A DNA stretch of 64,000 nt from Podarcis bocagei (lineage: Eukaryota): NCBI GenBank assembly GCA_964188305.1, contig OZ076888.1; one strand, given 5' to 3'. This document shows, piece after piece, positions 1 through 64,000 of this stretch. A program made the position numbers and the translations under genes. The notes under the pieces were generated by a model that ran no database searches, had not been told where the DNA came from, and was given only the letters and a program-made list of their open reading frames with translations. Numbering within the stretch: the stretch's first letter is position 1; every line of letters begins with the position of its first letter.

Positions 1-1017
1 CCTGTACCCAGTTTGTTCCCCGTTTGTTACTGTTGTAGAACTTCTCTCCCCACTTCTTTTCTGGAGTGCGTGTCTGCCATTTTGTGGTTTGCCTCAAGTG
101 CCAACCCTGAAGTGCGGCTTTCAGTGTAGGAGAGGAACTGAGCAGGAAGAACAAGAAGCCTCTTGTGCGCTGTGGGTTTTTGAGGGGATGTTTATTGAGA
201 CCTTTTGCAGGTGCCATAAGGGTTTCTCAAACACACATTGGAACCTGCAAGCACCACATCAGTGACCCCTGCTCTACATTATTACTCTGCTACCTGCCAA
301 ACGTGGAACCAACCATTGCTCAACAACAGTCACCACCTGTCCTGGACGGAGCAGGTAATTTCCTAGCTGATGTGTCTTGGCTAAGATGACACTGAAGTGT
401 TTTAAGTAGACAGTCACCACAAAACCTGCCGTACGCTGGAGGGTAGCAAGAAACCTGCCCAGTGTGCTGCTTGGAATTCCTGAGTTTTCCATATTTCCTG
501 GGCAGCTGCCAGAGTCCTATGAGCTGCCAAGACATGGATTTCCCTGCTGTAATCAGGGACTGGAGAGATTATTGCTCAGCTGTCTTTGGGCCTGAGAGAG
601 ATAGAAAGAGGCAGTCAAGCACCACTGCACTGATCAGGGCCCCAGTGTTTTCGTCTCCCGCCTTCCAGGCTGGCACTAAATGTGTTATCTTTGCCCATAA
701 GCAGGCCCCCTTAAAGAGAGAGATGCATCACTCAGACCTTGGAAAAGACAGTCTGTACTGCTTCCTGGGCTGCTCCATTGAGTTCCAAGGTAGGAAGCCA
801 AGCATAGGTTACTAAGAAAGGTTCTAGGCAGGCAGTAGTTTCAATGAGAAGGAGAAGAGGCGACATTTCTTAGAAGGCAATGTAACAGCTTGTTCTTTCA
901 TTCATAAGGTTATGAGTTCTGCACATTCTAAGCTATTATTCTTCCCTTCCCTCACCACTCCTTGGCGGTTATGCATCATTGTTGCTTCCCAAAACAATTC
1001 ACTCTCAAACAGCATAG

Positions 1018-1070
1018 GGAGGAAGGAAGGAAGGAAGGAAGGAAGGAAGGAAGGAAGGAAGGAAGGAAGG
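1018..1070. repeat. (GGAA)n microsatellite
   Basis: Tandem GGAA run visible directly. Confidence 0.95.
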
Positions 1071-2241
1071 ATCAACACACTTTAGAAATTCCCCCAAGAC
1101 CTATTTCATAGAAGTGAACTTAACCCAGCGAAAACTCACCAGAGAATTAGAGCCACAAACAGGACCACCCCTACCATTGGGCAGAGTAAGGTGGCTTCCC
1201 AAGGCAGCCGATGTTGAAGGGTTGGCAGCAGGATGGGGGGGGGATGGAGCTGTGTGTGCCACATGGCCTGCCCTGCACCACCCAAGCTACCCTCCTGCTC
1301 TCAGGTGCAATGGAGGATGCTCTCCCATGGCTAGCTTTGAAGCAAGATTTAACTGCCAATCAGGTTGGTTTATGGAATGGGGGTGGGGTGCCATCTTGTC
1401 CTTCAACTCAGGCAGCAAAATATATTCAACTGCCCCAGCAGAAGTCCCACTATGTCTGCTGACATTTTTGCCCAAGGTCTCATTTGATTCTATTTGCAAA
1501 TCACTGAGCTTTCTACCAATATCACATGACCCCAGAACTTATCTCTCCCCCACCCCCCAATTTGGGAATTTGGGAAACCAAATTCAGTCTGAGATGTAAT
1601 GCTTCACTGTTGCTATTTGGTTGGAACGGGGGAAAGAGCATAAGGATAAGGCAAGGGGGAAAGGTGGAGATGTTTGAAGGAGCAGGGCTTCCTCAGATGG
1701 CTGAGGTGGTGAGAAGGTCACAGAAAGGATATCTACTGGGAGGGAAAGAAACCATGGGTTACTTCTAAGGCCAGGACAAGCAGTTTGTGCTAGATTTTGA
1801 GACTAGGCAGGAAGTCAGAAATTAAGGAGTGACATCGCATGATCTGGACAATGAGAGAGATTAATTGCTTATACACCTGTGAACTGTGGAGAGGATCAGC
1901 CTCTACTTCACAAGTGTGGCAGTTGCTTCTGTCCTTAGTTCATGCACAAACCAAGACTGCAGGACTCAATCGGTGAAAAAGAAGGGAGATCACCACACTG
2001 GTGCCGCAAATCCTATGGAGTGCTTCAGTCCCATGAGAATGCTCCAAAATGTAATTGCATAGGCTGAAACCTTCATGACTCTGGACCATGGAGCCTGGAC
2101 ATGCAATGGATACATAACTGACATGTTGCTAGTAAAACTCTGGCATCCTCTACCCCAACTCAAAAATATGCAGCCCACACACTTTAGCCATTGGTAAAAG
2201 ATCATGTACACTTACTCTTCACATATATCCCATGGTTCTTT

Positions 2242-2432
2242 GGGGGAGAACAGTGGCTCAGTGGTAGAACATCTGATTTGCATAGAGAAGGTTCCAGGTT
2301 CAGTCCCTGACATATCCTGGAATGGCTGGAGGAGAATTCTTGCCTGAAACCCTGGAGAGCCACTACCATAGACAATACAGAACTAGACAGAGCAATGTTC
2401 TTAATTGGTGTAAGGCACCTTCCCATGTTCTT
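2242..2432 (+). mobile_element. tRNA-derived SINE (Squam3-like)
   Basis: Box A (tggctcagtggtag), box B-like (ggttcagtccc), body cctgaaaccctggagagc...gacaatac, 3' end cttcccatgttc; related copies at 35884, 47419 and 57650. Confidence 0.8.
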
Positions 2433-2527
2433 AGCATTGTTATATATAACTAGTATGATCACAGGCCAGGCTATCACATGGCCTTCAAGTGTCTTCCAGC
2501 AGCGCTGCTAGCATGTAAAAAAGAATA

Positions 2528-2772
2528 CAATCATACCTTGGGTTACAGACGCTTCAGGTTGCGTTTTTTCAGGTTACGGACGCACCGAAACCCAGAAGTA
2601 CCGGAACGGGTTACTTCCAGGTTTCGGCAGTCGAGCATGCATAGAAGCGTTAAATCGCGCTTTGCGCATGCGCAGAAGTGCCGAATCACAACCCGTGCAT
2701 GCACAGACATGCCGCTGCAGGTTGCAAACGTGCATCCCACACAGATCACGTTCGCAACCCGAGCGTCCACTG
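2528..2772. mobile_element. Tc1/mariner (Tigger/pogo-like) MITE
   Basis: TA on both flanks (2526-2527, 2773-2774); imperfect TIRs caatcataccttgggtt / aacccgagcgtccactg; shares ggttacagacgcttcaggtt with the 23126 family. Confidence 0.8.
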
Positions 2773-3550
2773 TAGTCAAATTATAGGGCTGGCATGGGTT
2801 CTCCATGCTATCAGACGCTTTAAAACATATCACAAAAATAAGTTCCAGAGCACCACCTGCTCCACTGCATCTTTTCTGTATAGACTCAGGGTTCTTCTCA
2901 AGAGTACCATGTCTGTAGGACAAGGAGACAAGACAGCTTTCTGAAACAGTTAGCCTAGACATGCACAGGGTTGTACTTTTAGTTATGTGAATGAGAATTT
3001 CTAATAATCAGCAGGTGAGAAAACTGGCCTATAAACAACAATACATTCAAAATAGACCATAAACCAAGCCTCACATTCTTTAACTTTCATCTGAGTTTCT
3101 GTCTGTTTAGCATTTTAGCCAGTTTTCTTTCAAGAATTTTTTTACTGGCTCTTCTAATACTGTGTATTGTTCATGTTTCATTGTATCTCCTTATTTGTGT
3201 CCCTCTAATGCCATCCTTCTTTCATCTCTCTAAGGCCTTTTTTCCTCCTCTCCTGATTCTGACTCTTTCTTTAGCTTCTTATGTTTCCCTTTAAGTACTC
3301 TTTTGCTTATTTTGTATTGTAGCAAATCAGTGTAGGACTTCATGGTTGTCACTCTGCTGCACACATACAATGACTGTGAAAAAGAAAGCAACCACAAAGA
3401 CATAACTTGGTTCTTCCTTCTAAGACCCATTCCTTCCACCAAACAGGAAACTCTCCTTTGCTGCTTCCTGCCCAGAGAGAGACCTACATAGTTTGACTCC
3501 ACCCACCAGAGGGCAGTGTTGCATCTACACAGTGGTCTCCTCATTGCAAC

Positions 3551-3590
3551 TATTGTTTGATAATTTTATATATTGTTTGATAATTTTATC
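3551..3590. repeat. 20-bp tandem duplication
   Basis: tattgtttgataattttat(a/c) twice in a row. Confidence 0.9.
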
Positions 3591-3874
3591 ATTTTAAATC
3601 ATTTTACATCCAGCTTATCCCCCTTCTTGAAAACTTTAAAAGCTTATTTTAATTCATTTTATTGCTCTTTTTTTTAACCTCAGAAATAGCCATGGGTCTT
3701 TTGAAATGTGCATTCATTCAAATACACGCACTCTTGCAAATTTAGATTAAATGAATATGCCGCTTGGATTTTATGACATAGAATGTATCATGTTGCAGTT
3801 ACATTGAATCTCATCTCCCACGCTCAGTTCTGTGAAAACGACTGACCCCCAAACTCAAGGTGGCAGCATAGGAG

Positions 3875-4200
3875 CAGAGGTGGAGCTAGCTGTTCCGGCA
3901 CCCGGAGCGGCGAACATGCTGTGCACCTGGGGGTGGGGATAGCCACCCACAGGGCGGGGCAAACATCCCATGTGGGCGGGGCAAGCATCCCAGGGGGGTG
4001 CTGCCTGCAGTGTTCGGTGAGCATCTCAGGGGGGTGATCGGCACAGCAATCGGTACCCACTGGGGGTGATTGCATGTCGATCAGTGTCCAGGGGGGCAAT
4101 TGGTGCGGCAATTGGCGTCCGGGGGGGATTTTGTCATGCCCCCCCTCAGGGATGACACCTGTGGCGGACCTCCCTCACCGCCCCCCTTCCTACGCCCCTG
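3875..4200. mobile_element. hAT-type MITE
   Basis: Exact 8-bp TSD cataggag (3867-3874, 4201-4208); imperfect TIRs cagaggtggag / ctacgcccctg; GC-rich interior. Confidence 0.85.
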
Positions 4201-5761
4201 CATAGGAGTGAGGTCAGATCACGTCTCCCACATTCCTGCTGACTCCAGCACTGCTTCTGATCTAAACACAGAGATGAGGTTTGCTATGGCAGCCCCATCC
4301 CATTGCTTGCTCCAGACATCATATGTGGGACATGTTACTCCTGAATAATTTAGATCCGGGCTCCCCAGTGTAGCTCCCATGAGCATCATGGTGCCATCAG
4401 ACAAGTCCCATGCTACCCATTGGGGGGTTGGGGGGATAACCTGTGGTGGTTTTCCGGTCTATGTTTTATTTGTCTGGGGTGTGTGCAGGTGTTTTTCCTT
4501 TTGTTTGAGGTAGGGTTTCTGAACATCATGAGTTTCCCCCTGAAATGGGCATTTTGTGGTGCCCACGGCAGTGTCTTAGATTTCCAAAGGCACCTCTGGA
4601 CCCTCCAAATTCACTGGAATCAATGAGCTTCTTAGGTACAGCTAACTTTGCACAAGACTGGGCTACCCATCTAGACTATGTGCCAGGTCTGGATATGATG
4701 TGCAATGATTGCTGCTGGAGCAGACATAGCCTGAAAGGCAGACCTGGACTCTTTCCATCTCAGTCAACATCATCAGCAGGAATAGACACTTTCTAAGACC
4801 AAATTAAGCTGTCAGTTACACCTTTGCAGCCATGGTGTTTCCCAATTAAGACCCTTCAGTAAATTTGCACAGGGATTAGAATTTAATAAAGGTTTCCCTC
4901 AGGGCCAGAGAAGAAATAGAATCTGCATTTCTCCAAGTCCCAGCTGTCTCGGCTGTGTAAGCACTGCATGAGTAACAGCAGCAACAGCCAATATTTACTT
5001 TTTGTCAAGATGGGCTGCACACAGTGTGACGAGATGTCTATTTTCCAGCCACTAGATGACTCTCTGAGCTGCAACTACTTTTAGACAACCTGCATCTGTG
5101 GTGAACAAAAGGTAGACATGGTGGGGCATTAAGCAGAAGGCTGTCTCTGAAACACTTTTGCAATAAAATGCCTTCTTTCTGAAGGCCAGAAATTCACACA
5201 ATGGACTTTAATAGGGTAAATCACAGTATCAGTGGTGGATACTGAAATCTGCAGTGGAATAGCACTCTGGTTGTTTTGTCATGTGACCGAAGAGCAAATA
5301 ACTTGCCACTTCTCAAGCCATATTTGTAAACCAAATTTCAAAGTTGCCAGCACAGGAATTAAAATTTTAGATGTAATTTGTGAGTTTCTAGCAAATGCTC
5401 ATTTAACAAATTTAACAAATGCAACATTTGTTCTTCCCTCTCCATTATCCCCATGGACCTCACCTGGAACATAATATAAATGCCTTTGCACAAGGCGTCC
5501 TTCGTACTGGATGGCCAAAGGTTAGAGATGGTGGGAGTTGAAATCTGGAAGACTACTCCTGGATTAGATGTTTGAAGTGGCACTTCAGTGTTGCTTGTAA
5601 CATCTAGTGCCTCGCTAAATGCAAACCAAATAGTAACTAGTCACTGTCCTGGTGGTCCTGAAAGAATTCACACAGTTCTGCACTAGTGTGCTTGACTGTA
5701 ACACTGCAGGATCATTTTGAAATGGAGGTGATACAAGTTTGGATGCACGTTGAGTTAACAG

Positions 5762-5890
5762 GATCTCAGGAAGCAGATCTGGGCAAGACATCTGTCTAAA
5801 ACCTTGGAGACCTCCAGACAGCTGCAGTACACACTACTGGGCTGGATAGACCAATGGTCAGATTCAATATAAAGTTAACTGCAGATGTCT
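5762..5890 (+). mobile_element. Degenerate Squam3-like SINE 3' part
   Basis: aaaccttggaga...actactgggctggatagaccaatggtcagattcaatata resembles the body of the 2242 and 35884 copies. Confidence 0.55.
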
Positions 5891-6124
5891 CTGTTTAAAG
5901 TGTAATTATTATTAAACCTGCAATCCCTTTCCACAATTTGTAGGACGCAATCCTTGCTGAACACAGAAGATGTTTATGTATAGGATTCCTCTGAAGGGTC
6001 AGCACCCTACAGGAATGTGGTTAATCTAACACCAGGTGTTTAAAAGTTAGCTGGAAAAGATTCAAAGATTCAAAGGTCTAACTGCAGAACGGGACCCCAA
6101 GAGATTATGTAAGGAAACTTCAAA

Positions 6125-6255
6125 GAGTGGTGCTCTTACAAATTGGAAACTGGTTAAAAGGCAAAAAGTAAAGGGTGGGAATAAATGCTCACAACGCTTT
6201 TCATAATGGTAAACAGTGTGACTCCACAAGGGCATTATTGGCTGGTATTGCTGCT
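6125..6255 (+). mobile_element. Ancient CR1 LINE RT fragment
   Basis: Degenerate translation resembles the CR1 RT motif NWLKGxxxRVGIN...V.SGVPQG. Confidence 0.55.
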
Positions 6256-7978
6256 GCTAAATTATCTATAGACAAATTGTAAGAATTGTAAGGTAGCCAT
6301 ACTGTAAGTCCCAGGCTGACACATATCTAGTCTGCATCTAGGTTAGAATTGCTAGGTTGGGCTGGCAATCTGTTGCTGCAAAAACAAGAAAGTGTCTTGT
6401 GGCCAGTGGCATAGCAGGGGTTGCCAGCGCTTGGGGCTACACAGAGGAGGATGGGTGGGAGAGAGGGAAATGGATGGAGTATACATGCACATTCAGCTGC
6501 CTAATGGTGTCATGCCACCCAGGAGATTGCAGCCACAGAGATACGAAAAGAAGAGCCATTCCATTGTCTGGAGAGGTCACTTCCTGGTTTGCATGGAGAA
6601 GCTATTTTCAACACAGCCCAGCAATGGAAGCATGCAGCTGTACTGAGGCAGCACCAGCGATTGAAATTTTGCATCCCTAACAATTTTGTGCCTGGGGCAA
6701 TGTTATTCCTATGTCGGTTCCACAAAATGGATAGGTCAAGAGGATAGGAATGGGGGCTTCATGAGAACACTGCAGTGCATGCTCATAAGCCGCTCTTGTT
6801 CATTCCAAATTCCCATTCATTTCAATTGTCTGATGGATTGTGACTAATGTTTGTTTTGTGTTTTGAAGCCACTATGGCCAGCTTTTTAAAAGTAAGATGT
6901 TTCCAACTAGATTATTCTTTTAGGGAACGCTGTGCTATACACACATTCCTTTCTGCCTTGCCTAAGAGTGCTCCTGGGAATCTAGACCAACCAGGACTTC
7001 TAAAAGTGGCATAACCAGAGGCCTTGAACAGAATGTGCACCTTCTGAGCTCCTGCTGTTTGCGGCTCTGCCTCCTTTTCTTTGCCTGACATTGTTTAATG
7101 ATTTGATGCCGAAGCCAAACAGAATAGCTGAACCAAACAAGAGAAATGAAAGTGCGCCTTGATTGATACTGACAGATTTCCAGGTCATGCAATGTCATAC
7201 TCAACGAGGAGAAAATGTGAAGTTATGCCAGGGCATTTCAGATACATTGGATAAGAGAAAAGCTAAAACAGAAGTATTCCTTCTATTTCTTAGACTTTAA
7301 AGTGGTTTAGTTAAAATGTAGCACATCATAAAAGAGACTAAGATGAATAGAAACTGATATATCACACTGAATTAAATGGGACTTACTCCTAGGTAAATGT
7401 GCATTGATGATTGCAGCCTCAAACTCTGGGGGAATACAGTGTAGTGCTATGAAAAGCAGTTCAGCTTGCCAGACAGAATGATCCCCTCTCTCCTCACCTT
7501 GTCTGCTGTTCTGGGGGTTCTCCCAACAGCACCCCAGAGCCAAATTTGAGGGGCATGGCAGCTTATGGGGGGAGGAGGGGGAGTTAAGCCCTACTGCAGT
7601 AGCCCAAGTCCTTGCATGGGCTTCTGCTAGCAGGACTCATTAGTTGAGCCTGGCTCTCCGTTTCAAGAAATTAAGAAAAGGAATCTATTTTTGTGCAGAA
7701 CACATTCAAAGTATGAGCTCCTTCTCAGCCCTCACTATATCTGACCAAACGGGTCAGTTTTATCATACTACTATATGGTACTAATCCAATCACTGTTCTG
7801 TTAGGAATGTCAAAATATTTCTAGTTGTTTCAAATTTGCATCTGGAAGTCAAACTCTTCCCACTGTGATCTCATATCCCCTCTCATACCAAATCCCAAGC
7901 CTTACAATATCACTAACTCCCTTCTGTTGCTAAGACCTGCGTGTGAAGTCTTTACCCAATTCCTTTGCCTCCTTGGTC

Positions 7979-8129
7979 CAGAGGCGGATTTAGGGGACCA
8001 TAACTGGTTTGTCTGCACTGGGCACCACAGGGGACGCTGCAATCATGATGAATGGAAAGCAGGAGGAGGGACAAATTTTGGCATCGCACAGGATGCCACT
8101 GAATTTTTAAAGCCCAAAGTCTACCATTG
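7979..8129. mobile_element. Probable degenerate hAT-type MITE
   Basis: Starts cagaggcggatttagg and ends gtctaccattg; near-TSD cttggtc/cttggtt. Confidence 0.45.
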
Positions 8130-8424
8130 CTTGGTTTGTGTGTGTAGAGAGAGAGGGGGGGGAGGGAAAGGGTCAGATTTAGAATAAATAATTAGTAATA
8201 TACCAAGATATTCTGTTTAAATATCCAGTTTAAGAGCTGATTCTCATATTATTATTATTTTGCACAGGGTCACAAGTCTCAGTATAAAATAGACAGGTGT
8301 CCTGTTAAAGTTGAAGGGCCTGAACACTGAGAGTTAGGAGCATGCCATTACAAAAGTCAGATATGGCAGCTAGGAAGGAATGAGGCAATCCTTCTGTGTT
8401 TTTGATAAATTCATACACAATTAG

Positions 8425-8573
8425 TCCCAGATGATGATCTGAAGGCATTTGATACATGAGCCATGCTGCAGATAAGCAGATCTGAGTCTCATCAGTGCCT
8501 GGATGGGAGGTCCTGTGTATGCCACCTCTGTTGAAGAAGGAAGACAGGATATAAAGAAACAATAAATAAATAA
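8425..8573 (+). mobile_element. Degenerate SINE with 5S rRNA-related segment
   Basis: gataagcagatctgagtctcatcagtgcctggatgggag resembles the 5S internal control region; A-rich tail; related copy at 18450. Confidence 0.5.
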
Positions 8574-8914
8574 TTCTTTTTGCATGTGCCCTTCACCTTG
8601 GATGAAAAAATCCTACACTTTATACACTGGCATAACTGCCATCAAGTCAGCTGCCTGAGGGAAGAACTGTGTGGCAGAACCTGTCCTGTCCTCCTGACCT
8701 GGACATGGACCTCACAACTTCTGGTTCTATATTCCTGACTCGTCTGAGGCTGCTGAACTCCTGAGGCCCAGTCCTGACACAAGGAAAGGATCCAGCCTTT
8801 CTTTCCCTGCATTTCCCAAGGGTCCTCTGCAATAAAAAAGCGGGTATCAAGCTAACATTGCACATGGCTGTAGTGTAACTTGCCATTTGGCCCGCAGAGA
8901 CGAAGGATACTAAG

Positions 8915-8958
8915 AAATTGTAAGAGACCTTGCTTAAAATTGTAAGAGACCTTGCTTA
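8915..8958. repeat. 22-bp tandem duplication
   Basis: aaattgtaagagaccttgctta twice, exact. Confidence 0.9.
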
Positions 8959-9694
8959 GAATTCATTTGGCCCCTTCCTTACCCCAGTCTCTTATAAAAG
9001 GGCTCAGAGCTTGAGAGGGTTCCCAACATCAAACAGAGAATTGTGTCACAGAAGTGCAGGGTGCCAGAGGTCATCATGGCAGCCCAATTTTCAAGGCGAA
9101 TTACACATTACATCGCATTTTACGTACTTCCCAGGTCCCTTGAAAATATTTGTGCTTTGTGGGGGGATTAGCTGGTATTTGAACTTGAAATGTAGAACCG
9201 TGTCCTGAGCAAAAATTACCAAAAATTTCATACTCATCTCTCAATGTCCAGTGGAATCATTTGATTCCAAACCATCAGGATGCTAAATATGTGAGTTAAA
9301 CCAAAGCTTCATGTCATTTGGACAAGGACTTACCTAGAAGAAACAGTAGCAGATACACAAGTTTTTTCATATGTCCACCCCATTAAAGTAAAGGATGAGG
9401 AGCATGTGGAAGAAGGATGTTGAACCCTTACTCGCACCTTACCTCTCTGCAGCCTGTTGTTGTGTGAGCACTTTTCACCATTCTTAGCTCACTTCCACTA
9501 TGAATGCCAAGAAGGGAAAAGCTCTTGAAGCAACTAAGAGGAGGAAATGCACTGGAAATGGTTCTTTCCTTCTTCTGTATACTCCTGTGTACAGCAGGGT
9601 GGCCACTTGATACTTTATTTGTGAATGAGGGACCAACACATAAACAGTGGTCAATAGACACACATGGGAGATGCATTGGCAGTTCTTTGGTTGG

Positions 9695-9820
9695 CAAATA
9701 CATTGGGAGACGCCTAATTCAGACCATTGGTTCATCTAACTCAGCACTGTCTCTGGCGAGAAACAGCAGTGGCTCCCCAGAGTTTCAGATGGGACAGGGG
9801 TCCAGCGCTATCTGGAGATG
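9695..9820 (-). mobile_element. Degenerate Squam3-like SINE fragment
   Basis: cagaccattggttcatctaactcagca...ggctccccagagtttcaga is the reverse complement of the SINE body. Confidence 0.5.
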
Positions 9821-10377
9821 TGAGAGAGATCTGAAGCGGGATCTTTGTCTATCCAAACTTTCCTACACACCCGAACACACCCTGGAGAATGTTGTGTAGG
9901 GCGAAAAGTAACATGAAACCAGCGCTGGCAGTTTTGAAGACAAATGAAGACATTTGAATTGCAATGGGAGGTCGACCCTGAACTATCTTTCAAGGCTTGG
10001 GAAATAATTCACATAGAAATTTATATCATGTATCAAGTAGAGAAAAATAAGCTGAAGGAGTAAGTCTGCCGGTGGAAGGAGAGAGTTATGGTAGTGACCG
10101 TTTATTCACTTGCGTCCCACTCCCAGCCTTCCTCAGATGAGCTTAGAGCAGCATTTTAGCCCCACAAGAAGCCTTGGCCACAGGTAGCCTGAGAAAGCAG
10201 AGGTACGAGCAGCCACTGTCCATGTAGTGGGTCAATGCTGTCCTCCTGACACCTGCATCACTGCAGCTTATCTGAACAGGGTTGAGGTGGAACAGGCAGG
10301 GCGGTGGGGAGGTCTGGCATGTGCAGCTTCACCAGTGTAGCAAATCTGGCACACATGCTGGTGCATCTGTGCAGCCT

Positions 10378-10713
10378 AGGGATGAGAGAGGCATATGATT
10401 CAGTTTGTATTGAAAGGTGAGCTTAATAAATTTGCGCTTTTCGAAAACAATACTCAAACTGAAACACAGCTATCCTTTGAAATTCACATGTATCCAAATT
10501 TTGCAATGGAGTTCTCCAGACAAATCATGTGTACAAAAAGGGCATCTGCCAGGGTAGAGTATGCATAAAATGTTAGCGAGAATGGCATGCAAAAATGCAT
10601 TATATTAGGGGAAATTGCTTTGCAAAAAATGTGAATGTTATGTAAAATTGCACATAAAATGGAAAAAAGCAGGAGAAACATTCCCAAAGATGTTAATGAA
10701 TTTTCATAGACTT

Positions 10714-10766
<53 letters not shown>

Positions 10767-10870
10767 TGCAAACTGATATAGAAATGTGGAGAACTGAACT
10801 TAGGATTTGAAAAATGAGAAACTGACTGTGAGTGAACCTGAAAATGACCTATTTGAATAGCACTCGTCTA
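10378..10870 (+). mobile_element. Non-autonomous DNA-transposon-like repeat (TAGGGATG start), contains an (AAT)n run at 10716-10765
   Basis: Shares aaac.gaaacacag..atcctttgaa...aattttgcaatg...ggggaaattgcttt with copies at 33003, 44235 and 45639; class is inferred. Confidence 0.7.
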
Positions 10871-10875
10871 GCCCC

Positions 10876-11242
10876 GGGATGCAGGTGGCGCTGTGGGTTA
10901 AACCACAGAGCCTAGGACTTGCCGATCAAAAGGCTGGCGGTTCGAATCCCCGCAATGGGGTGAGCTCCCATTGCTCGGTCCCTGCTCCTGCCAACATAGC
11001 AGTTCGAAAGCACGTCAAAGTGCAAGTAGATAAATAGGTACCATTCCAGCGGGAAGGTAAACGGCATTTCCATGCACTGCTCTGGTTCACCAGAAGTGGC
11101 TTAGTCATGCTGGCACATGACCTGGAAGCTGTATGCCGGCTCCCTCGGCCAATAAAGCGAGATGAGCGCCGCAACCCCAGAGTCGGTCACGACTGGACCT
11201 AATAGTCAGGGGTCCCTTTACAATCAACAACAATCAACCTTA
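10876..11242 (+). mobile_element. Sauria SINE (Squam1), full length
   Basis: Head gggatgcaggtggcgctgtgggttaaacc, box B ggttcgaatcc, typical body and 3' end; 10-bp TSD gtctagcccc (10866-10875, 11243-11252). Confidence 0.95.
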
Positions 11243-11875
11243 GTCTAGCCCCACCCTCACTGTCCCATACTGGTAAGCTGTGGCAATGCCAGTGTCATAA
11301 AGGCTGCTCTGCTCTACCACACCAGCTGCTACTAGCCAAGCAAAGATGCTTCACAGCTGTGTGGGGGTCCAAAGATTGTTTCCCCACATCTAAAACAAAC
11401 CCTAGGCACTGCACTGCACAATGCAGTTCATGTGGCTTTGGGGGGCTATAGCAGCTCCAGTTTCCGGTCAGCTTATAACAACTTCCAAGCAGACTGCTAA
11501 GGGCTGATCCAGTTAAATGCATGTCAGTGCCATGAACAGAACTTCTGCCAGCATCAGCCTGTGGCATCAGCCTGAACAACAGACTCGGACTGTCTGGAAA
11601 TTCAGCCGGGAATAATCATAGGCTGACGGAAAACATGGCGGCCATGGTCCAAAACCATTATCCTGCGAATAGGGCCCACCTTGGTGCTACTGTGCATTCA
11701 TATCCACTCCTTTGACATAAACTATGCTTTCAGGAAAAAGGTTCCTGCTTTTCTTCCCTCTGTGGTTAATAACAGCTTCAGGAGGGGAGGCGTCCATAGA
11801 TTAATTTATGCAGCAGAAAGGGTTAATTCCACCCCACTTTGATTCAATTCCCCATTTCAATTAGGCAAGGAAAAG

Positions 11876-11906
<31 letters not shown>

Positions 11907-12495
11907 GGAGATATCACTGCACACCCCAAATCAGAATACAGACTATTTAACTGTGGACCCACATGCAGCTTTTATCTGGTACCAATTCCATGGCTGGCAT
12001 TGTCTGTTACCTAGAATGGGAATGGCAGTCCCCTGAAGGACTTGCAGTTGACATTGGACAGGTGAGAGGAAGGTGCAAGGAGAAAGAAGGTGCTGGCATG
12101 TGAGGAGCAGTGAGCAGGGTAGGGTGAACCAGTTGGCAGTGGAGTGGAGGTGCACAGTTAAAATGAGGCACAGCTTAGACTTTGCTTAAGGCGTGTGTTT
12201 TGAGATGGGACATGGCGGGGAGGGAGGACAAGGAGACAAGGGGGTGGAGGAATCTCTTACATGAATAGGGAACAGAAACAAATATCCAAGATTCAAAGGG
12301 GACCCTCCTTCATCTCCCCCCTCTTTTTTTGGCCTATATTAGCATTGTTCTGTTGGAAAACCCTCTGTTTGTGAAAACGCTCTCAGCCTTCAGGACAGAA
12401 GCCAAAATCAAAGCGCCGTCTTTTATTTGGAGTTTATCAGTGGCTATTGTCCTTATCAAACAAAGCCCTTTCATCAGGGCTTCTTTAACACACTT

Positions 12496-12779
12496 NNNNN
12501 NNNNNNNNNNNNNNNNNNNNNNNNNNNNNNNNNNNNNNNNNNNNNNNNNNNNNNNNNNNNNNNNNNNNNNNNNNNNNNNNNNNNNNNNNNNNNNNNNNNN
12601 NNNNNNNNNNNNNNNNNNNNNNNNNNNNNNNNNNNNNNNNNNNNNNNNNNNNNNNNNNNNNNNNNNNNNNNNNNNNNNNNNNNNNNNNNNNNNNNNNNNN
12701 NNNNNNNNNNNNNNNNNNNNNNNNNNNNNNNNNNNNNNNNNNNNNNNNNNNNNNNNNNNNNNNNNNNNNNNNNNNNNNN
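12496..12779. other. Assembly gap (N run)
   Basis: Run of N. Confidence 1.
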
Positions 12780-13697
12780 CAATTATGCAGCAGCGCGCCC
12801 GGGTCCATAGAAATCACTCCAGATAACTAGACATATATAAATCATTCATGAGAACAATTTCTGAAAAGAGACGAAGGGAGGGGAAAAAATTGTGTAGAGA
12901 ATGACATTGGGAAGCCAAGGGCCTGCTCTGTAAGAAGATAGCAACACCTTACAAAAATCTTTTTTCCGCTTTCATTTTTTTTTTTTTTTTGGTTATTATT
13001 ATTTTACTGATTGTGTATTGTGGCACGTGCTTTCCTCTTGCCTCCCTGCCCCCCACCTTCTATTAGCCTGACAGATATTTTCAGAATTAATTAACCGTTA
13101 GCTCAGAGGATAAATTTTCATTATCAATTTTCTCCCCTTCTTCTCTTTCGTTCCTTTTATAGTTTGTCTTTCTCTTTCAGGCCAGCAATTACACTCTCTG
13201 CCTTTCTCTGGCAGGTCCTGTTTCTGTAGGAGGTAATCCAAATGAGGAAAGTGCTTTTTCTTCCCCTCCTTCCTTTTAGACCCATTCACTTCCCTTCTTC
13301 TACCTTTTGTGGGATTTAATAACCGCGGCTGATAGGTGCGCCGTGGACAGAGAGGTTAAGTTTGTTGTCTCAGCACTTTGCTGACAGGAGACAGTGCAGA
13401 AATCCAGGAAACGTGCGGCCAGGCCTCTCCGGGCAGCAAAGTATTCCAGCAGCAAGTTCCCACAGCCAGGCTCCACATCACAGCTTGTGTTTCAGATTGC
13501 ATTTCTTTACTCCCAGTAAAACAAACTTTTATAAACTTCTGGGAACTTGGATCCATCCAGATCTCTAGATCTTCCTCAGCCTCGACATAACCTCCCCTCA
13601 TTCAACCTCCCCTCAATTTTTACATCTCCTTGAAATTTCCTATTTCTCCATTGTGACTGGTGTCAACTATAGCGTTTAGCAGGAAATAGTAGTAGAG

Positions 13698-13698
<1 letters not shown>

Positions 13699-13760
<62 letters not shown>

Positions 13761-13940
13761 GTAATACTTCTTAGTCACTTGTTACCTGAAGGTCTCCAAG
13801 CAACTGACAGAACATTTAATACATAAATATAGATACATTACATATAAAACAGAAGAAAATACCCCCCACAACAGACACACTAGTAAAAAAATAGCATCCG
13901 CTTAGTCTGTCAAAAGCTTGGGAGGGAAATATGAGTCTTT
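13699..13940 (-). mobile_element. L2-like LINE 3' end with (AAT)n tail
   Basis: (AAT)n followed by an L2-like 3' UTR remnant and caaaagcttggg...agtcttta. Confidence 0.5.
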
Positions 13941-14900
13941 ACTATAATGACCATTATGAAGCAAATGAGTTCAAAACTATTTCTCAAGGCTCATCCACTC
14001 TTACCTTTCGCCCCACACTTTCTAGGCACAGGCCTGTGCTTTCCTGGTTTGTTTCTGAGAGCACCCCGCTCCCCACCGCTTTCCCCAAGAAAACCCAGTT
14101 TTTACTGCTGAATTGGAACAAATTGCCATTTGTTCCGATTCAGTAGTAAATAGTGGGCTTTTGCCGGGGCAACCCCTCCCCCCCCAAAAAAAAGCAAGAG
14201 GCGGCGGGGGGGGGAGGTTGTCAGACCTGGAAACCCCAGATCTTTGCCTAGAAAGCATGGGGCAAAAGATAAGTGTGGATGAGCTTTCACTTTGTGTATC
14301 TTACTCTACCTTTTAAAGCTATGTTCACCCACAGTTTAAAAGGAGGGCGGAGCTTGTATCCAATGCTCTGGATTTGATTTTGAGGGTGCACATGGGTCTG
14401 GAAGGGACAGGAGAGAGGAAGCCCCTGGCCTGAGCAGAGTTGCAGGTTTGGATACAGCCCAATGTCCTTCTTTATTAACCTTCCTTTCTTGTAAAGGGCT
14501 GTGTTCACTGAAGAAGGATGTTCTATGCAGCTGTTTTGCATTCCAACACAAGTGAGACAGAATGGAATCTGCTCCTCACCTTCTCCGCAGTTCTGCTTGC
14601 TTTGCATTCAGGCACAATGGGCCAGCTGTGAGCTGCTACCCTTAAGTTCAACCTCATCTTCAGTACCCTGCAATGTCTCTCAAGCTTCCACTGACCATCC
14701 CATGCAGAACCCTGGGATGAAACCAATAAGGTATGCCAAAAGTTATTTGGTGTAAGGGCTGTGCAATCACTTTGGATCAGATTCAGATGTGAAATAAATC
14801 AGGGTGGTTCATAGCCAGGTAAAATGAAGTGGAAGGCAACAGAAGCTGGGACAAGGCAGCTAGAACCAAAGTGCTTAATGAAGTTTCAGTTGTATTTTGT

Positions 14901-16725
14901 TTTTTTGTTTTTTTTAAATATTTTTATTGGTTTTTCACCTTTTATGAATACATAACACACACAGAAAAGACAAAAGACGAAAACATGTATAATTTCAGAA
15001 AATCCTACTTTCCTAACCTTGTTCCTTAACTTCCCCCCACCCCCCTTCATGCATCCCAATTCCCATAATTATGTCAGCAAATTGGTATTTCTCCTCTTAA
15101 CCATCTTAATATTACCTCTTTTATTTAAAAAAAAAAAGTTTTTCTAAGTTGGACTCAAATTCCCTTCCATCGATTTCCCATTTTGTCTTAGGTAAAAGTC
15201 AAATTAACTAAACCCAAAAGTCCTGAGTGTTTTTAACGTTCTATTCTTCCCTCCCTCCCATCCCCGGTTTTCGTCCCTTCCCCAGTACATGTCCAAAATA
15301 ACAGTTCTTAGCCTGGATTCCTCACGTCCGAGGCTTTCAAGTCTCTTTCAGTCCCTCTCCGCCGGTCTTGTTGGTAGTCCTTTATATTGGTCGTCGAATC
15401 TTGAAGGAATTCTGTCCCCATCAAACCAGGTTCTCTTCCCACAAGGGCATTTGAAAACAACTGCTGCAAAAGTTCCTCAGGCCATGCATCTTCAAAGTCA
15501 GAGTGAAGGCCCCAATCATATTTCTTCTTTATTTTGAGTTCCTGTATTCCATATACTCCCGGGGCCTCCTCCTTCGTCTTTTGCATCTTTCGCAGATTTG
15601 TAATCAATGTAATCCAAAAGTCTCCTTGCTTATATTCCACTGGTGTAAGCTTCTGGTTGGTACTTTCCATCTTTGCTTTCTCTTCTCCTTGTTTAGTCTC
15701 CTCCACTTCTTGAGTTATCATTTCCGATTCAGCTGCAGATTCTTTCTCATTCAGGTCCTCAATACATTCAGCAGAGCTGCTTGTTCCAGAAGTCAAGGTC
15801 ATGAGTTGTTTATTCATAGCCAGACTCTGCTCTTGTAAGATTCCCACCAAATGAAACATTCTTTCGATTTCCACTAGTAACTTTCCATCCACAGCCATTG
15901 TAATGTCACAGAGTTCCCCCTAGAGGGAATCTGGTTACTTAATAATCTTTCTCCAATAATCCTCTGACTTGTTGTTGTTACTTTGTTTCCAACAATTTTA
16001 GTTCAATTTTAACTGATTTTAATCCAGAGGGATCTTAGATGACAATTTTTCAACTTTAAACTGTCCGTTTGACAGCTTTGACAGCTGTCAAACTCCGCAT
16101 TCCTCTTCCATAAGCTCAAATACAGGACGCTCCCGGGCCCGGGAGGGGGGGTTACATACAACAGAAAGAAGGCTTCTAAAATTCCACTCTTTCACTCCAG
16201 CTCAAAATTTCTTTTTGCCAAATCTTGGAAGTTAATCTCTTTTTTAACTCACCCCACAAAGGGTAGGCTCTCCAGCTTAGTTCTTCTATAGTTGCTTTAG
16301 ATCGTCTGCAAGAGGGGGGGTGCGGACTTCCTTTTAGCACACACCCCGGTCGTCTCGAATTCACAGGAAAATATTCTTAAAGTCCAATTTCATCTTACTC
16401 ATGGGTTATTCTTTTTCAGTCCGAATTTCAAGGAAGGAAGTCAGCTCTCTCCAGTCATGGCTCGCGGCTCCGCTCAACCGAGGTAGCGATCGACTCTCAG
16501 CGCCACGCCACCCTCCGTACCCTCTCCGCAGCCTTTAAAAAGGCTCTTCGTGGGTCGGGGGGCGCTTAAGGCGCCCACCGAGTCTTCTAGTCCGCAGGCT
16601 TCAGCGCCTGCGGTTTCTAAGGGTCTCCGCGTCGCCGGCGCAGCAAGACCCGTCCTCAGTTGAGCCGATTCCCTCCGCAGCTCGGAGGGAATCCGCCATT
16701 CCCAGATCGCGCCAACCCGGAAGTC
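14901..16725 (-). mobile_element. Full-length ~1.8-kb non-autonomous L1-type (HAL1-like) retroelement, copy 1
   Basis: 15-bp TSD tcagttgtattttgt (14886-14900, 16726-16740); poly(A) tail with AATAAA on the minus strand; CpG-rich 5' end starting GACTTCCGGGTTGGCGC; no RT or endonuclease; homologous to 21228-22974. Confidence 0.9.
15308..15898 (-). CDS. Element-encoded 196-aa E/K-rich ORF (possibly an ORF1p-like remnant)
   Basis: Longest ORF in the track, in the element's sense orientation; GKLL (N-terminal) and DxRxPG (C-terminal) recur in broken frames of copy 2. Confidence 0.45.
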   Translation of the reverse strand: MAVDGKLLVEIERMFHLVGILQEQSLAMNKQLMTLTSGTSSSAECIEDLNEKESAAESEMITQEVEETKQGEEKAKMESTNQKLTPVEYKQGDFWITLITNLRKMQKTKEEAPGVYGIQELKIKKKYDWGLHSDFEDAWPEELLQQLFSNALVGREPGLMGTEFLQDSTTNIKDYQQDRRRGTERDLKASDVRNPG

Positions 16726-16926
16726 TCAGTTGTATTTTGTGTAATGATTTTCTGCCTTGCCTATGTCCAGGAAGGGGCAGAAAAGGGTGACTGAGTGCTA
16801 GTCAGCACTGTAATTGACAAGTCTATCTGTCAATGGAATAATGCCTTACATTGCCTGCATGATGCAAATATCCATATCAAATTTTGCAGAGATTTTACCA
16901 AAGGGCACCTCTGTATTCCCTATGAG

Positions 16927-16928
<2 letters not shown>

Positions 16929-16963
<35 letters not shown>
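16929..16963. repeat. (CT)n microsatellite
   Basis: Visible directly. Confidence 0.95.
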
Positions 16964-16969
<6 letters not shown>

Positions 16970-18449
16970 ATGTAAAGTTTTTTTTAATTAAAGTATTTTC
17001 CCCCCTAACATAAAATTAAAAGCGCAGCCAACAAAAAAGAAAACATAATCAAAATTACAAAACAGAAGAGCAGTACATTTATTTTCCAAATAAATAGAGA
17101 GAAGATAATGTGGAAAAATAAAAGCAGCAAAGCACACAATGAAAGCTAAATTTTGTGATTTGGTGAGGGAAGAGAGTTTTGTATATCTGAATTTGACACA
17201 TAAGAAATTAAATTCCACCCAAAGGCATAGGAATGTTCTGGATCTTCCTTACCATTAGAAGCATGTAATTTGTGAGTTATTTTCTCTACAATAGCCAGAA
17301 TCCACATGTTCTTACACCACAATGAAAGGGTTAAGTCCTGTACTGTCTTCCATTTCTGGGCCAAAGGAGTTCCATGCAAATACTTAGTTTCAAAAGCCAG
17401 GTGGCAGAGCAGCAGAAACTTTTTTAAAATGTTACCTTTGGAACATAAAAAGCCGCTGGACCTATTTGTCTGAAATGTCAGTATTTTAGCCAAAAGAATG
17501 CAATTCTGTGGTAGAAAAAGGTGAAATTTATAGATGTGTTGTGTTTCCCCCATTTAAAACAGTTGGAAATGCAAAAAAAAAGTTTCATTTATGAAACAAA
17601 GCAGCTCTACAAAGTGGGAGTGGAATGAAGCCCCCAAACCAACAAAACGTAGTGGTTTCTGAAAATAAAACAAGGAATCTGAACTGATTTGGAGATGCCA
17701 GGAACTGAACACAGGAACTTTTGCACTTGAAGTAGCTGCTCTACCACTGACTTTTATTTTGATGTGCTAGTTGTCCATGGGAAAATGGGGCAACGTTTAA
17801 AACGCTTCCTCTCCGCCACCCCTGAAGTGACCAAGTCCTAAGAGGGCCATATCATGTCTCTTTGCTAAACGTGCCATCCAGTTCTAAGCTGCCTATATAG
17901 CTTGTCGCAAGGCTTTCTGCCTATTGTTCATCCCAGCTCTCCCCTTATCAGGTCTGCTGCTGCAGATTTGGAGAAATAACGCATTTGTCACAGCAGAGAG
18001 AGTGGCTGTACAGTCATAAACTCACAATGCTTGGCTCTCTGCCACTGTACACACAGCCCACTGGAATGCATGTGATGGCATCTGGTGGTATAGACTGATG
18101 GCAAGGGCACAACATTCGCTTTGGCACAATGCTGCAGTGACAGAGCGCTGGCAGGGCAGCAAAGGGTGGCACTTGCCAGGGATGGCAGCCTTCTCAGAAA
18201 GAAGGGCAGAAACACGGCTGCCCTTCCACAGAAACACAAAGAGGATTCTGACATGGGATTTCTGTTGTCACATGCTCACATTCACCGGCAGCTGGTGATA
18301 ATTCTGCCCATCTCAGAGGGGAAACTACTGTTGCTAAGAGCAATGGTTTTCACTTTTCAGATCTGCATTCTGCAACCCTTTGGTCTGCTTGTTTCCCGGG
18401 GTTTCTGTCCCACCTTTCCTCCACCATAGAGCCCAAAGTGGCGTAGATG

Positions 18450-18546
18450 TCGCTCCCAGGAGCTCTTGCAGGCACTGACCAGACCCAAACCTGCTGAGCT
18501 TCAGCCAGGTGGTGGCCTCACGTGCCCTTCAATCCATACCCTGGCC
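18450..18546 (-). mobile_element. Degenerate SINE with 5S rRNA-related segment
   Basis: Reverse complement gctgaagctcagcaggtttgggtctggtcagtgcctg resembles the 8425 copy and the 5S internal control region. Confidence 0.5.
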
Positions 18547-18737
18547 ACGATTTTCAATTATTATTAGCACAGAACACAGGGAAAGTGCAGGAAGTGAGGC
18601 ATCCAAGAAATGAGATGTGATGGTGGATATAGTTGCTTGAAATGTACTTCTGGACAGGGGAGATTTTCTTTGGGGTGAGGGTGTCATGTCAAGTTTTTCT
18701 CCCTCTCTCATATTACTAGAAAGCAGGGCCATCTGAT

Positions 18738-19035
18738 TGAAATATACTCGGAGTCGAGAGTGGATTTCATGCTCTTTATTCAGCTCATAGTGGTGAGGAG
18801 GAATGGAAGTTCCCCCAGAATGTCTGCTTTATATACATTATTTACACAATGGGCCCCACGTGATTGGCTAATTCCGGGATTCTCCTGTAGGTCAATCAGG
18901 TTGCGGATTCACTTCCACCTGGAGCTGGATTGGGTGGCTCCTGTGGACCAATCAGACTGTTGCATTCTGGATCCTATTGTTCTAGGACCAATCAGACTGC
19001 TGCATTTTGGATCCTATTCAACTCAGTACATAACA
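18738..19035 (-). mobile_element. Solo LTR (298 bp)
   Basis: TG...CA ends; 5-bp TSD ctgat (18733-18737, 19036-19040); TATATAAA then AATAAA on the minus strand; duplicated CCAAT-containing module. Confidence 0.9.
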
Positions 19036-21227
19036 CTGATGAAGCTGAATTGGGAGGTGGGAGACATCCAGAGGAGGCAAAGGGAAGGACTCCTTCATAC
19101 AGCACATAGTTAAACTATGAAATTTGCTCCCACAACACCATGGGTTGTACCCAACGCTCTGAAAGCAGCCACAGAACTTCCCATTCCATGCTCTCCCCAC
19201 CCACCGCACTCCCAGATTTGACCCCCTGGAGCTGATTTTGCAAATGCACGGGACACTGCAAAGGAGGTCAGAGGGAAGTTCCATTCTGCAGCCACTAGTC
19301 TTTTGTGCTAGTAGGACAGGGACATTGGAAACCAGTGGCCTGCTGTCAGTGGGCCTGGGGGACTAGGCTGATCTGCTAAATGTCCCCCTGGTATTTCCTT
19401 CCCAAATCCTGGGAAGCTTCTGCCCAGCTTAGGGAGGGAGGCGCAATGCTCACACATGCAACATTGAGATGTCAGCCCCCGCCAATCGCCCTTGCAAGCT
19501 GGCACCTCTGGCCCCAACTGTTCCCCTATGAAAAATTTCACCACATGCCACTCTTGGGGACCAAGAGACAGGGATTCTCCAGCTGTTATTCCTGCAGGTC
19601 CAGAACAAGTGGCACAGTCCAAAGGATGGATATCCTAGGTATGGATTTGTTTTTGACATTTCAGGAAAAGTCCTCCCCCTTTATTTCAGTTCGGCAATAT
19701 AAATAAAATACTTTGTAGTGTGGCTCACACCACTAAGCACAGAGACTGTGAAAGGTGCCAGATAAGAAATTTCAATCTGTATATAAAGAGTTACAGAGGG
19801 ATAACACGATAAAAATCTGACCAAAGACTTCAATTAGGCATCTTCAGTAATCCCAAGCACATCAGAAATAAAAAATATCATCTAGGAGAAATATATAATT
19901 AGCAGAGACCAGGAGAGAAATAGCCTTCATCAAACACCACAATGCGCACAGTTCAAAAGCTGAATATTCAAATTAAAATCCCAAATTCGTTCAGTGACCT
20001 GCCTCTTTGCAGATCAATGGAAACAGGGGCACACATCTCCTTTGATACATCTCTGCTATGTAAAGTGTCCTTTAACTAAACAGGGTCAAAAACCATAAAT
20101 GATTACTGGAAATGATTTGACAACTGCACAGCTACATTCATTTTAAATAGGCATTAATTCATTTAATAGAGTTGGAAGGGGGAACTGTTCTGATCGCTGT
20201 AAAGTGGGACAGAGAAAGGAAGGAAGCAGATGGCATTTTACAGCTAACATTCACAGGAAAGTCGGTGTTCTTGGGGAGAGTCATTATTATCGCTGTCCTT
20301 ACTGTGGCACCCCCAGGAATTACTTGGTATATGAAATTCCATGGCTGTTTGGTTGCTTCAGGTTTACCAGTAAGACTAACCTCACTCAAAAAACACTCCC
20401 AGTGAATCAATAGCTGTCACTACCTACTGGGTTCAAGAGCATAAGGAGAGAATGTGTGTTTGTAGAGAGAGGGGGGAGGGGAAGAGAAATGTTTTCTAGT
20501 TTTGCACCTATTCATATACATTGGCACACGCACATTTTATGCATGTCCACTGTTGTGCACTTTTTGGGGACTGGAGTGAATGTTTTTCCTCTTTTTTGGC
20601 AATGCATTGGACACCTTAAGCTAACTCAATCAGTTTCCAGTTTCTTACATGCAAAGATGCCTAGAGTGAAGAGGATGACCTTTTTCAGTCTGTGGGCTGC
20701 AGTCGCTTCTGGAAAGCTGTATGAGGGCTTGCCAGTGGTGGGCAGGTCCAAAGGCAAAAGTGTGCACAAACAGATACAAAAGTGAGCAGAACTCTTCATC
20801 TGGATTTTGCCTTGGTACAGAAGGCTACTTTCTACCCAGACTTACACGCCCTCAAGTTGCACCAACTCCTAGGGGGCAGAGGTATCTTCAGCCCCCACAA
20901 AATATTCTGGCACAGGGCCAGACCCCCTTAATATTGAAGGGGCAGAGGAAGCCAATCATTGAGGTGAGTGCCACACAGTCCAGTGGCTGGCTCCTCCTGA
21001 GCATAGAGAGGAAGCTGTGCCACAACTGGGCTCTGTGCTTGACCACCTCCCGACAATGTGACGTCATGCACGCCAGCCCTTCCAATCTTGGGCACAAGAT
21101 GGCCCCTCTGCACATGCCTCTATACCCTCTATTCAGGCAAGCAAGAGGCATTATCCAAGTTCAAGGGCACATTGCATGAAAAGAGGGTGCAAAGCAAAGT
21201 TAGTGAGAGCTGTGGGGCCAGATTTTG

Positions 21228-22974
21228 TTGTTGTTTTTTTAATCATATTTATTAAAATTTCCAATATTGACAGAATAGAAAAAATAGAAAAGATAAAGAA
21301 AAGAAAGAAAAAGAAAGACCAATTTTAAACCCTTATTTTCATAACTTTCTTTCTGGGACTCCCTCCTTCCCCTCCCGACTGTATTCCCCTTTCCCTAAGT
21401 TGGTTCCACAAGTTCTCATTCCCAATTTAAGCCTAATATGTTGTGCCTATTAGCCAATTTAAATTACAATCTTAACATCACTCCTCATCTTTAACAAAAT
21501 AGAAAAAAGATTTTTCCCCCAAGATCTACCCCGTTTCCTTCCACGAATTCCCCCTTTTTTTCAAAACATGTTAAATCACAATACCAAAGTTATATAGAAA
21601 GATAAAAGATAAAAGATAGAAGAAGATTCAAAAAGTTGGGTACATAGCCTTTGGATTCTAGAATTCCCCCTCCCTTCCCCGGTTTAGATTCCCCATGTCC
21701 ATCAGTCTGTATGTTGTCGGCCTGGAGGTCTCAAGTCCACAGCCAAATTTTCCTCAAACCATCTTGCCGGTTTTCTTTAAATTTACTTGTTTTGATGCTG
21801 TTTAACTTCAAAAATCCAGTCTAATAGAGGCCTTTAATTTCCTTTGGTCATAGTTGCTCCTCCCATTGTTCTTTCCGTGGCGTAGTTGGTCCTTTGCTCT
21901 TTTATTTCTTACTTTCTCAGGTTTCTATCTTGTTCAGCTGCAAAACCATTCTTATTCCGAAATCTAGTATCTCTACAGAGGTTTGTTATTCAGGAACAAA
22001 AACTTACGTCCAGTTCCTACCTTGCTTCAATAGAAAAATTCTATTGTGTTGTCACCTCTGTAGACAAAACAATATTTCAGTTTAGCTGCTTTCCCAGGAG
22101 ATAAGTCCTGTACCCATCCCGGAGTAGTTTTCCACATACGCCACTTGTAATGTCCCAAAGCCCCTCTAGGGGGGTTGCAGTAACTTTGTATCCTCTATTC
22201 CAAAAGTCAAGTTGTTGTTTCTTTTTTCCCCCGACATTTTGTATCCATATTTATGTCCAATTGTAACAAAATTTACCAGCAAAATACTTATAACAAAGTC
22301 CTCTTTATGTTCTCAAGATTTGACAGCTACTTTGACAGCTGTCAAATTCTCCATCTCTCTCCGCCAGGTTCTCTGAATCGCCCCGGTTCCCAGGGGGGGG
22401 GTTGCCTTTTCCCTCTCACCCTCGACTTTTCTCCTCCAGCACAATTCTTGTAGTATCCCATCGTGGAATTGATATTTTTTGTCAGCAATAAGCTTCTGAA
22501 TCGATCTTGGTTTCTCAGTCCTTGTTTTAGCATGTTTACAATCAGGAAGGGGACTGACTTCCTTTTTAGATCCCCCCCGCTCGTGCCGAATCCGAAAAAA
22601 AATTCCTTTTTTTTCTCCTTTTATACCCGGTTACCCAATTACTCACGGGTTGTTGTTAAATAGTCGAATTTTCAATAGAAGAAGCCAGCGCTCTCCGACG
22701 AATGGCATGCGGCTGCGCTCGGCAGGGGAAGCGATAGACTCACAGCACCACGCCGCTCCCCGGCACCCGATCCGTAGCCTTTAAAAAGGCTCCTTCACGA
22801 GTCGGGAGGGCGCTAACGGTACCAGCCGAGTCCCCATGTCCACGGGCTCCGTGCCCGTGGTTTTTAAGGGTCCCCGCGTCGCCGGCGCGGTAGGACCCAG
22901 CCCCTGCCGAGCAGACTCCCTCCGGAGCTCGGAGGGAGTCCGCCATTCAGCGATGGCGCCAACCCGGAAGTCCC
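21228..22974 (-). mobile_element. Full-length ~1.75-kb non-autonomous L1-type (HAL1-like) retroelement, copy 2
   Basis: 18-bp TSD ctgtggggccagattttg (21210-21227, 22975-22992); poly(A) with AATAAA; 5' end GGGACTTCCGGGTTGGCGCC homologous to copy 1; ORF region disrupted. Confidence 0.9.
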
Positions 22975-23027
22975 CTGTGGGGCCAGATTTTGCCCATGGA
23001 ACCTAGGTTCTCATTTGTGATCTAGAG

Positions 23028-23091
23028 CAGGTATTTGCAGACCCAGGACCCACTTTTAACCCAAACATGTGTTTGTGGACCCACTTCTATT

Positions 23092-23129
<38 letters not shown>

Positions 23130-23484
23130 GGTACCTTGGGTTAAGAACTTAATTCGTTCTGGAGGTCCGTTCTTAACCTAAAACTGTTCTTAACCTGAGG
23201 TACCAGTTTAGCTAATGGGGCCTCCTGCTGCCGCCGGGCCACCGCCGCACGATTTCTGTTCTCATCCTGAAGCAAAGTTCTTAACCCAAGGTACTATTTC
23301 TGGGTTAGCGGAGTCTGTAAGCTGAAGCGTTTGTAACCTGAAGCGTCTGTAACCCGAGGTACCACTGTATATGTATTGCTTATTTTATGTATATTTGCTC
23401 TGTGGTAATGCTCCTGCTGTGACCCACATTTGATCAGGACACGACCCACTAGGGAGTCCTGATTCACCTTTTGAACATCAGCAG
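23028..23484. mobile_element. Old hAT-Charlie-like MITE hosting a Tigger-like MITE
   Basis: Flanked by tctagag / cctagag; gacccac subterminal motif repeated on both sides of the nested insert. Confidence 0.5.
23126..23367 (+). mobile_element. Tigger/pogo-like MITE
   Basis: TIRs cagtggtacct.gggtta / taacccgaggtaccactg; TA on the right flank; close inverted copy at 50942. Confidence 0.9.
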
Positions 23485-25361
23485 CCTAGAGTGTTAGCAT
23501 TAGGGTTGTGCAGCAGATTTCAACCAAATCAGGCTGATTCAGAGATCTGGGTCTCAGCTGAGTGGGGCTGAGACAGCCTCAGATTGCTGCAGCTCAGGTT
23601 GGGCAGCCCAGAGTGATCAGAGGCTGTCAAGGGAGGTGGCATCAGGCAGAAAGAAGGAGCAACCATGAAAATGAGGGACCTACCAAGTGGCTGCAACTTT
23701 GTGGAAGACAGTTATGGTGGGTGTGGATAGATGCCTTTTCAGCCCAACCTCTCCTCCTTCCCACCTTCTTCCCACCATGCAGGGTTGTATCCTACCACTT
23801 ACCAGCTGGTAGAAGATCCAATCCTGCTTGGTGCTGCTCCTTCAGAAGCAGCTTCCCAGCATGCAGTGAAGGAGCAGTATCTTGCAGGATTGAAACTGCC
23901 TGTCCTCGGTGGGGAAGGGGAGGGGAGAAGGCGACACAGTGTCTCTGCCATCCCACTTTTGACCATATGTTAAAAGAGGGTTTAAAAAACCCCGACCTCA
24001 CCTCTGAATTGGTTCAGGGATGGATCCAGGGCAGGTGGTCCCTGAGGCAGAACAGGACAGATCAGCCCAAACTGGGTCATCATAGATCTGGGCCACAGGG
24101 TGGATTGAGGGCCCAGGTTAGCATATAAACATTTCCAATAGATGGGCCAAAAGAACAAATGTATTAATATGCAGTGAGATAAATTTAGTTAGAATCCCCG
24201 CCCCCGATGGAAACATAGCATTTGAGAGAACTAGAAAGTCATATTTGTTAACAAATACAAATAGAATTGCTGTGGTGAAAATATATAGAGCAAGCAGCTG
24301 ATCTTATTTTCCCTAAATGATATAATACCCCTTTGTGAGGCTAAAGGAGATCCATAGGACAGTGCAGTCATTATGAGTTAAAAGTCAAGTGTCTCTCTCT
24401 TCCCATTCCCACCATCGGTTGAAGCCGTAGTGTCAAATCCAGGGAGTTTAGCACCTGCTGATCCCAGACTGAGAGCACTTCACACTTGTCTGTATAGTTA
24501 TATGAAATTTGGGTAAGAAATTGATGCAAGGGCATAACCTTTTATAGGAACGATTTCCTGGATTAAGAAACAGAGCAGGGCATGTCTGACCTTGTCCTAG
24601 CCATTCAGTGCCAGTACCCTGGGGAGGGAAATAAATAGTACCTACATGCAGACTTGCTCCTTAGAATGGAAAGCAGCACAGCCCACTCAGACAGACTAAT
24701 AGAATATTATTTTTAATTTCCATAATTGAAGATTTTTACTTTCCTAACTCATGACTTACTTGCTCAAGTTTAAGCATGTCGGGCTGGGTCCCTTCAGCAG
24801 ACTTTCAGTTTGAATAACTCGCAGAGCTAAGGAAGACATTTCATGGTCAAACTATGAATGACTTCTTGCCAGTGTCATGATCCAACCAGCAGCAACCAAG
24901 ACTTGGAGCCAGAGACTGAACTGTCTCCAGCTAAGGGTTCTGATCTGAGCTGGCAGATGGAAATCAGGAGACCACTGAGCCTGATGGACACCAGCCCCCA
25001 AAAGAACCTCCCTTAGACACTCATGAGACAGAACCCAGACCACCCTCAGTTTGAGGAACCAAATGCCTCCCACAGGACCTCACCAGTCCAGTAGCGCATG
25101 GGGTGCACCAGGCAGGAGGCTATAGAATGGACCAGAGGATTGGCCCTTTAAGAATTTAAACTCAGCTACAAGCGGGCAGAGGCTTTGAAAGGCTCAGTCT
25201 GATATCAACCCTTGTTGAAGCAATCTACTTGCTCGGAGCTATCCATGGTCCTGCGCCTTTTGACCCTATCTTGCCCTGCAGATTCTGGTTGCATACCTGA
25301 ACACAACAGCCATGTAGTTTTGCATTGCAAAGCTGGTTGTTGCTAAGCAAATAACTGGCGT

Positions 25362-25363
<2 letters not shown>

Positions 25364-25413
<50 letters not shown>
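25364..25413. repeat. (GT)n microsatellite
   Basis: Visible directly. Confidence 0.95.
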
Positions 25414-25416
<3 letters not shown>

Positions 25417-25670
25417 AGCTCAGCTGGGGTATGGAGGGCCCTTTGGCCCCACCATGGTCATGATTGGAATCAGTCCCCCTTCCTCGTGCCTGCTGTTCAC
25501 ACTGGAGGAAAGTTCCCCATTGACACCAGCGGGAAATTCAATTCTGTTGAGAAGAGGAAGCACTGATGTGGGCCACTCCTGGACCACAGGGGGCCTTCTA
25601 TGCCATAGTCCCAATTCAGTCCAGTCTCCACAGCCTGTGGCCAGTTCTGTAACAAAATTCAACTATACAA

Positions 25671-26061
25671 CAGGGATGTCCAACTCCCAAGAGACTGCGA
25701 TCTACTCCCAGATAAAGAAAAACTAGCAGTGATCTACCCATTGGGGGGAGAGCCAAAGTTTTTGAGCTTTTTTTAGGGGGGCAAGCCAAAGTTGTTGAGG
25801 GTTTTTTTAGGGAAGACGGCTAATTCTTTAGCTGCGTTTTCGGTGGGGGGTGCCATTAATCAAAAAACAATAAGTAATCCCGCCAGCAGTAACTCTGTCT
25901 TCCGTTCTTGAAATCGTGCATGAATACAGGAAAAAGCAAGGGGCCAGGGCCAGATGCTCCTTTTCCCAAGCGGAGGAAAATGAGCCCGTGATCAACCACA
26001 ATCGACTTATATCAACCGGGGGTCGACCTGTTGATTGCGGTCGACTGGTTGGACATCCCAG
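25671..26061. mobile_element. hAT MITE
   Basis: Exact 8-bp TSD ctatacaa (25663-25670, 26062-26069); TIRs cagggatgtccaac / gttggacatcccag; tcgac and gatctac subterminal motifs. Confidence 0.92.
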
Positions 26062-26104
26062 CTATACAACATCCAATTACACTAGAAACACCTTTGATTC
26101 TTTG

Positions 26105-26300
26105 TCACCTATTCCCTTCTCAGAACTACATTTCCCAGAGTGGTTTAACAATCAATTCCACTTCACAGGGAGCTCTAGAAATTATATCTCAGTGTGTAGA
26201 ATAGGGTTCTCCTAAGAACTACAACACCCAGAATTCTTTGGGAGAAGCCATGATTGTTAAATGTGGTATCATAGTGCTTTAAGTATATGGTGTGAATGCA
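26105..26300 (-). repeat. Unclassified interspersed repeat
   Basis: aactacaacacccagaattctttggga...tggtatcatagtgctttaa is the reverse complement of the 43660 copy. Confidence 0.6.
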
Positions 26301-27485
26301 TCCTATGACAGGTTTAGACTGAAATCACTACTCTCTAGTGTGTGTAGGTGGGACCATTGCATCTTTATTGAGTTGTGTGGCTTCACTTGTAAAGCCCATT
26401 TCACTCAAATGCCTGCTTTCTTATCACTGACAGGTACTTATTTACTTTCTATTGCATGTTGGAGCTTGTTGTGAAAAACGACCCAGCCTCACCACGGAGA
26501 CTGCCCCGTATGTAAGACTATTAAGATAAAGTCCTGCATAAGTGGCCTTAATAAAAGGAATTTATCATCAGACATGGAGAGGAAGGCGTCTTTTATTCAT
26601 AAAGTGAATAACACCAAGGATTGTCATTGCAGATTTTCAGTGCTAGAAATTATTATCATTCATTTTCCAAATTACCGGCTGCACAAAAATTACTAAATGG
26701 TGCGTTATCACTACTCCTCAGCATGGGAATATCTCTGTTATATGTTCGATTACAAATGTCTGCCCACGTGATTATCGGCAATAAATCAGAGGTAATCACT
26801 TACCATGAGAAGGGCTGGCTGGGAAAAGATCGGATGTAATTGAGAAGCCAAAAGCCTTCTATGGCACAGAGATCTGGCATTTCCAATCTCCCTCCTCACT
26901 CTCGTAATTGGGTCAGAACTTATGGTGCCATTCATGGATCCAAAGGGATACTAGATAAATCTAAATAGGACTGCAACTACATTTTCAATGCAGCTCATCA
27001 TCTCTGTGGTGTTTGCGTATCTACTTAGGATCCCATAATGATCTCCCTGGCAACAAACCTCCAGTAGGAAACAAGAATGATCAAGAAACAATGTTGTCTT
27101 GGGTCTGCTTCAGACAAATCTCTGGGTGGGCAAGACTTTTGACATAGTGAAACAGATGTTACCTGTGATATGGGCATTCCCTGCAGGGTCCAAATTTGCA
27201 TAAATTGTGTCAATTTCCTCTTAAATGATGTGGTCATACAAACTGGGCATCTGCATAATCAGGCACCTGTATGGGGTACCCCCATCATACATGACATCAT
27301 TATGTGGAGAGGAGGGGGTGCATCATTCCTCTGATGGTGTTTGGAGTCAACATGAAACTTGGAAGCTTAGTTGAACACTGAATCACTGTTGAAGGAGAGC
27401 AATTTACCCGGGACATAATCACACAAAGACTCTTGGGTTTGGAAAATAAGAAAGGTCATTTTGTTAAAGGAGACATTAAATACAG

Positions 27486-27836
27486 AAAGGTAAAGTGACC
27501 CCTGACCATTAGGTCCAGTCGTAAACGACTCTGGGGTTGCAGTGCTCATCTCACTTTACTGGCCAAGGGAGCTGGTGTACAGCTTCTGGGTCATGTGGCC
27601 AGCATGACTAAGCTGCTTCTAGTGAACCAGAGCAGTGCACAGAAATGCCATTTACCTTCCTGCCGGAGCGGTACCTATTTATCTACTTGCACTTTGACGT
27701 GCTTTCGAACTGCTAGGTTGGCAGGAGCAGGGACCGAGCAACGGGAGCTCACCCTGTCGTGGGGATTCGAACCACCGACCTTCTGATCGGCAAGTCCTAG
27801 GCTCTGTGGTTTAGACCACAACGCCACCTGTGTTCC
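27486..27836 (-). mobile_element. Sauria SINE (Squam1), full length
   Basis: Reverse complement of the 10876 element; aaaggtaaag tail; degenerate TSD att(a/c)aataca. Confidence 0.95.
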
Positions 27837-29203
27837 ACGATTCAATACATACTTGATAGGAAATATCCTAGTTCTAGCTAACTAAGGTGGAGATATGAAG
27901 AACTCAGTAGGAGAGATGCTAAAACGATGTCTCTTCTTCCAAGGTGAAGATGAAGAAAAAGAGGAAGTAGGAAACCCTAAAATTATCAATCTAACATGGA
28001 AGGAAGAACAATAGGTTCAGTGCCTCCTTCTCACATGTTGGTTATTGACCATCTGCAGTCCAAAGGGCTGTGCAGAATACTATTGTGCCAGCAAGTTTCC
28101 TGGCAAAAACCAGCCAGGTTTGAATCAGAGATCCACACTGTGTGGTAATAAATATAAGTGGCAAATTCTGCTACCTTAACTTTCTGTTCTTAGTTTGTTG
28201 AGTCTGTTCTTCCCACCTTCTGGAATTCTGCCTATTCTGGAGATCTAGGATTTTGTTCAAGAAACTGTCTGAAGTCTTGGTCTTCTCTTGATTTGTCTTG
28301 GGTTCTGGGACATTGGTCTGCAAGTTTTGCTGGGCATGTTGTGGATTTGTGATTACCTGAGGCTCTCATGAAAGGCTTAGAGGATTGGCCAATCAGGAAG
28401 CCAGAACTTTATTATCTCACTCCCCTAAGAAGAAAAGAACAGCAACAGGAAATGACTCTACCCAAATAGACCCAAACCCTATCCAGAGAGGGGCTTTGCT
28501 GCTGAAATTAGATCTAGTCCATGGATCTGGACCTGAGGTCCACCAGCATGCTCCTGAAAAAGTTATATCTTTTGATTGTGCCATTGACTTTAAAATGCTA
28601 TTCATACACGTGTCGAACACTAAAAAAGTAAAAAGGTATAATGCTCTTTTCAGGCATAAAGCCTGAAATTTCTGTATGGTGAGAGGGAGATTCTGAAAAT
28701 CTGGTCCTTTATATATTGTTCCTGAGTGGGGCACCTAGAAGTGACAGGTACACACACCTGAGTAAAGCGCATGCCCCACCTGCTGCAGATGACTCCTACC
28801 CCTTCTTCATTCATACCATCTTCCCTGATGACACTGCCGTTTCTGCATCTTTCAATAAAAGGCACGGCTCTTTTAAAAAAATGAAACAAACAAACTCCTT
28901 TAGTCCCAAAGGAAGGCTGTGCGCATGTATGAGCCTGGGGAAGGAAGAAAAGCTTGCTGTTATGTGAAAGGGACACAGCAGGGAGATTAAGATCTCTATC
29001 GGAGCTTGTGGCAGCGATGATTAGAGTGCATTAGGGCTCTCTCGGTGTTGACAAACACTGCCCCAATTAGGAATTAGTTCAGCATGGCATCTGATAGCTC
29101 TGCCACTGTTGACCTGCTTAATAGGCTGGCCTTTTCCTCCCCTTCATTTGCTTGTCTGTCTGTGGCCCAGGACAAAAGCTCTGGAAAAAAACACTCCTCT
29201 CTC

Positions 29204-29213
<10 letters not shown>

Positions 29214-29264
<51 letters not shown>

Positions 29265-29270
29265 ACTCTC
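29214..29270. repeat. (CT)n microsatellite
   Basis: Visible directly. Confidence 0.9.
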
Positions 29271-29650
29271 TCTTATTCCCCAGGAATGACATACACATAT
29301 GAAAATAAAGAATCAAAGCTGGAGATAGTTTTGTCAGAAGAAAACATGGGAAGAATCCATTTAAAAAAGAAAGATGCTTTTTAAAAGATATATTTTTTAA
29401 AAAGATAAACATAATAAACCAAAGATAAAGAACACAGAGGAATACTGTTACAGCTGGTTAAAAGCAACATAAGGTAGAACATCATCATTGAACTTGTTGT
29501 TCCAAAACATTGACCAAAATATCAATTTCCCCATAAATGTAAGGCAGGTTTATATGTATTATTTTATAATAATAGTGTTCAACTTTATAACTTCTGCTAA
29601 GATTATAAGTAAAAATTGGCGGGGGGGCATATATCCTACTGTATCTGAAT

Positions 29651-29840
29651 CATAGGAGTCAACTCCTAGGGGCTGAGGTCCCTTCGCCCCCCCTCCCAAT
29701 AAAATATTTGAGAGTGTCAGCCCCCTCCCAAGTTGATGGGCATTGCCATTCAAATGGGGGGGGGTACACTGTGTCATGTGATCAATTATGTGGGGCAGGG
29801 CTTACCTTCCCTTCAATATTTTATTCAGATTTGCACCCCA
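29651..29840. mobile_element. Probable MITE
   Basis: Imperfect TIRs aggagtcaact / atttgcacccc; related start caactcctaggggg...aaaatatt near 20862. Confidence 0.5.
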
Positions 29841-32800
29841 GATTGAGAAGATTTCTTCAATAGTAACTATGATTAAGGTAACGTATTATAATTTATTTAT
29901 TTTTAAAGAGAAAACTAGATAGCCTAGGAGTATATGCTAGGTTAGATCAGAAGGATTTATTCCTTAAACATGGACAAGCAATCTGCTGATGTATTTGGAG
30001 ATTTGTATGTCTTTTCTGTAGCCCCCCCCCCCCCATTATTCTGGTGCCACCACTTAGTTGCAGCATTACATAAGTTAATGGTTGAAACTTTGGCTCTTCA
30101 GAGTATGCAAAAACTAGGTACAGCTGCTTGCTTGGGGTGTTTCCATGCACTGCTTCTGCTACACAAAACAGGAAGTTAAACAGGAAGTGCTTTTTTAAAA
30201 AAAAGTCACTTCCTGTTGTTGGGTTTCAAAGACAACCTTGCTACTTTGGCTGATGGTAGCTTTGTTTCTCATGTCCACCCTCCTTGGCAGTTTGAACTTT
30301 CAGTGACTGCCATGGTGACTGACTCCCTTTAATGTGTAGATCTGTGGGTGGGTGATGTTATGAATTAGTTGCAAAAAATGTGACACATGGAAGTACTATT
30401 TCGAAGAATTCTGGGGCTGAGAAAGCCGTAATGCCTTCTTCTCTGGCCTTGTCCTAAAGCACAAGGTGCCCAGACTATGCTTAGTCTTCTGTACCCCCAT
30501 TCATTTCCATTAGAGGAGGAAGAGCCAGCTGCTGAGGGGGAGGGAGGTGCACCCAGCTAGGTGCATCTTTCTGAGCCAGTGGAAATTGATACGGTTCATC
30601 TGCATACAAAAGGCTGAATGGAGAGGCGGTGGGGTGAAAGGGGTCAGACACCCAGATGGATTTTTTAATTCCAAGAGGAAAATAACACCACGCTCTCAAG
30701 TGATAACTGAACCTTTCTTACCAGCTCGGACCCAAATATGATTTCCTCCCTGCCCCCCCCCCGCCCCCATTCGTGCAGTGAAGGAGAAGCAAATTATACA
30801 GAACTGCATTCTGCAGAATAATAAGGTTTCATGCTGCATAAAGCTCCCATAAGCTAGTGTAATTACTGAAGAGCAGGAAATACAGTTTCGGTTTATATCT
30901 AATCACAATGCCATTTTGAGTACAATAAAAGAGGATCTTGGGGGGCAGGAGGCTCCTGGGATGCAGGCTGGCCTTTGCTGCCACAAGCCTCTTGTTTCCA
31001 CAGGACTGCTAGCCTGGGCAGAAAGAGCTGGTGGTGCTGTCCCACAGTGACATGGGTCTAGAAATCAACCTCCCAAATCCATCCATGTGTGTTTTCAACA
31101 CCAGACTTCATGTGAAATGGGTCTCATCCTTGTCTTGGGGGCTTTTTTAGCCAGAAGACCTTTCCCCTGGCTCATCTAAACTACCCTGACATTTTTTGCT
31201 CCATCAGAAATGAAAGCCCGGCTTCATCCCACTGGAACAAAACAAACCCGTTTGACAAGAACCAGCAAATAAGGATCAAAACAACCAGCAAGCCAGAAGG
31301 CTGTCCAGCTGCCTCTTGGACCCCTTTGGCAGCCATTGGCAACCTTGTAGGGAAAGGGAGAGAAGCAGAAGAGAGTAGATTGAGCCAGAGTTCAGGGAGG
31401 GAAACCAGCAACCCCAGGAATGGGACATCTTATGGAACAATGGATATCCCCTTGCACAAAAACACGATGCGTTTATCTCTCTGGCAAAGAGATTCCTTGC
31501 CACCAGTGAAACTTTCAGATGCTCCCCAAGTATTTATATGCAGAAGCAGCTTGCTGGTTGGGGAGGAAACACTACACCAGTTTCCCAGCAGGTGGGTCAA
31601 CATTGCTTACCAGGAGGGAGCTAGTGCGAGACAAGGCGGCGGAGAAGGGGGAATGGAGCCAATCTGACACTCCTGCCAGTGTGTTTGCACTGTGTCCTCT
31701 TTCCCTTCTAGAAGGCAGCAGTGGTCTACCTGCCAAAAGCTAGTGCACCATCTCTGCCATACCTGGCAAGCCACTTCTGGTTCTGCAGCAAGGATAACCA
31801 ATGTGATGTTGTTAAACTATAAGCCCCACCAGCCCCTACAAACCCCAGTTGGTCAGGATTGATGAGAGTTGTAATCTAACAGCATCTGGAGGGCACTACT
31901 TAAGCTATCCATGTTATTATAGAGCACCAGAATCACTAGGGTAGGCTATCTAAATTCAAAGGATGAATTAATATCAATAAATATAAGTTTTCCATAATCT
32001 ACTTTCCTGTCAATGCCTATATGATTAATTTTGTCAACCATGTCCCGTTTTTGCATAATGGATCAGTGACCACAATTATTCCTATATGGAAATGTGAAGC
32101 AGCCTTGATACCAAGCATTGCTGACCTTCCTTCTCCTCGAATGAAGACTCAGGAACATGTTTGGGTATTTAATGTCTTGCTATATGGATGGACCATTGCT
32201 GGAAGTTTCTGTATGACCTGCTAAAAATCTAAACTTACCAGTTAAGTATTAAAATATATTTAGATTCTCTAAAATTACATGTTGTGAACATAATAATATT
32301 TTAACAGTGTACAGTAGACTTTAGCAAATCTGTATCAATAAGTAATACTGCTATCCTATTAAAGCTGGAATAAAATATCAATGTTTATATGTATGCATGG
32401 TTGGATGGGGCGCAGGCAGCTGGCACAGAAAGCACAGACAGGAATGGTGAAGAGGACTTCCCAAAAGTTTCCTCCCTTTTTTGTTTTCTCTTACGCAAGG
32501 AGCTGACTCCTTCCATCAAAGTTTAGAAGGCTTTAGTGAAAGATTACGCCACCACATTAGTGATGTGACAATGATCTTAACCCCAACACTGTTATTCAAG
32601 TTCTTCCTATTTAAGCTAAATTACATTTGATGGAGAGTTGGTTTTGAAATTCTATATTTTATGGTGGTTGTGGTTTTTTTAAAAAAATCTTTCTTTTTAC
32701 ATTCAAAAAAAGCCAGACTTCATTCCAGGAAATAATCAATACAGACAGCTTATTTGGGGTTATTATTTCCAAGGCTCAAAACAAATGACACATTTTTGAC

Positions 32801-33002
32801 AGCAGATGCTTTGTTATTTATTATATTAAAAATATCCTAAGGTTATGACGATTGCCAACATGGGTGGGGAAGCCAATTTGATCCATGCAACACTGTACCT
32901 AAGTCAGCCTTTATACATCTCTACATAAATGCAAACCTCATGCACTAGTGCCTCTGCCAACGGGCTTAGCCTCTGAGCAAATGCAGCTCCTGCACCCAGA
33001 AA

Positions 33003-33383
33003 TAGAGAAGGAGAAATGTGTTTGTTTTGCATTTCAGGGTAAATCTACCAAATTTGTATGCACACCCCCAAACCGATAAACGAACCAAAACACAGCACTC
33101 CTTTGAAATTTGCACTTCTCTGGATTTTGCAATGCACTAATATAAATGTGTATATTAGTGAAAAGTATGCCCCAAAAAACGTATGTTGGGGGGGAGTGTA
33201 CAAAATACATTCTATCACAGGAGAATTGCTTGCGAAGATGCACATAGGCAAAAATGCCTATATGAAGAGAATTTCCATACAGACTTCTTTTTTCTTTTCT
33301 TTCTTAATTCACTAACAAGGAGAAGCAGGGTGAGCCAAACTTAAGATGAGAGAAACTGAAAGGGACAGGTTTGCCAATCCCTG
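33003..33383 (+). mobile_element. Copy of the TAGGGATG repeat family
   Basis: aaacacagcactcctttgaaatttgcacttctctggattttgcaatg...; ends ccaatccctg. Confidence 0.65.
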
Positions 33384-34531
33384 AATCTTCACCGTCCCCT
33401 TAGGAACAACTATTAGGTTTCCATCTTAAGCATACTTAACATTCTCTGGAGTATATGTCCACTGGCTTTAAAAAACCTTGCAAACTCAATTAACCCTCCT
33501 GTCCATTTGGAGCAGCGTTACCCATTTCTGCTGGGTACCAGGGGTGGGAGGGTAGGGGTAGGGGCAGGGGCAGGGAGAAGGAGGGGGCGAAGCTCCTCAG
33601 GTTTGAAACATGTTACTTCCATGCTGCTGGTGTTAACGGGAACTTTAATTTAAACAAGAATTCTGATTGAAATGCTCCTGCTGGGCCTTTATAGTCACAT
33701 GCTTCACGATAATGTGCAATTAACATGCTACCAAGGGAGCTATTCTGAATTTGGTTTATACCGGCTCCTGCTTGGGAAGAAGGCAAAATCTTTACACCAA
33801 GATGAGCAGAGAATGCCTCTTCCCTGTTTTACATGCAAATAAACTAATATGTAATTAGTGAAATGAGAAACATCTGGGAAGTGTCTGTGCCTTTCCCTTC
33901 ACCGCCTCCTTTGTGACTGGAAAATCATCCATTCCAACGGCTCCCATTTCTGGGCCATCCAGAGAACCACATTTGCCTTTGTTAAATCCGTCACTTGTGC
34001 CTGGTTTGCCGCCAGCTCTTATCCACTTTAAACTGAAGTGCAACTGTTTTGTACTAAGCAGTTAGCTGAGGGGATTCAGCCCGCCCAATCAGCACAACTA
34101 AAGCATGAAATGAGGACACAGAATGAGAGAGGGAAAGTGACAGCAGTCCCCGCCGCTCCCCGAAAGCTGCGGTGTTAATATGTGCTCAGTTAGGACCACA
34201 AACACTGTATCTGTATCTATCGCCACAACTCTCCCCACCCTCCGTTCCCCTCCTCCTCCTCCTCCTCCTTCTCCAGACAAAGTTCTTGAATCAGCAGATT
34301 GTGAGCTCAGGAGAAGTAAAGAGCTATTGAGGGACAGACTCTGATAGCATTACAGCCATACATGGAGCCATTTTCTGTGGCGAATCGCTGAGTTCTACCT
34401 GGTTATCTCCTGCCTTGCACATCACTTCCAAATGACATGCTCTCAGTCTGGGCAAAAATGAGAGTTTTTTAAAAGAGCTGGGATTTCAATAATATGTGAC
34501 GAAAGGATGAGATTACTTTCTGAGGTGGAAG

Positions 34532-34534
<3 letters not shown>

Positions 34535-34577
<43 letters not shown>
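34535..34577. repeat. (GA)n microsatellite
   Basis: Visible directly. Confidence 0.95.
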
Positions 34578-34580
<3 letters not shown>

Positions 34581-35059
34581 GAAGAGTAAGTTCTCTGTCC
34601 TTTATGGAGTTTCCTAGGCAAGGATTCTGTTATAGGCAGACTCTTCTAGCATTGTAATGGAAACAGAGGGAAAGTTTGGTTATTTTTTCAAGTTGCCTTG
34701 TACACGAACTAGGAAAAGTGAGCAAGGAAGCCTGCTCTTTATGAATTTCTCTCAAAGAAATTCAAGAAGGGTTAAGAGCGCTCCCCGCCCCAGCGACATA
34801 ATATCACCTAATCACCAGCCACAACACTTTCCTTCTTTTCTTAGTTTGAAATGCAAAACTAGACAATTAATGTGATTTGGGGGGGGGTGTATTCTCTCTT
34901 CCTCCATCAGACTTCCGAAACCTTGAGGGAATATGTATCGGTGACTTAAACTGGGAGTATATTAATGTCATGCAGGGTCCAACTGGTCATTCCCTATCAT
35001 ATATGCCCACTTGACCATTTTGATTTGCAGAATTGGCACACAACATTTACCCCACCCTT

Positions 35060-35398
35060 GCAAGGAATCAGTCCTTCAGTGTGGCTGCATCTACACTCTG
35101 GAACTCCCTGCCCATTGACATTAGGAAGGTGCCTTCACTGTACTGTTTTTGGCACCTGCTAAAAATGTTTTTGCTTAGACAAGCCTACCCAGACATGTTA
35201 ATTTGAGATGTATTTTAGTATGTAATTTTATTTTACGGTGTGTGCACGTGTGTATAATTTTTTCCCCTGTTTTCATTCTTTTTTAGGTCAGCTTGTTTTA
35301 ATACATGGTTTTTTGTCAGTAATTTTAGTGGGCATTTTATATTTTATGTCAACTGCTTTGAGGTTTTGCTTATTAAAGCCTGTTAAAGAAATAAAATA
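35060..35398 (+). mobile_element. Old L2 LINE 3' end
   Basis: Reads LWNSLPIDIRKVPSLYCF...LLK.FL.RQAY, like the L2 ORF2 C-terminus, then a T-rich 3' UTR and A-rich tail. Confidence 0.7.
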
Positions 35399-35883
35399 AC
35401 TACACCATGTCGCCGTGTGCTGTCACGTTAGTGCACCTGTTTATTAGCTGCATATAATATTCAACCTTGCTCCTGTCATTTAACCAGCTTGTTTCTTCCT
35501 CCTATACAGCTGGTGGAGGTAGAGCCCTCTGGCACAGTGATGCTAGTAAGTTAGGGTCCATGGGACATGCCCTTCATTGTGGTCTTATCTTCAGGCACAG
35601 AAGACTCTGTCTATTATGGTAGACAGTATTATAACTCTGGAATAAATATTTAGAATCTGGCCTTCTGCTCCTGCTTGGTTTAACAGAGCAGTAGCCTCTG
35701 CCACTTGCACCTCCAAGTCCATATGTGCAGGTTTGCAACTTCTGATCCTGACTTTGGGGAACCCAACCCGGACCCTTAATCTTCTAGGTGAAGATTAGTA
35801 TATGGCTGCCATGCCCCAGTATTGGCCATAGGACTGAGCTACAGTTTTCATGTCTAATTCTGTCTAGTTCACCTGCTGCCACA

Positions 35884-36058
35884 GGTTAGCTCAACAGCAG
35901 AGTGTCTTCTTTCCATGCATAAAATCTAGGTTTGATCCCTTCCATCTCCAGGTAGGGCTGGGAATCTCCCATCTGAAACTGAGGAGAGCCACTTCCAGTC
36001 AGTGTAGACAATCCTGAGCTAGATGGAGAAGTAGTCTAACTTGGTGGGCAAGTTCTGC
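35884..36058 (+). mobile_element. Squam3-like SINE
   Basis: tagctcaacagcagag head; catctccaggtagggctggga...ccagtcagtgtagacaatcctgagctagatgga body. Confidence 0.8.
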
Positions 36059-36333
36059 TAACTCTGCACAAGAATTACTGTTACCTCAGTGGGACTTCAC
36101 CCATTCCCCCTGCGAGTGCCCTGCACCATTCCCAAATCTGTTTCAGAGGATTGGAGGAACCCCTAGAACACATACGGCAGGAGGAAAGAGGGGAAAGTCC
36201 CATTGTGCTGGCAGTAATCTTTGTACCAATGAGACCCTGTTCGAAGCAATCCAGTAGAAGGCATCCTCCTCATTTCTTTGTTGTCCCACCTTTTACAGTG
36301 GTATTCTTAAACAACATCTATCACTTAGCACCT

Positions 36334-36688
36334 GGGACGCGGGTGGTGCTGTGGGTTAAACCACAGAGCCTAGGACTTGCTGATCAGAAAGTCGGCGGTT
36401 CGAATCCCCGCGACGGGGTGAGCTCCTGTTGCTCGATCCCTGCTCCTGCCAACCTAGCAGTTCGAAAGCACGCAGTGCAAGTAGATAAGTAGGTACCGCT
36501 CTGGCAGGAAGGTAAACAGGGTTTCCGTGCACTGCTCTAGTTTGCCAGAAGCAGCTTAGTCATGCTGGCCACATGACCCGGAAACTGTACACCAGCTCCC
36601 TCGGCCAATAAAGCGAGATGCGAGATGAGCGCCGCAACCCCAGAGTCGGTCACGACTGGACCTAATGGTCAGAGGTCCCTTTACCTTT
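36334..36688 (+). mobile_element. Sauria SINE (Squam1), full length
   Basis: 13-bp TSD tatcacttagcac (36319-36331, 36689-36701); ccctttaccttt tail. Confidence 0.96.
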
Positions 36689-36785
36689 TATCACTTAGCA
36701 CAGGCAGAGAAATGAGCCTGATTTGTCCAAAGCATAGAAAGGATTGCAGATGTAAAAGAACTAGGAAACAAACAAACAAAAATGG

Positions 36786-36819
36786 GATAATGTATTGAAC
36801 CAGATAATGTATTGAACCA
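36786..36819. repeat. 17-bp tandem duplication
   Basis: gataatgtattgaacca twice. Confidence 0.9.
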
Positions 36820-37632
36820 GAAGGCACATCAAGAGATATGAAAGCAAAAACAGCCATACATTGATAGATCATATCACATAAATAAATTCCCAAAGGCTCT
36901 ATGTGTCACAAGCCAGTACAAATTACAAAATACTGCAACCTTTGAATACGTCATACAAAAGGTCATCAGCAGTCAGATAATAAAATTCAGCCATTGCCTG
37001 GGATCATATATTGGTTGTTTTCATATCTTGTTCCAAATTTCTAAGGTCAGCTGGAGGTTGGTAAATTAACCCATTTTTAAAAGAAATCTTAAGTCATAGC
37101 CTCCAACTCTTCCTACTGCTAGATAGCAGGAAGAAAAATCAGAATTAATGCAAGTCACAAATAATGAAACTTTGGGTAACTTCCAAACTATAAGGCACCC
37201 CAAAATAGAATCTAATAATATCAGCTATGATAATAGAAATGATATAAGCTGACATTATCTTTTGAAGAATGTATAAGCGAAATGTATACTGCATATAACA
37301 ATTACAGAAATGTATTTTTTATCACAAAAATGTGTTTTTTTTATTTCCATCCCAACAGTTATATGAATCGATAATCTTATTTTTGTTGAACAAGGCTGAA
37401 ATTCTTCACCCACTTACCTAAGAGTAAGCATCACTTAACTCAGTGGAACTTACTGTGTATAGGATTATGCTGTAGAAGATTTTTCAAAATCCATATTATA
37501 TATATAGTTTCTGCTTAGTGTTGAAAAGAAAATAAGGTCAGTAACATCTAAGCCTCTTTGGAAACAAAGTTCCAAAATGGATGCCAAAACCATTTGCCAC
37601 CCACCATACTTCAGATGGCTAGCAGACATGTG

Positions 37633-37955
37633 CAGTGGTGCCTCGGTTTTCGAACAGCTTAGCTCACAAACAACTTTGAATCCAAATGCTGCAAAACTGG
37701 AAGCAGGTGTTCTGGTTTTCGAACTTTTTTCGGAATGTGCTCCATTTTGAGTCCCCCTATGTTTCCTGTTGCGCTGCTAATTCCCCCCCCCCCCATTGTA
37801 ATTCAAGCAAGCCTTCCATTTCAGATTGCAGTGTTCTAAGGTGATATTTGGAGTTTATATTTGGTGCTTTTGTTTTTGCTATTTGTTTTGTGTTTTTTTG
37901 TTTTGAAGCTTTTTCAGTTAATTTGTTTTTGTGACTGTGTGGATCCCAGTTCAGG

Positions 37956-37990
<35 letters not shown>

Positions 37991-38317
37991 GTGACTGCAT
38001 AAATGGATAAAAGCCCCCCATCCAAACAATGACTATCATCAATGCAAGTAAGATTATTATTATTTTTAATTTTTATAATCTACAATACTATTCTATAGTA
38101 CAGTACATGATTTATTGCTTTCATTTTATGGACCAGTGGTCTCGTTAGATAGTAAAATTCATGTTAAATTGCTGTTTTAGGAGTTGTTTTTAAAAGTCTG
38201 GAACAGATTAATCTGTTTCGCATTACTTTCTATGGGAAAGCACGCCTTGGTTTTGGAACGCTTTGGTTTTGAACAGACTTCTGGAATGGATTAAGTTTGA
38301 GAACCAAGGTACCACTG
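37633..38317. mobile_element. Tigger/pogo-like non-autonomous element (685 bp) with internal (GATT)n
   Basis: TIRs cagtggtgcctcggttttcgaac / gtttgagaaccaaggtaccactg; TA on the right flank, TG on the left. Confidence 0.85.
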
Positions 38318-40334
38318 TAGCCCTCTGGTCTCCACCAACATGTTCAATAGAAGGTCTGCAAGTAAAGTCTTCTATGCAACCAGAAGCCCACATTGTGCAG
38401 AGTCCCCAATTGTATATGTATATGCACAGAGGCCCTTTTTGGACCATCCACTGAGCATGCCAATGTTGTCTGCTAGTTTCTGAGACCTGCTGGGCAACAT
38501 GCCCTCTCTGCCCCTCCCCTTCTTTCACTGAGTCTGTCTCCACATCATTATTAATGATGATGGTCCTCCTGTTCTTCTTCAACACTACTGCCACCTGCTT
38601 GGTTATAAGGCAGAGAGCCAAAAAGCATCAACTGCCCCTCCTTCTCATCACCACCATTTCCTGGACCTGAGTGAGACACACAGAGTGAGGCAGGCAGATT
38701 GGAATGATAAAGAGGAAAGGCATGGCCAGGGGGGCTTTTTCCAGGGAACCCCTTGCTGGGCTTTGGGCCCTCATGCCCACCGATGCTGGCTTTTGATGCC
38801 AGCCCTGGAACCACCAAGCATTACTCTGTTCCCCACCCACCCAACACACATTCAGTTTACAAGTTGTGGAGAAGGTCTGAAAAAGACTGCTGAAGTTAAG
38901 AAGCAATGTGTGCCTAAGGCCTCTTACAGAATTGGTTGCTGAGATGAAGATTTGAGTTAGAAATCTAGCTGCTATTGAACATCTGCTCTCAAATGGAATA
39001 GTAAGAGTCTCCTCAACTCCTAGTACTCAGGAGTAAAATCCAGGAAGTATGAAGTTCCAGGAAGTGTGTTCCGCTGATTGTCTCAGTTCCATTTGGGACA
39101 TGTCTCCACCGGGTGTTTACTGCAGGCCAGCATTGATTCCAGGTATCTGTAACACACATCTACCCTACATCAATATTTACATGATCTGTGCCTCTGATGC
39201 ATGAGAAGCTATGTAAACAACAGTCTCATCTTCCTCACCCCAAGGGAACCAATTCAGAAACAGAAATGTTTCTTCTTGGGTCTGTTTTTGTGATAACACA
39301 GGTGGACCACTTCCCCTACCCTACCCTACCCTACCCTACCTCACCCCACTCCACCCCCTTAAGCCAGCAAAATAGAAAGGTCACAAATGCATTTTATTTT
39401 TTACAAAACTGGACTCTTTTTGATGGTATGGCTAATATCATCTTTGCTGCACCAACTATTTGTTCTGCTCTCTTCTCTAAGCAGCCAATATCTGAGGATG
39501 CAGGAACAGAGACAGCGGGTGAGGGAGAATGAAAACAGCCCTCTCCCGAGAGTCAGATGCAATCACCCATTTGTCACAGCGAGTTGCCCGCTGTCTGTGT
39601 CAGGGAACAATCTGACGAAGTGCGCTAGATGAAATTTTGCTGGCTTCTGTCTTTAGATAAGGACGCTATCACTGACTCAACATATTTTATGTATAACATA
39701 CCAGCTGCAAAGAGCACTCAGGCATCAGGCTTGTTTAAATATAGTTGATGGTATCTGAAAAACCAGTTAACATGTCTCGGCTCAACGCAGGACATTTTTA
39801 CGTCCAATCACCATACTATGGAGGCCACCGTGCCTCTCCTTAGCATCCTCGCCACACAAGCCTGCCCACTAACCCAGAGCATGGAGTCTTAAAAGGGTCT
39901 AGGGAGGAATAAACTCTCTCCAATGTGCAAAAACACAGAAAGCCTTTCCTGGGTTTAAGGTAAGACATATGGAAGAGTGTGCACATTTTTGGATTAGCCG
40001 TACAAAACAAAAAAAACTCATGGGAGGTGGATGTATTTTTTCACCTTTTTATTGAACAAATAGATTTGAGTGTGCCTCCTTGATAAGAGTTTGAAAATTC
40101 TCCCTTCATGAGGTTATCCACTCCTTTTCCACCCTACACATGCCCCAGGTAAATGAAGAAAGAAATGTTGGTTATGATCTTGGTGTATGCCCATCCACAA
40201 GATATTGGGGAGGTGTGGATACATTCCTCCCTCCATTACTGGGACTGCCTACATTGGTTTTCATCTGTTTAGAATGAAACCAGCACTTTTCATGGACAAA
40301 AAACCCTACACAATAGTTCTAGACTGTGTATGGA

Positions 40335-40336
<2 letters not shown>

Positions 40337-40380
<44 letters not shown>
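40337..40380. repeat. (CA)n microsatellite
   Basis: Visible directly. Confidence 0.95.
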
Positions 40381-40382
<2 letters not shown>

Positions 40383-40780
40383 CAACCCCAAGTACTTGGT
40401 CTCCATTGATTCTAGAACACAGTTCCACCTCAGTGAACTAGGTGAAATCCATAATGCCAGGAATTTCTACTTACAAGTATTACATTATATTTTCTTCTTC
40501 TTCTTTCCATCTTTCCTGGAAAAGTCTGGAAAAGTGCTTGGTCCATGCTACCTTCCCATCCCTTTCTTTATTGATGATGAATGCATCAGCATTAATAAAA
40601 CCATGTACACTGCTGCTCTGAAGAAGGGAAGGATATCCATGTAATAAATAAAATAATAAACACACATTAGACTTGCCACAGAAATTCAGGCTGAATGTTG
40701 TGGATCTATACAGTGCTAAATTTTCCTCTGAATATTTTGGCAGTTAATCCATATAATCGGTCAAAACTTGCCTGGCTGCA

Positions 40781-40990
40781 TTTTATTTATAGATTACATT
40801 TATATTCCTCCTTTCTTCCAAGGAGTTCAAGGTAGTGTATATGGCTCTCCCGCCACCCCAATCCTACATATCTTTTTGTAGGGTTAGGCTGAGAGATGGT
40901 GACTGGCCCAAGGTCACCCAGTGAGCTCCACGGCTATGTACAGATATGAACCTGGGTCCTTTCTGCCCGAGTCTGACAGTCTTACCGCAC
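40781..40990 (-). mobile_element. MIR-like CORE-SINE
   Basis: Core motif aggctgagagatggtgactggcccaaggtcacccagtgagc with L2-type tail. Confidence 0.75.
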
Positions 40991-41566
40991 TCATTTGATC
41001 CTTTATATGGCCTTCTTGCAAGCCCTTGACTCATTCAAACCCAAACCCAGTGACAACAGATATGAAAATGAGGAGGAGGTGTCAGCATTTCACTCCTCCA
41101 TTGCTGGATGTGATTGTTACATCACATGTCAGTGTTTCCTTTCTAGGCTTGGAAAGTGTGAGAATGGAAGTCAGTCTTATCTCTCTTCTGCTGTACTGTA
41201 CTTTTGTACTTTTCTTTCTCTCTTTCTCTTGGAGAAGAAGTGAGAGAACGCCATGATTGCTTTGTCCTGTACAGTATATATTGCTTAATAAATCACTTAG
41301 AATGCTACACTCATGCTCCACGATCATTTCTGCTATACTCTGCTGATAGTGTGTGCACATGTCTTTAGATACGTGTCGCTGGTGCGCACCAGGACTGATT
41401 TGTGAACGTCCCAGGCTGTGCTTCATCAGGAAGATACCCAGAGAGGTCTGTCTCATTCTGGGGGCTGCGTGTGCCCCCCCTCCAGGCATGTTCCGACAGG
41501 AGGTGATATTGGCTTGGAGAATGAAGCTGTATCAGATGGTTGCACCGCTTTTCGAAACCACTGAGG

Positions 41567-41567
<1 letters not shown>

Positions 41568-41622
<55 letters not shown>

Positions 41623-41772
41623 TTTATTTATACCCCACCCATCTGGCTGGGTTGCCCTAGCCAAACATGTATAAAAACATCATACATCAAACATTAAAAA
41701 CCTTCCAATACAGGGCTGCTTTCAGATGTCTTCTGAAAGTTGTGTAGTTATTTATCTCCTTGACATCAGATG
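41568..41772 (-). mobile_element. L2 LINE 3' end with (AAT)n tail
   Basis: (AAT)n + tttatttataccccaccc...cagggctgctttcagatgtcttctgaaag. Confidence 0.75.
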
Positions 41773-42337
41773 TACTTGACAGGTGCATTGTATGGAGTTT
41801 AATGATCAAATTAGGAAATCAACCTTGCAATTTCCACCTACATATATTATACTGAAAGTGTGTTGGTGGCAATCAGATGATCCATCTCTGCATCTGAATT
41901 AGCCGCTAGACAAGGAACTACAATTTTAGGATGACAAGGGGCTTCTCCATATGCGTCTCCCATTAACTGCGGGTTTCATAGCTGTTTCCCCACCCACCCA
42001 CACTGCAGTAAACACCCAGATTGGTCAGTGGTCCCCTCTGGAAGCTATAATCTCCCACTCCTATTTATTTTATTAATTTATTTTAAAGGCTCAGATACAA
42101 GTGTAGCTGTTTGTCCCTCACGTGTAGTAGTGAAATGAGACCATGCTATCACCAGTGATGCCGAAACCACTCGTGATACCATGGACACAAGCAAAAAAGT
42201 GCCTTCAACACTATTATGCAGCACAACTGGTTGCACTGTTTTATAAGATTCTGCTTGAACTAGTGCTACTAAACCTAGAAGAAAACTTTTTTTTTTTTTT
42301 TTTGCCCGGCACATTGGTAGGAGTGCATTTGTGTCTA

Positions 42338-42341
<4 letters not shown>

Positions 42342-42383
<42 letters not shown>
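42342..42383. repeat. (GA)n microsatellite
   Basis: Visible directly. Confidence 0.95.
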
Positions 42384-42387
<4 letters not shown>

Positions 42388-42751
42388 ATACCACAGCTGA
42401 AGATTTCACAGTTCTGCCTTGGATCTCTATGTGCAATCACCTGCACATCGTACGCATTCTCCACAACAATCCTAACAGCAATCAATGGGGAGAGGCGCAA
42501 GAATTCATACCCACAGGGAGAAAATACTGTTGTCTGAAGACTGGGAAAATATGCTACATTCAGCATAACTGTATAATGTTGAAGGAATATATGTGTGGAC
42601 TGTGGATAGCAATGGGGGATAAAATGCTGAATCAGTGGCCTCTTCTTGCATTATGAGCATTATCTAACCAAAGAGAGACAGGTTCTCCAAACTAACCTTC
42701 AGCTCAGTCTTAAACTGACAACCAGGAAGGACCCACAGAGATAGTGTGTAA

Positions 42752-42870
42752 TAAGGATAGGGAACCTGTGTCCCTCCAGAGGTTCTTGACCTGCATGCAG
42801 CACCTATCATCCCCAACCACTGGCCATGTTGGCTAAGAGAGATGGGAGGGTTCCTGGTTCCCCAACCCTG
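42752..42870. mobile_element. Short hAT-like MITE
   Basis: TIR-like ggatagggaacc / ggttccccaaccctg; related degenerate copies near 31790 and 63775. Confidence 0.6.
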
Positions 42871-42872
42871 CC

Positions 42873-42874
<2 letters not shown>

Positions 42875-42919
<45 letters not shown>

Positions 42920-43390
42920 TTTTATTTATACCCCGCCCTCCCCAGCCAAGGCCGGGCTCAGGGCGGCTAACAAGCAATAATAAAAACAAGTTGAATGATG
43001 ACAACTTAAAAACAAAATTAAAATACAACATTAAAATATTGAAACATTAAAATATTAAAATGTAGCCTCCTCGCAGGAGGAGAAGGAAAAGAAAACAGAA
43101 AGGGAGGGAGGGAATCAAATTGGCTCCAAGCCAAAGGCCAGGTGGAACAACTCTGTCTTACAGGCCCTGCGCAAAGAAATCAGATCCTGCAGGGCCCTGG
43201 TCTCATGAGGCAGGGCGTTCCACCAGGCCTGGCTCTGGCCCTGGCTCTGGTTGAAGCCAATCTAACCTCCTTAGGGCTTGGGACCACTAGGGTGTTGCTA
43301 TTTATGGACCTTGAGGCTCTCTATGGAGCATACCAGGAGAGGCGGTCCCGTAGGTACAAGGGTCCTAGGCCGTGAAGGGCTTTAAAGGTC
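42875..43390 (-). mobile_element. Young L2 LINE 3' end
   Basis: (AAT)n tail, 3' UTR and ORF2 C-terminus; closely similar inverted copy at 50028-50623. Confidence 0.92.
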
Positions 43391-43659
43391 CTTTAGAGAG
43401 AGTCAAGTGAAAAGCTGGCTGTTTTCTCTTTGGACTCTCTGTCTCTTTGGACTCTCTCTCTCTTTGGACTGCATCCAGTCCAGAGCCTCCCACCTGGTAG
43501 GGCTATTTAACTCCCATCCCATTGGCAGTCTGTGAGCTCTTCTTTCTCCTTTTCAGCCTTTGCTCCCACACATCCGAACACAATCACTGTACTTTTGAAT
43601 GAGAGAAAACAGTCCATTGCTTATACCAAAGGGTGACAGAGAGGGACTAAGGCCAGAGT

Positions 43660-43930
43660 CATGCCATACATTTAAAGCACTGTGATACCAATTTAAACAG
43701 TTGTGGCTTTCCTCAAAGAACTCTGGGAGCTGCAGTTGGTTACGGGTTCTGAGAGCTGTGAGGAGACCTCTAGTCCCTTCCCTACAATCCCAGAGCTTCC
43801 AGCATAGCTGTCAACTTTTCCCTTTTTTTAAGGGAAATCCTATTCAGAATAAGGGAATTCCCCTTTAAAAAAGGGAAACGTTGACAGCTTAGACTTCTAG
43901 TTAAGAGGAATTGATAGTTAAACCCTCTGA
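43660..43930 (+). repeat. Unclassified interspersed repeat
   Basis: catacatttaaagcactgtgatacca...aaagaactctgggagctgcagtt matches the 26105 copy in reverse orientation. Confidence 0.6.
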
Positions 43931-44013
43931 GAAAGCCACCAACCGACACTATGAACAACCCCATAGAGTCTTATAGGACCATCTCTTTCATCTGCTTTCA
44001 AGCAGCTTACTTA

Positions 44014-44175
44014 CACACATGAAGAGACTGTTAGATCAGGCCAGTGGTCCATCTCGTTCAGCATCCTGTTCTCACAGTGGCCAACCAGATTACTGTTGGA
44101 AACCCACAAGCAGAGCCCAAGCAGGAGAGCGCTATCCCTTGCTAGTATGCAGAAGCATTAGTGCCTCTGACCATT
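44014..44175 (-). mobile_element. CR1 LINE 3' end fragment
   Basis: gatcaggccagtggtccatct.gttcagcatcctgttctcacagtggccaaccagat matches my recall of squamate CR1 3' termini. Confidence 0.65.
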
Positions 44176-44234
44176 TTGGATCCAGGTGCTAGTGTTGAGC
44201 CCAGCAGAAAGCCTTTGCATCTATGCTTCAGGAG

Positions 44235-44586
44235 GGAGCAGGGCAAAATCTCTTCAGTTTGCTAACCTACTTAATTCATACTTCTCAGACTAATAAGCGA
44301 ATGGAAACACAGCAATCCTTTGAAGTTGGCACTTCTCTGAATTTTGCGATGGAATTCTCCAGCCAAAGTATGCACCAAAATACCTGTCTACATCTGTGAA
44401 AAGACGTAGAAAATTTCATTGCATTATGGTAGTTTGCAAAAAAAAGAAAATATATATGATGAGAAATGAGCACAGAAATGCATATTTTTTTAAAAAATTC
44501 AAATTGATGACAATAGGAGGCAAACTAAATTTAACAAAAAATGAGAAACTGAGAGAAGAGAAAACTGGCAGATTCGTCCATCCCTG
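44235..44586 (+). mobile_element. Copy of the TAGGGATG repeat family (internally deleted)
   Basis: ggaaacacagcaatcctttgaagttggcacttctctgaattttgcgatg...gattcgtccatccctg. Confidence 0.65.
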
Positions 44587-45509
44587 TGCTTAAATCCTTC
44601 ATTATTTCTTTAATGAAAGTGGTATTCTTTGCAACAAAAGCACACCAATATTTAAAGTGCAACTCTCTGCTTTGCCAGGGCCAGCTCTGTTATGCCAGGA
44701 AGGGAGGTGTGCGTGAGAGGAAGGGGGGGTGAGAGGGGAGATGGATCCTTTTGTAAAGATCAGCAGTTCTGTGTGCTTTTATCCCAGGCAAAGATTACAT
44801 TTCACTCCCAGGGGCCTCTGCTGCCTCAGATCCTTTTCAGACTCAATCGCTGTGGCACAGCAGATAGTTTTGGGTGTCCTTTCTTTTTTCTTTTCTTGAC
44901 AGTATTAAATATATACCCTAGTGAGCCATAAATCAGTGGTTTATCAGAGAATACATCATATCTGTAATAAGGGACCACTTCTTTTTAATTGGACAGTGCA
45001 TTAAATTAAACAGATATACTTTCTCAAAGAATACAAAAATGTGTCAGCTAGACTTCTTTAATGAATTTTAATTTTAAACCACCATTTCTTTGGAAGAAAG
45101 GCTTTCCCCACCACCACTGTCCAGCAAAAATTATATTCTGATTGGGTGATTTGCTGACTTTTGTAGTTTATTGTACTCCTGCTGCTTTATCGTTCACTCC
45201 TTCAGTTACACAGCTAGCCTTTTCTCTAGCTTGAATCAATTTCCGTGCAAATGGGTCTCTTTATGTATAAATATTTCAGTGGCCAGGCATATGTGTTCAT
45301 GTGGAATGGGAATATTTGTGGCTAGGTATGCAAGTATGTACACAATCAGGAACGTACAAAGTGTATGTAAAAGTTCCATAATCCACACAGAAAAGATCAA
45401 TCTCTGCTAGTGATTTGGCAATCCTTGACTACACACTTTTTAATGTATTCCAAAACATCATTAATATAGAAATTTCAACTGGCAAAGTGCTCTTTAGCCT
45501 CTGTCATTT

Positions 45510-45638
45510 CATCTTATCCTAGCCCTGTGAGATAATGATTTCTCCCCCATTTCGTCAATTGAGGTGAAAGAACTAAGGCTGTGCATTGTGCGTGGCTCAC
45601 AACACAAACCCACAGCTGAGCAACATTTGGACCCAGGG
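45510..45638 (-). mobile_element. Ancient MIR core fragment
   Basis: ccctgtgagata...tccccatttc...gaactaaggct resembles the MIR core. Confidence 0.45.
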
Positions 45639-46030
45639 TTAGGGATGGGGCAGAAATTTGATTCAATTCACATTTTTAAAGTGAACCTACCTAGTTCACA
45701 CTTTACAAAACAGTACACAAACCGAAACACAACCGTCCTTTGAAAATCGCCCTTCTCCGAATTTTGCAATGCAGCTGTCCGGTCAAGAAATGTGTACAAA
45801 AATGTACCTGCTAGGATAAGGTGTGCATAAAAATGCAAATATTAGCAGAAATAACATACAGAAATGCATTGTGTTAGGGGAAATTGCTTTGAAGAAAATG
45901 TGTATATTAGGCAAAAATTGCATGCAAATGTGTAAATTAGGAGAAAAGTAGACTAAAATGCTGATTAGTTTTCAGGAGGACTTTAAAAAAAATACAAATC
46001 ACTGAATGATGCAGCAGTGTAGATCCAAAC
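45639..46030 (+). mobile_element. Copy of the TAGGGATG repeat family
   Basis: Starts tagggatggggcagaaatttgattc and is colinear with the 10378 copy. Confidence 0.75.
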
Positions 46031-46300
46031 TCAGGGGTCTCTTAGATTCAAGTCCAATATTATGGTGTTCTGCACTGGCCTGATTCAGTCATACAGACAA
46101 ACTATGATTTCTTGTATGAGAATGAGCATATATGACGCTTGGACTTAAGTGCCTCCTCCTCCTCTCCTTCATACACAAGAAGACAAGGTTGGAAGCTTCC
46201 AGTTGTGACAAACCAGTTTCCCATTTTATCTGGATACAGGAAACTAAGGTTTGTGGAAACAATAATGAGTTAAGAAGCTAGCATAGCAAACTGTAGCTTG

Positions 46301-46550
46301 AAGAAGAAGAAGAGTTTGGATTTGATATCCTGCCTTTCACTCTCTTTAAGGAGTCTCAAAGCGGCTAACATTCTCCTTTCCCTTCCTCCCCCACAACAAA
46401 CACTCTGTGAGGTGAGTGGGGCTGAGAGGCTTCAAAGAAGTGTGACTGGCCCAAGGTCACCCAGCAGCTGCATGTGGAGGAGCGGAGACGCGAACCCTGT
46501 TCCCCAGATTACGAGACTACCGCTCTTAACCACTACACCACACTGGCTCT
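46301..46550 (-). mobile_element. tRNA-headed CORE-SINE (Squam2-like)
   Basis: On the minus strand: head agagccagtgtggtgtagtggttaagagc, box B ggttcgcgtct, CORE motif, (TTC)n tail. Confidence 0.85.
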
Positions 46551-47418
46551 CTTAACCACTACACCACACTTGATTCTTCTTTGATACAAAGGTTTGTAAT
46601 AAGTGGGTCTTTGGCCTGTCTTATGCTCTTGTTTAGTTATTATGGTGAACCCTGTTAATAGACTTGTTCCATTTTCATGCCTTGGATCAGTCATTAAGTG
46701 TGACTGTTCTCCTGCCCCTTCTCCAAAACCAAAGCTTCAGGGATCAGTTGTGTCAAATTTATGGGGTGTGGGGAATGTAGAAGGCCTCCTGAAGGGGAGC
46801 TGTATTGATCAGCTGCAGCTGAACTCAATGGAAAGTATAGTGGGTAGCCATATTGCATGCACACACACACGGATGCCCAACTCCCATATCAAATAAAAGA
46901 AGAAGAAGAAGACAAAAGAGAGGGCAGATTTGCAGGAAAAATCCATATACATATTATTATATGTATACATGCAAATATAGAAATAATTCCTATTCGTTGA
47001 AATAAAAATAATAACACATCTCTCCATAAGACTGTGACCAGGTGATCTGCGTCCCTGCTTAGTTTGCTCCTGGTTCTTTTTCCTTGAGCTAGACTCTGTT
47101 CCTTCAGACAGAGGGGCCTCCCAATTACATCAGCACCATAGCTACAGGGAGGCCTCAGTTCTTCACCCACCTTGCCAGCCAGCTAGCTGCCAATCTTCAG
47201 AGAGTACTCTCTTGAGGGTTGCTAACACTGCAACATTTCAAACAGCCACACATCTCTTTTCTGTCAGATGTCACACCCACAATGGGCACAGATATTCAAC
47301 ATGGACTTCCTCCAAACCCATCACCTGAGGTGGCACCAGGCTGCTGCTTGTGGGCTGCTTCTCATGCAATATTTTAAACACAAAGAAACAAGTTTCTAAA
47401 TTACAGCTGTCTGTTGAA

Positions 47419-47712
47419 AGGGGAAGGGTCATGGCTCAGTGTTAAGAGTATGTGCTTTACACAGTGCTTTTTTTCTGGGGCAGCGCAAGGGTACGCATAC
47501 CCCTAAACATTTTGTGAATCTAAGTTTGGCCTCATTGAGGGACAGTATTTCAATATGAGTAAGATAATGAGAGTACCTCTAAACATTTTTTTAGGAGGAA
47601 AAAAAGCACTGGCTTTACATGAAAAAGGTCCCAATCCCTGGCATTTCCTGGACAGGCTAGATGGACCAGTGGTCTGGCACAATATTAAGCAGCTTCCTAT
47701 ATTCCTATGTTT
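47419..47712 (+). mobile_element. Squam3-like SINE interrupted by a hAT MITE
   Basis: Head tggctcagtgttaagagtatgtgctttaca resumes as tgaaaaaggtcccaatccctggca after 47619; 3' end gcagcttcctatattcc. Confidence 0.8.
47462..47611. mobile_element. 150-bp hAT MITE
   Basis: Perfect 13-bp TIR cagtgcttttttt / aaaaaaagcactg; 8-bp TSD gctttaca (47454-47461, 47612-47619). Confidence 0.93.
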
Positions 47713-50027
47713 ATAAAGATAGATGCATATCTAACCTAAGATTAATATTACATGCAATAAATTGGGAGGAAAGGCTTGTGATTGCTCAACCATCTACGCA
47801 AGCCCTCTCTGTGAGGTACCTTTATATATTCCATTTTCATATTATATTTGTGTCTCTCTTCAGGTAATACAGGGATCCACAAAACACACGCTTGGCTTTA
47901 GTATGCAATGGCCCTGATTTCTGAATATTCAGTCATAGTCAACGGGAATCTATTATTTATTTATTTTGTTATTATTCTTACTACTATTATTTTAAAAGAG
48001 CACATTCCTTAATATTCCTGATTACACCACAGGTATCTTGCAAAGCTTCACCTTACAATTTACATTGGCAGTTAAAATTACACTGGAGCTGTGTCAGATT
48101 GCAAATGCATACATCTGCTGACGTCACCCCTGGGTCCCCTTCAGTATTAGAGTTTTCAGCCTTTCCATCTCACAGTCAATGTATGTCTTTTGGGATTATT
48201 TCCTTCTGTTCTCAGTGGCAATTTCCCAAGCAAAATCTCATTTGATTGTGTTCAGTCTCTGCTTCTAATCTTTCCTATTCCCTATGGATGATTTATCGCG
48301 CCTGACTGGTACTGCCCTTGGTGACGGAAGCTGATAACTGTTGATTTGCTTCAAGAAAGGGTGGCATTTTTGTATGTGTGTACGGAGGACTGTGTATGCA
48401 CACATTTCCATTTGTTTTATGTATGTATTTATGTATTTATTGAATTTCTGTGCCACCTCTCTGCCCTCATACTGGCTCACACCAAATTGATATGATTTAC
48501 AATTAATAGAACAAGTTGTACATGGAATAAGTGGAGCTGGGTAGGTCACTTTCAGCCTGGAGAGGCCATAATAAATGGCTTGGCTCAGAACAGATGATGC
48601 AAAATAGAATTTATTCAACAAGCAGGTAACCTAGCACATTTCCAAGTTTATGCTCTGGGGGGATTTAGGAAAAAGAAAAGAAAACTAAGAATACATGTCT
48701 GTGTAATTCCTGCAAACATTCCTGGAAATGCATTGGGTTTTCTGTGTTTTGACTGATCTTATTTTGCACTGATAGATTCTGCATGTTGGCTGCAGGCAAC
48801 ACACAACACCCTCCTGATTTACTAATTTGTAAATGGCACCATTTACTTTAATGCCTCTAACCAAAGCTTGCATTAAACTGAGCCAACTCTGAATTTATCT
48901 GTCAGCCAGTCCTTGGAGCAGGTTTTTTTTATTTGTTGTCACCAGTCATCTTCCTTTTTGTTTTCATAAGTGATCCAAATGTGTTGTGCAGTCCAGTGTG
49001 GGCAAACAAAGTAGGATAAAAGGTTTCCACAAACTGCCTCAGAATGAACATGATGAACAGGCAGATCTCTGAATCAGGATGAGAACCAGTTGCACAAACC
49101 ATAGTCCAATGGACAAACCTGACTTCTGGATCTGATAGGGTTCTCCTGCAATACTAGCCCCAACAGGTGCAATGGTAAATGCATTGAACATAACTTTTGA
49201 GTGGGGACTACAAGGATGGGAGGAAAGAAATCACTGGAAAGGCAAGGGAAGGGAAAGCAGCATAACACTATTTCCCCTTCTTTTTATGAAGAAGGAACCT
49301 GACCACCTGGCTACTCATATGGTCAAGAAGGCAAGCAGTAAGCTTTCATTCAATTATGAGATGGAATGATGAGGTATCAAGGCTGGTTCTGCCATTGTGT
49401 AGACTGAGGCAATCAACTCTCAGGTGGCACATGGTACTTGGACTCTCAGCTCGATTATTCCTGAAGGCTTTGTTCCAAAAATGGCTTTAAAAACATGGCT
49501 TAATCAGGTTACAGAACACACAGTTCAGCAGTTCAGTGCAGAACTCTGTAGTACATGGTGAGGCACAAGGCAAGCCCATGAACATCTTAACAACTAACAT
49601 GCCTCCTTTGCCCTACTTTTGAAGAGCAGGGTGGGCTCTAATATTTGCATGTTTAAGGTCCTGAGCAATGGGGACAGGGAAAACAAGTAGGCACTCCTGT
49701 GAGCAGGCTGGGTCTGTTCACGCCAGTACATCCAATGGTGCATCTTTGGAGATGGAGGCAGGTCTGTCCAGCCAGTGAAATGTCCACTCCAGGCTCAGGG
49801 AACTCCCCAGTAGCTGTGGAGATCATATTAGTAGGATGTGGGGCAGTGGCTGTTTCAGGCAGTTCTTCCTCCTCTGCTGGAATGTTGGGTACCAGTGAGG
49901 CAGAGATGCCTCTGGATGGGCCACTCAACCCCTCCCCAGCATCAAGCACAGTACTCTCGTCATGCCATTCCTCCTCCCACTATGACCAGTTCTGCCAAGA
50001 AGTCTCCACAGGGTTCATAACAACAGT

Positions 50028-50568
50028 AGCAGCTGCACTGGCTCCCGGGGGAGTACAGGGTCAGATTTAAGGTGCTGCTTTTGACCTTTAAAGCCCTTCA
50101 TGGCCTAGGACCCTCGTACCTACGGAACCGCCTCTCCTGGTATGCCCCACGGAGAGCCTCAAGGTCCATAAATAACAACACCCTAGTGGTCCCAGGCCCT
50201 AAGGAAGTTAGATTGGCTTCAACCAGAGCCAGGGCCTTTTCAGCACTGGCCCCAACTTGGTGGAACGCTCTGTCTCATGAGACCAGGGCCCTGCAGGATC
50301 TGATCTCTTTCCGCAGGGCCTGTAAGACAGAGTTGTTCCGCCTGGCCTTTGGCTTGGAGCCAGTTTGATTCCCTCCCTCCCTCTCTTTCTTTTTTCTTTT
50401 CCTTCTCCTCCTGCGTTGAGGCTACATTTTAATATTTTAATGTTCCATTATTTTAATGTTGTATTTTATTTTTGTTTTTAAGTTGTAATCATTCATCTTG
50501 TTTTTATTATTGCTTGTAAGCCACTCTGAGCCTGGCCTTGGCTGGGGAGGGCGGGGTATAAATTAAAA

Positions 50569-50623
<55 letters not shown>
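50028..50623 (+). mobile_element. Young L2 LINE 3' end (ORF2 C-terminus open)
   Basis: LHWLP...RVRFKVLLLTFKALHGLGPSYL...RAFS..APTWWN.L...FRRACKTELF; 3' UTR; (TTA)n tail. Confidence 0.95.
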
Positions 50624-50624
<1 letters not shown>

Positions 50625-50941
50625 CCACTAACCCCTGATCATTCCCTTCTGTTGGAGATCGGAGCTATGTGTGACACTCAGCTTGGCATGCATCCTCTAC
50701 ACAGGCCTGCTGCCCTTAGTTGCTGTGGAGGAGGCTATCCCATTGCCAATGTCAGGTTTCTGCACCTGAAAGGAAGGGAGGTGCCGTCTTGCCCTTTGCC
50801 TCAGGCAGCAAAATGTATTGGAATGGTCGTGGTTGGAACTGAATCTCATTGCAGACATGATCCAAGAGAGTCCAGTTCTGACAAGCCTATGCACCCCTTT
50901 CAGAGAACCTCTACAAAGGAGGTTTCAGAGTCTGGCAAGTA

Positions 50942-51183
50942 CAGTGGTACCTCGGGTTACATATGCTTCAGGTTACATACACTTCAAGTTACAGACTCCA
51001 CTAACCCAGAAATAGTACCTTGGGTTAAGAACTTTCCTTCAGGATGAGAACAGAAATCACGCAGTAGCGGTGCAGCGGCAGCGGGAGGCCCCATTAGCTA
51101 AAGTGGTGCTTCAGGTTAAGAACATTTTCAGGTTAAGAATAGACCTCCAGAATGAATTAAGTTCTTAACCTGAGGTACCACTG
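50942..51183 (-). mobile_element. Tigger/pogo-like MITE
   Basis: TA TSD on both sides; TIR cagtggtacctc.ggtta; reverse complement of the 23126 copy. Confidence 0.93.
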
Positions 51184-52639
51184 TACCATCTAAATTGCTC
51201 TGGTATAACCACCCATCAACACCACCAAAGAAAAAAATCAAGTTGCACACGACCTTAGACTAAGGAAACATTTGGGGATTCATCTGAAACTTTGCAGGCA
51301 CTTCAACTGAACTAACGGCTTCTTCATCAGCATGTGGGTGGTGGGCAAATCTGCATGCACAGCGGTTGGTGTAGCTGCAGTGGGGAGGCATTTACTTGAC
51401 CTCCAAACAGTGGAGTCACTGCTTCTTACTGGGAGGGAGAGTGGCAGTGGGGCAGAAAGGTTGGCGCAGTGCAAACTCATCAGCAGAGCCAATCTCTAAA
51501 TCCTTGTCCTTCTCAGTAAGCAGTGACTCAGCAGTCAGGAGGTCAGGTAGTGGTGCCTCCCGCCACACCATTCACATATGTGATGCTGGAGCTCTTATGT
51601 GTTCACTAGAGGTTCCACATCCACAAGGAGACTCATTCCAAGGTGGCATCAAGCAGACATTGTGCCATCCTGTTTTTCCTACCCCACCACTCTCCATAAA
51701 GAAGGGGGAAACTTGGGAATTGGCAGCCCAACTTGGCCAGAGGCCAGGACTGGCCACCTCACATGCAAGACGCTCTTGGAATTTATTTAAAGCGGTAAGA
51801 CGAGAGGACAGTTCAGAGCACTGGATTAATTCCACTTTCTCCCCTCTCCCTTCCTCTTTTTCTCTCCCTCTCTCTTTTTTATTAGGAAAATAAAAGAGAC
51901 TTTGAAATATTAAGAGATAGTGGGATTAGAGCCCTCTCCTGCTAGCCCCAGTATTTCCTCCCCTATTAATTTCCACTTGATTAGAATTCTTTTTGAAGTA
52001 TTTAAATATGGACAATAGGAAAAGGGGAGGGTGAAGTTATTGAATATCAGTTAAACTGTATTAATATAAGCTCAGTTCCTGCTTTTATATAGATACTTCA
52101 TATATATGTATAGTCTCCACCAGGAATAAAGTAGCCCTAACCCTCCTCCCCACCTCAAGTAATTATGATTTCTTTTTTTAAAAAAAAACACTATAATGAA
52201 ACTCTTAAACTTTAATAGCCCATTTATAAATCCCTAGCTTAAAATTTAAATGCTTAAAAAAGTTTTAGAACTGTGGAAATTTGATTCCTCCCCCCACTTT
52301 TTTTTTATAGACATAAGAGGCACATTTATAATGTTAAACTTGTGAAGCGTGTATTACAAAAATGCTCACCCATTGCCCTGATGGAAAAATTGAAGCCAGG
52401 AGGTTATCGGGGAGTTTTAATGGCCGTCTGTTTGTAGTAGGGGAGGGGGTGGCGCTTGCATCTCTTAATTGGGGGTGGGGAACAATTGACAAGTAGAGGA
52501 ATCAGCCTGGTATCCTTTCCCATTGTGGAGCGCCATGGTAGAGGGTCACAAAGCATTTCCCTTTTAAAGAAGGCTAAAGCTGTTGCCGTGCACAGAAGCT
52601 AAATCTTGGGTCTCACCCCCCCCTCCCCACTTCTCCTTC

Positions 52640-53270
52640 CACTTTTGACAGACAGCAGTGGGCCTTCCTTGTCATGGCCATTTTGCACGTCCCAACTCAT
52701 CATCTGCTGTGAGCCAAAGCCATTCTTTGGGGGGCTTTATTTATAAATCAGTCCTTTAATAAACCAGATTTAGATATCTCCGTTTAGATTCATAAATCCT
52801 TTACACACACATACAAAAAAAGAAAAAGAAAAGGGGGGGAGAAAGAGAAGGAGCGCTAAGACCTGCATTTTGATTTACAAGCCATGACTTTTAGCATCAG
52901 ATTTAACTACCTGACTGACTTCTGAAACATTCGATTGGCTTATGAGTCAGGGAAATAGATTTACAAATCCTAAAACAGATTTACAAATCCTGCAAACATA
53001 ATCACACGCCGTGCCAATAAGTTCCCCCGGCAAGGAAGATAGATAAATAAATAAATAAATAAAGGGCGCTCATTTACAAATCTCTTCTTTACCATTTGGA
53101 ATACAACGGACTGATTTACACACGGAAAACTCGGAGGCCCTGTCACTGTTATGACTGGCTTTTATAGATCCAACACTCACATTTTTTAATGCCAAATTCT
53201 AATCTATAAATCTTGATCGGCTTTTCTGTATCTGATTTCCTTCCCTAATGTTCTGATTTACCAATGAGCT
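52640..53270. promoter_or_regulatory. Candidate enhancer: cluster of PBX-HOX-type GATTTA motifs with MEIS-type sites
   Basis: Ten GATTTA/TAAATC cores in about 520 bp, four of them full TGATTTAY; TGACAG at 52646 and CTGTCA at 53140; no recognisable TE. Confidence 0.5.
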
Positions 53271-55706
53271 CTGTTGATATTCTTCGTGCCTCATTCATGC
53301 CGCATGATACTGCTGAAACTATTCCACCACCACCCCAATCACAGTTAGCAAGATGTTGCACCTTGGTGGGACTTGATAATGCCCTGGGAGGCACCATAAG
53401 TTGCCAGGGCAGGGGCTGCAAAGTCTCCCTTTAGCCTTCCAGCGTATGACTCAATCAGGTATCCTAATAGTGACACGCATTTGCCTCTTCTGGCATGGAG
53501 TGAGGGGCCAAACTAGATGCATGCAGTCATTGCGCACATTTTCTGATAATGTAAATAATAGTTATGGAGAAACCTGAGCATTCTGAGAATGGTGAGTTTG
53601 CCTGGAAAAGGAAGGTTCCCCCCCCCCACCTTGCCATAGTCCTTACAAAAATCACCCCTCCAGAGCAGCCATTTGCATTGAAAGGGAAGCCATTGGTGCC
53701 AATGAAAGCTTCTTTGGCGGGTTCAGAAAATGATTATTTTTTTGTAAGAACTACAATAGGGAGATAAGAAATTAAAGTTGTTCTCCTCACTCACCATGGG
53801 CCCCAGCCCCATGGTTCCAAGGTTTCCCCATGGCTGCTGATTTATCTAGCAATAAATAAATAAAAATGGGCTGATGAATTGCATGAATGCAGTTAGCATC
53901 ACATCTAGTTTGGCTATGAGGTATGCTGCAGGTTTTTAAAACCATCTTTCTCTCCCCCCTCCCCCGCCCCCGCTCCTCATGTTCTCTCTAGTTTCAATGG
54001 TGCACATTTTTTAATTACTTAGTTTCTACATTGTACAAATTGTCAAATATATGTTATATAGTCACCTTGGCTGCCTTGACAGAAAGGCAGTATAAAAATG
54101 CAATCAATCAATCAATCAATCATTTATGTGGAATAAATAGTTTCATTGTGTTTTTTGTGTTATATCCCCATGAAGATGTTTTATTAGTATAAAGCTGAAT
54201 TATATAACTAAATGGAATAAATCAGCATAAAATCTACCCCAGGGGAGTACAGGGGCCTTCAAGATTTGCCCGTGCACTAAAAAAATATATCTGTTTCTAC
54301 ATAAAATGAAGCTTGGTGTTTCCCCATTCACTATAATGGGGAATCTAAAAACAGCCCATAACTTTCCATCCTTTGGCCAAAGCAGATGAAATTTACAGGT
54401 TCAGAGTTGATTAAGGCTGCCTGATTGCAGACAATAGATCCTGGGGCTTTGGGAGGGGGAGTAAAAAGGATTCGCTTTCCTCTATAATCCCTTGTGTTTA
54501 TTTTTGTGTTAACCTATCTTATTGTGCACCAGTGGCAGATGGCATGGTGGGAGAGCACCATTTAACTGGCCCCTGTCCAGTTGCATTGGTAGTGCTTACT
54601 GGGAGATAGAGAGGGAGGGGGAGGCAGCAGGGCCCACTGAGCACCCCAGATTGGTGCATTTGCATTGCACCAACCTCACCACCTCGACCCTCCCCCTCTA
54701 CCTTCTGGTAAGCTGTAGTGAAATGAGTGGAAGTCAAGTAGCTGGCACTGCCCCACCTTGCAATTCACTACTGCTTTCCCCCAAATGGCTTCCCAATCAA
54801 GATGTCTAATAGCAGCAACACAAATGCCATCAAATATAATTTGTTTGCTGAAAATCTAATGAGCAGACTTCCCATAGAGTCATGTGCTCTTCAGAGTCAG
54901 TTGATCTCTAGTGATGAATGGATCACAGGTTTTAATTCCTGAACGAGGAAAGCTGCTTTCAATAACACCTGGCATATGTATTCTCAGCAGCACTGTAGCA
55001 CAACTTAGAGTATTAATTCTCACCTGGAAAACTTAATCATGTGGTTCCAGAACTCAGGTTGGACTCATTACATTCTCCTTTCCAACGTCTCTACCTGAGC
55101 ACAGCTGTTACCAAGTGCCCCTTATCTGAGCAAGCTGAATTTTCTTTCATTCATGGCATAATACAGAAGGGGAGAAGTTGAATCTGTTTCTTTCCCCTTT
55201 CAAGTATTTCACATCTGCCCATCTTCTCCCAGTGTTATATTGCCCTGTCACCCATTGTAGTTGTGGCGTGGAGGGAGGCACTTCTCCAAAGCACTCTTGA
55301 GAGAATTTTTTTAAAGATTGTGAGATATCACTGCTGAACTGGCTGCCTAAAACAGGGATTTGCAGAAGCAGGGCTGGCCAAGACACTTTGCTGCCTGAGA
55401 TGAAAGAAGAAAATAATAATAATTAGGACCCAAGATCAGTCAAATTATTTTGGCACCTGAGGCAGAAAATCCCACAAGCATCTCTCTCCCTCCCTCCCAA
55501 CACTGAAAATCTCTACTTAATGATAGGGCTTGGCCTGTACAATGCACTGGGCAGCTACCTAGCACCTGCTGGTTCCTTGCAAAGAATGCTGGAGCCAGTG
55601 GACCTAAAGACTGATTCACTACTTAAGTTGCTAAACAAGAGTGTCTGACATAAGAGTGTCTACTTAATGCAGTTATTCCTGAACCGGGAAGAGGTCCTGA
55701 GTATGC

Positions 55707-55941
55707 TAGGGTTGCCATACGTCCGGAATTTCCCAGATATACCCGAAATACTGCAGTCGGAAGCAGTGTCCGGGACAATCCAGGTGTATGGCAACCCATG
55801 TCAGCAGTGTCCTTTTTGCCAATTTCCCATAAAAATTGAGTAAAAACTTCATTTTTTTGCAATTTTGCCAAAAAGCAAAACTAAAAAAGAGCTCAACAAC
55901 TTATGCGTCGGATTTTCACTTTTTGAGATATGGCAGCCCTA
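55707..55941. mobile_element. hAT MITE (TAGGGTTGCCA type)
   Basis: 8-bp TSD gagtatgc (55699-55706, 55942-55949); TIRs tagggttgccata / tatggcagcccta. Confidence 0.92.
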
Positions 55942-57649
55942 GAGTATGCACTTTTGTTTCATAATAAACCAATGTACACTGACTGAAATCTGCCTGCCTC
56001 TGATCCAAAAAATAAAATAAAATGGGGATAGCAAATAAAAAAAATCTTCCCTTTCCATTTATACCTCTCTCTGCACATGTGTGAGAGAGAGAGAAGAGGA
56101 GAGAGGGGGGGAGTTAGCTATTAAGGATCCCACATAGCCACAGGCAAATTCTCTCCTCCCCTCCTTTCCGAGGCCTATTTTTTAAGCAGAGATTGCTCTG
56201 GCGGTTCAAGGTGCTATCGAGCTCCAACCAGGGGACAATTACAAGACTCCAGTTGGAGTGTCTGAGGCGATGCTTGCATCTGATAAGGTTGAAGGGGAAT
56301 AATGGGAAGGAGGGAAATGATAATGGGTTGTTGAATGGATGGGATGAGGTATCATTGCCAAAGAGCCTGGAGACAGAAGCAGCTGCTAATGCAAACAGGG
56401 ATTCCCCCCCCCCCTTCTCTGTCTCTCCCTGCTTCCTTCTTTACCATTTTTCATGTGTGTGTGTGACACACATACACACAGCACTTCAAATATCATTCTT
56501 TTTCTCGCTCCAAGCAACTGTCTTAATGGTGCTTGCCAACAACTTTGATAGCAGGAGAGGGCCTCCAGGAAGGCTGCCTCTCCCTTAGCACTCTCAGTAC
56601 CAATAGATAACAGACATTTTCCTCTCTTTCTTTTCCCCTTCCGTCCTTCCATCCTTTTCTCCCATCCTTCTTCCTGTCATTTTACAACTTTGAAATTTTC
56701 ATTTATTGCTTCACAAAATTTATATACTGCTTGAATCGAAAAACACACGCACACCCTCAAATGAATTATATAATGCAGGGATGGAGAACCACAGGCCTGG
56801 GGGCAGGATGTGGCCCTCTAAGCCTTTTTATGTGGCCCTTTGGGTTCTCCTCCAACCACACCCTTCTCGAGCTTTGCTTGATGCCTTCCTTGAGTGTTGG
56901 GTACCAGTGAGGAATCTGTTATTGGACTCTGATGATGCCTCTTGCTTGCTCGGATGAAGGATAGAGAGGAAAGGTGTGTAGAAACTGGCCTACTGCACAA
57001 AGGTAATGTTCACATTCATTGCTCTGCCCATTTTTACCTCTGTCCCCAAAAGGTTCCCCAGACACATGAGGAGACTGTGGTGAAGTGAATGGAGAAGGAA
57101 GCAGGCAGAGGGATGAAAGAGACTTTACCCAACTGACTGTGGCTCAGTCCAAAAGCACTAAGAATTTGTGCTAGGGCTGAGGTTTTACAGTGTGATGGGG
57201 AAACAGTGTCAGATACAGAGTTTGGAGGTCCTTGGACCGGATGGGGACCTTTAGATTGAAGGACTGGGTATCAAATGCAATACAATAGATATGATGTCCT
57301 CTGTTGGCCATGCTTCTTGGGTGGGTCCACCTCCTTGCCACCATGACTACTGTGCCTTCACTTTCTCTCTCCCTCTGTTTTCAGTCTGGAGTTCTGCCTA
57401 GAGATTAGAGAGGGCAAGGCAAGGTGGATACTGCACTTTCTCACTGAATTTTTCACTTCTCCGGTTTTTGAATAGGGCAGGCGAAGCAGCAGCAACAGCA
57501 AGGAGGACCAGCTTGAGCAGGCAGAGGGCTTGGGTTAGGGATGCAATGGTTTCCCCACAATGCGCAGCAAGAGTGTTTCTCACAGAGGCCTCTCTAGGAA
57601 ACTTACAGGAAAACTCTGTGAGCTTCAGTTCCTATCATGTACCTACCTA

Positions 57650-57846
57650 GCAAAGCATGAATTGTTGGTTTGACTGTATTTTAAATCTGACCATTGTTCC
57701 ATCTCAGAATTGTCTACACTAGCTGGCAGCTGCTCTTCACAGTTTGAAACAAGAAACGTTCGTAGCCCTATCTGGAGATGCTGGAGCGGGGATTGAACCA
57801 GGAACCTTCTGCTTGCAAGGCTGATGTTCTGCCACTGACCTACAGC
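57650..57846 (-). mobile_element. Squam3-like SINE
   Basis: Minus strand gctgtaggtcagtggcagaac...ggttcaatcccc...catctccagatagggc...gtgtagacaattctgag. Confidence 0.8.
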
Positions 57847-58167
57847 AGTTTGGTCAAACTCATGTTTGTAGCTTCGAGAACACTGTCCAACCATCTCATC
57901 CTCTGTCGTCCCCTTCTCCTTGTGCCCTCAATCTTTCCCAACATCAGGGTTTTTTCCAGGGAGTCTTCTCTTCTCATGAGGTGGCCAAAGTATTGGAGCC
58001 TCAGCTTCACGATCTGTCCTTCCAGTGAGCACTCAGGGCTGATTTCCTTCGGAATGGATAGTTTTGATCTTCTTGCAGTCCATGAGACTCTCAAGAGTCT
58101 CCTCAAGCACCACAATTCAAAAGCATCAATTCTTCGGCGATCAGCCTTCTTTATGGTCCAGCTCTCA
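57845..58167 (-). mobile_element. BovB (RTE) LINE fragment, ORF C-terminal region
   Basis: ESWTIKKADRRRIDAFELWC.RRLLRV.WTARRS..SI.KEISPECSLEG...YFGHLMRR.DSLEKTLMLGKIEG.RRRGRQRMRWLD is the BovB C-terminal signature. Confidence 0.96.
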
Positions 58168-58636
58168 ATTCATCACTAATGATATGCACTGCATTGTAGG
58201 GACACATTCAAAAGGTGCTGAGCACTTGAATACTCCTTTTTATGGGTAGCTTTTTGAAAAGTCTGGTGGGCGGGTTCAAGATACCTGGAGTTTCGTGTCT
58301 TGGTGAGTCAATGCTTGTTAGGACTATGCGAAGGCTTTTAGTCAGTTGGAATTGCTGAGCCAGCAGCAGGAGACATTTTATAGCTCTGGCATCTTTTTGG
58401 ATGATTCATACAGCTCCCACTGCCCGCTATCTTCAAGCGTGCACCTCTTCAAAGACGGCAAGGGGGAAAGCCTGGGCAATTAGAACGGAGACGCTTTATT
58501 TAAAGAGAGAGAGAAAAGCCATTTTTAGGACCTAAAATAAAAGACCGCCGGGGGAGGGAGGAGAATATGCCCCATTACGCATCTAGATTCTGCTCAGGAT
58601 ACATAGGAAGTCCAAATGCACTTCAATCAAGATCAG

Positions 58637-58638
58637 GA

Positions 58639-58710
<72 letters not shown>

Positions 58711-58712
58711 AA
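58637..58712. repeat. (GAAA)n microsatellite
   Basis: Visible directly. Confidence 0.95.
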
Positions 58713-61700
58713 AGTTGATTTTCTTTCCAAGCCTTGAAAGTGAATCTATTTGGTACAGGGCTGAAAGAAGATGCTTGTAAGTAACTGGAGAAAGTGTTTA
58801 CTCAGTGAATTAGTTCAGCTTCTATTGTATGCAGTGGATTAGGGCCGCAGCAGTGGATCAAGCACCGTTTCAAGCTGGAGTGGCTCACTATTAGCTACCT
58901 CCAGGGCAAGACTAATTATCATAGGGCTTAGGCCATTAAAGGGCTTTAACTACCAATACAGTCTCTTCCCAGGCCTGGATTAACTCTTTGCCTAAGGCAA
59001 ACTTCCTAGATAACCATTCTTCTTAATGGTCCGCTTTGATTTCTCTGCCTCTCTCTTTCTCTTCTTTGCCTTTCACCTTTGCCTTATTCTTGGATCTCCA
59101 ACAATACGAATCAGATCTTCCACTCCTGGACTGGCAAAACACTGGGAAGCTTCCAGGATGCTCTTCTTCCCTCAGCACCAACAATATCCTTCCCCACCCA
59201 AGGAAAAAGTGAATGGGAAGGAGTTGTGTTTTTTTTAACAAAACAGTGGCTAAAGACTTATCAGATTCCTGTTAAGTGCCGTGACTTGCTGAAGGGACAG
59301 TACAGATTCCAGGGAAACCTCATTTTGGTTGCAGAGATTATATATTGCAACATCACCAGGCCCCCATCCCGCATGCCTCTGATCCAGAGACTGCCCAGAT
59401 CAAAGGAAGAGACAATTTGACTGAATATATACATTCCAAAATCATGTATTTCTTGAGATAAAAGCCATACATAGTGCACAGCTAGAGTTTCTGAATAAGT
59501 CAACCAACATGTCTTCATTTTCTAGAGGAGAATCTGGAATCTAGTGAGGCTCAAGGGCCAATGAATGGATCTATCAGAAACTTGGTTTATAGCTAGACCT
59601 GTTCCCAAGATCCATGCATTATCATTTATAATCTTCATTACAGTAGTTTTAAAATTTATCCCTTGCCTTTCTATAACAAAGATCCTCAAGGCAGATTACA
59701 AAATAAAAACAAACCACAAATAATGAAATGTATTAAAATACCATTCTAACTCTTCAAAACAAACAGACCGAGCATCCTAAAAGCATGCCAGCATCCAGCA
59801 AATAAAACAATGTGAGGAGTTAGATAGATTCTATGTGAGACATTAATGTTGTATACACTATAAGGTTGGGGGGAAGTTAGGTGGGGAGAGGGTGGGTTGG
59901 TGAACTTTCATTATTTTTACTTAGTGTGTGAGGTTTTTGCTCCGTTGTTAACTTCATCAAGCCCCACACAAGCCCCTTCGTACTCCTTCATCCAGTCTGT
60001 TCTACATCTGAGGCCCTGGTCCTAATAACCTCACTGACATTGTTCAGCAGAACTCTACCAAGAGTAGGGTTGCCTTGGTGGTGGAACTGACATTTAAATG
60101 ACAGATAAATCCAGTGCTTTTTTTCTTTAAAAAAATATTTAGGGGTACTCTCATTTTGACTCAAGAAAATCACCATTTTATACTTCAAATTGGGAAAAAT
60201 AAATACAGTAAATGGACAAAAGTACAAAGAACATGCATTACTCATACTGCCCCTCAAAGAGGCCAAATTTTCATCAATAAAACACCACACATCCACATTC
60301 CACACTGCTTCACACATTAAACGCTCACTTCCATCTGAGACTCAGGAAACACTGTGACAAGAAATGAGGCCGCCATCGGCAATAGCAACAGAGCTGACGA
60401 TTCACTGTGCTAGAGAAGACACTAAAAAAATTTAAATTTTTAGTTTCTTCTCCTGTTAGATTCACTAAATGCTTGGGTGTATGTGTGCGCTGCCTGCGTC
60501 CTCCCATAAAAAAGCACTGGATAAATCTAAAAACAATATGGAGAAGAAGCCCTTGGCAAAAAAAAAAAAAAGTGCTATTCATCCAGCTGAGAAAGCTTGT
60601 TAGAAGAAAAAAAATCTATTCAATTGTTTCTAGAAAGCACAGGTAGTAGGCTCCCGTCACACCTCCTTACCATAACATTTGAACTGGGCTTCTGTCTGTG
60701 TGGTGTAGGCTGTTTTCTCTCTGCTCCAATGATATTAGTGCATATATGCTTTACCATAAACAGCAGGACTGGCCCTACCATTTGGCAGAGTGAGACAACA
60801 ACTTCAGGTGTCAGTTGTTATGGGTGGCAGTGAGGTGTTGGAGGACAGAACTGTGTATATCATGTGGCCTGCCCCTTAAGCTTGCCTACTGCCCTCAGGG
60901 GTGGTACCAACCATTGCCTCTTTGCCAGTCTGGAGATGAGAGCCGATGGCCAGTTCAGTCAGCTTCTACCCACGGAATGGGGAAGGGTTGCCATCTTGTC
61001 TGTTACATCAGGCAGCAAAATGCCTTGGGCCAGCCCTGACCATGTGCCACACGGTTGAGCAGCCCATGATCCTTTCCCCCTTCCATATATTGAGATTTTA
61101 TTCCGATTTTAAATGCAATTCTGTAATTTCTACATGCACCCATATGGTTTATTTTTCCACCTATTTCCCACTGTGCTTTAAAAAAAGAGAAGTCATGAAC
61201 CCTTCTTACCCCTACCTATTTGGCAATCTCGCAGACATTCTCCCTATCCCCGCTTTTGTTTTTCTGTTAGCAGCGCAGTGGAAATAGGGATGCTGATCTG
61301 GCCCCCAGCTGTCTGCGAGGCCACCTGAGCCCACTGCCAAAGAGCCTGTTGCTCATGAGAGCAGAAAGCAGGTGTGCTTCAAAGTGCTTCACAGGGACAA
61401 ATGAAAGAAGATGGTAAGAAGAGAAAATAAAAGATGCCTGATTGGATCCTTACAGGAATTCATCTCATCCCCATGTCTTTTGAGTTTTGAGAAATGAGTT
61501 ACAGATCGAGTCCCTTGTGGGATCCATTAAACTGTATTGTGAGTATTTCAGTCAGCTGATTCCATCATGCAGACCATTTAGATTAGACCAAACATAACTG
61601 GCCAAAAGCAGGATAAGCAATGATGCTTCTTGTTGCCCCTAGTTTTATTCTTGCATCTGTTATGTGCCCATTTTCCAAGTCTGCGCCTCTTCTCCTCCTC

Positions 61701-62225
61701 CTCCTTTTCCTCCTTCTTCACAACCACTTTCCCCATGGAATTTCTTTTGCCATTTCCATGAGCCACCCTTCTGACACAAGAGGTCCCAGGCTTGGGTCCA
61801 GCATCACTCAAAGTTTAGCCTGCCATTTGTGCAGCCAGTGGGATGCTAGGATGCTTGTCCATCCATTCCCCCCCCCCATCCCATTTCCACAGAGAATTAA
61901 TTGTCTCTGTTAAGGGAACACAAAGGCAATCTGTGTCCTAAAAGGATGCTGTCTGCACAGGGCCTTAAATGTAAATGTGCTCTTTGGTCAGCCAAAAGTG
62001 ACCTAATTTTATCTCTTCCGGCATTTGCTTGGAAGCCACACGCTTTCTTCCCTTTGCGCTGACTTCTCCCTCCGTTAACATGTGGAACAAATGTCTCCTT
62101 TGGACCGTGATGAGGCTCAGGCAACTCAAGAGAGGTCGGCAGGAATGCTGCAGTTTGGACCCTGGGCTAGTTTTATTTTCTATTGAATCTTGATGGAAAC
62201 GCATACACAGCAAGTCGGGCCCCAT

Positions 62226-62362
62226 NNNNNNNNNNNNNNNNNNNNNNNNNNNNNNNNNNNNNNNNNNNNNNNNNNNNNNNNNNNNNNNNNNNNNNNNNNN
62301 NNNNNNNNNNNNNNNNNNNNNNNNNNNNNNNNNNNNNNNNNNNNNNNNNNNNNNNNNNNNNN
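62226..62362. other. Assembly gap (N run)
   Basis: Run of N. Confidence 1.
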
Positions 62363-63427
62363 CCTCCCTCATCCGCCCTCCCCTCCCATCTCCCTGCTAA
62401 TATCGCTGCTTCATTCCTTTCCCTGTTGGCTATTACTATGGACTACAGCGAATCTAAAACTAAATAATCCCCTTAGTGTCAAGTTTTCTGGGCTGAGCAA
62501 ATAAATCTAACCAAATGCATTATCTAGGTAGAGGAGGCTGTTGTAAGGGAGGGGGAGGGAGATAAAAGCTATTTTACTTTAAGGCAAAAGAGTAAAACCA
62601 TCATTTTCCCCCTTATTCGCATTGTACTTTTCAAAGTTGTTTTTAGGGTTGTTGTTTTTTTTAAAAAAAACTTTGCTGTCCAATTCATTCTCTTTTCCAA
62701 CTCTGCAAGTCTAATTAAAGCAATTTATAGAGCCCACTATTCTTTGCACTACAGAAAGACCCCCAATAAGATGCTATTCAAATCCACCTCCTCGGCAGGT
62801 AATTCTGATCAGGCAGTAAAAGCAGTCTAAATAAATAAAGGCTCCCCACTTTCCTCTTGTGGGGGAGGAAGGATATTAGAAAACTCATTTATGAGGACAG
62901 CGCACACGATGGATCTGCATGTTGCATAGTTTGATTGAAAGGTCTGCTGTGTTTAGCAGCGCCTGGGATTTGTGAGTTGTCAATTCAAGACGGGAAGGTG
63001 GTTGGGTTCCATTCTAGGCAGCCAGGGTTCCACCATGACTAAGAATTATTCAACCATATTAACACTCCTGCCCAAATTATTTGTGGCGGCACAGAAAAAG
63101 ATATAGGACTGCAACATCGTTGCTGTTAGCCATAGTTTATTTATATACCGCCTTTCCCAGAAATACATTTGTACTCAGAGAGGTTCACAGAAATAAAACA
63201 GTCAAAGCACAACAGGGTAGTGACTGTTTTACACAATAAAAATTATAATAGCACTGCAGCAGAACATTAACAATTTAGCAATGAACAGTTTGTTTAAACT
63301 ATATTAAACATTTAAGTGAACATCATGCTTACCAATAGATCAGGCAGCACCTTCACATCCCAACATAGCCTAAAAGCTACTTTGAAGTAGTATCTGCTCC
63401 TGAAATGGTGGTGAACCCAGCATGGTA

Positions 63428-63760
63428 CAGTGGTGCCTCGCAAGACGAAATTAATCCGTTCCGCGAGTCTCTTCGTCTTGCGGTTTTTTCGTCTTGCGAA
63501 GCACGGCTATTAGCGGCTTAGCGGCTATTAGCGGCTATTAGCGGCTTAGCGGCTATTAACGGCTTAGCGGCTTAGCGGCTATTAACGGCTTAGCAGCTTT
63601 AAGAAAAAGGAAACAAACTCGCAAGAACTCGCAAGACGTTTCGTCTTGCGAAGCAAGCCCATAGGGAAATTCGTCTTGCGGAACGACTCAAAAAATGAAA
63701 AACTCTTTCGTCTTGCGCGTTTTTCATCTTGCGAGGCATTCGTCTTGCGAGGTACCACTG
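63428..63760. mobile_element. Young Tigger/pogo-like MITE with internal minisatellite
   Basis: TA TSDs; TIRs cagtggtgcctcgcaagacgaa / ttcgtcttgcgaggtaccactg; CpG-rich. Confidence 0.95.
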
Positions 63761-64000
63761 TATATGCTGCTGTAGGAATGGGGTACCCAATGTGGTGCCC
63801 TCCAAGGGTGGCTGGACTCAGCCACACCCAGCATGGCCAATGATGGAAGCTGTGGTCCAAGAACTCAGGGATGATGGGAGCTGTAGTCCAACAACATCAG
63901 GAGGATTGGACTGTCTCTGCTGAGGTAGTTCTACAGTGCATGGGGCCTCTAGGAAACACTTATGGTAGTGTTTCCTACTTTATGATAGCTAGGACATAGG

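Follow-up and report, generated by a model that had tools for sequence, protein, structure and literature searches.

Comparison of seven copies of a lizard retroelement indicates that L1-type elements open with an RNA part that has so far gone undescribed. As judged from the aligned sequences, what is kept through evolution in element nt 7-287 is the pairing and not the sequence, and it is very probable that the fold formed by this stretch is under selection at the RNA level. Two of the copies are present in the window, i.e. the whole stretch of 64,000 nucleotides of Podarcis bocagei DNA that was analysed (Table 1). Five extra copies were obtained from Podarcis lilfordi and from a Logan contig. 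The seven copies share 63-100% identity and represent about four lineages from a few lacertid sources. A preliminary description of the same DNA had proposed that selection keeps a multibranch fold on the element strand; this proposal is borne out by the covariation across the seven copies and by the asymmetry between G.U and A.C pairs.

Element copies and their reading frames

Both window copies are poly(A) retroelements of ~1.8 kb located between target-site duplications (TSDs), with A-rich 3' tails and an AATAAA poly(A) signal. The TSDs of both open with the letters AAAAT, an A-rich insertion site. Neither element contains a reverse transcriptase (RT) ORF, and the ORF of copy 2 is degenerate. 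No partner L1 that could supply ORF2p in trans was seen in the DNA analysed. We read them as RT-less elements of L1 type, inserted through target-primed reverse transcription (TPRT). All seven copies begin at the same base, with ACTTCCGGG, and in the alignment their 5' flanks are mutually unrelated. Untemplated G's at a 5' junction are a signature attributed to the reverse transcription of a cap; the extra G's at the junctions of the two window copies thus suggest that the element transcript is capped. Other routes to further copies were also considered. Used as protein queries, the sense upstream ORF gave one match and the antisense ORF none; homologues of the main ORF led, in seven cases, only to Logan contigs of ~1 kb that end before the 5' domain, and a scan of metagenome contigs with a 23-base pattern returned 0 matches.

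Table 1. Positions of the elements, of their junctions and of the helices (H1-H11) of the structured domain in the window
Feature	Position	Strand	Remark
Retroelement copy 1, whole	14901..16724	-	A-rich tail, AATAAA, TSD
Copy 1 TSD, 15 bp	14886-14900 and 16726-16740		exact
Copy 1 5' junction	16725		one untemplated G
196-aa ORF, copy 1	15308..15898	-	family-conserved
GGAAGTCC	16324..16331	-	complementary to 5'-terminal GGACUUCC
Structured RNA domain, copy 1 (element nt 7-287)	16438..16718	-	H1-H11, 95 base pairs
Long arm H7-H11	16487..16588	-	apex hairpin AGCCUU/AAGGCU
H6 hairpin	16592..16613	-	
H5 hairpin	16621..16651	-	invariant loop GGCGA
H4 5' strand, 12-bp long-range helix	16654..16665 with 16472-16483	-	in copy 2, 22901-22912 with 22717-22728
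H3, 11-bp hairpin	16667..16693	-	in copy 2, 22914-22940
AATGGCGGA within H2 region	16692..16700	-	YY1 core GCCAT on opposite strand; upstream AUG at nt 26
H2	16695-16706 with 16451-16461	-	weakest helix
H1 5' strand GGGUUGGCGC	16709..16718	-	closing helix; pairs with 16438-16447
Unpaired 5'-terminal ACUUCC	16719..16724	-	with the next GG, invariant ACTTCCGG, ETS-like box
Retroelement copy 2, whole	21228..22971	-	element start at 22971
Copy 2 TSD, 18 bp	21210-21227 and 22975-22992		exact
Copy 2 5' junction	22972-22974		three untemplated G's
Structured domain, copy 2	22682..22965	-	own MFE fold

The 196-aa ORF has no detectable homology to L1 ORF1p, which is laid out as a coiled coil, an RRM and a CTD, or to other proteins. 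Pfam gave no match (Transposase_22 included), an exhaustive HMMER profile search of 1.84 billion proteins returned 10 representatives, all members of the family, and nothing usable was found in the ESM Atlas or among PDB sequences. Its AlphaFold2 model is helical, with a pLDDT of 47. The seventh copy is adjoined by an ORF (positions 6274-7080 of the sequence that carries this copy, not of the window) with the motif H-WW-CP...W...LLG, which may be that of the L1 ORF2 C-terminus; a phmmer search against PDB did not confirm the L1 origin of this ORF. We also considered splicing of a GTGAGTA donor (nt ~325) to CCCTCTAG (followed by G) before the main ORF. Two raw RNA-seq runs contained no such joints and the supposed acceptor is a palindrome, CCCTCTAGRGGG; the idea is not supported.

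Covariation and sense-strand constraint

The MFE folds of copies 1 and 2 have the same architecture, with z-scores of -5.2 and -5.5 against dinucleotide shuffles, and each of the five further copies, folded alone, gives the same 11-helix multibranch structure. The predicted stability ranges from -143 to -165 kcal/mol. Between copies 1 and 2, eight pairs are doubly changed with pairing kept. The preliminary description had reported one compensated pair in the 11-bp hairpin, four in the long-range 12-bp helix and two in a further hairpin (CCGCAGGC/GCCUGCGG versus CCACGGGC/GCCCGUGG), and all of these were found again at the positions given, together with its stem GGGUCU/AGACCC (versus GGGUCC/GGACCC) and its AGCCUU/AAGGCU apex. 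The pairing that it had drawn between the 5' GGGUUGGCGC and the 3' end of the domain also holds, and goes through four G.U wobbles.

Across the seven copies, the four wobbles of H1 are invariant and are accompanied by two covarying pairs. Compensatory changes are present in 6 of the 12 pairs of H4, one of which occurs as four pair types. In H6, 3 of 7 pairs covary and none is broken according to the model-fitted count (4 of 8 when counted by eye in the alignment). The most diverged copy has its apex hairpin swapped for CCCCC/GGGGG. The invariant loop of H5 is a candidate pseudoknot partner of a YGCY at the H7/H4 junction. Further downstream, a GGAAGTC motif is found at nt 389-440 in 7/7 copies.

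Covariation was counted on several alignments. With MAFFT only, i.e. in an alignment not fitted to the structure, compensatory double changes occur in 17 of the 95 pairs, compared to 9.3±1.8 in shuffles (0 of 500 reach the observed value) and 2-5 in slid registers, and 93.8% of the cells are paired, compared to 40-48% in controls. Of the seven-copy alignments, one has 23 covarying pairs out of 91, and the model-fitted one 26 out of 95 with 94.6% of the cells paired; slid registers give 2-7 compensatory pairs when the MAFFT and model-fitted counts are taken together. The full double change is required in at least 21 pairs. About 10 involve transversions; the types seen among covarying pairs are GC/CG, AU/UA and UA/GC, and some of the changes create CpGs. 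Identity between subfamilies is 60-82% in the domain versus 35-58% downstream, so that the domain is the best-conserved module of the element.

The strand on which this constraint acts was then considered. In folding energy the sense strand is ahead of the antisense strand by 8-21 kcal/mol, yet both have similar z-scores; the thermodynamic strand test is thus uninformative, and the count of G.U versus A.C was used instead. Pair cells contain 75 G.U/U.G and 15 A.C/C.A. Similarly, one-sided departures from the commonest Watson-Crick pair lead to G.U in 52 cases and to A.C in 14. This excess of G.U indicates a constraint on the sense RNA, and neither on a DNA palindrome nor on the antisense strand.

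Promoter-like features and possible role of the fold

The domain has a GC content of 0.63 and a CpG o/e of ~1.0, against 0.4 and 0.5 for the rest of the element. The ETS-like box ACTTCCGG (+1 to +8) is invariant in 7/7 copies. A YY1-core box (GCCAT) is located at +26 to +30: its core ATGGC is present in 7/7 copies, within AATGGCGGA at nt 25-33 in six of them and within AATGGCAGA in the most diverged one. In human L1, the YY1 core GCCAT sets the transcription initiation site (PMC11602158). Given the CpG-island-like block, the invariant ACTTCCGG and the YY1-core box, the domain stretch probably doubles as an internal Pol II promoter, a role suggested by these motifs and by analogy with mammalian L1, and one that the preliminary description had overlooked. 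With regard to transcription from the element's own promoter, RNA-seq reads of a related species span the domain; they lie on the element in either orientation, show no sharp start at +1, and in many cases cross the 5' boundary into heterogeneous flanks (read-through). The invariance of the ETS-like and YY1-core boxes makes it probable that some of the conservation is at the DNA level, notably that of the AUGGC which the preliminary description had placed in the pairing with the 3' end of the domain. For these invariant boxes, sequence alone does not separate DNA-level from RNA-level constraint.

We propose that the stretch would serve an L1-type 5' UTR as its capped 5'-terminal module, found here on two ~1.8-kb RT-less elements presumably inserted by TPRT, and that it would work at two levels. 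As DNA, it would be the promoter block that every new copy must bring along; as sense RNA, its nt 7-287 are predicted to form the closed 11-helix multibranch, in which pairing has survived at least 26 double substitutions. The fold would be a cis-acting platform in the retrotransposition cycle, binding a protein and/or shielding the 5' end. The protein bound could come from a partner L1 or from the host, or be the 196-aa product that the element itself encodes. In this way, transcripts that are full-length and carry the promoter would be favoured in stabilisation, packaging and copying. We hold this explanation as a whole (promoter, fold and platform) with moderate confidence, and its last part, in which the fold acts as an RNP, mobilisation or 5'-protection platform rather than in translation, only tentatively. 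SVA, a non-autonomous element transcribed by Pol II, offers a precedent for a 5' module that promotes trans-mobilisation: when its hexamer/Alu-like region is deleted, mobilisation is attenuated (PMC3287187). Against a platform, a fold this stable at 6 nt from the cap should hinder scanning ribosomes as well as reverse transcriptase.

The stem symmetry could also come from a CpG-island promoter with no function at the RNA level, through palindromic factor sites, inverted-repeat gene conversion or paired CpG decay. The region is indeed CpG-rich with invariant factor-like boxes, and two fast CpG transitions in palindromic stems can mimic a C-G to U-A compensation. However, the G.U/A.C asymmetry, seen in both counts, is unexpected for duplex DNA or gene conversion, the latter being the origin that the preliminary description had itself named as the alternative, and the invariant wobbles of H1 go in the same direction. 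Moreover, the covarying pairs with transversions go beyond CpG decay, some changes making CpGs, the six covarying positions of the 12-bp helix join strands 170 nt apart, and the intact TSDs of both window copies indicate little decay since insertion. We consider this explanation very improbable. The main rival to the platform reading is control of translation: acting as an IRES, a shunt platform or a brake, the cap-proximal fold and the upstream AUG would govern how the downstream ORF is translated or, in a variant, the fold would hold the RNA untranslated, the RNA then serving as template. Such control would fit the stability of the fold and its start at 6 nt from the cap, the upstream AUG (nt 25/26) that is invariant in 7/7 copies, and the position of the main ORF, which is preceded by several AUGs and starts at a distance of ~825 nt from the cap; PMC3592465 describes, for mouse L1, IRESs upstream of both ORFs. 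It fits less well with the ~530 nt that separate the end of the domain from the ORF, and with copy 2, which keeps the fold despite its degenerate ORF. The upstream ORF (5-68 codons, not conserved, its AUG being part of both a helix and the YY1 core) also has a geometry unlike the short-ORF-then-stem layout of known shunts. We regard translation control as unlikely.

A self-cleaving ribozyme or processing element setting the 5' end, as in R2, RTE and L1Tc elements, would account for the identical start nucleotide of all copies, for the 5' end being drawn into a closed structured domain, and for the reads crossing the 5' boundary, which imply that co-transcripts exist. It appears extremely improbable: Rfam contains no matching ribozyme family, either at its gathering threshold or at E<=10, nt 1-6 are unpaired whereas the P1 helix of HDV-like ribozymes, set in a nested double pseudoknot, starts at +1, and a ribozyme-cut 5'-OH end would be without the cap suggested by the untemplated G's (1-3 in the two window copies). 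The start, with its ETS-like and YY1-core boxes, is in keeping with a defined site of transcription initiation. The processing element put forward in the preliminary description is thus unlikely given these G's, the unpaired conserved 5' hexamer and the lack of a ribozyme match. Capture of the module from a host Pol II gene, with its ancestral fold kept, is an origin compatible with the other explanations; we consider it distinctly improbable. The source would be a non-coding RNA with a structure of its own or else the first exon of a housekeeping gene (ETS box, YY1/Kozak ATG, splice donor). The latter is brought to mind by the succession of ACTTCCGG at the 5' end, ATGGCGG at +26 and, in 5/7 copies, GTGAGTA at nt 319-327, and replacement of the 5' UTR is known from L1 evolution, but there is no Rfam family match, the upstream reading frame is not conserved, the RNA reads contain no splice joints and no host gene was found as the source.

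The choice of template by L1 is generally attributed to cis-preference and to the poly(A) tail and, to our knowledge, the 5' UTRs of L1 are viewed as promoters that evolve fast and have no conserved RNA architecture. With a fold of 290 nt at the capped end, maintained by compensatory evolution across diverged subfamilies and in non-autonomous derivatives, an L1-type element would possess a defined cis-element at the RNA level. The competition of non-autonomous elements for the L1 machinery could then be studied through it, and one sequence would be seen to serve simultaneously as promoter DNA and as structured RNA. A more specific possibility, which we find rather doubtful, is that lacertid L1-type elements have evolved a psi-like 5' RNA recognition (packaging/mobilisation) domain within the L1 clade. 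If true, template choice would depend on this defined fold at the capped end, and it would explain why RT-less derivatives keep the module while the downstream part diverges or is deleted.

Comparison with known systems

Rfam was searched with the whole window at the gathering threshold and with 16350-16780 at E<=10; the only matches were to (unstructured) lncRNA models and did not exceed chance level. These searches rule out a piece of known ribozyme, SRP, snRNA or rRNA, and the check for a known family suggested by the preliminary description is negative. HDV-type models gave no match at E<=10. Homology to 7SL helices 2-5 was not found either, with no Metazoa_SRP or related match in Rfam. 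For the Alu-domain-like capture of ribosomes or ORF2p suggested in the preliminary description, Rfam showed no SRP/Alu similarity.

The overall organization is that of HAL1 (half-L1): RT-less elements of ~1.8 kb that carry a single ORF besides an L1-type 5' UTR, end in a poly(A) tail and are flanked by TSDs of L1 type. It differs by the 196-aa ORF, in which no homology to L1 ORF1p was detectable. The 5' hexamer/Alu-like region of SVA and the Alu (7SL) domain are non-coding 5' modules kept by a non-autonomous family mobilised by L1, as the lizard module would be; in contrast to these, the lizard module has no 7SL/SRP similarity. The module may also be the 5' end of autonomous L1s (one mosaic copy), in which case it need not be a parasite-specific device.

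R2, a non-LTR element, likewise has a structured 5' RNA, a few hundred nt long, in which structure is conserved more than sequence. R2 is co-transcribed with rRNA and frees itself by self-cleavage, and its 5' RNA is bound by the R2 protein. This structured RNA is also reported to be kept by non-autonomous derivatives (PMC3414825). The lizard elements differ from R2 by the capped-transcript signature at the junctions of the two window copies, by the absence of an HDV-type fold, and by being L1-type and poly(A)-dependent.

Finally, the module shares several features with the 5' UTR of mammalian L1: it is 5'-terminal and CpG-rich, needs its own Pol II promoter, and has a YY1 core near the start and an upstream AUG. 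In human L1 a YY1 box is located near +13 to +21, and a YY1 motif is present in mouse Tf monomers. We know of no covariation-supported RNA fold described for mammalian L1 5' UTRs, and found none in the literature searched. There is no sequence homology between the two, and in the lizard module it is the RNA pairing that is conserved.

Two complete elements and further copies of the domain

BLAST identified 16395-16725 and 22639-22972 (76% identity) as the only mutually similar parts of the window around these positions. Each stretch forms the 5' end of a complete minus-strand retroelement, about 1.8 kb long; the two elements, copy 1 and copy 2, are listed with their coordinates in the table. 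In each copy the TSD begins with AAAAT and is separated from the first base of the element by G's that have no equivalent at the 3' TSD (one in copy 1, three in copy 2). Such untemplated G's, where they occur at the junctions of full-length L1s, are ascribed to the cap having been reverse-transcribed. A reverse-transcriptase ORF is absent from both copies, and no relation of the 196-aa ORF of copy 1, either to L1 ORF1p or to another family, was detected.

Further copies of the domain, the structured RNA of about 290 nt at the 5' end of these elements, were reached via proteins: ORF homologues led to two 20-kb pieces of Podarcis lilfordi (L001 and L003), and a match to the upstream ORF led to a Logan contig (L004). 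Five more complete domains were located in them using BLAST, nhmmer and a covariance model of the domain (R1). The seven domains are 63-100% identical, represent about four lineages, and share an identical first base (ACTTCCGGG) preceded by unrelated 5' flanks.

Coordinates of the elements, the intact ORF and the additional 5' domains
Feature	Position	Strand	Remarks
Copy 1	14901-16724	-	A-rich tail; AATAAA; exact 15-bp TSD at 14886-14900 and 16726-16740
Copy 2	21228-22971	-	Exact 18-bp TSD at 21210-21227 and 22975-22992
196-aa ORF of copy 1	15308-15898	-	Intact; homologues in Podarcis lilfordi and Logan contigs
Extra domain	L001 9151-9450		
Extra domain	L001 7501-7808		
Extra domain	L003 8930-9233		
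Extra domain	L003 5349-5659		
Extra domain	L004 93-400		

Other features of these regions were recorded. In Podarcis lilfordi, L001 7501-9150 and 9151-11000 are elements of different subfamilies arranged head to tail, and the window likewise carries two family elements within 6 kb: local clustering or nesting of the family is possible. A palindrome, CCCTCTAGRGGG, is conserved about 25 nt 5' of the ORF start codon (window about 15920-15935, minus strand, as well as L001, L002 and L006). Three copies of two subfamilies share another, TTTGACAGCTGTCAAAG, of TGIF/MEIS type (TGACAGCTGTCA), at nt ~620-640 (window about 16080-16100 and about 22330-22350, both minus; L004 nt 617). The window also contains a repeat of ~350 bp that is probably a SINE, in three copies sharing 86-89% identity (10869-11221, 27490-27837 and 36326-36688), and the repeat pairs 42874-43390/50083-50614 and 23125-23369/50940-51184.

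Selection on the sense-strand RNA fold

All helices listed in the preliminary description were recovered in place, as were its compensated pairs: between copy 1 and copy 2, eight pairs are doubly changed with pairing kept (1 + 4 + 2 + 1, as it had counted). Independent folding of the two copies arrives at one common architecture, closed and multibranched (z of -5.2 and -5.5 relative to dinucleotide shuffles). In each of the seven copies the MFE fold contains the outer helices H1/H2, three hairpins (H3, H5 and H6), the long-range helix H4 and the long arm H7-H11. RNAalifold was run on a MAFFT alignment of six copies, unfitted to structure, and predicted 95 pairs, 17 of them with compensatory double changes. 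In this alignment 93.8% of cells are paired in register vs 40-48% with the 3' partners slid by 1-3 columns; the 17 covarying pairs compare with 2-5 in slid registers and 9.3±1.8 in shuffles, none of 500 shuffles reaching 17. With the seventh, most diverged copy added, RNAalifold finds compensatory changes in 23 of 91 pairs. A model-fitted alignment yields 26 covarying pairs out of 95 and 94.6% of cells paired; as that alignment is biased towards structure, the more cautious estimate is the one from MAFFT. On the tree of the seven copies, parsimony requires a complete double change in at least 21 pairs.

Individual helices illustrate these changes. In H4, whose strands are 170 nt apart, 6 of 12 positions covary, and AU, UA, GC and UG are all seen at one pair. 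Three of the seven counted pairs of H6 covary and none is broken (model-fitted count; 4 of 8 by eye in the printed alignment), and in the oldest copy the apex hairpin AGCCUU/AAGGCU is rebuilt as CCCCC/GGGGG. Variable columns make up 48% of paired vs 59% of unpaired positions: the conserved property is the pairing, not the letters.

In CpG-rich stems, decay of paired CpGs could mimic C-G to U-A compensation, but transversions at about ten covarying pairs, together with some changes that generate CpGs, show it to be insufficient as a source of the pattern. The strand and level of the constraint are indicated by the wobble pairs. In register, 75 cells are G.U/U.G vs 15 A.C/C.A, compared with 81-116 vs 46-95 in slid registers, where the two classes are between roughly equal and two-fold different. 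One-sided departures from the commonest Watson-Crick pair lead to G.U in 52 cases, to A.C in 14 and to other mismatches in 11. Of the four G.U pairs in the closing helix H1, three are unchanged in every one of the seven copies and the fourth is G-C in a single copy. Such an asymmetry is not what a palindrome in duplex DNA, gene conversion between inverted repeats or an antisense RNA would produce, and the constraint is therefore on sense-strand RNA, on whose fold selection acts; energy z-scores by themselves do not separate the sense from the antisense strand. The maintained multibranch RNA fold proposed from the first two copies thus holds, with covariation above controls and G.U/A.C asymmetry, and is well supported given so few copies.

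In all seven copies the invariant H5 loop, GGCG, can base-pair with YGCY where H7 meets H4 (28/28 cells; columns 91-94 with 250-253 of the seven-copy alignment, window about 16631-16634 with 16486-16489). The candidate pseudoknot so formed shows only C/U changes opposite G, without double covariation.

Promoter-like sequence and transcription

The domain has a GC content of 0.63 and a CpG observed/expected ratio of about 1.0 (~30 CpGs in 300 nt), vs 0.40 and 0.5 in the rest of the element. Its first eight bases, ACTTCCGG (+1 to +8), are invariant in the seven copies, and their complement, CCGGAAGT, corresponds to the high-affinity ETS consensus. At +25 to +33, AATGGCGGA is conserved (AATGGCAGA in one copy, core ATGGC invariant) and contains the YY1 core motif GCCAT. 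YY1 requires this core for binding in mouse L1; in the human element, YY1 "primarily dictates where transcription initiates" (PMC11602158). Since a retroelement landing in arbitrary flanks needs an internal promoter, the domain is, from its sequence, an obvious candidate for one. The AUGGC pairing noted in the preliminary description is present; its reading at the RNA level is ambiguous, as the box may be a DNA-constrained YY1 core. It lies within H2, the least well paired helix (85-88%). Although its AUG is invariant, the frame that follows varies between 5 and 68 codons in length and thus encodes no conserved peptide. Diverged subfamilies are 60-82% identical over the first 300 nt vs 35-58%, near alignment noise, downstream: the module is therefore either under the strongest constraint in the family or a cassette that subfamilies exchange.

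A GGAAGTC(C) motif is conserved 60-110 nt past the domain (window 16324-16331, minus; nt 389-440 in 7/7 copies). It exactly complements the 5'-terminal (G)GACUUCC and, being invariant, is uninformative for covariation; the 3' UTRs of copy 1 and L003a carry a similar GGGGAAGT. RNA pairing, either long-range or end-to-end, could account for the motif, as could a further site of ETS type.

Two raw RNA-seq runs of a related species were compared, at 80% likeness, with region 14880-16760, as were a set of genomic contigs and a set of contigs that is probably RNA. Among the genomic contigs the family is plentiful (4,072 pieces matched, whose summed depth is not a copy number), with no obvious 5'-end depletion of these pieces over the region. 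RNA reads span the whole element in both mate orientations, and no place where many molecules begin stands out. In each run 37-44 reads extend beyond 16725 into heterogeneous sequence, indicating read-through or host transcripts. Transcription over the element is thus observed, with its own +1 as a putative initiation site. No splice joints were found in the two raw runs. Immediately 3' of the domain, a good 5' splice-site or U1-binding sequence, CCCGTGAGTA, is conserved (22640-22646, minus; nt 319-327 in 5/7 copies), copy 1 having ATGAGTA at 16396-16402. Within the domain, mate orientation flips over two bins (16518-16706) in both runs, first mates on the minus strand being 2-3 times more frequent, and neighbouring bins favour plus. 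The flip could stem from an antisense transcript or promoter within the 5' UTR, or from the way in which the hairpins affect read mapping.

Identity and possible role of the module

Rfam gave no family match, either at gathering score over the window or at E<=10 over the region, and no relation to 7SL. An HDV-type ribozyme is unlikely: nt 1-6 are unpaired, no model matches, and the extra untemplated G's speak for capping of the 5' end. The domain is classed as a structured RNA, putatively cis-acting, in a retrotransposon UTR; to our knowledge, none of this kind has been described for L1-type elements. An ORF 3' of the most diverged domain (L003 5349), at L003 6274-7080 (+), is mosaic-like, joining a coiled-coil-like N-terminal part to a segment with an H-WW-CP...W...LLG motif of the kind seen at the C-terminus of L1 ORF2. 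This C-terminal half may derive from L1 ORF2, an origin unconfirmed by Pfam or by phmmer against PDB sequences. If such leads, including GGACTTCC as the putative start of L1s in Podarcis bocagei, hold, the module is part of the L1 5' UTR proper, from which the non-autonomous derivatives inherited it.

Purifying selection acts on a sense-strand RNA fold at the very 5' terminus of a poly(A) transcript that was inserted by TPRT and was probably capped, and the fold is co-extensive with a CpG island bearing the ETS-like and YY1-core boxes. We propose that the domain would act as an internal promoter in DNA and as a cis-acting platform of the retrotransposition cycle in RNA. Only full-length copies would found new lineages, and a protein-binding or 5'-end-protecting module would be selected at exactly the 5' end; its candidate binders are proteins of the partner L1, a host factor and the 196-aa product. 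The main rival is translation control by the fold, as an IRES, shunt or brake. Cap-proximal stability and the invariant upstream AUG fit this role, but the 530-nt gap between domain and ORF, and retention of the fold in a copy with a degenerate ORF, fit it poorly. For the proposed platform, two known systems offer a comparable mode of action: deletion of the 5' region of SVA lowers its trans-mobilisation (PMC3287187), and R2 elements retain 5' RNA structures, which also persist in their non-autonomous derivatives (PMC3414825).

Follow-up and report, generated by a model that had tools for sequence, protein, structure and literature searches.

Two diverged copies of an abundant lacertid retroposon family that lacks a reverse transcriptase and probably moves by L1 machinery

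A 64,000-nt stretch of Podarcis bocagei DNA (contig OZ076888.1, assembly GCA_964188305.1; hereafter the window) carries on its minus strand two elements of similar length, A (14901-16725, 1825 bp) and B (21228-22974, 1747 bp). They raise the question whether such copies are deleted remnants of L1 retrotransposons or members of a family that spreads without a reverse transcriptase (RT) of its own. A first-pass annotation had noted the same 5' motif at the start of both copies, and the 17-nt sequence GACTTCCGGGTTGGCGC was indeed found exactly twice, once per element (16709-16725 and 22956-22972, both on the minus strand); the chance expectation is 0.06 even if up to three mismatches are allowed. 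The long target-site duplications (TSDs) with an A-rich start, the AATAAA signals with poly(A) tails at both 3' ends and the G-rich tracts in the 3' UTRs of A and B, all listed in the same annotation, were recovered as well. The TSDs are perfect in both copies (15 bp in A and 18 bp in B) and start on the element strand with (A)CAAAAT. The features of the two elements are as follows:

14886-14900, no strand: TSD of A on the 3' side of the element, TCAGTTGTATTTTGT, identical to 16726-16740
14901-14915, minus strand: poly(A) tail of A (A8CA6), read from the sequence
14916-15307, minus strand: 3' UTR of A, with G-rich tracts at about 15033-15046 and about 15246-15270, the second block common to B
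14923-14928, minus strand: AATAAA polyadenylation signal of A, separated from the tail by 7 nt (ATATTT plus an A)
15308-15898, minus strand: intact 196-aa ORF of A, start context ACAATGG, C-terminal motif DYQQNRRRGTERDLRASDVRNPG conserved
16068-16106, minus strand: conserved box of A round the palindrome TTTGACAGCTGTCAAAG, from motif search and blastn
16395-16725, minus strand: 5' head of A, a CpG island with a folded consensus structure, starting with GACTTCCGGGTTGGCGC
16726-16740, no strand: TSD of A on the 5' side of the element, TCAGTTGTATTTTGT, copy of 14886-14900
21210-21227, no strand: TSD of B on the 3' side, CTGTGGGGCCAGATTTTG, identical to 22975-22992
21228-21240, minus strand: poly(A) tail of B (A7CAACAA), read from the sequence
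21248-21253, minus strand: AATAAA signal of B, read from the sequence
21668-21685, minus strand: G-rich block of B, from blastn, homologous to the block directly after the ORF of A
21720-22146, minus strand: eroded ORF region of B, with the ATG gone, several stops and weak colinear traces
22330-22346, minus strand: palindrome TTTGACAGCTGTCAAAG of B, from motif search
22639-22972, minus strand: 5' head of B, from the shared motif, blastn, CpG content and the consensus fold
22973-22974, minus strand: two extra G of B between the TSD and the shared 5' motif, read from the sequence
22975-22992, no strand: TSD of B on the 5' side, CTGTGGGGCCAGATTTTG, copy of 21210-21227

Both copies are young. The two extra G of B may be untemplated, cap-related nucleotides, as judged from known full-length L1-type insertions. 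Neither copy encodes an RT or endonuclease (EN), in agreement with the first-pass annotation: no sense ORF is longer than 196 aa in A or 68 aa in B. No ORF of at least 200 aa is present anywhere in the window, and no L1 lies within it.

Next, we compared A with B. The annotation had described conserved ends and a few internal blocks around a strongly diverged middle, and two methods agree with it. Only three stretches could be aligned by blastn: sense positions 1-331 (76% identity), 40 nt round TTTGACAGCTGTCAAAG and 18 nt rich in G (A 1456-1473 vs B 1290-1307, 94% identity). In an anchored alignment the head scored z = 32, the remainder of the 5' UTR and the 3' UTR 10-13, and the ORF region only 3.4. 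Head identity is 76-79% over about 330 nt; outside the head, the palindrome box and the G-rich block the likeness of A and B is weak or undetectable.

The head has a GC content of 0.61 in A and 0.63 in B, and its CpG observed/expected ratio is 1.06 in both copies vs 0.26 for the whole window. The consensus fold of the two heads contains 99 pairs (9 compensatory, 0 broken) and reaches -145 kcal/mol, vs -81 ± 6 kcal/mol for column shuffles. An Rfam gathering scan of the whole window gave no matches, and an E-value scan of 14800-23100 returned only one chance miRNA match (E 0.9). Because the Rfam scans found nothing, derivation of the head from a known tRNA, 7SL, 5S or snRNA was ruled out. An internal promoter had also been proposed for the family. 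The complete CpG-island 5' end found in both copies is compatible with a promoter carried in the transcript; the promoter itself stays putative.

The abundance of the family was estimated from public sequencing runs. Over 14909-16735 the summed DNA depth, which is not a copy number, was about 24,500-423,000 vs 97 in the flanks for X1, about 2,900-85,500 vs 10-22 for X3 and, under another organism label, about 50-1,770 vs 7 for X7. The 100- to 1000-fold depth steps coincide with the ends of A in DNA runs of two lizard species labels. Contig pieces matching A in all identity bands (80-100%) numbered 4095, 1646 and 722 in three DNA runs, and 656 of the 4095 pieces in X1 were at least 99% identical. 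Words of A were found in runs of 8 organism labels from 9 studies. In single-cell RNA, 2651 raw reads fell on A at about 5:1 in favor of the minus strand, library strandedness not being on record, and a 58-read RNA consensus is identical to the B head at 22829-22858. The depth steps at the element ends and the B-type head, a second branch seen in RNA, show a multi-copy family and thus not a single event. We concluded that the family is multi-copy, RT-less and transcribed, with subfamilies, and that A and B are diverged members of it, as the first-pass annotation had proposed, and not one-off deleted L1s. In our main reading, A and B, both full-length, represent two diverged branches of a single abundant lacertid family of non-autonomous retroposons; we put the probability of this explanation, including the mechanism proposed below, at about three in four.

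The intact 196-aa ORF of A had been overlooked in the earlier annotation. It is a conserved orphan: a profile search of 1.84 billion proteins with no length filter returned only 10 proteins (129-215 aa), the sole species named for them being Podarcis lilfordi, where the annotation reads "hypothetical protein". Intact relatives (26-79% identity) share start and end with the A ORF, and the two termini are the most conserved parts (block variance 0.019 vs 0.0036; 0 of 2000 permutations reach 0.019). The protein is helical at the N-terminus, acidic in the middle and basic at its conserved C-terminus. A Pfam scan of the A ORF up to E 10 was empty and a protein atlas search gave no usable match. AlphaFold2 models built with 9 and 30 sequences had a mean pLDDT of 47 and 50, with only the N-terminal helix confident. 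A complex prediction for three copies of residues 1-90 scored 0.14, under the mark, which says nothing either way on self-association. The C-terminus was also considered as a 2A-type ribosome-skipping peptide, D(V/I)ExNPG followed by P. This reading was rejected: the ORF ends in ..SDVRNPG-stop, one residue short, the N position can be N, D or S in different members, and the ORF is not followed by a P codon. A hand tally of 13 family differences inside the A ORF placed 6, 3 and 4 at codon positions 1, 2 and 3. There is no third-position excess among the 13, which are private changes of A and silent on selection in active lineages. The comparison of proteins, in a database restricted to intact ORFs, suggests that the ORF may be under selection.

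In copy B the ORF has been lost. Of the N- and C-terminus typical of the family, only weak colinear traces (GKLL..RTYLLGK and ..DLRPPG, respectively) can be recognised, yet B shows perfect TSDs and an undecayed CpG head. Because B looks young and keeps only eroded traces, the ORF was probably lost before B inserted. If branch B was already ORF-less at insertion, the protein would not be required in cis for every insertion, as one ORF-less copy and the reads of the B-type head suggest.

These data can be combined into a proposed mechanism. An RNA polymerase II transcript would start at GACTTCC from a promoter that lies within the CpG-rich, structured head and so would be copied with every insertion. 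After polyadenylation behind AATAAA, the poly(A) RNA would be reverse-transcribed at an A-rich nick by the EN/RT of an autonomous LINE of the poly(A) type, with L1 as the most likely candidate, leaving target duplications of 15-18 bp. The family-specific protein of branch A, about 200 aa long, may coat or accompany the RNA of its own element, by analogy with ORF1p of L1, and branch B would have been ORF-less already when it inserted. L1 insertions are recognised by a poly(A) tail behind AATAAA combined with TSDs of 15-18 bp. The poly(A) tails after AATAAA, the long TSDs and the A-rich target start found here are the marks of an L1-mobilised non-autonomous retroposon, and it is from the tail, the TSDs and the target that we infer the use of L1 machinery. 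The target (A)CAAAAT is A-rich, yet it differs from the textbook TT/AAAA.

Other origins have to be weighed against the main reading. Two independent internal deletions of full-length L1s could also leave two copies with complete ends and no ORF2, but the high depth extends along the whole 1.8 kb and ceases at the ends, the longest Logan contigs encoding the ORF reach only about 1.9 kb, and no RT/EN trace is left in either copy; we give this origin almost no credence. That A and B arose as retrocopies (processed pseudogenes) from one or two host or lncRNA genes, and not as part of a self-propagating family, is highly improbable. Retrocopies would be expected at low copy number, but depth is 100- to 1000-fold above the flanks, with thousands of pieces from <90% to >99% identity; the ORFs are deeply diverged among subfamilies; and the head, the would-be 5' UTR, is better conserved than the coding part, the reverse of what is expected for a host gene. 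A host origin would suit the 5' end, which resembles a housekeeping-type CpG-island start with an ETS-like CTTCCGG, and the hypothetical-protein annotation in Podarcis lilfordi. A non-autonomous retroposon as described above might instead be driven by a poly(A)-accepting LINE clade other than L1, which we consider quite unlikely. LINEs of the CR1, L2 and RTE type are specific for their own 3' ends, and short repeat tails mark their insertions, but A and B combine AATAAA, a poly(A) tail and 15-18 bp TSDs as L1 insertions do. The slight departure of (A)CAAAAT from the classical L1 site points the other way, as do the many LINE clades active in lizard genomes (PMC5753468, PMC5203782).

The first-pass annotation had labelled the elements HAL1-like. 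The architecture fits this label; no homology of the ORF to L1 ORF1p was detected in Pfam, in the PDB or in the profile search of 1.84 billion proteins. If A and B were true HAL1s, that is L1 descendants minus ORF2, the 196-aa ORF would be a cut-down, fast-evolving ORF1p with a coiled coil, and the head and tail would be those of a lizard L1. The layout is identical (5' UTR, one ORF, 3' UTR with G-rich tracts, poly(A) tail), and no ORF2 is present in 1825 and 1747 bp with ORFs of 196 aa (A) and 68 aa (B) and an empty Pfam result. L1 ORF1p begins with a coiled coil, and a long N-terminal helix is the only part of the 196-aa protein predicted with confidence. The known types of L1 ORF1p carry Transposase_22 or RRM/zf-CCHC (PMC5203782). 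However, Transposase_22, RRM and zf-CCHC were absent from 15 of 15 family members (Pfam, E up to 1), and the family profile matched no L1 ORF1p in the PDB, only weak coiled-coil noise (WTAP, E 0.07). The 10 relatives of 129-215 aa are all that the large search yielded. A beta-rich RRM or CTD was not predicted in the AlphaFold2 models, whose confidence is low and which are too poor for a fold test. A true HAL1 is thus possible but doubtful. We also raise, tentatively, that the family is a distinct LINE parasite and not a decayed L1: a structured, promoter-bearing RNA head would have joined a lineage-specific non-ORF1p protein, acquired or arisen de novo, in an RNP that captures L1 ORF2p. In that case branch B would show that head and poly(A) tail suffice, the protein being supplied in trans or dispensable.

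Under the main reading of an abundant non-autonomous retroposon family, these young and transcribed lizard elements might serve as a natural system for finding the minimal needs of a spreading L1 passenger. Candidates are the structured head, the palindrome box, the G-rich 3' block and the poly(A) tail, with or without a small self-encoded protein. The family also raises the questions how machinery is shared with parasites in lizard genomes where many LINE lineages are active together, and how an orphan protein stays conserved within an element that is itself parasitic on a parasite. Repeat libraries and gene sets of lizards would become cleaner once the family is recognised, the ORF having already been misread as a host protein of Podarcis lilfordi. 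Most known non-autonomous LINE passengers with a protein gene are mammalian (HAL1), and our literature searches found no such element described in lacertids or other squamates.

Three known systems can be compared with the lizard family. Mammalian HAL1 (half-L1) is presented, in the part of PMC5753468 that cites Bao and Jurka 2010, as a non-autonomous offshoot of L1 with several origins and ORF1p as its sole product. The lizard family shares with it a length of 1.8-2 kb, an own 5' UTR, a single ORF without RT/EN, a 3' UTR, a poly(A) tail, long TSDs and multiple copies presumably driven by L1 in trans. It differs in its lacertid host, in an ORF not recognisable as ORF1p by Pfam, PDB or the large profile search, and in a branch B that apparently propagates without the ORF; descent from L1 would be putative in the lizard family. 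SVA and other RNA polymerase II-transcribed L1 passengers (PMC3287187) are likewise non-autonomous, polyadenylated, TSD-flanked, divided into subfamilies and mobilised in trans, in the lizard family presumably by L1. SVA is a non-coding SINE-R/VNTR/Alu composite; the lizard elements instead possess a structured CpG-island head, and those of branch A also contain a conserved protein gene. The telomeric non-LTR element HeT-A of Drosophila encodes Gag only and depends on an RT supplied by a different element. Like HeT-A, the lizard family would be a non-LTR retroposon that retains a gene for a structural protein, a role only putative in the lizard, and has no RT. The Gag of HeT-A is a recognisable ORF1/Gag homologue and HeT-A targets telomeres, whereas the lizard insertions are dispersed and their protein is an orphan.

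The anatomy described in the first-pass annotation was confirmed for the two retroelements (copies A and B), including the common 5' motif, the spans, long target-site duplications (TSDs), AATAAA with tails, and the lack of reverse transcriptase (RT) and endonuclease (EN):

14901-16725, minus strand, copy A (1825 bp), tail A8CA6
21228-22974, minus strand, copy B (1747 bp), tail A7CAACAA
16709-16725 (A) and 22956-22972 (B), minus strand, common 5' motif GACTTCCGGGTTGGCGC
14886-14900 and 16726-16740, copy A TSD TCAGTTGTATTTTGT, 15 bp, perfect
21210-21227 and 22975-22992, copy B TSD CTGTGGGGCCAGATTTTG, 18 bp, perfect
14923-14928 (A) and 21248-21253 (B), minus strand, AATAAA
15308-15898, minus strand, copy A ORF of 196 aa, start context ACAATGG (absent from the first-pass annotation)

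The common 17-mer occurs exactly twice in the 64 kb; the chance expectation is 0.06 occurrences even at up to 3 mismatches. Read on the element strand, both TSDs start with (A)CAAAAT. Copy B carries an extra GG between its TSD and the common 5' motif. An extra G in full-length L1-type insertions fits reverse transcription reaching the capped 5' end, and the two extra Gs of copy B are compatible with RT copying up to such an end. RT and EN are absent from both copies; in sense orientation the longest ORF measures 196 aa in A and 68 aa in B. Across the whole window no ORF reaches 200 aa, the other long ORFs are without a Pfam domain, and no L1 is present.

The window holds other repeats as well. 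Two inverted copies of 89% identity (23125-23369 and 50940-51184) represent a SINE-like repeat of 245 nt that is packed with GGTACC..GTTCTTAACC motifs, the former copy lying directly after a (CA)n run adjoining copy B; no family reached the Rfam gathering score at this repeat. A second SINE-like repeat of ~350 nt has three copies (10873-11221, 27486-27837, and 36331-36688; 84-97%) in both orientations. Inverted repeat arms of ~470 nt (42919-43390 and 50083-50568; 93-94% complementarity, 6.7-7.3 kb apart) could be DNA transposon ends or a single repeat present twice. Stretches of (ATA)n/(TAA)n are located at 10.7, 13.7, 41.6, 42.9, and 50.6 kb, and N runs at 12496-12779 (284 bases) and 62226-62362 (137 bases).

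Words of copy A were present in runs of 8 organism labels from 9 studies. Four runs were aligned to 14300-16900 at a cut-off of at least 80% identity, and three sequenced DNA runs (X1, X3, and X7) gave the following values.

Depth over the element (14909-16735) and its flank; summed depths are not copy numbers
X1: element about 24,500-423,000; flank 97; 4095 contig pieces
X3: element about 2,900-85,500; flank about 10-22; 1646 contig pieces
X7 (another organism label): element about 50-1,770; flank about 7; 722 contig pieces

In each of the three runs the depth jump coincides exactly with the ends of the element. The X1 pieces spread over a range of identities, with 656 at 99% or above, 1175 at 95-99%, 1487 at 90-95%, and 777 below 90%. 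The size and position of the step, together with this spread, indicate a large family with very young A-type members, and thereby decide against one-off deletions, the outcome that the first-pass annotation had set against a family. Depth over the head (the 5' part of ~330 nt from the common motif) is as high as at the 3' end, and thus gives no sign of a strong gradient of 5' truncation. In organism A, one contig spans the left junction of copy A and others extend 30 nt into its right end; thus the copy A insertion itself is present in independent samples of this organism. In the left flank, 14300-14473 shows an X1 summed depth 4- to 6-fold above the adjoining single-copy flank, with some depth in X3 and X7 too; this is another, lower-copy repeat.

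Transcripts were found in the single-cell RNA run X22 (organism A), in which 2651 raw reads fell on the copy A element and 0 on its flanks, with about 12% of the run read. Minus-strand reads outnumbered plus-strand reads by ~5 to 1. In 3'-tag libraries, a common kind, the cDNA read has mRNA sense; if this library, whose chemistry is not on record, is of that kind, the minus-strand excess represents sense transcripts. Among the RNA data, 58 reads form a loose-end consensus with 30 nt identical to the copy B head (22829-22858), which indicates that the B-type branch is transcribed too.

Comparison of A with B by blastn matched only three blocks: the initial 331 nt at 76% identity, 40 nt surrounding the palindrome TTTGACAGCTGTCAAAG, and 18 G-rich nt directly 3' of the ORF. 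An alignment anchored on these blocks scored, relative to shuffles, z = 32 in the head, 13 and 10 in the two segments that make up the rest of the 5' UTR, 12.5 in the 3' UTR, and no more than 3.4 in the ORF region. We concluded that A and B are colinear relatives representing two old branches, in which the head evolves most slowly and the ORF region fastest. The head, palindrome box, pre-ATG box, G-rich post-ORF block, and poly(A) signal are kept in both branches, and the value of the locus is that an ORF-bearing and an ORF-less branch stand side by side, exposing the parts both keep. The palindrome box (16068-16106 in A, 22319-22360 in B) consists of the perfect palindrome followed by a third CTGTCAAA; its TGACAG repeats presumably resemble TALE-homeodomain (MEIS/TGIF) sites, and the box may serve as an enhancer within the element or form a hairpin in the RNA.

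Both heads are CpG islands, with GC contents of 0.61 (A) and 0.63 (B) and a CpG observed/expected ratio of 1.06 in each, compared to 0.26 in the window and 0.4-0.6 in the rest of the elements. Their consensus fold has 99 pairs, 9 of them changed on both sides and 0 broken. The consensus energy is -145 kcal/mol versus -81 ± 6 in 200 column shuffles, and 9 compensatory pairs were reached by only 5 of the 200. Predicted from only two sequences, this fold lends support to a putative structured domain in the RNA or DNA; no known RNA in Rfam matches the head. An ETS-like CTTCCGG at +3 and an ATGGCGG core near +27, which we take to be YY1-like, are kept in both copies and fit a putative L1-style promoter inside the element, downstream of the start site.

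The 196-aa ORF of copy A has no Pfam domain. Intact relatives of its protein (171-215 aa, 26-79% identity) and partial members (129-182 aa) come mostly from Logan assemblies, the sole named ones being Podarcis lilfordi "hypothetical proteins"; these relatives point to a lacertid host of the wall-lizard type. A profile search of all 1.84 billion representatives, without length filter, returned only 10 proteins, all of 129-215 aa. Transposase_22, RRM, and zf-CCHC matched 0 of 15 orphan-family members, and neither the PDB profile search (for L1 ORF1p) nor the protein atlas gave a match. AlphaFold2 modelled nothing with confidence beyond a helix of ~40 residues at the N-terminus. Conserved positions cluster at the N-terminus and in DYQQNRRRGTERDLRASDVRNPG, a motif at the C-terminus (block variance 0.019 vs. 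0.0036 in permutations, p < 0.0005). Among relatives drawn from the protein database, which are intact ORFs only, the ORF has kept its start, its stop, and an uninterrupted frame down to 26% identity; this, with conservation at both termini, argues for probable selection on the protein in active lineages. At the ORF end (15308-15334), full-length members all finish in ..RASD(V/L)RxPG and a stop, the last nine codons being strictly conserved. A first-sight resemblance to a 2A motif was rejected, as ..NPG-stop failed the motif test.

In copy B the ATG is gone and stops occur throughout all three frames. All that persists of the ORF are weak, colinear traces: an N-terminal stretch similar to the most divergent family proteins, and ..DLRPPG at the C-terminus. 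The copy nevertheless retains its 18-bp TSD without a mismatch, a CpG-island head that has not decayed, and all predicted head pairs. Neutral decay following insertion could not have removed the ORF and left the TSD and head untouched, and therefore the ORF was already dead in the source element. Judged from this one copy and the B-type RNA reads, insertion does not seem to require the protein in cis.

The best reading is that family members are non-autonomous retroposons, transcribed by RNA polymerase II and polyadenylated, which would be copied by target-primed reverse transcription with an enzyme supplied by a poly(A)-type LINE. The driving LINE would most likely be L1, because L1 insertions are marked by a poly(A) tail after AATAAA and by TSDs of 15-18 bp at A-rich sites. 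A search confined to the literature turned up no account of such elements from squamates. The first-pass annotation had proposed a HAL1-like, non-autonomous multi-copy family; the depth and the lack of RT/EN bear out the latter part, and HAL1 or L1 descent stands as a proposal. HAL1, an L1 derivative encoding ORF1p (PMC5753468; domain types in PMC5203782), is the closest in architecture, but ORF1p is its defining feature and the orphan ORF of the lizard family did not match it in the Pfam, PDB, and large profile searches. Although the lizard element works like HAL1, it does not qualify for that class. SVA-type passengers (PMC3287187) follow a similar scheme of RNA polymerase II transcription, poly(A) tails, and mobilisation in trans; they are non-coding, unlike the ORF-bearing lizard branch A.
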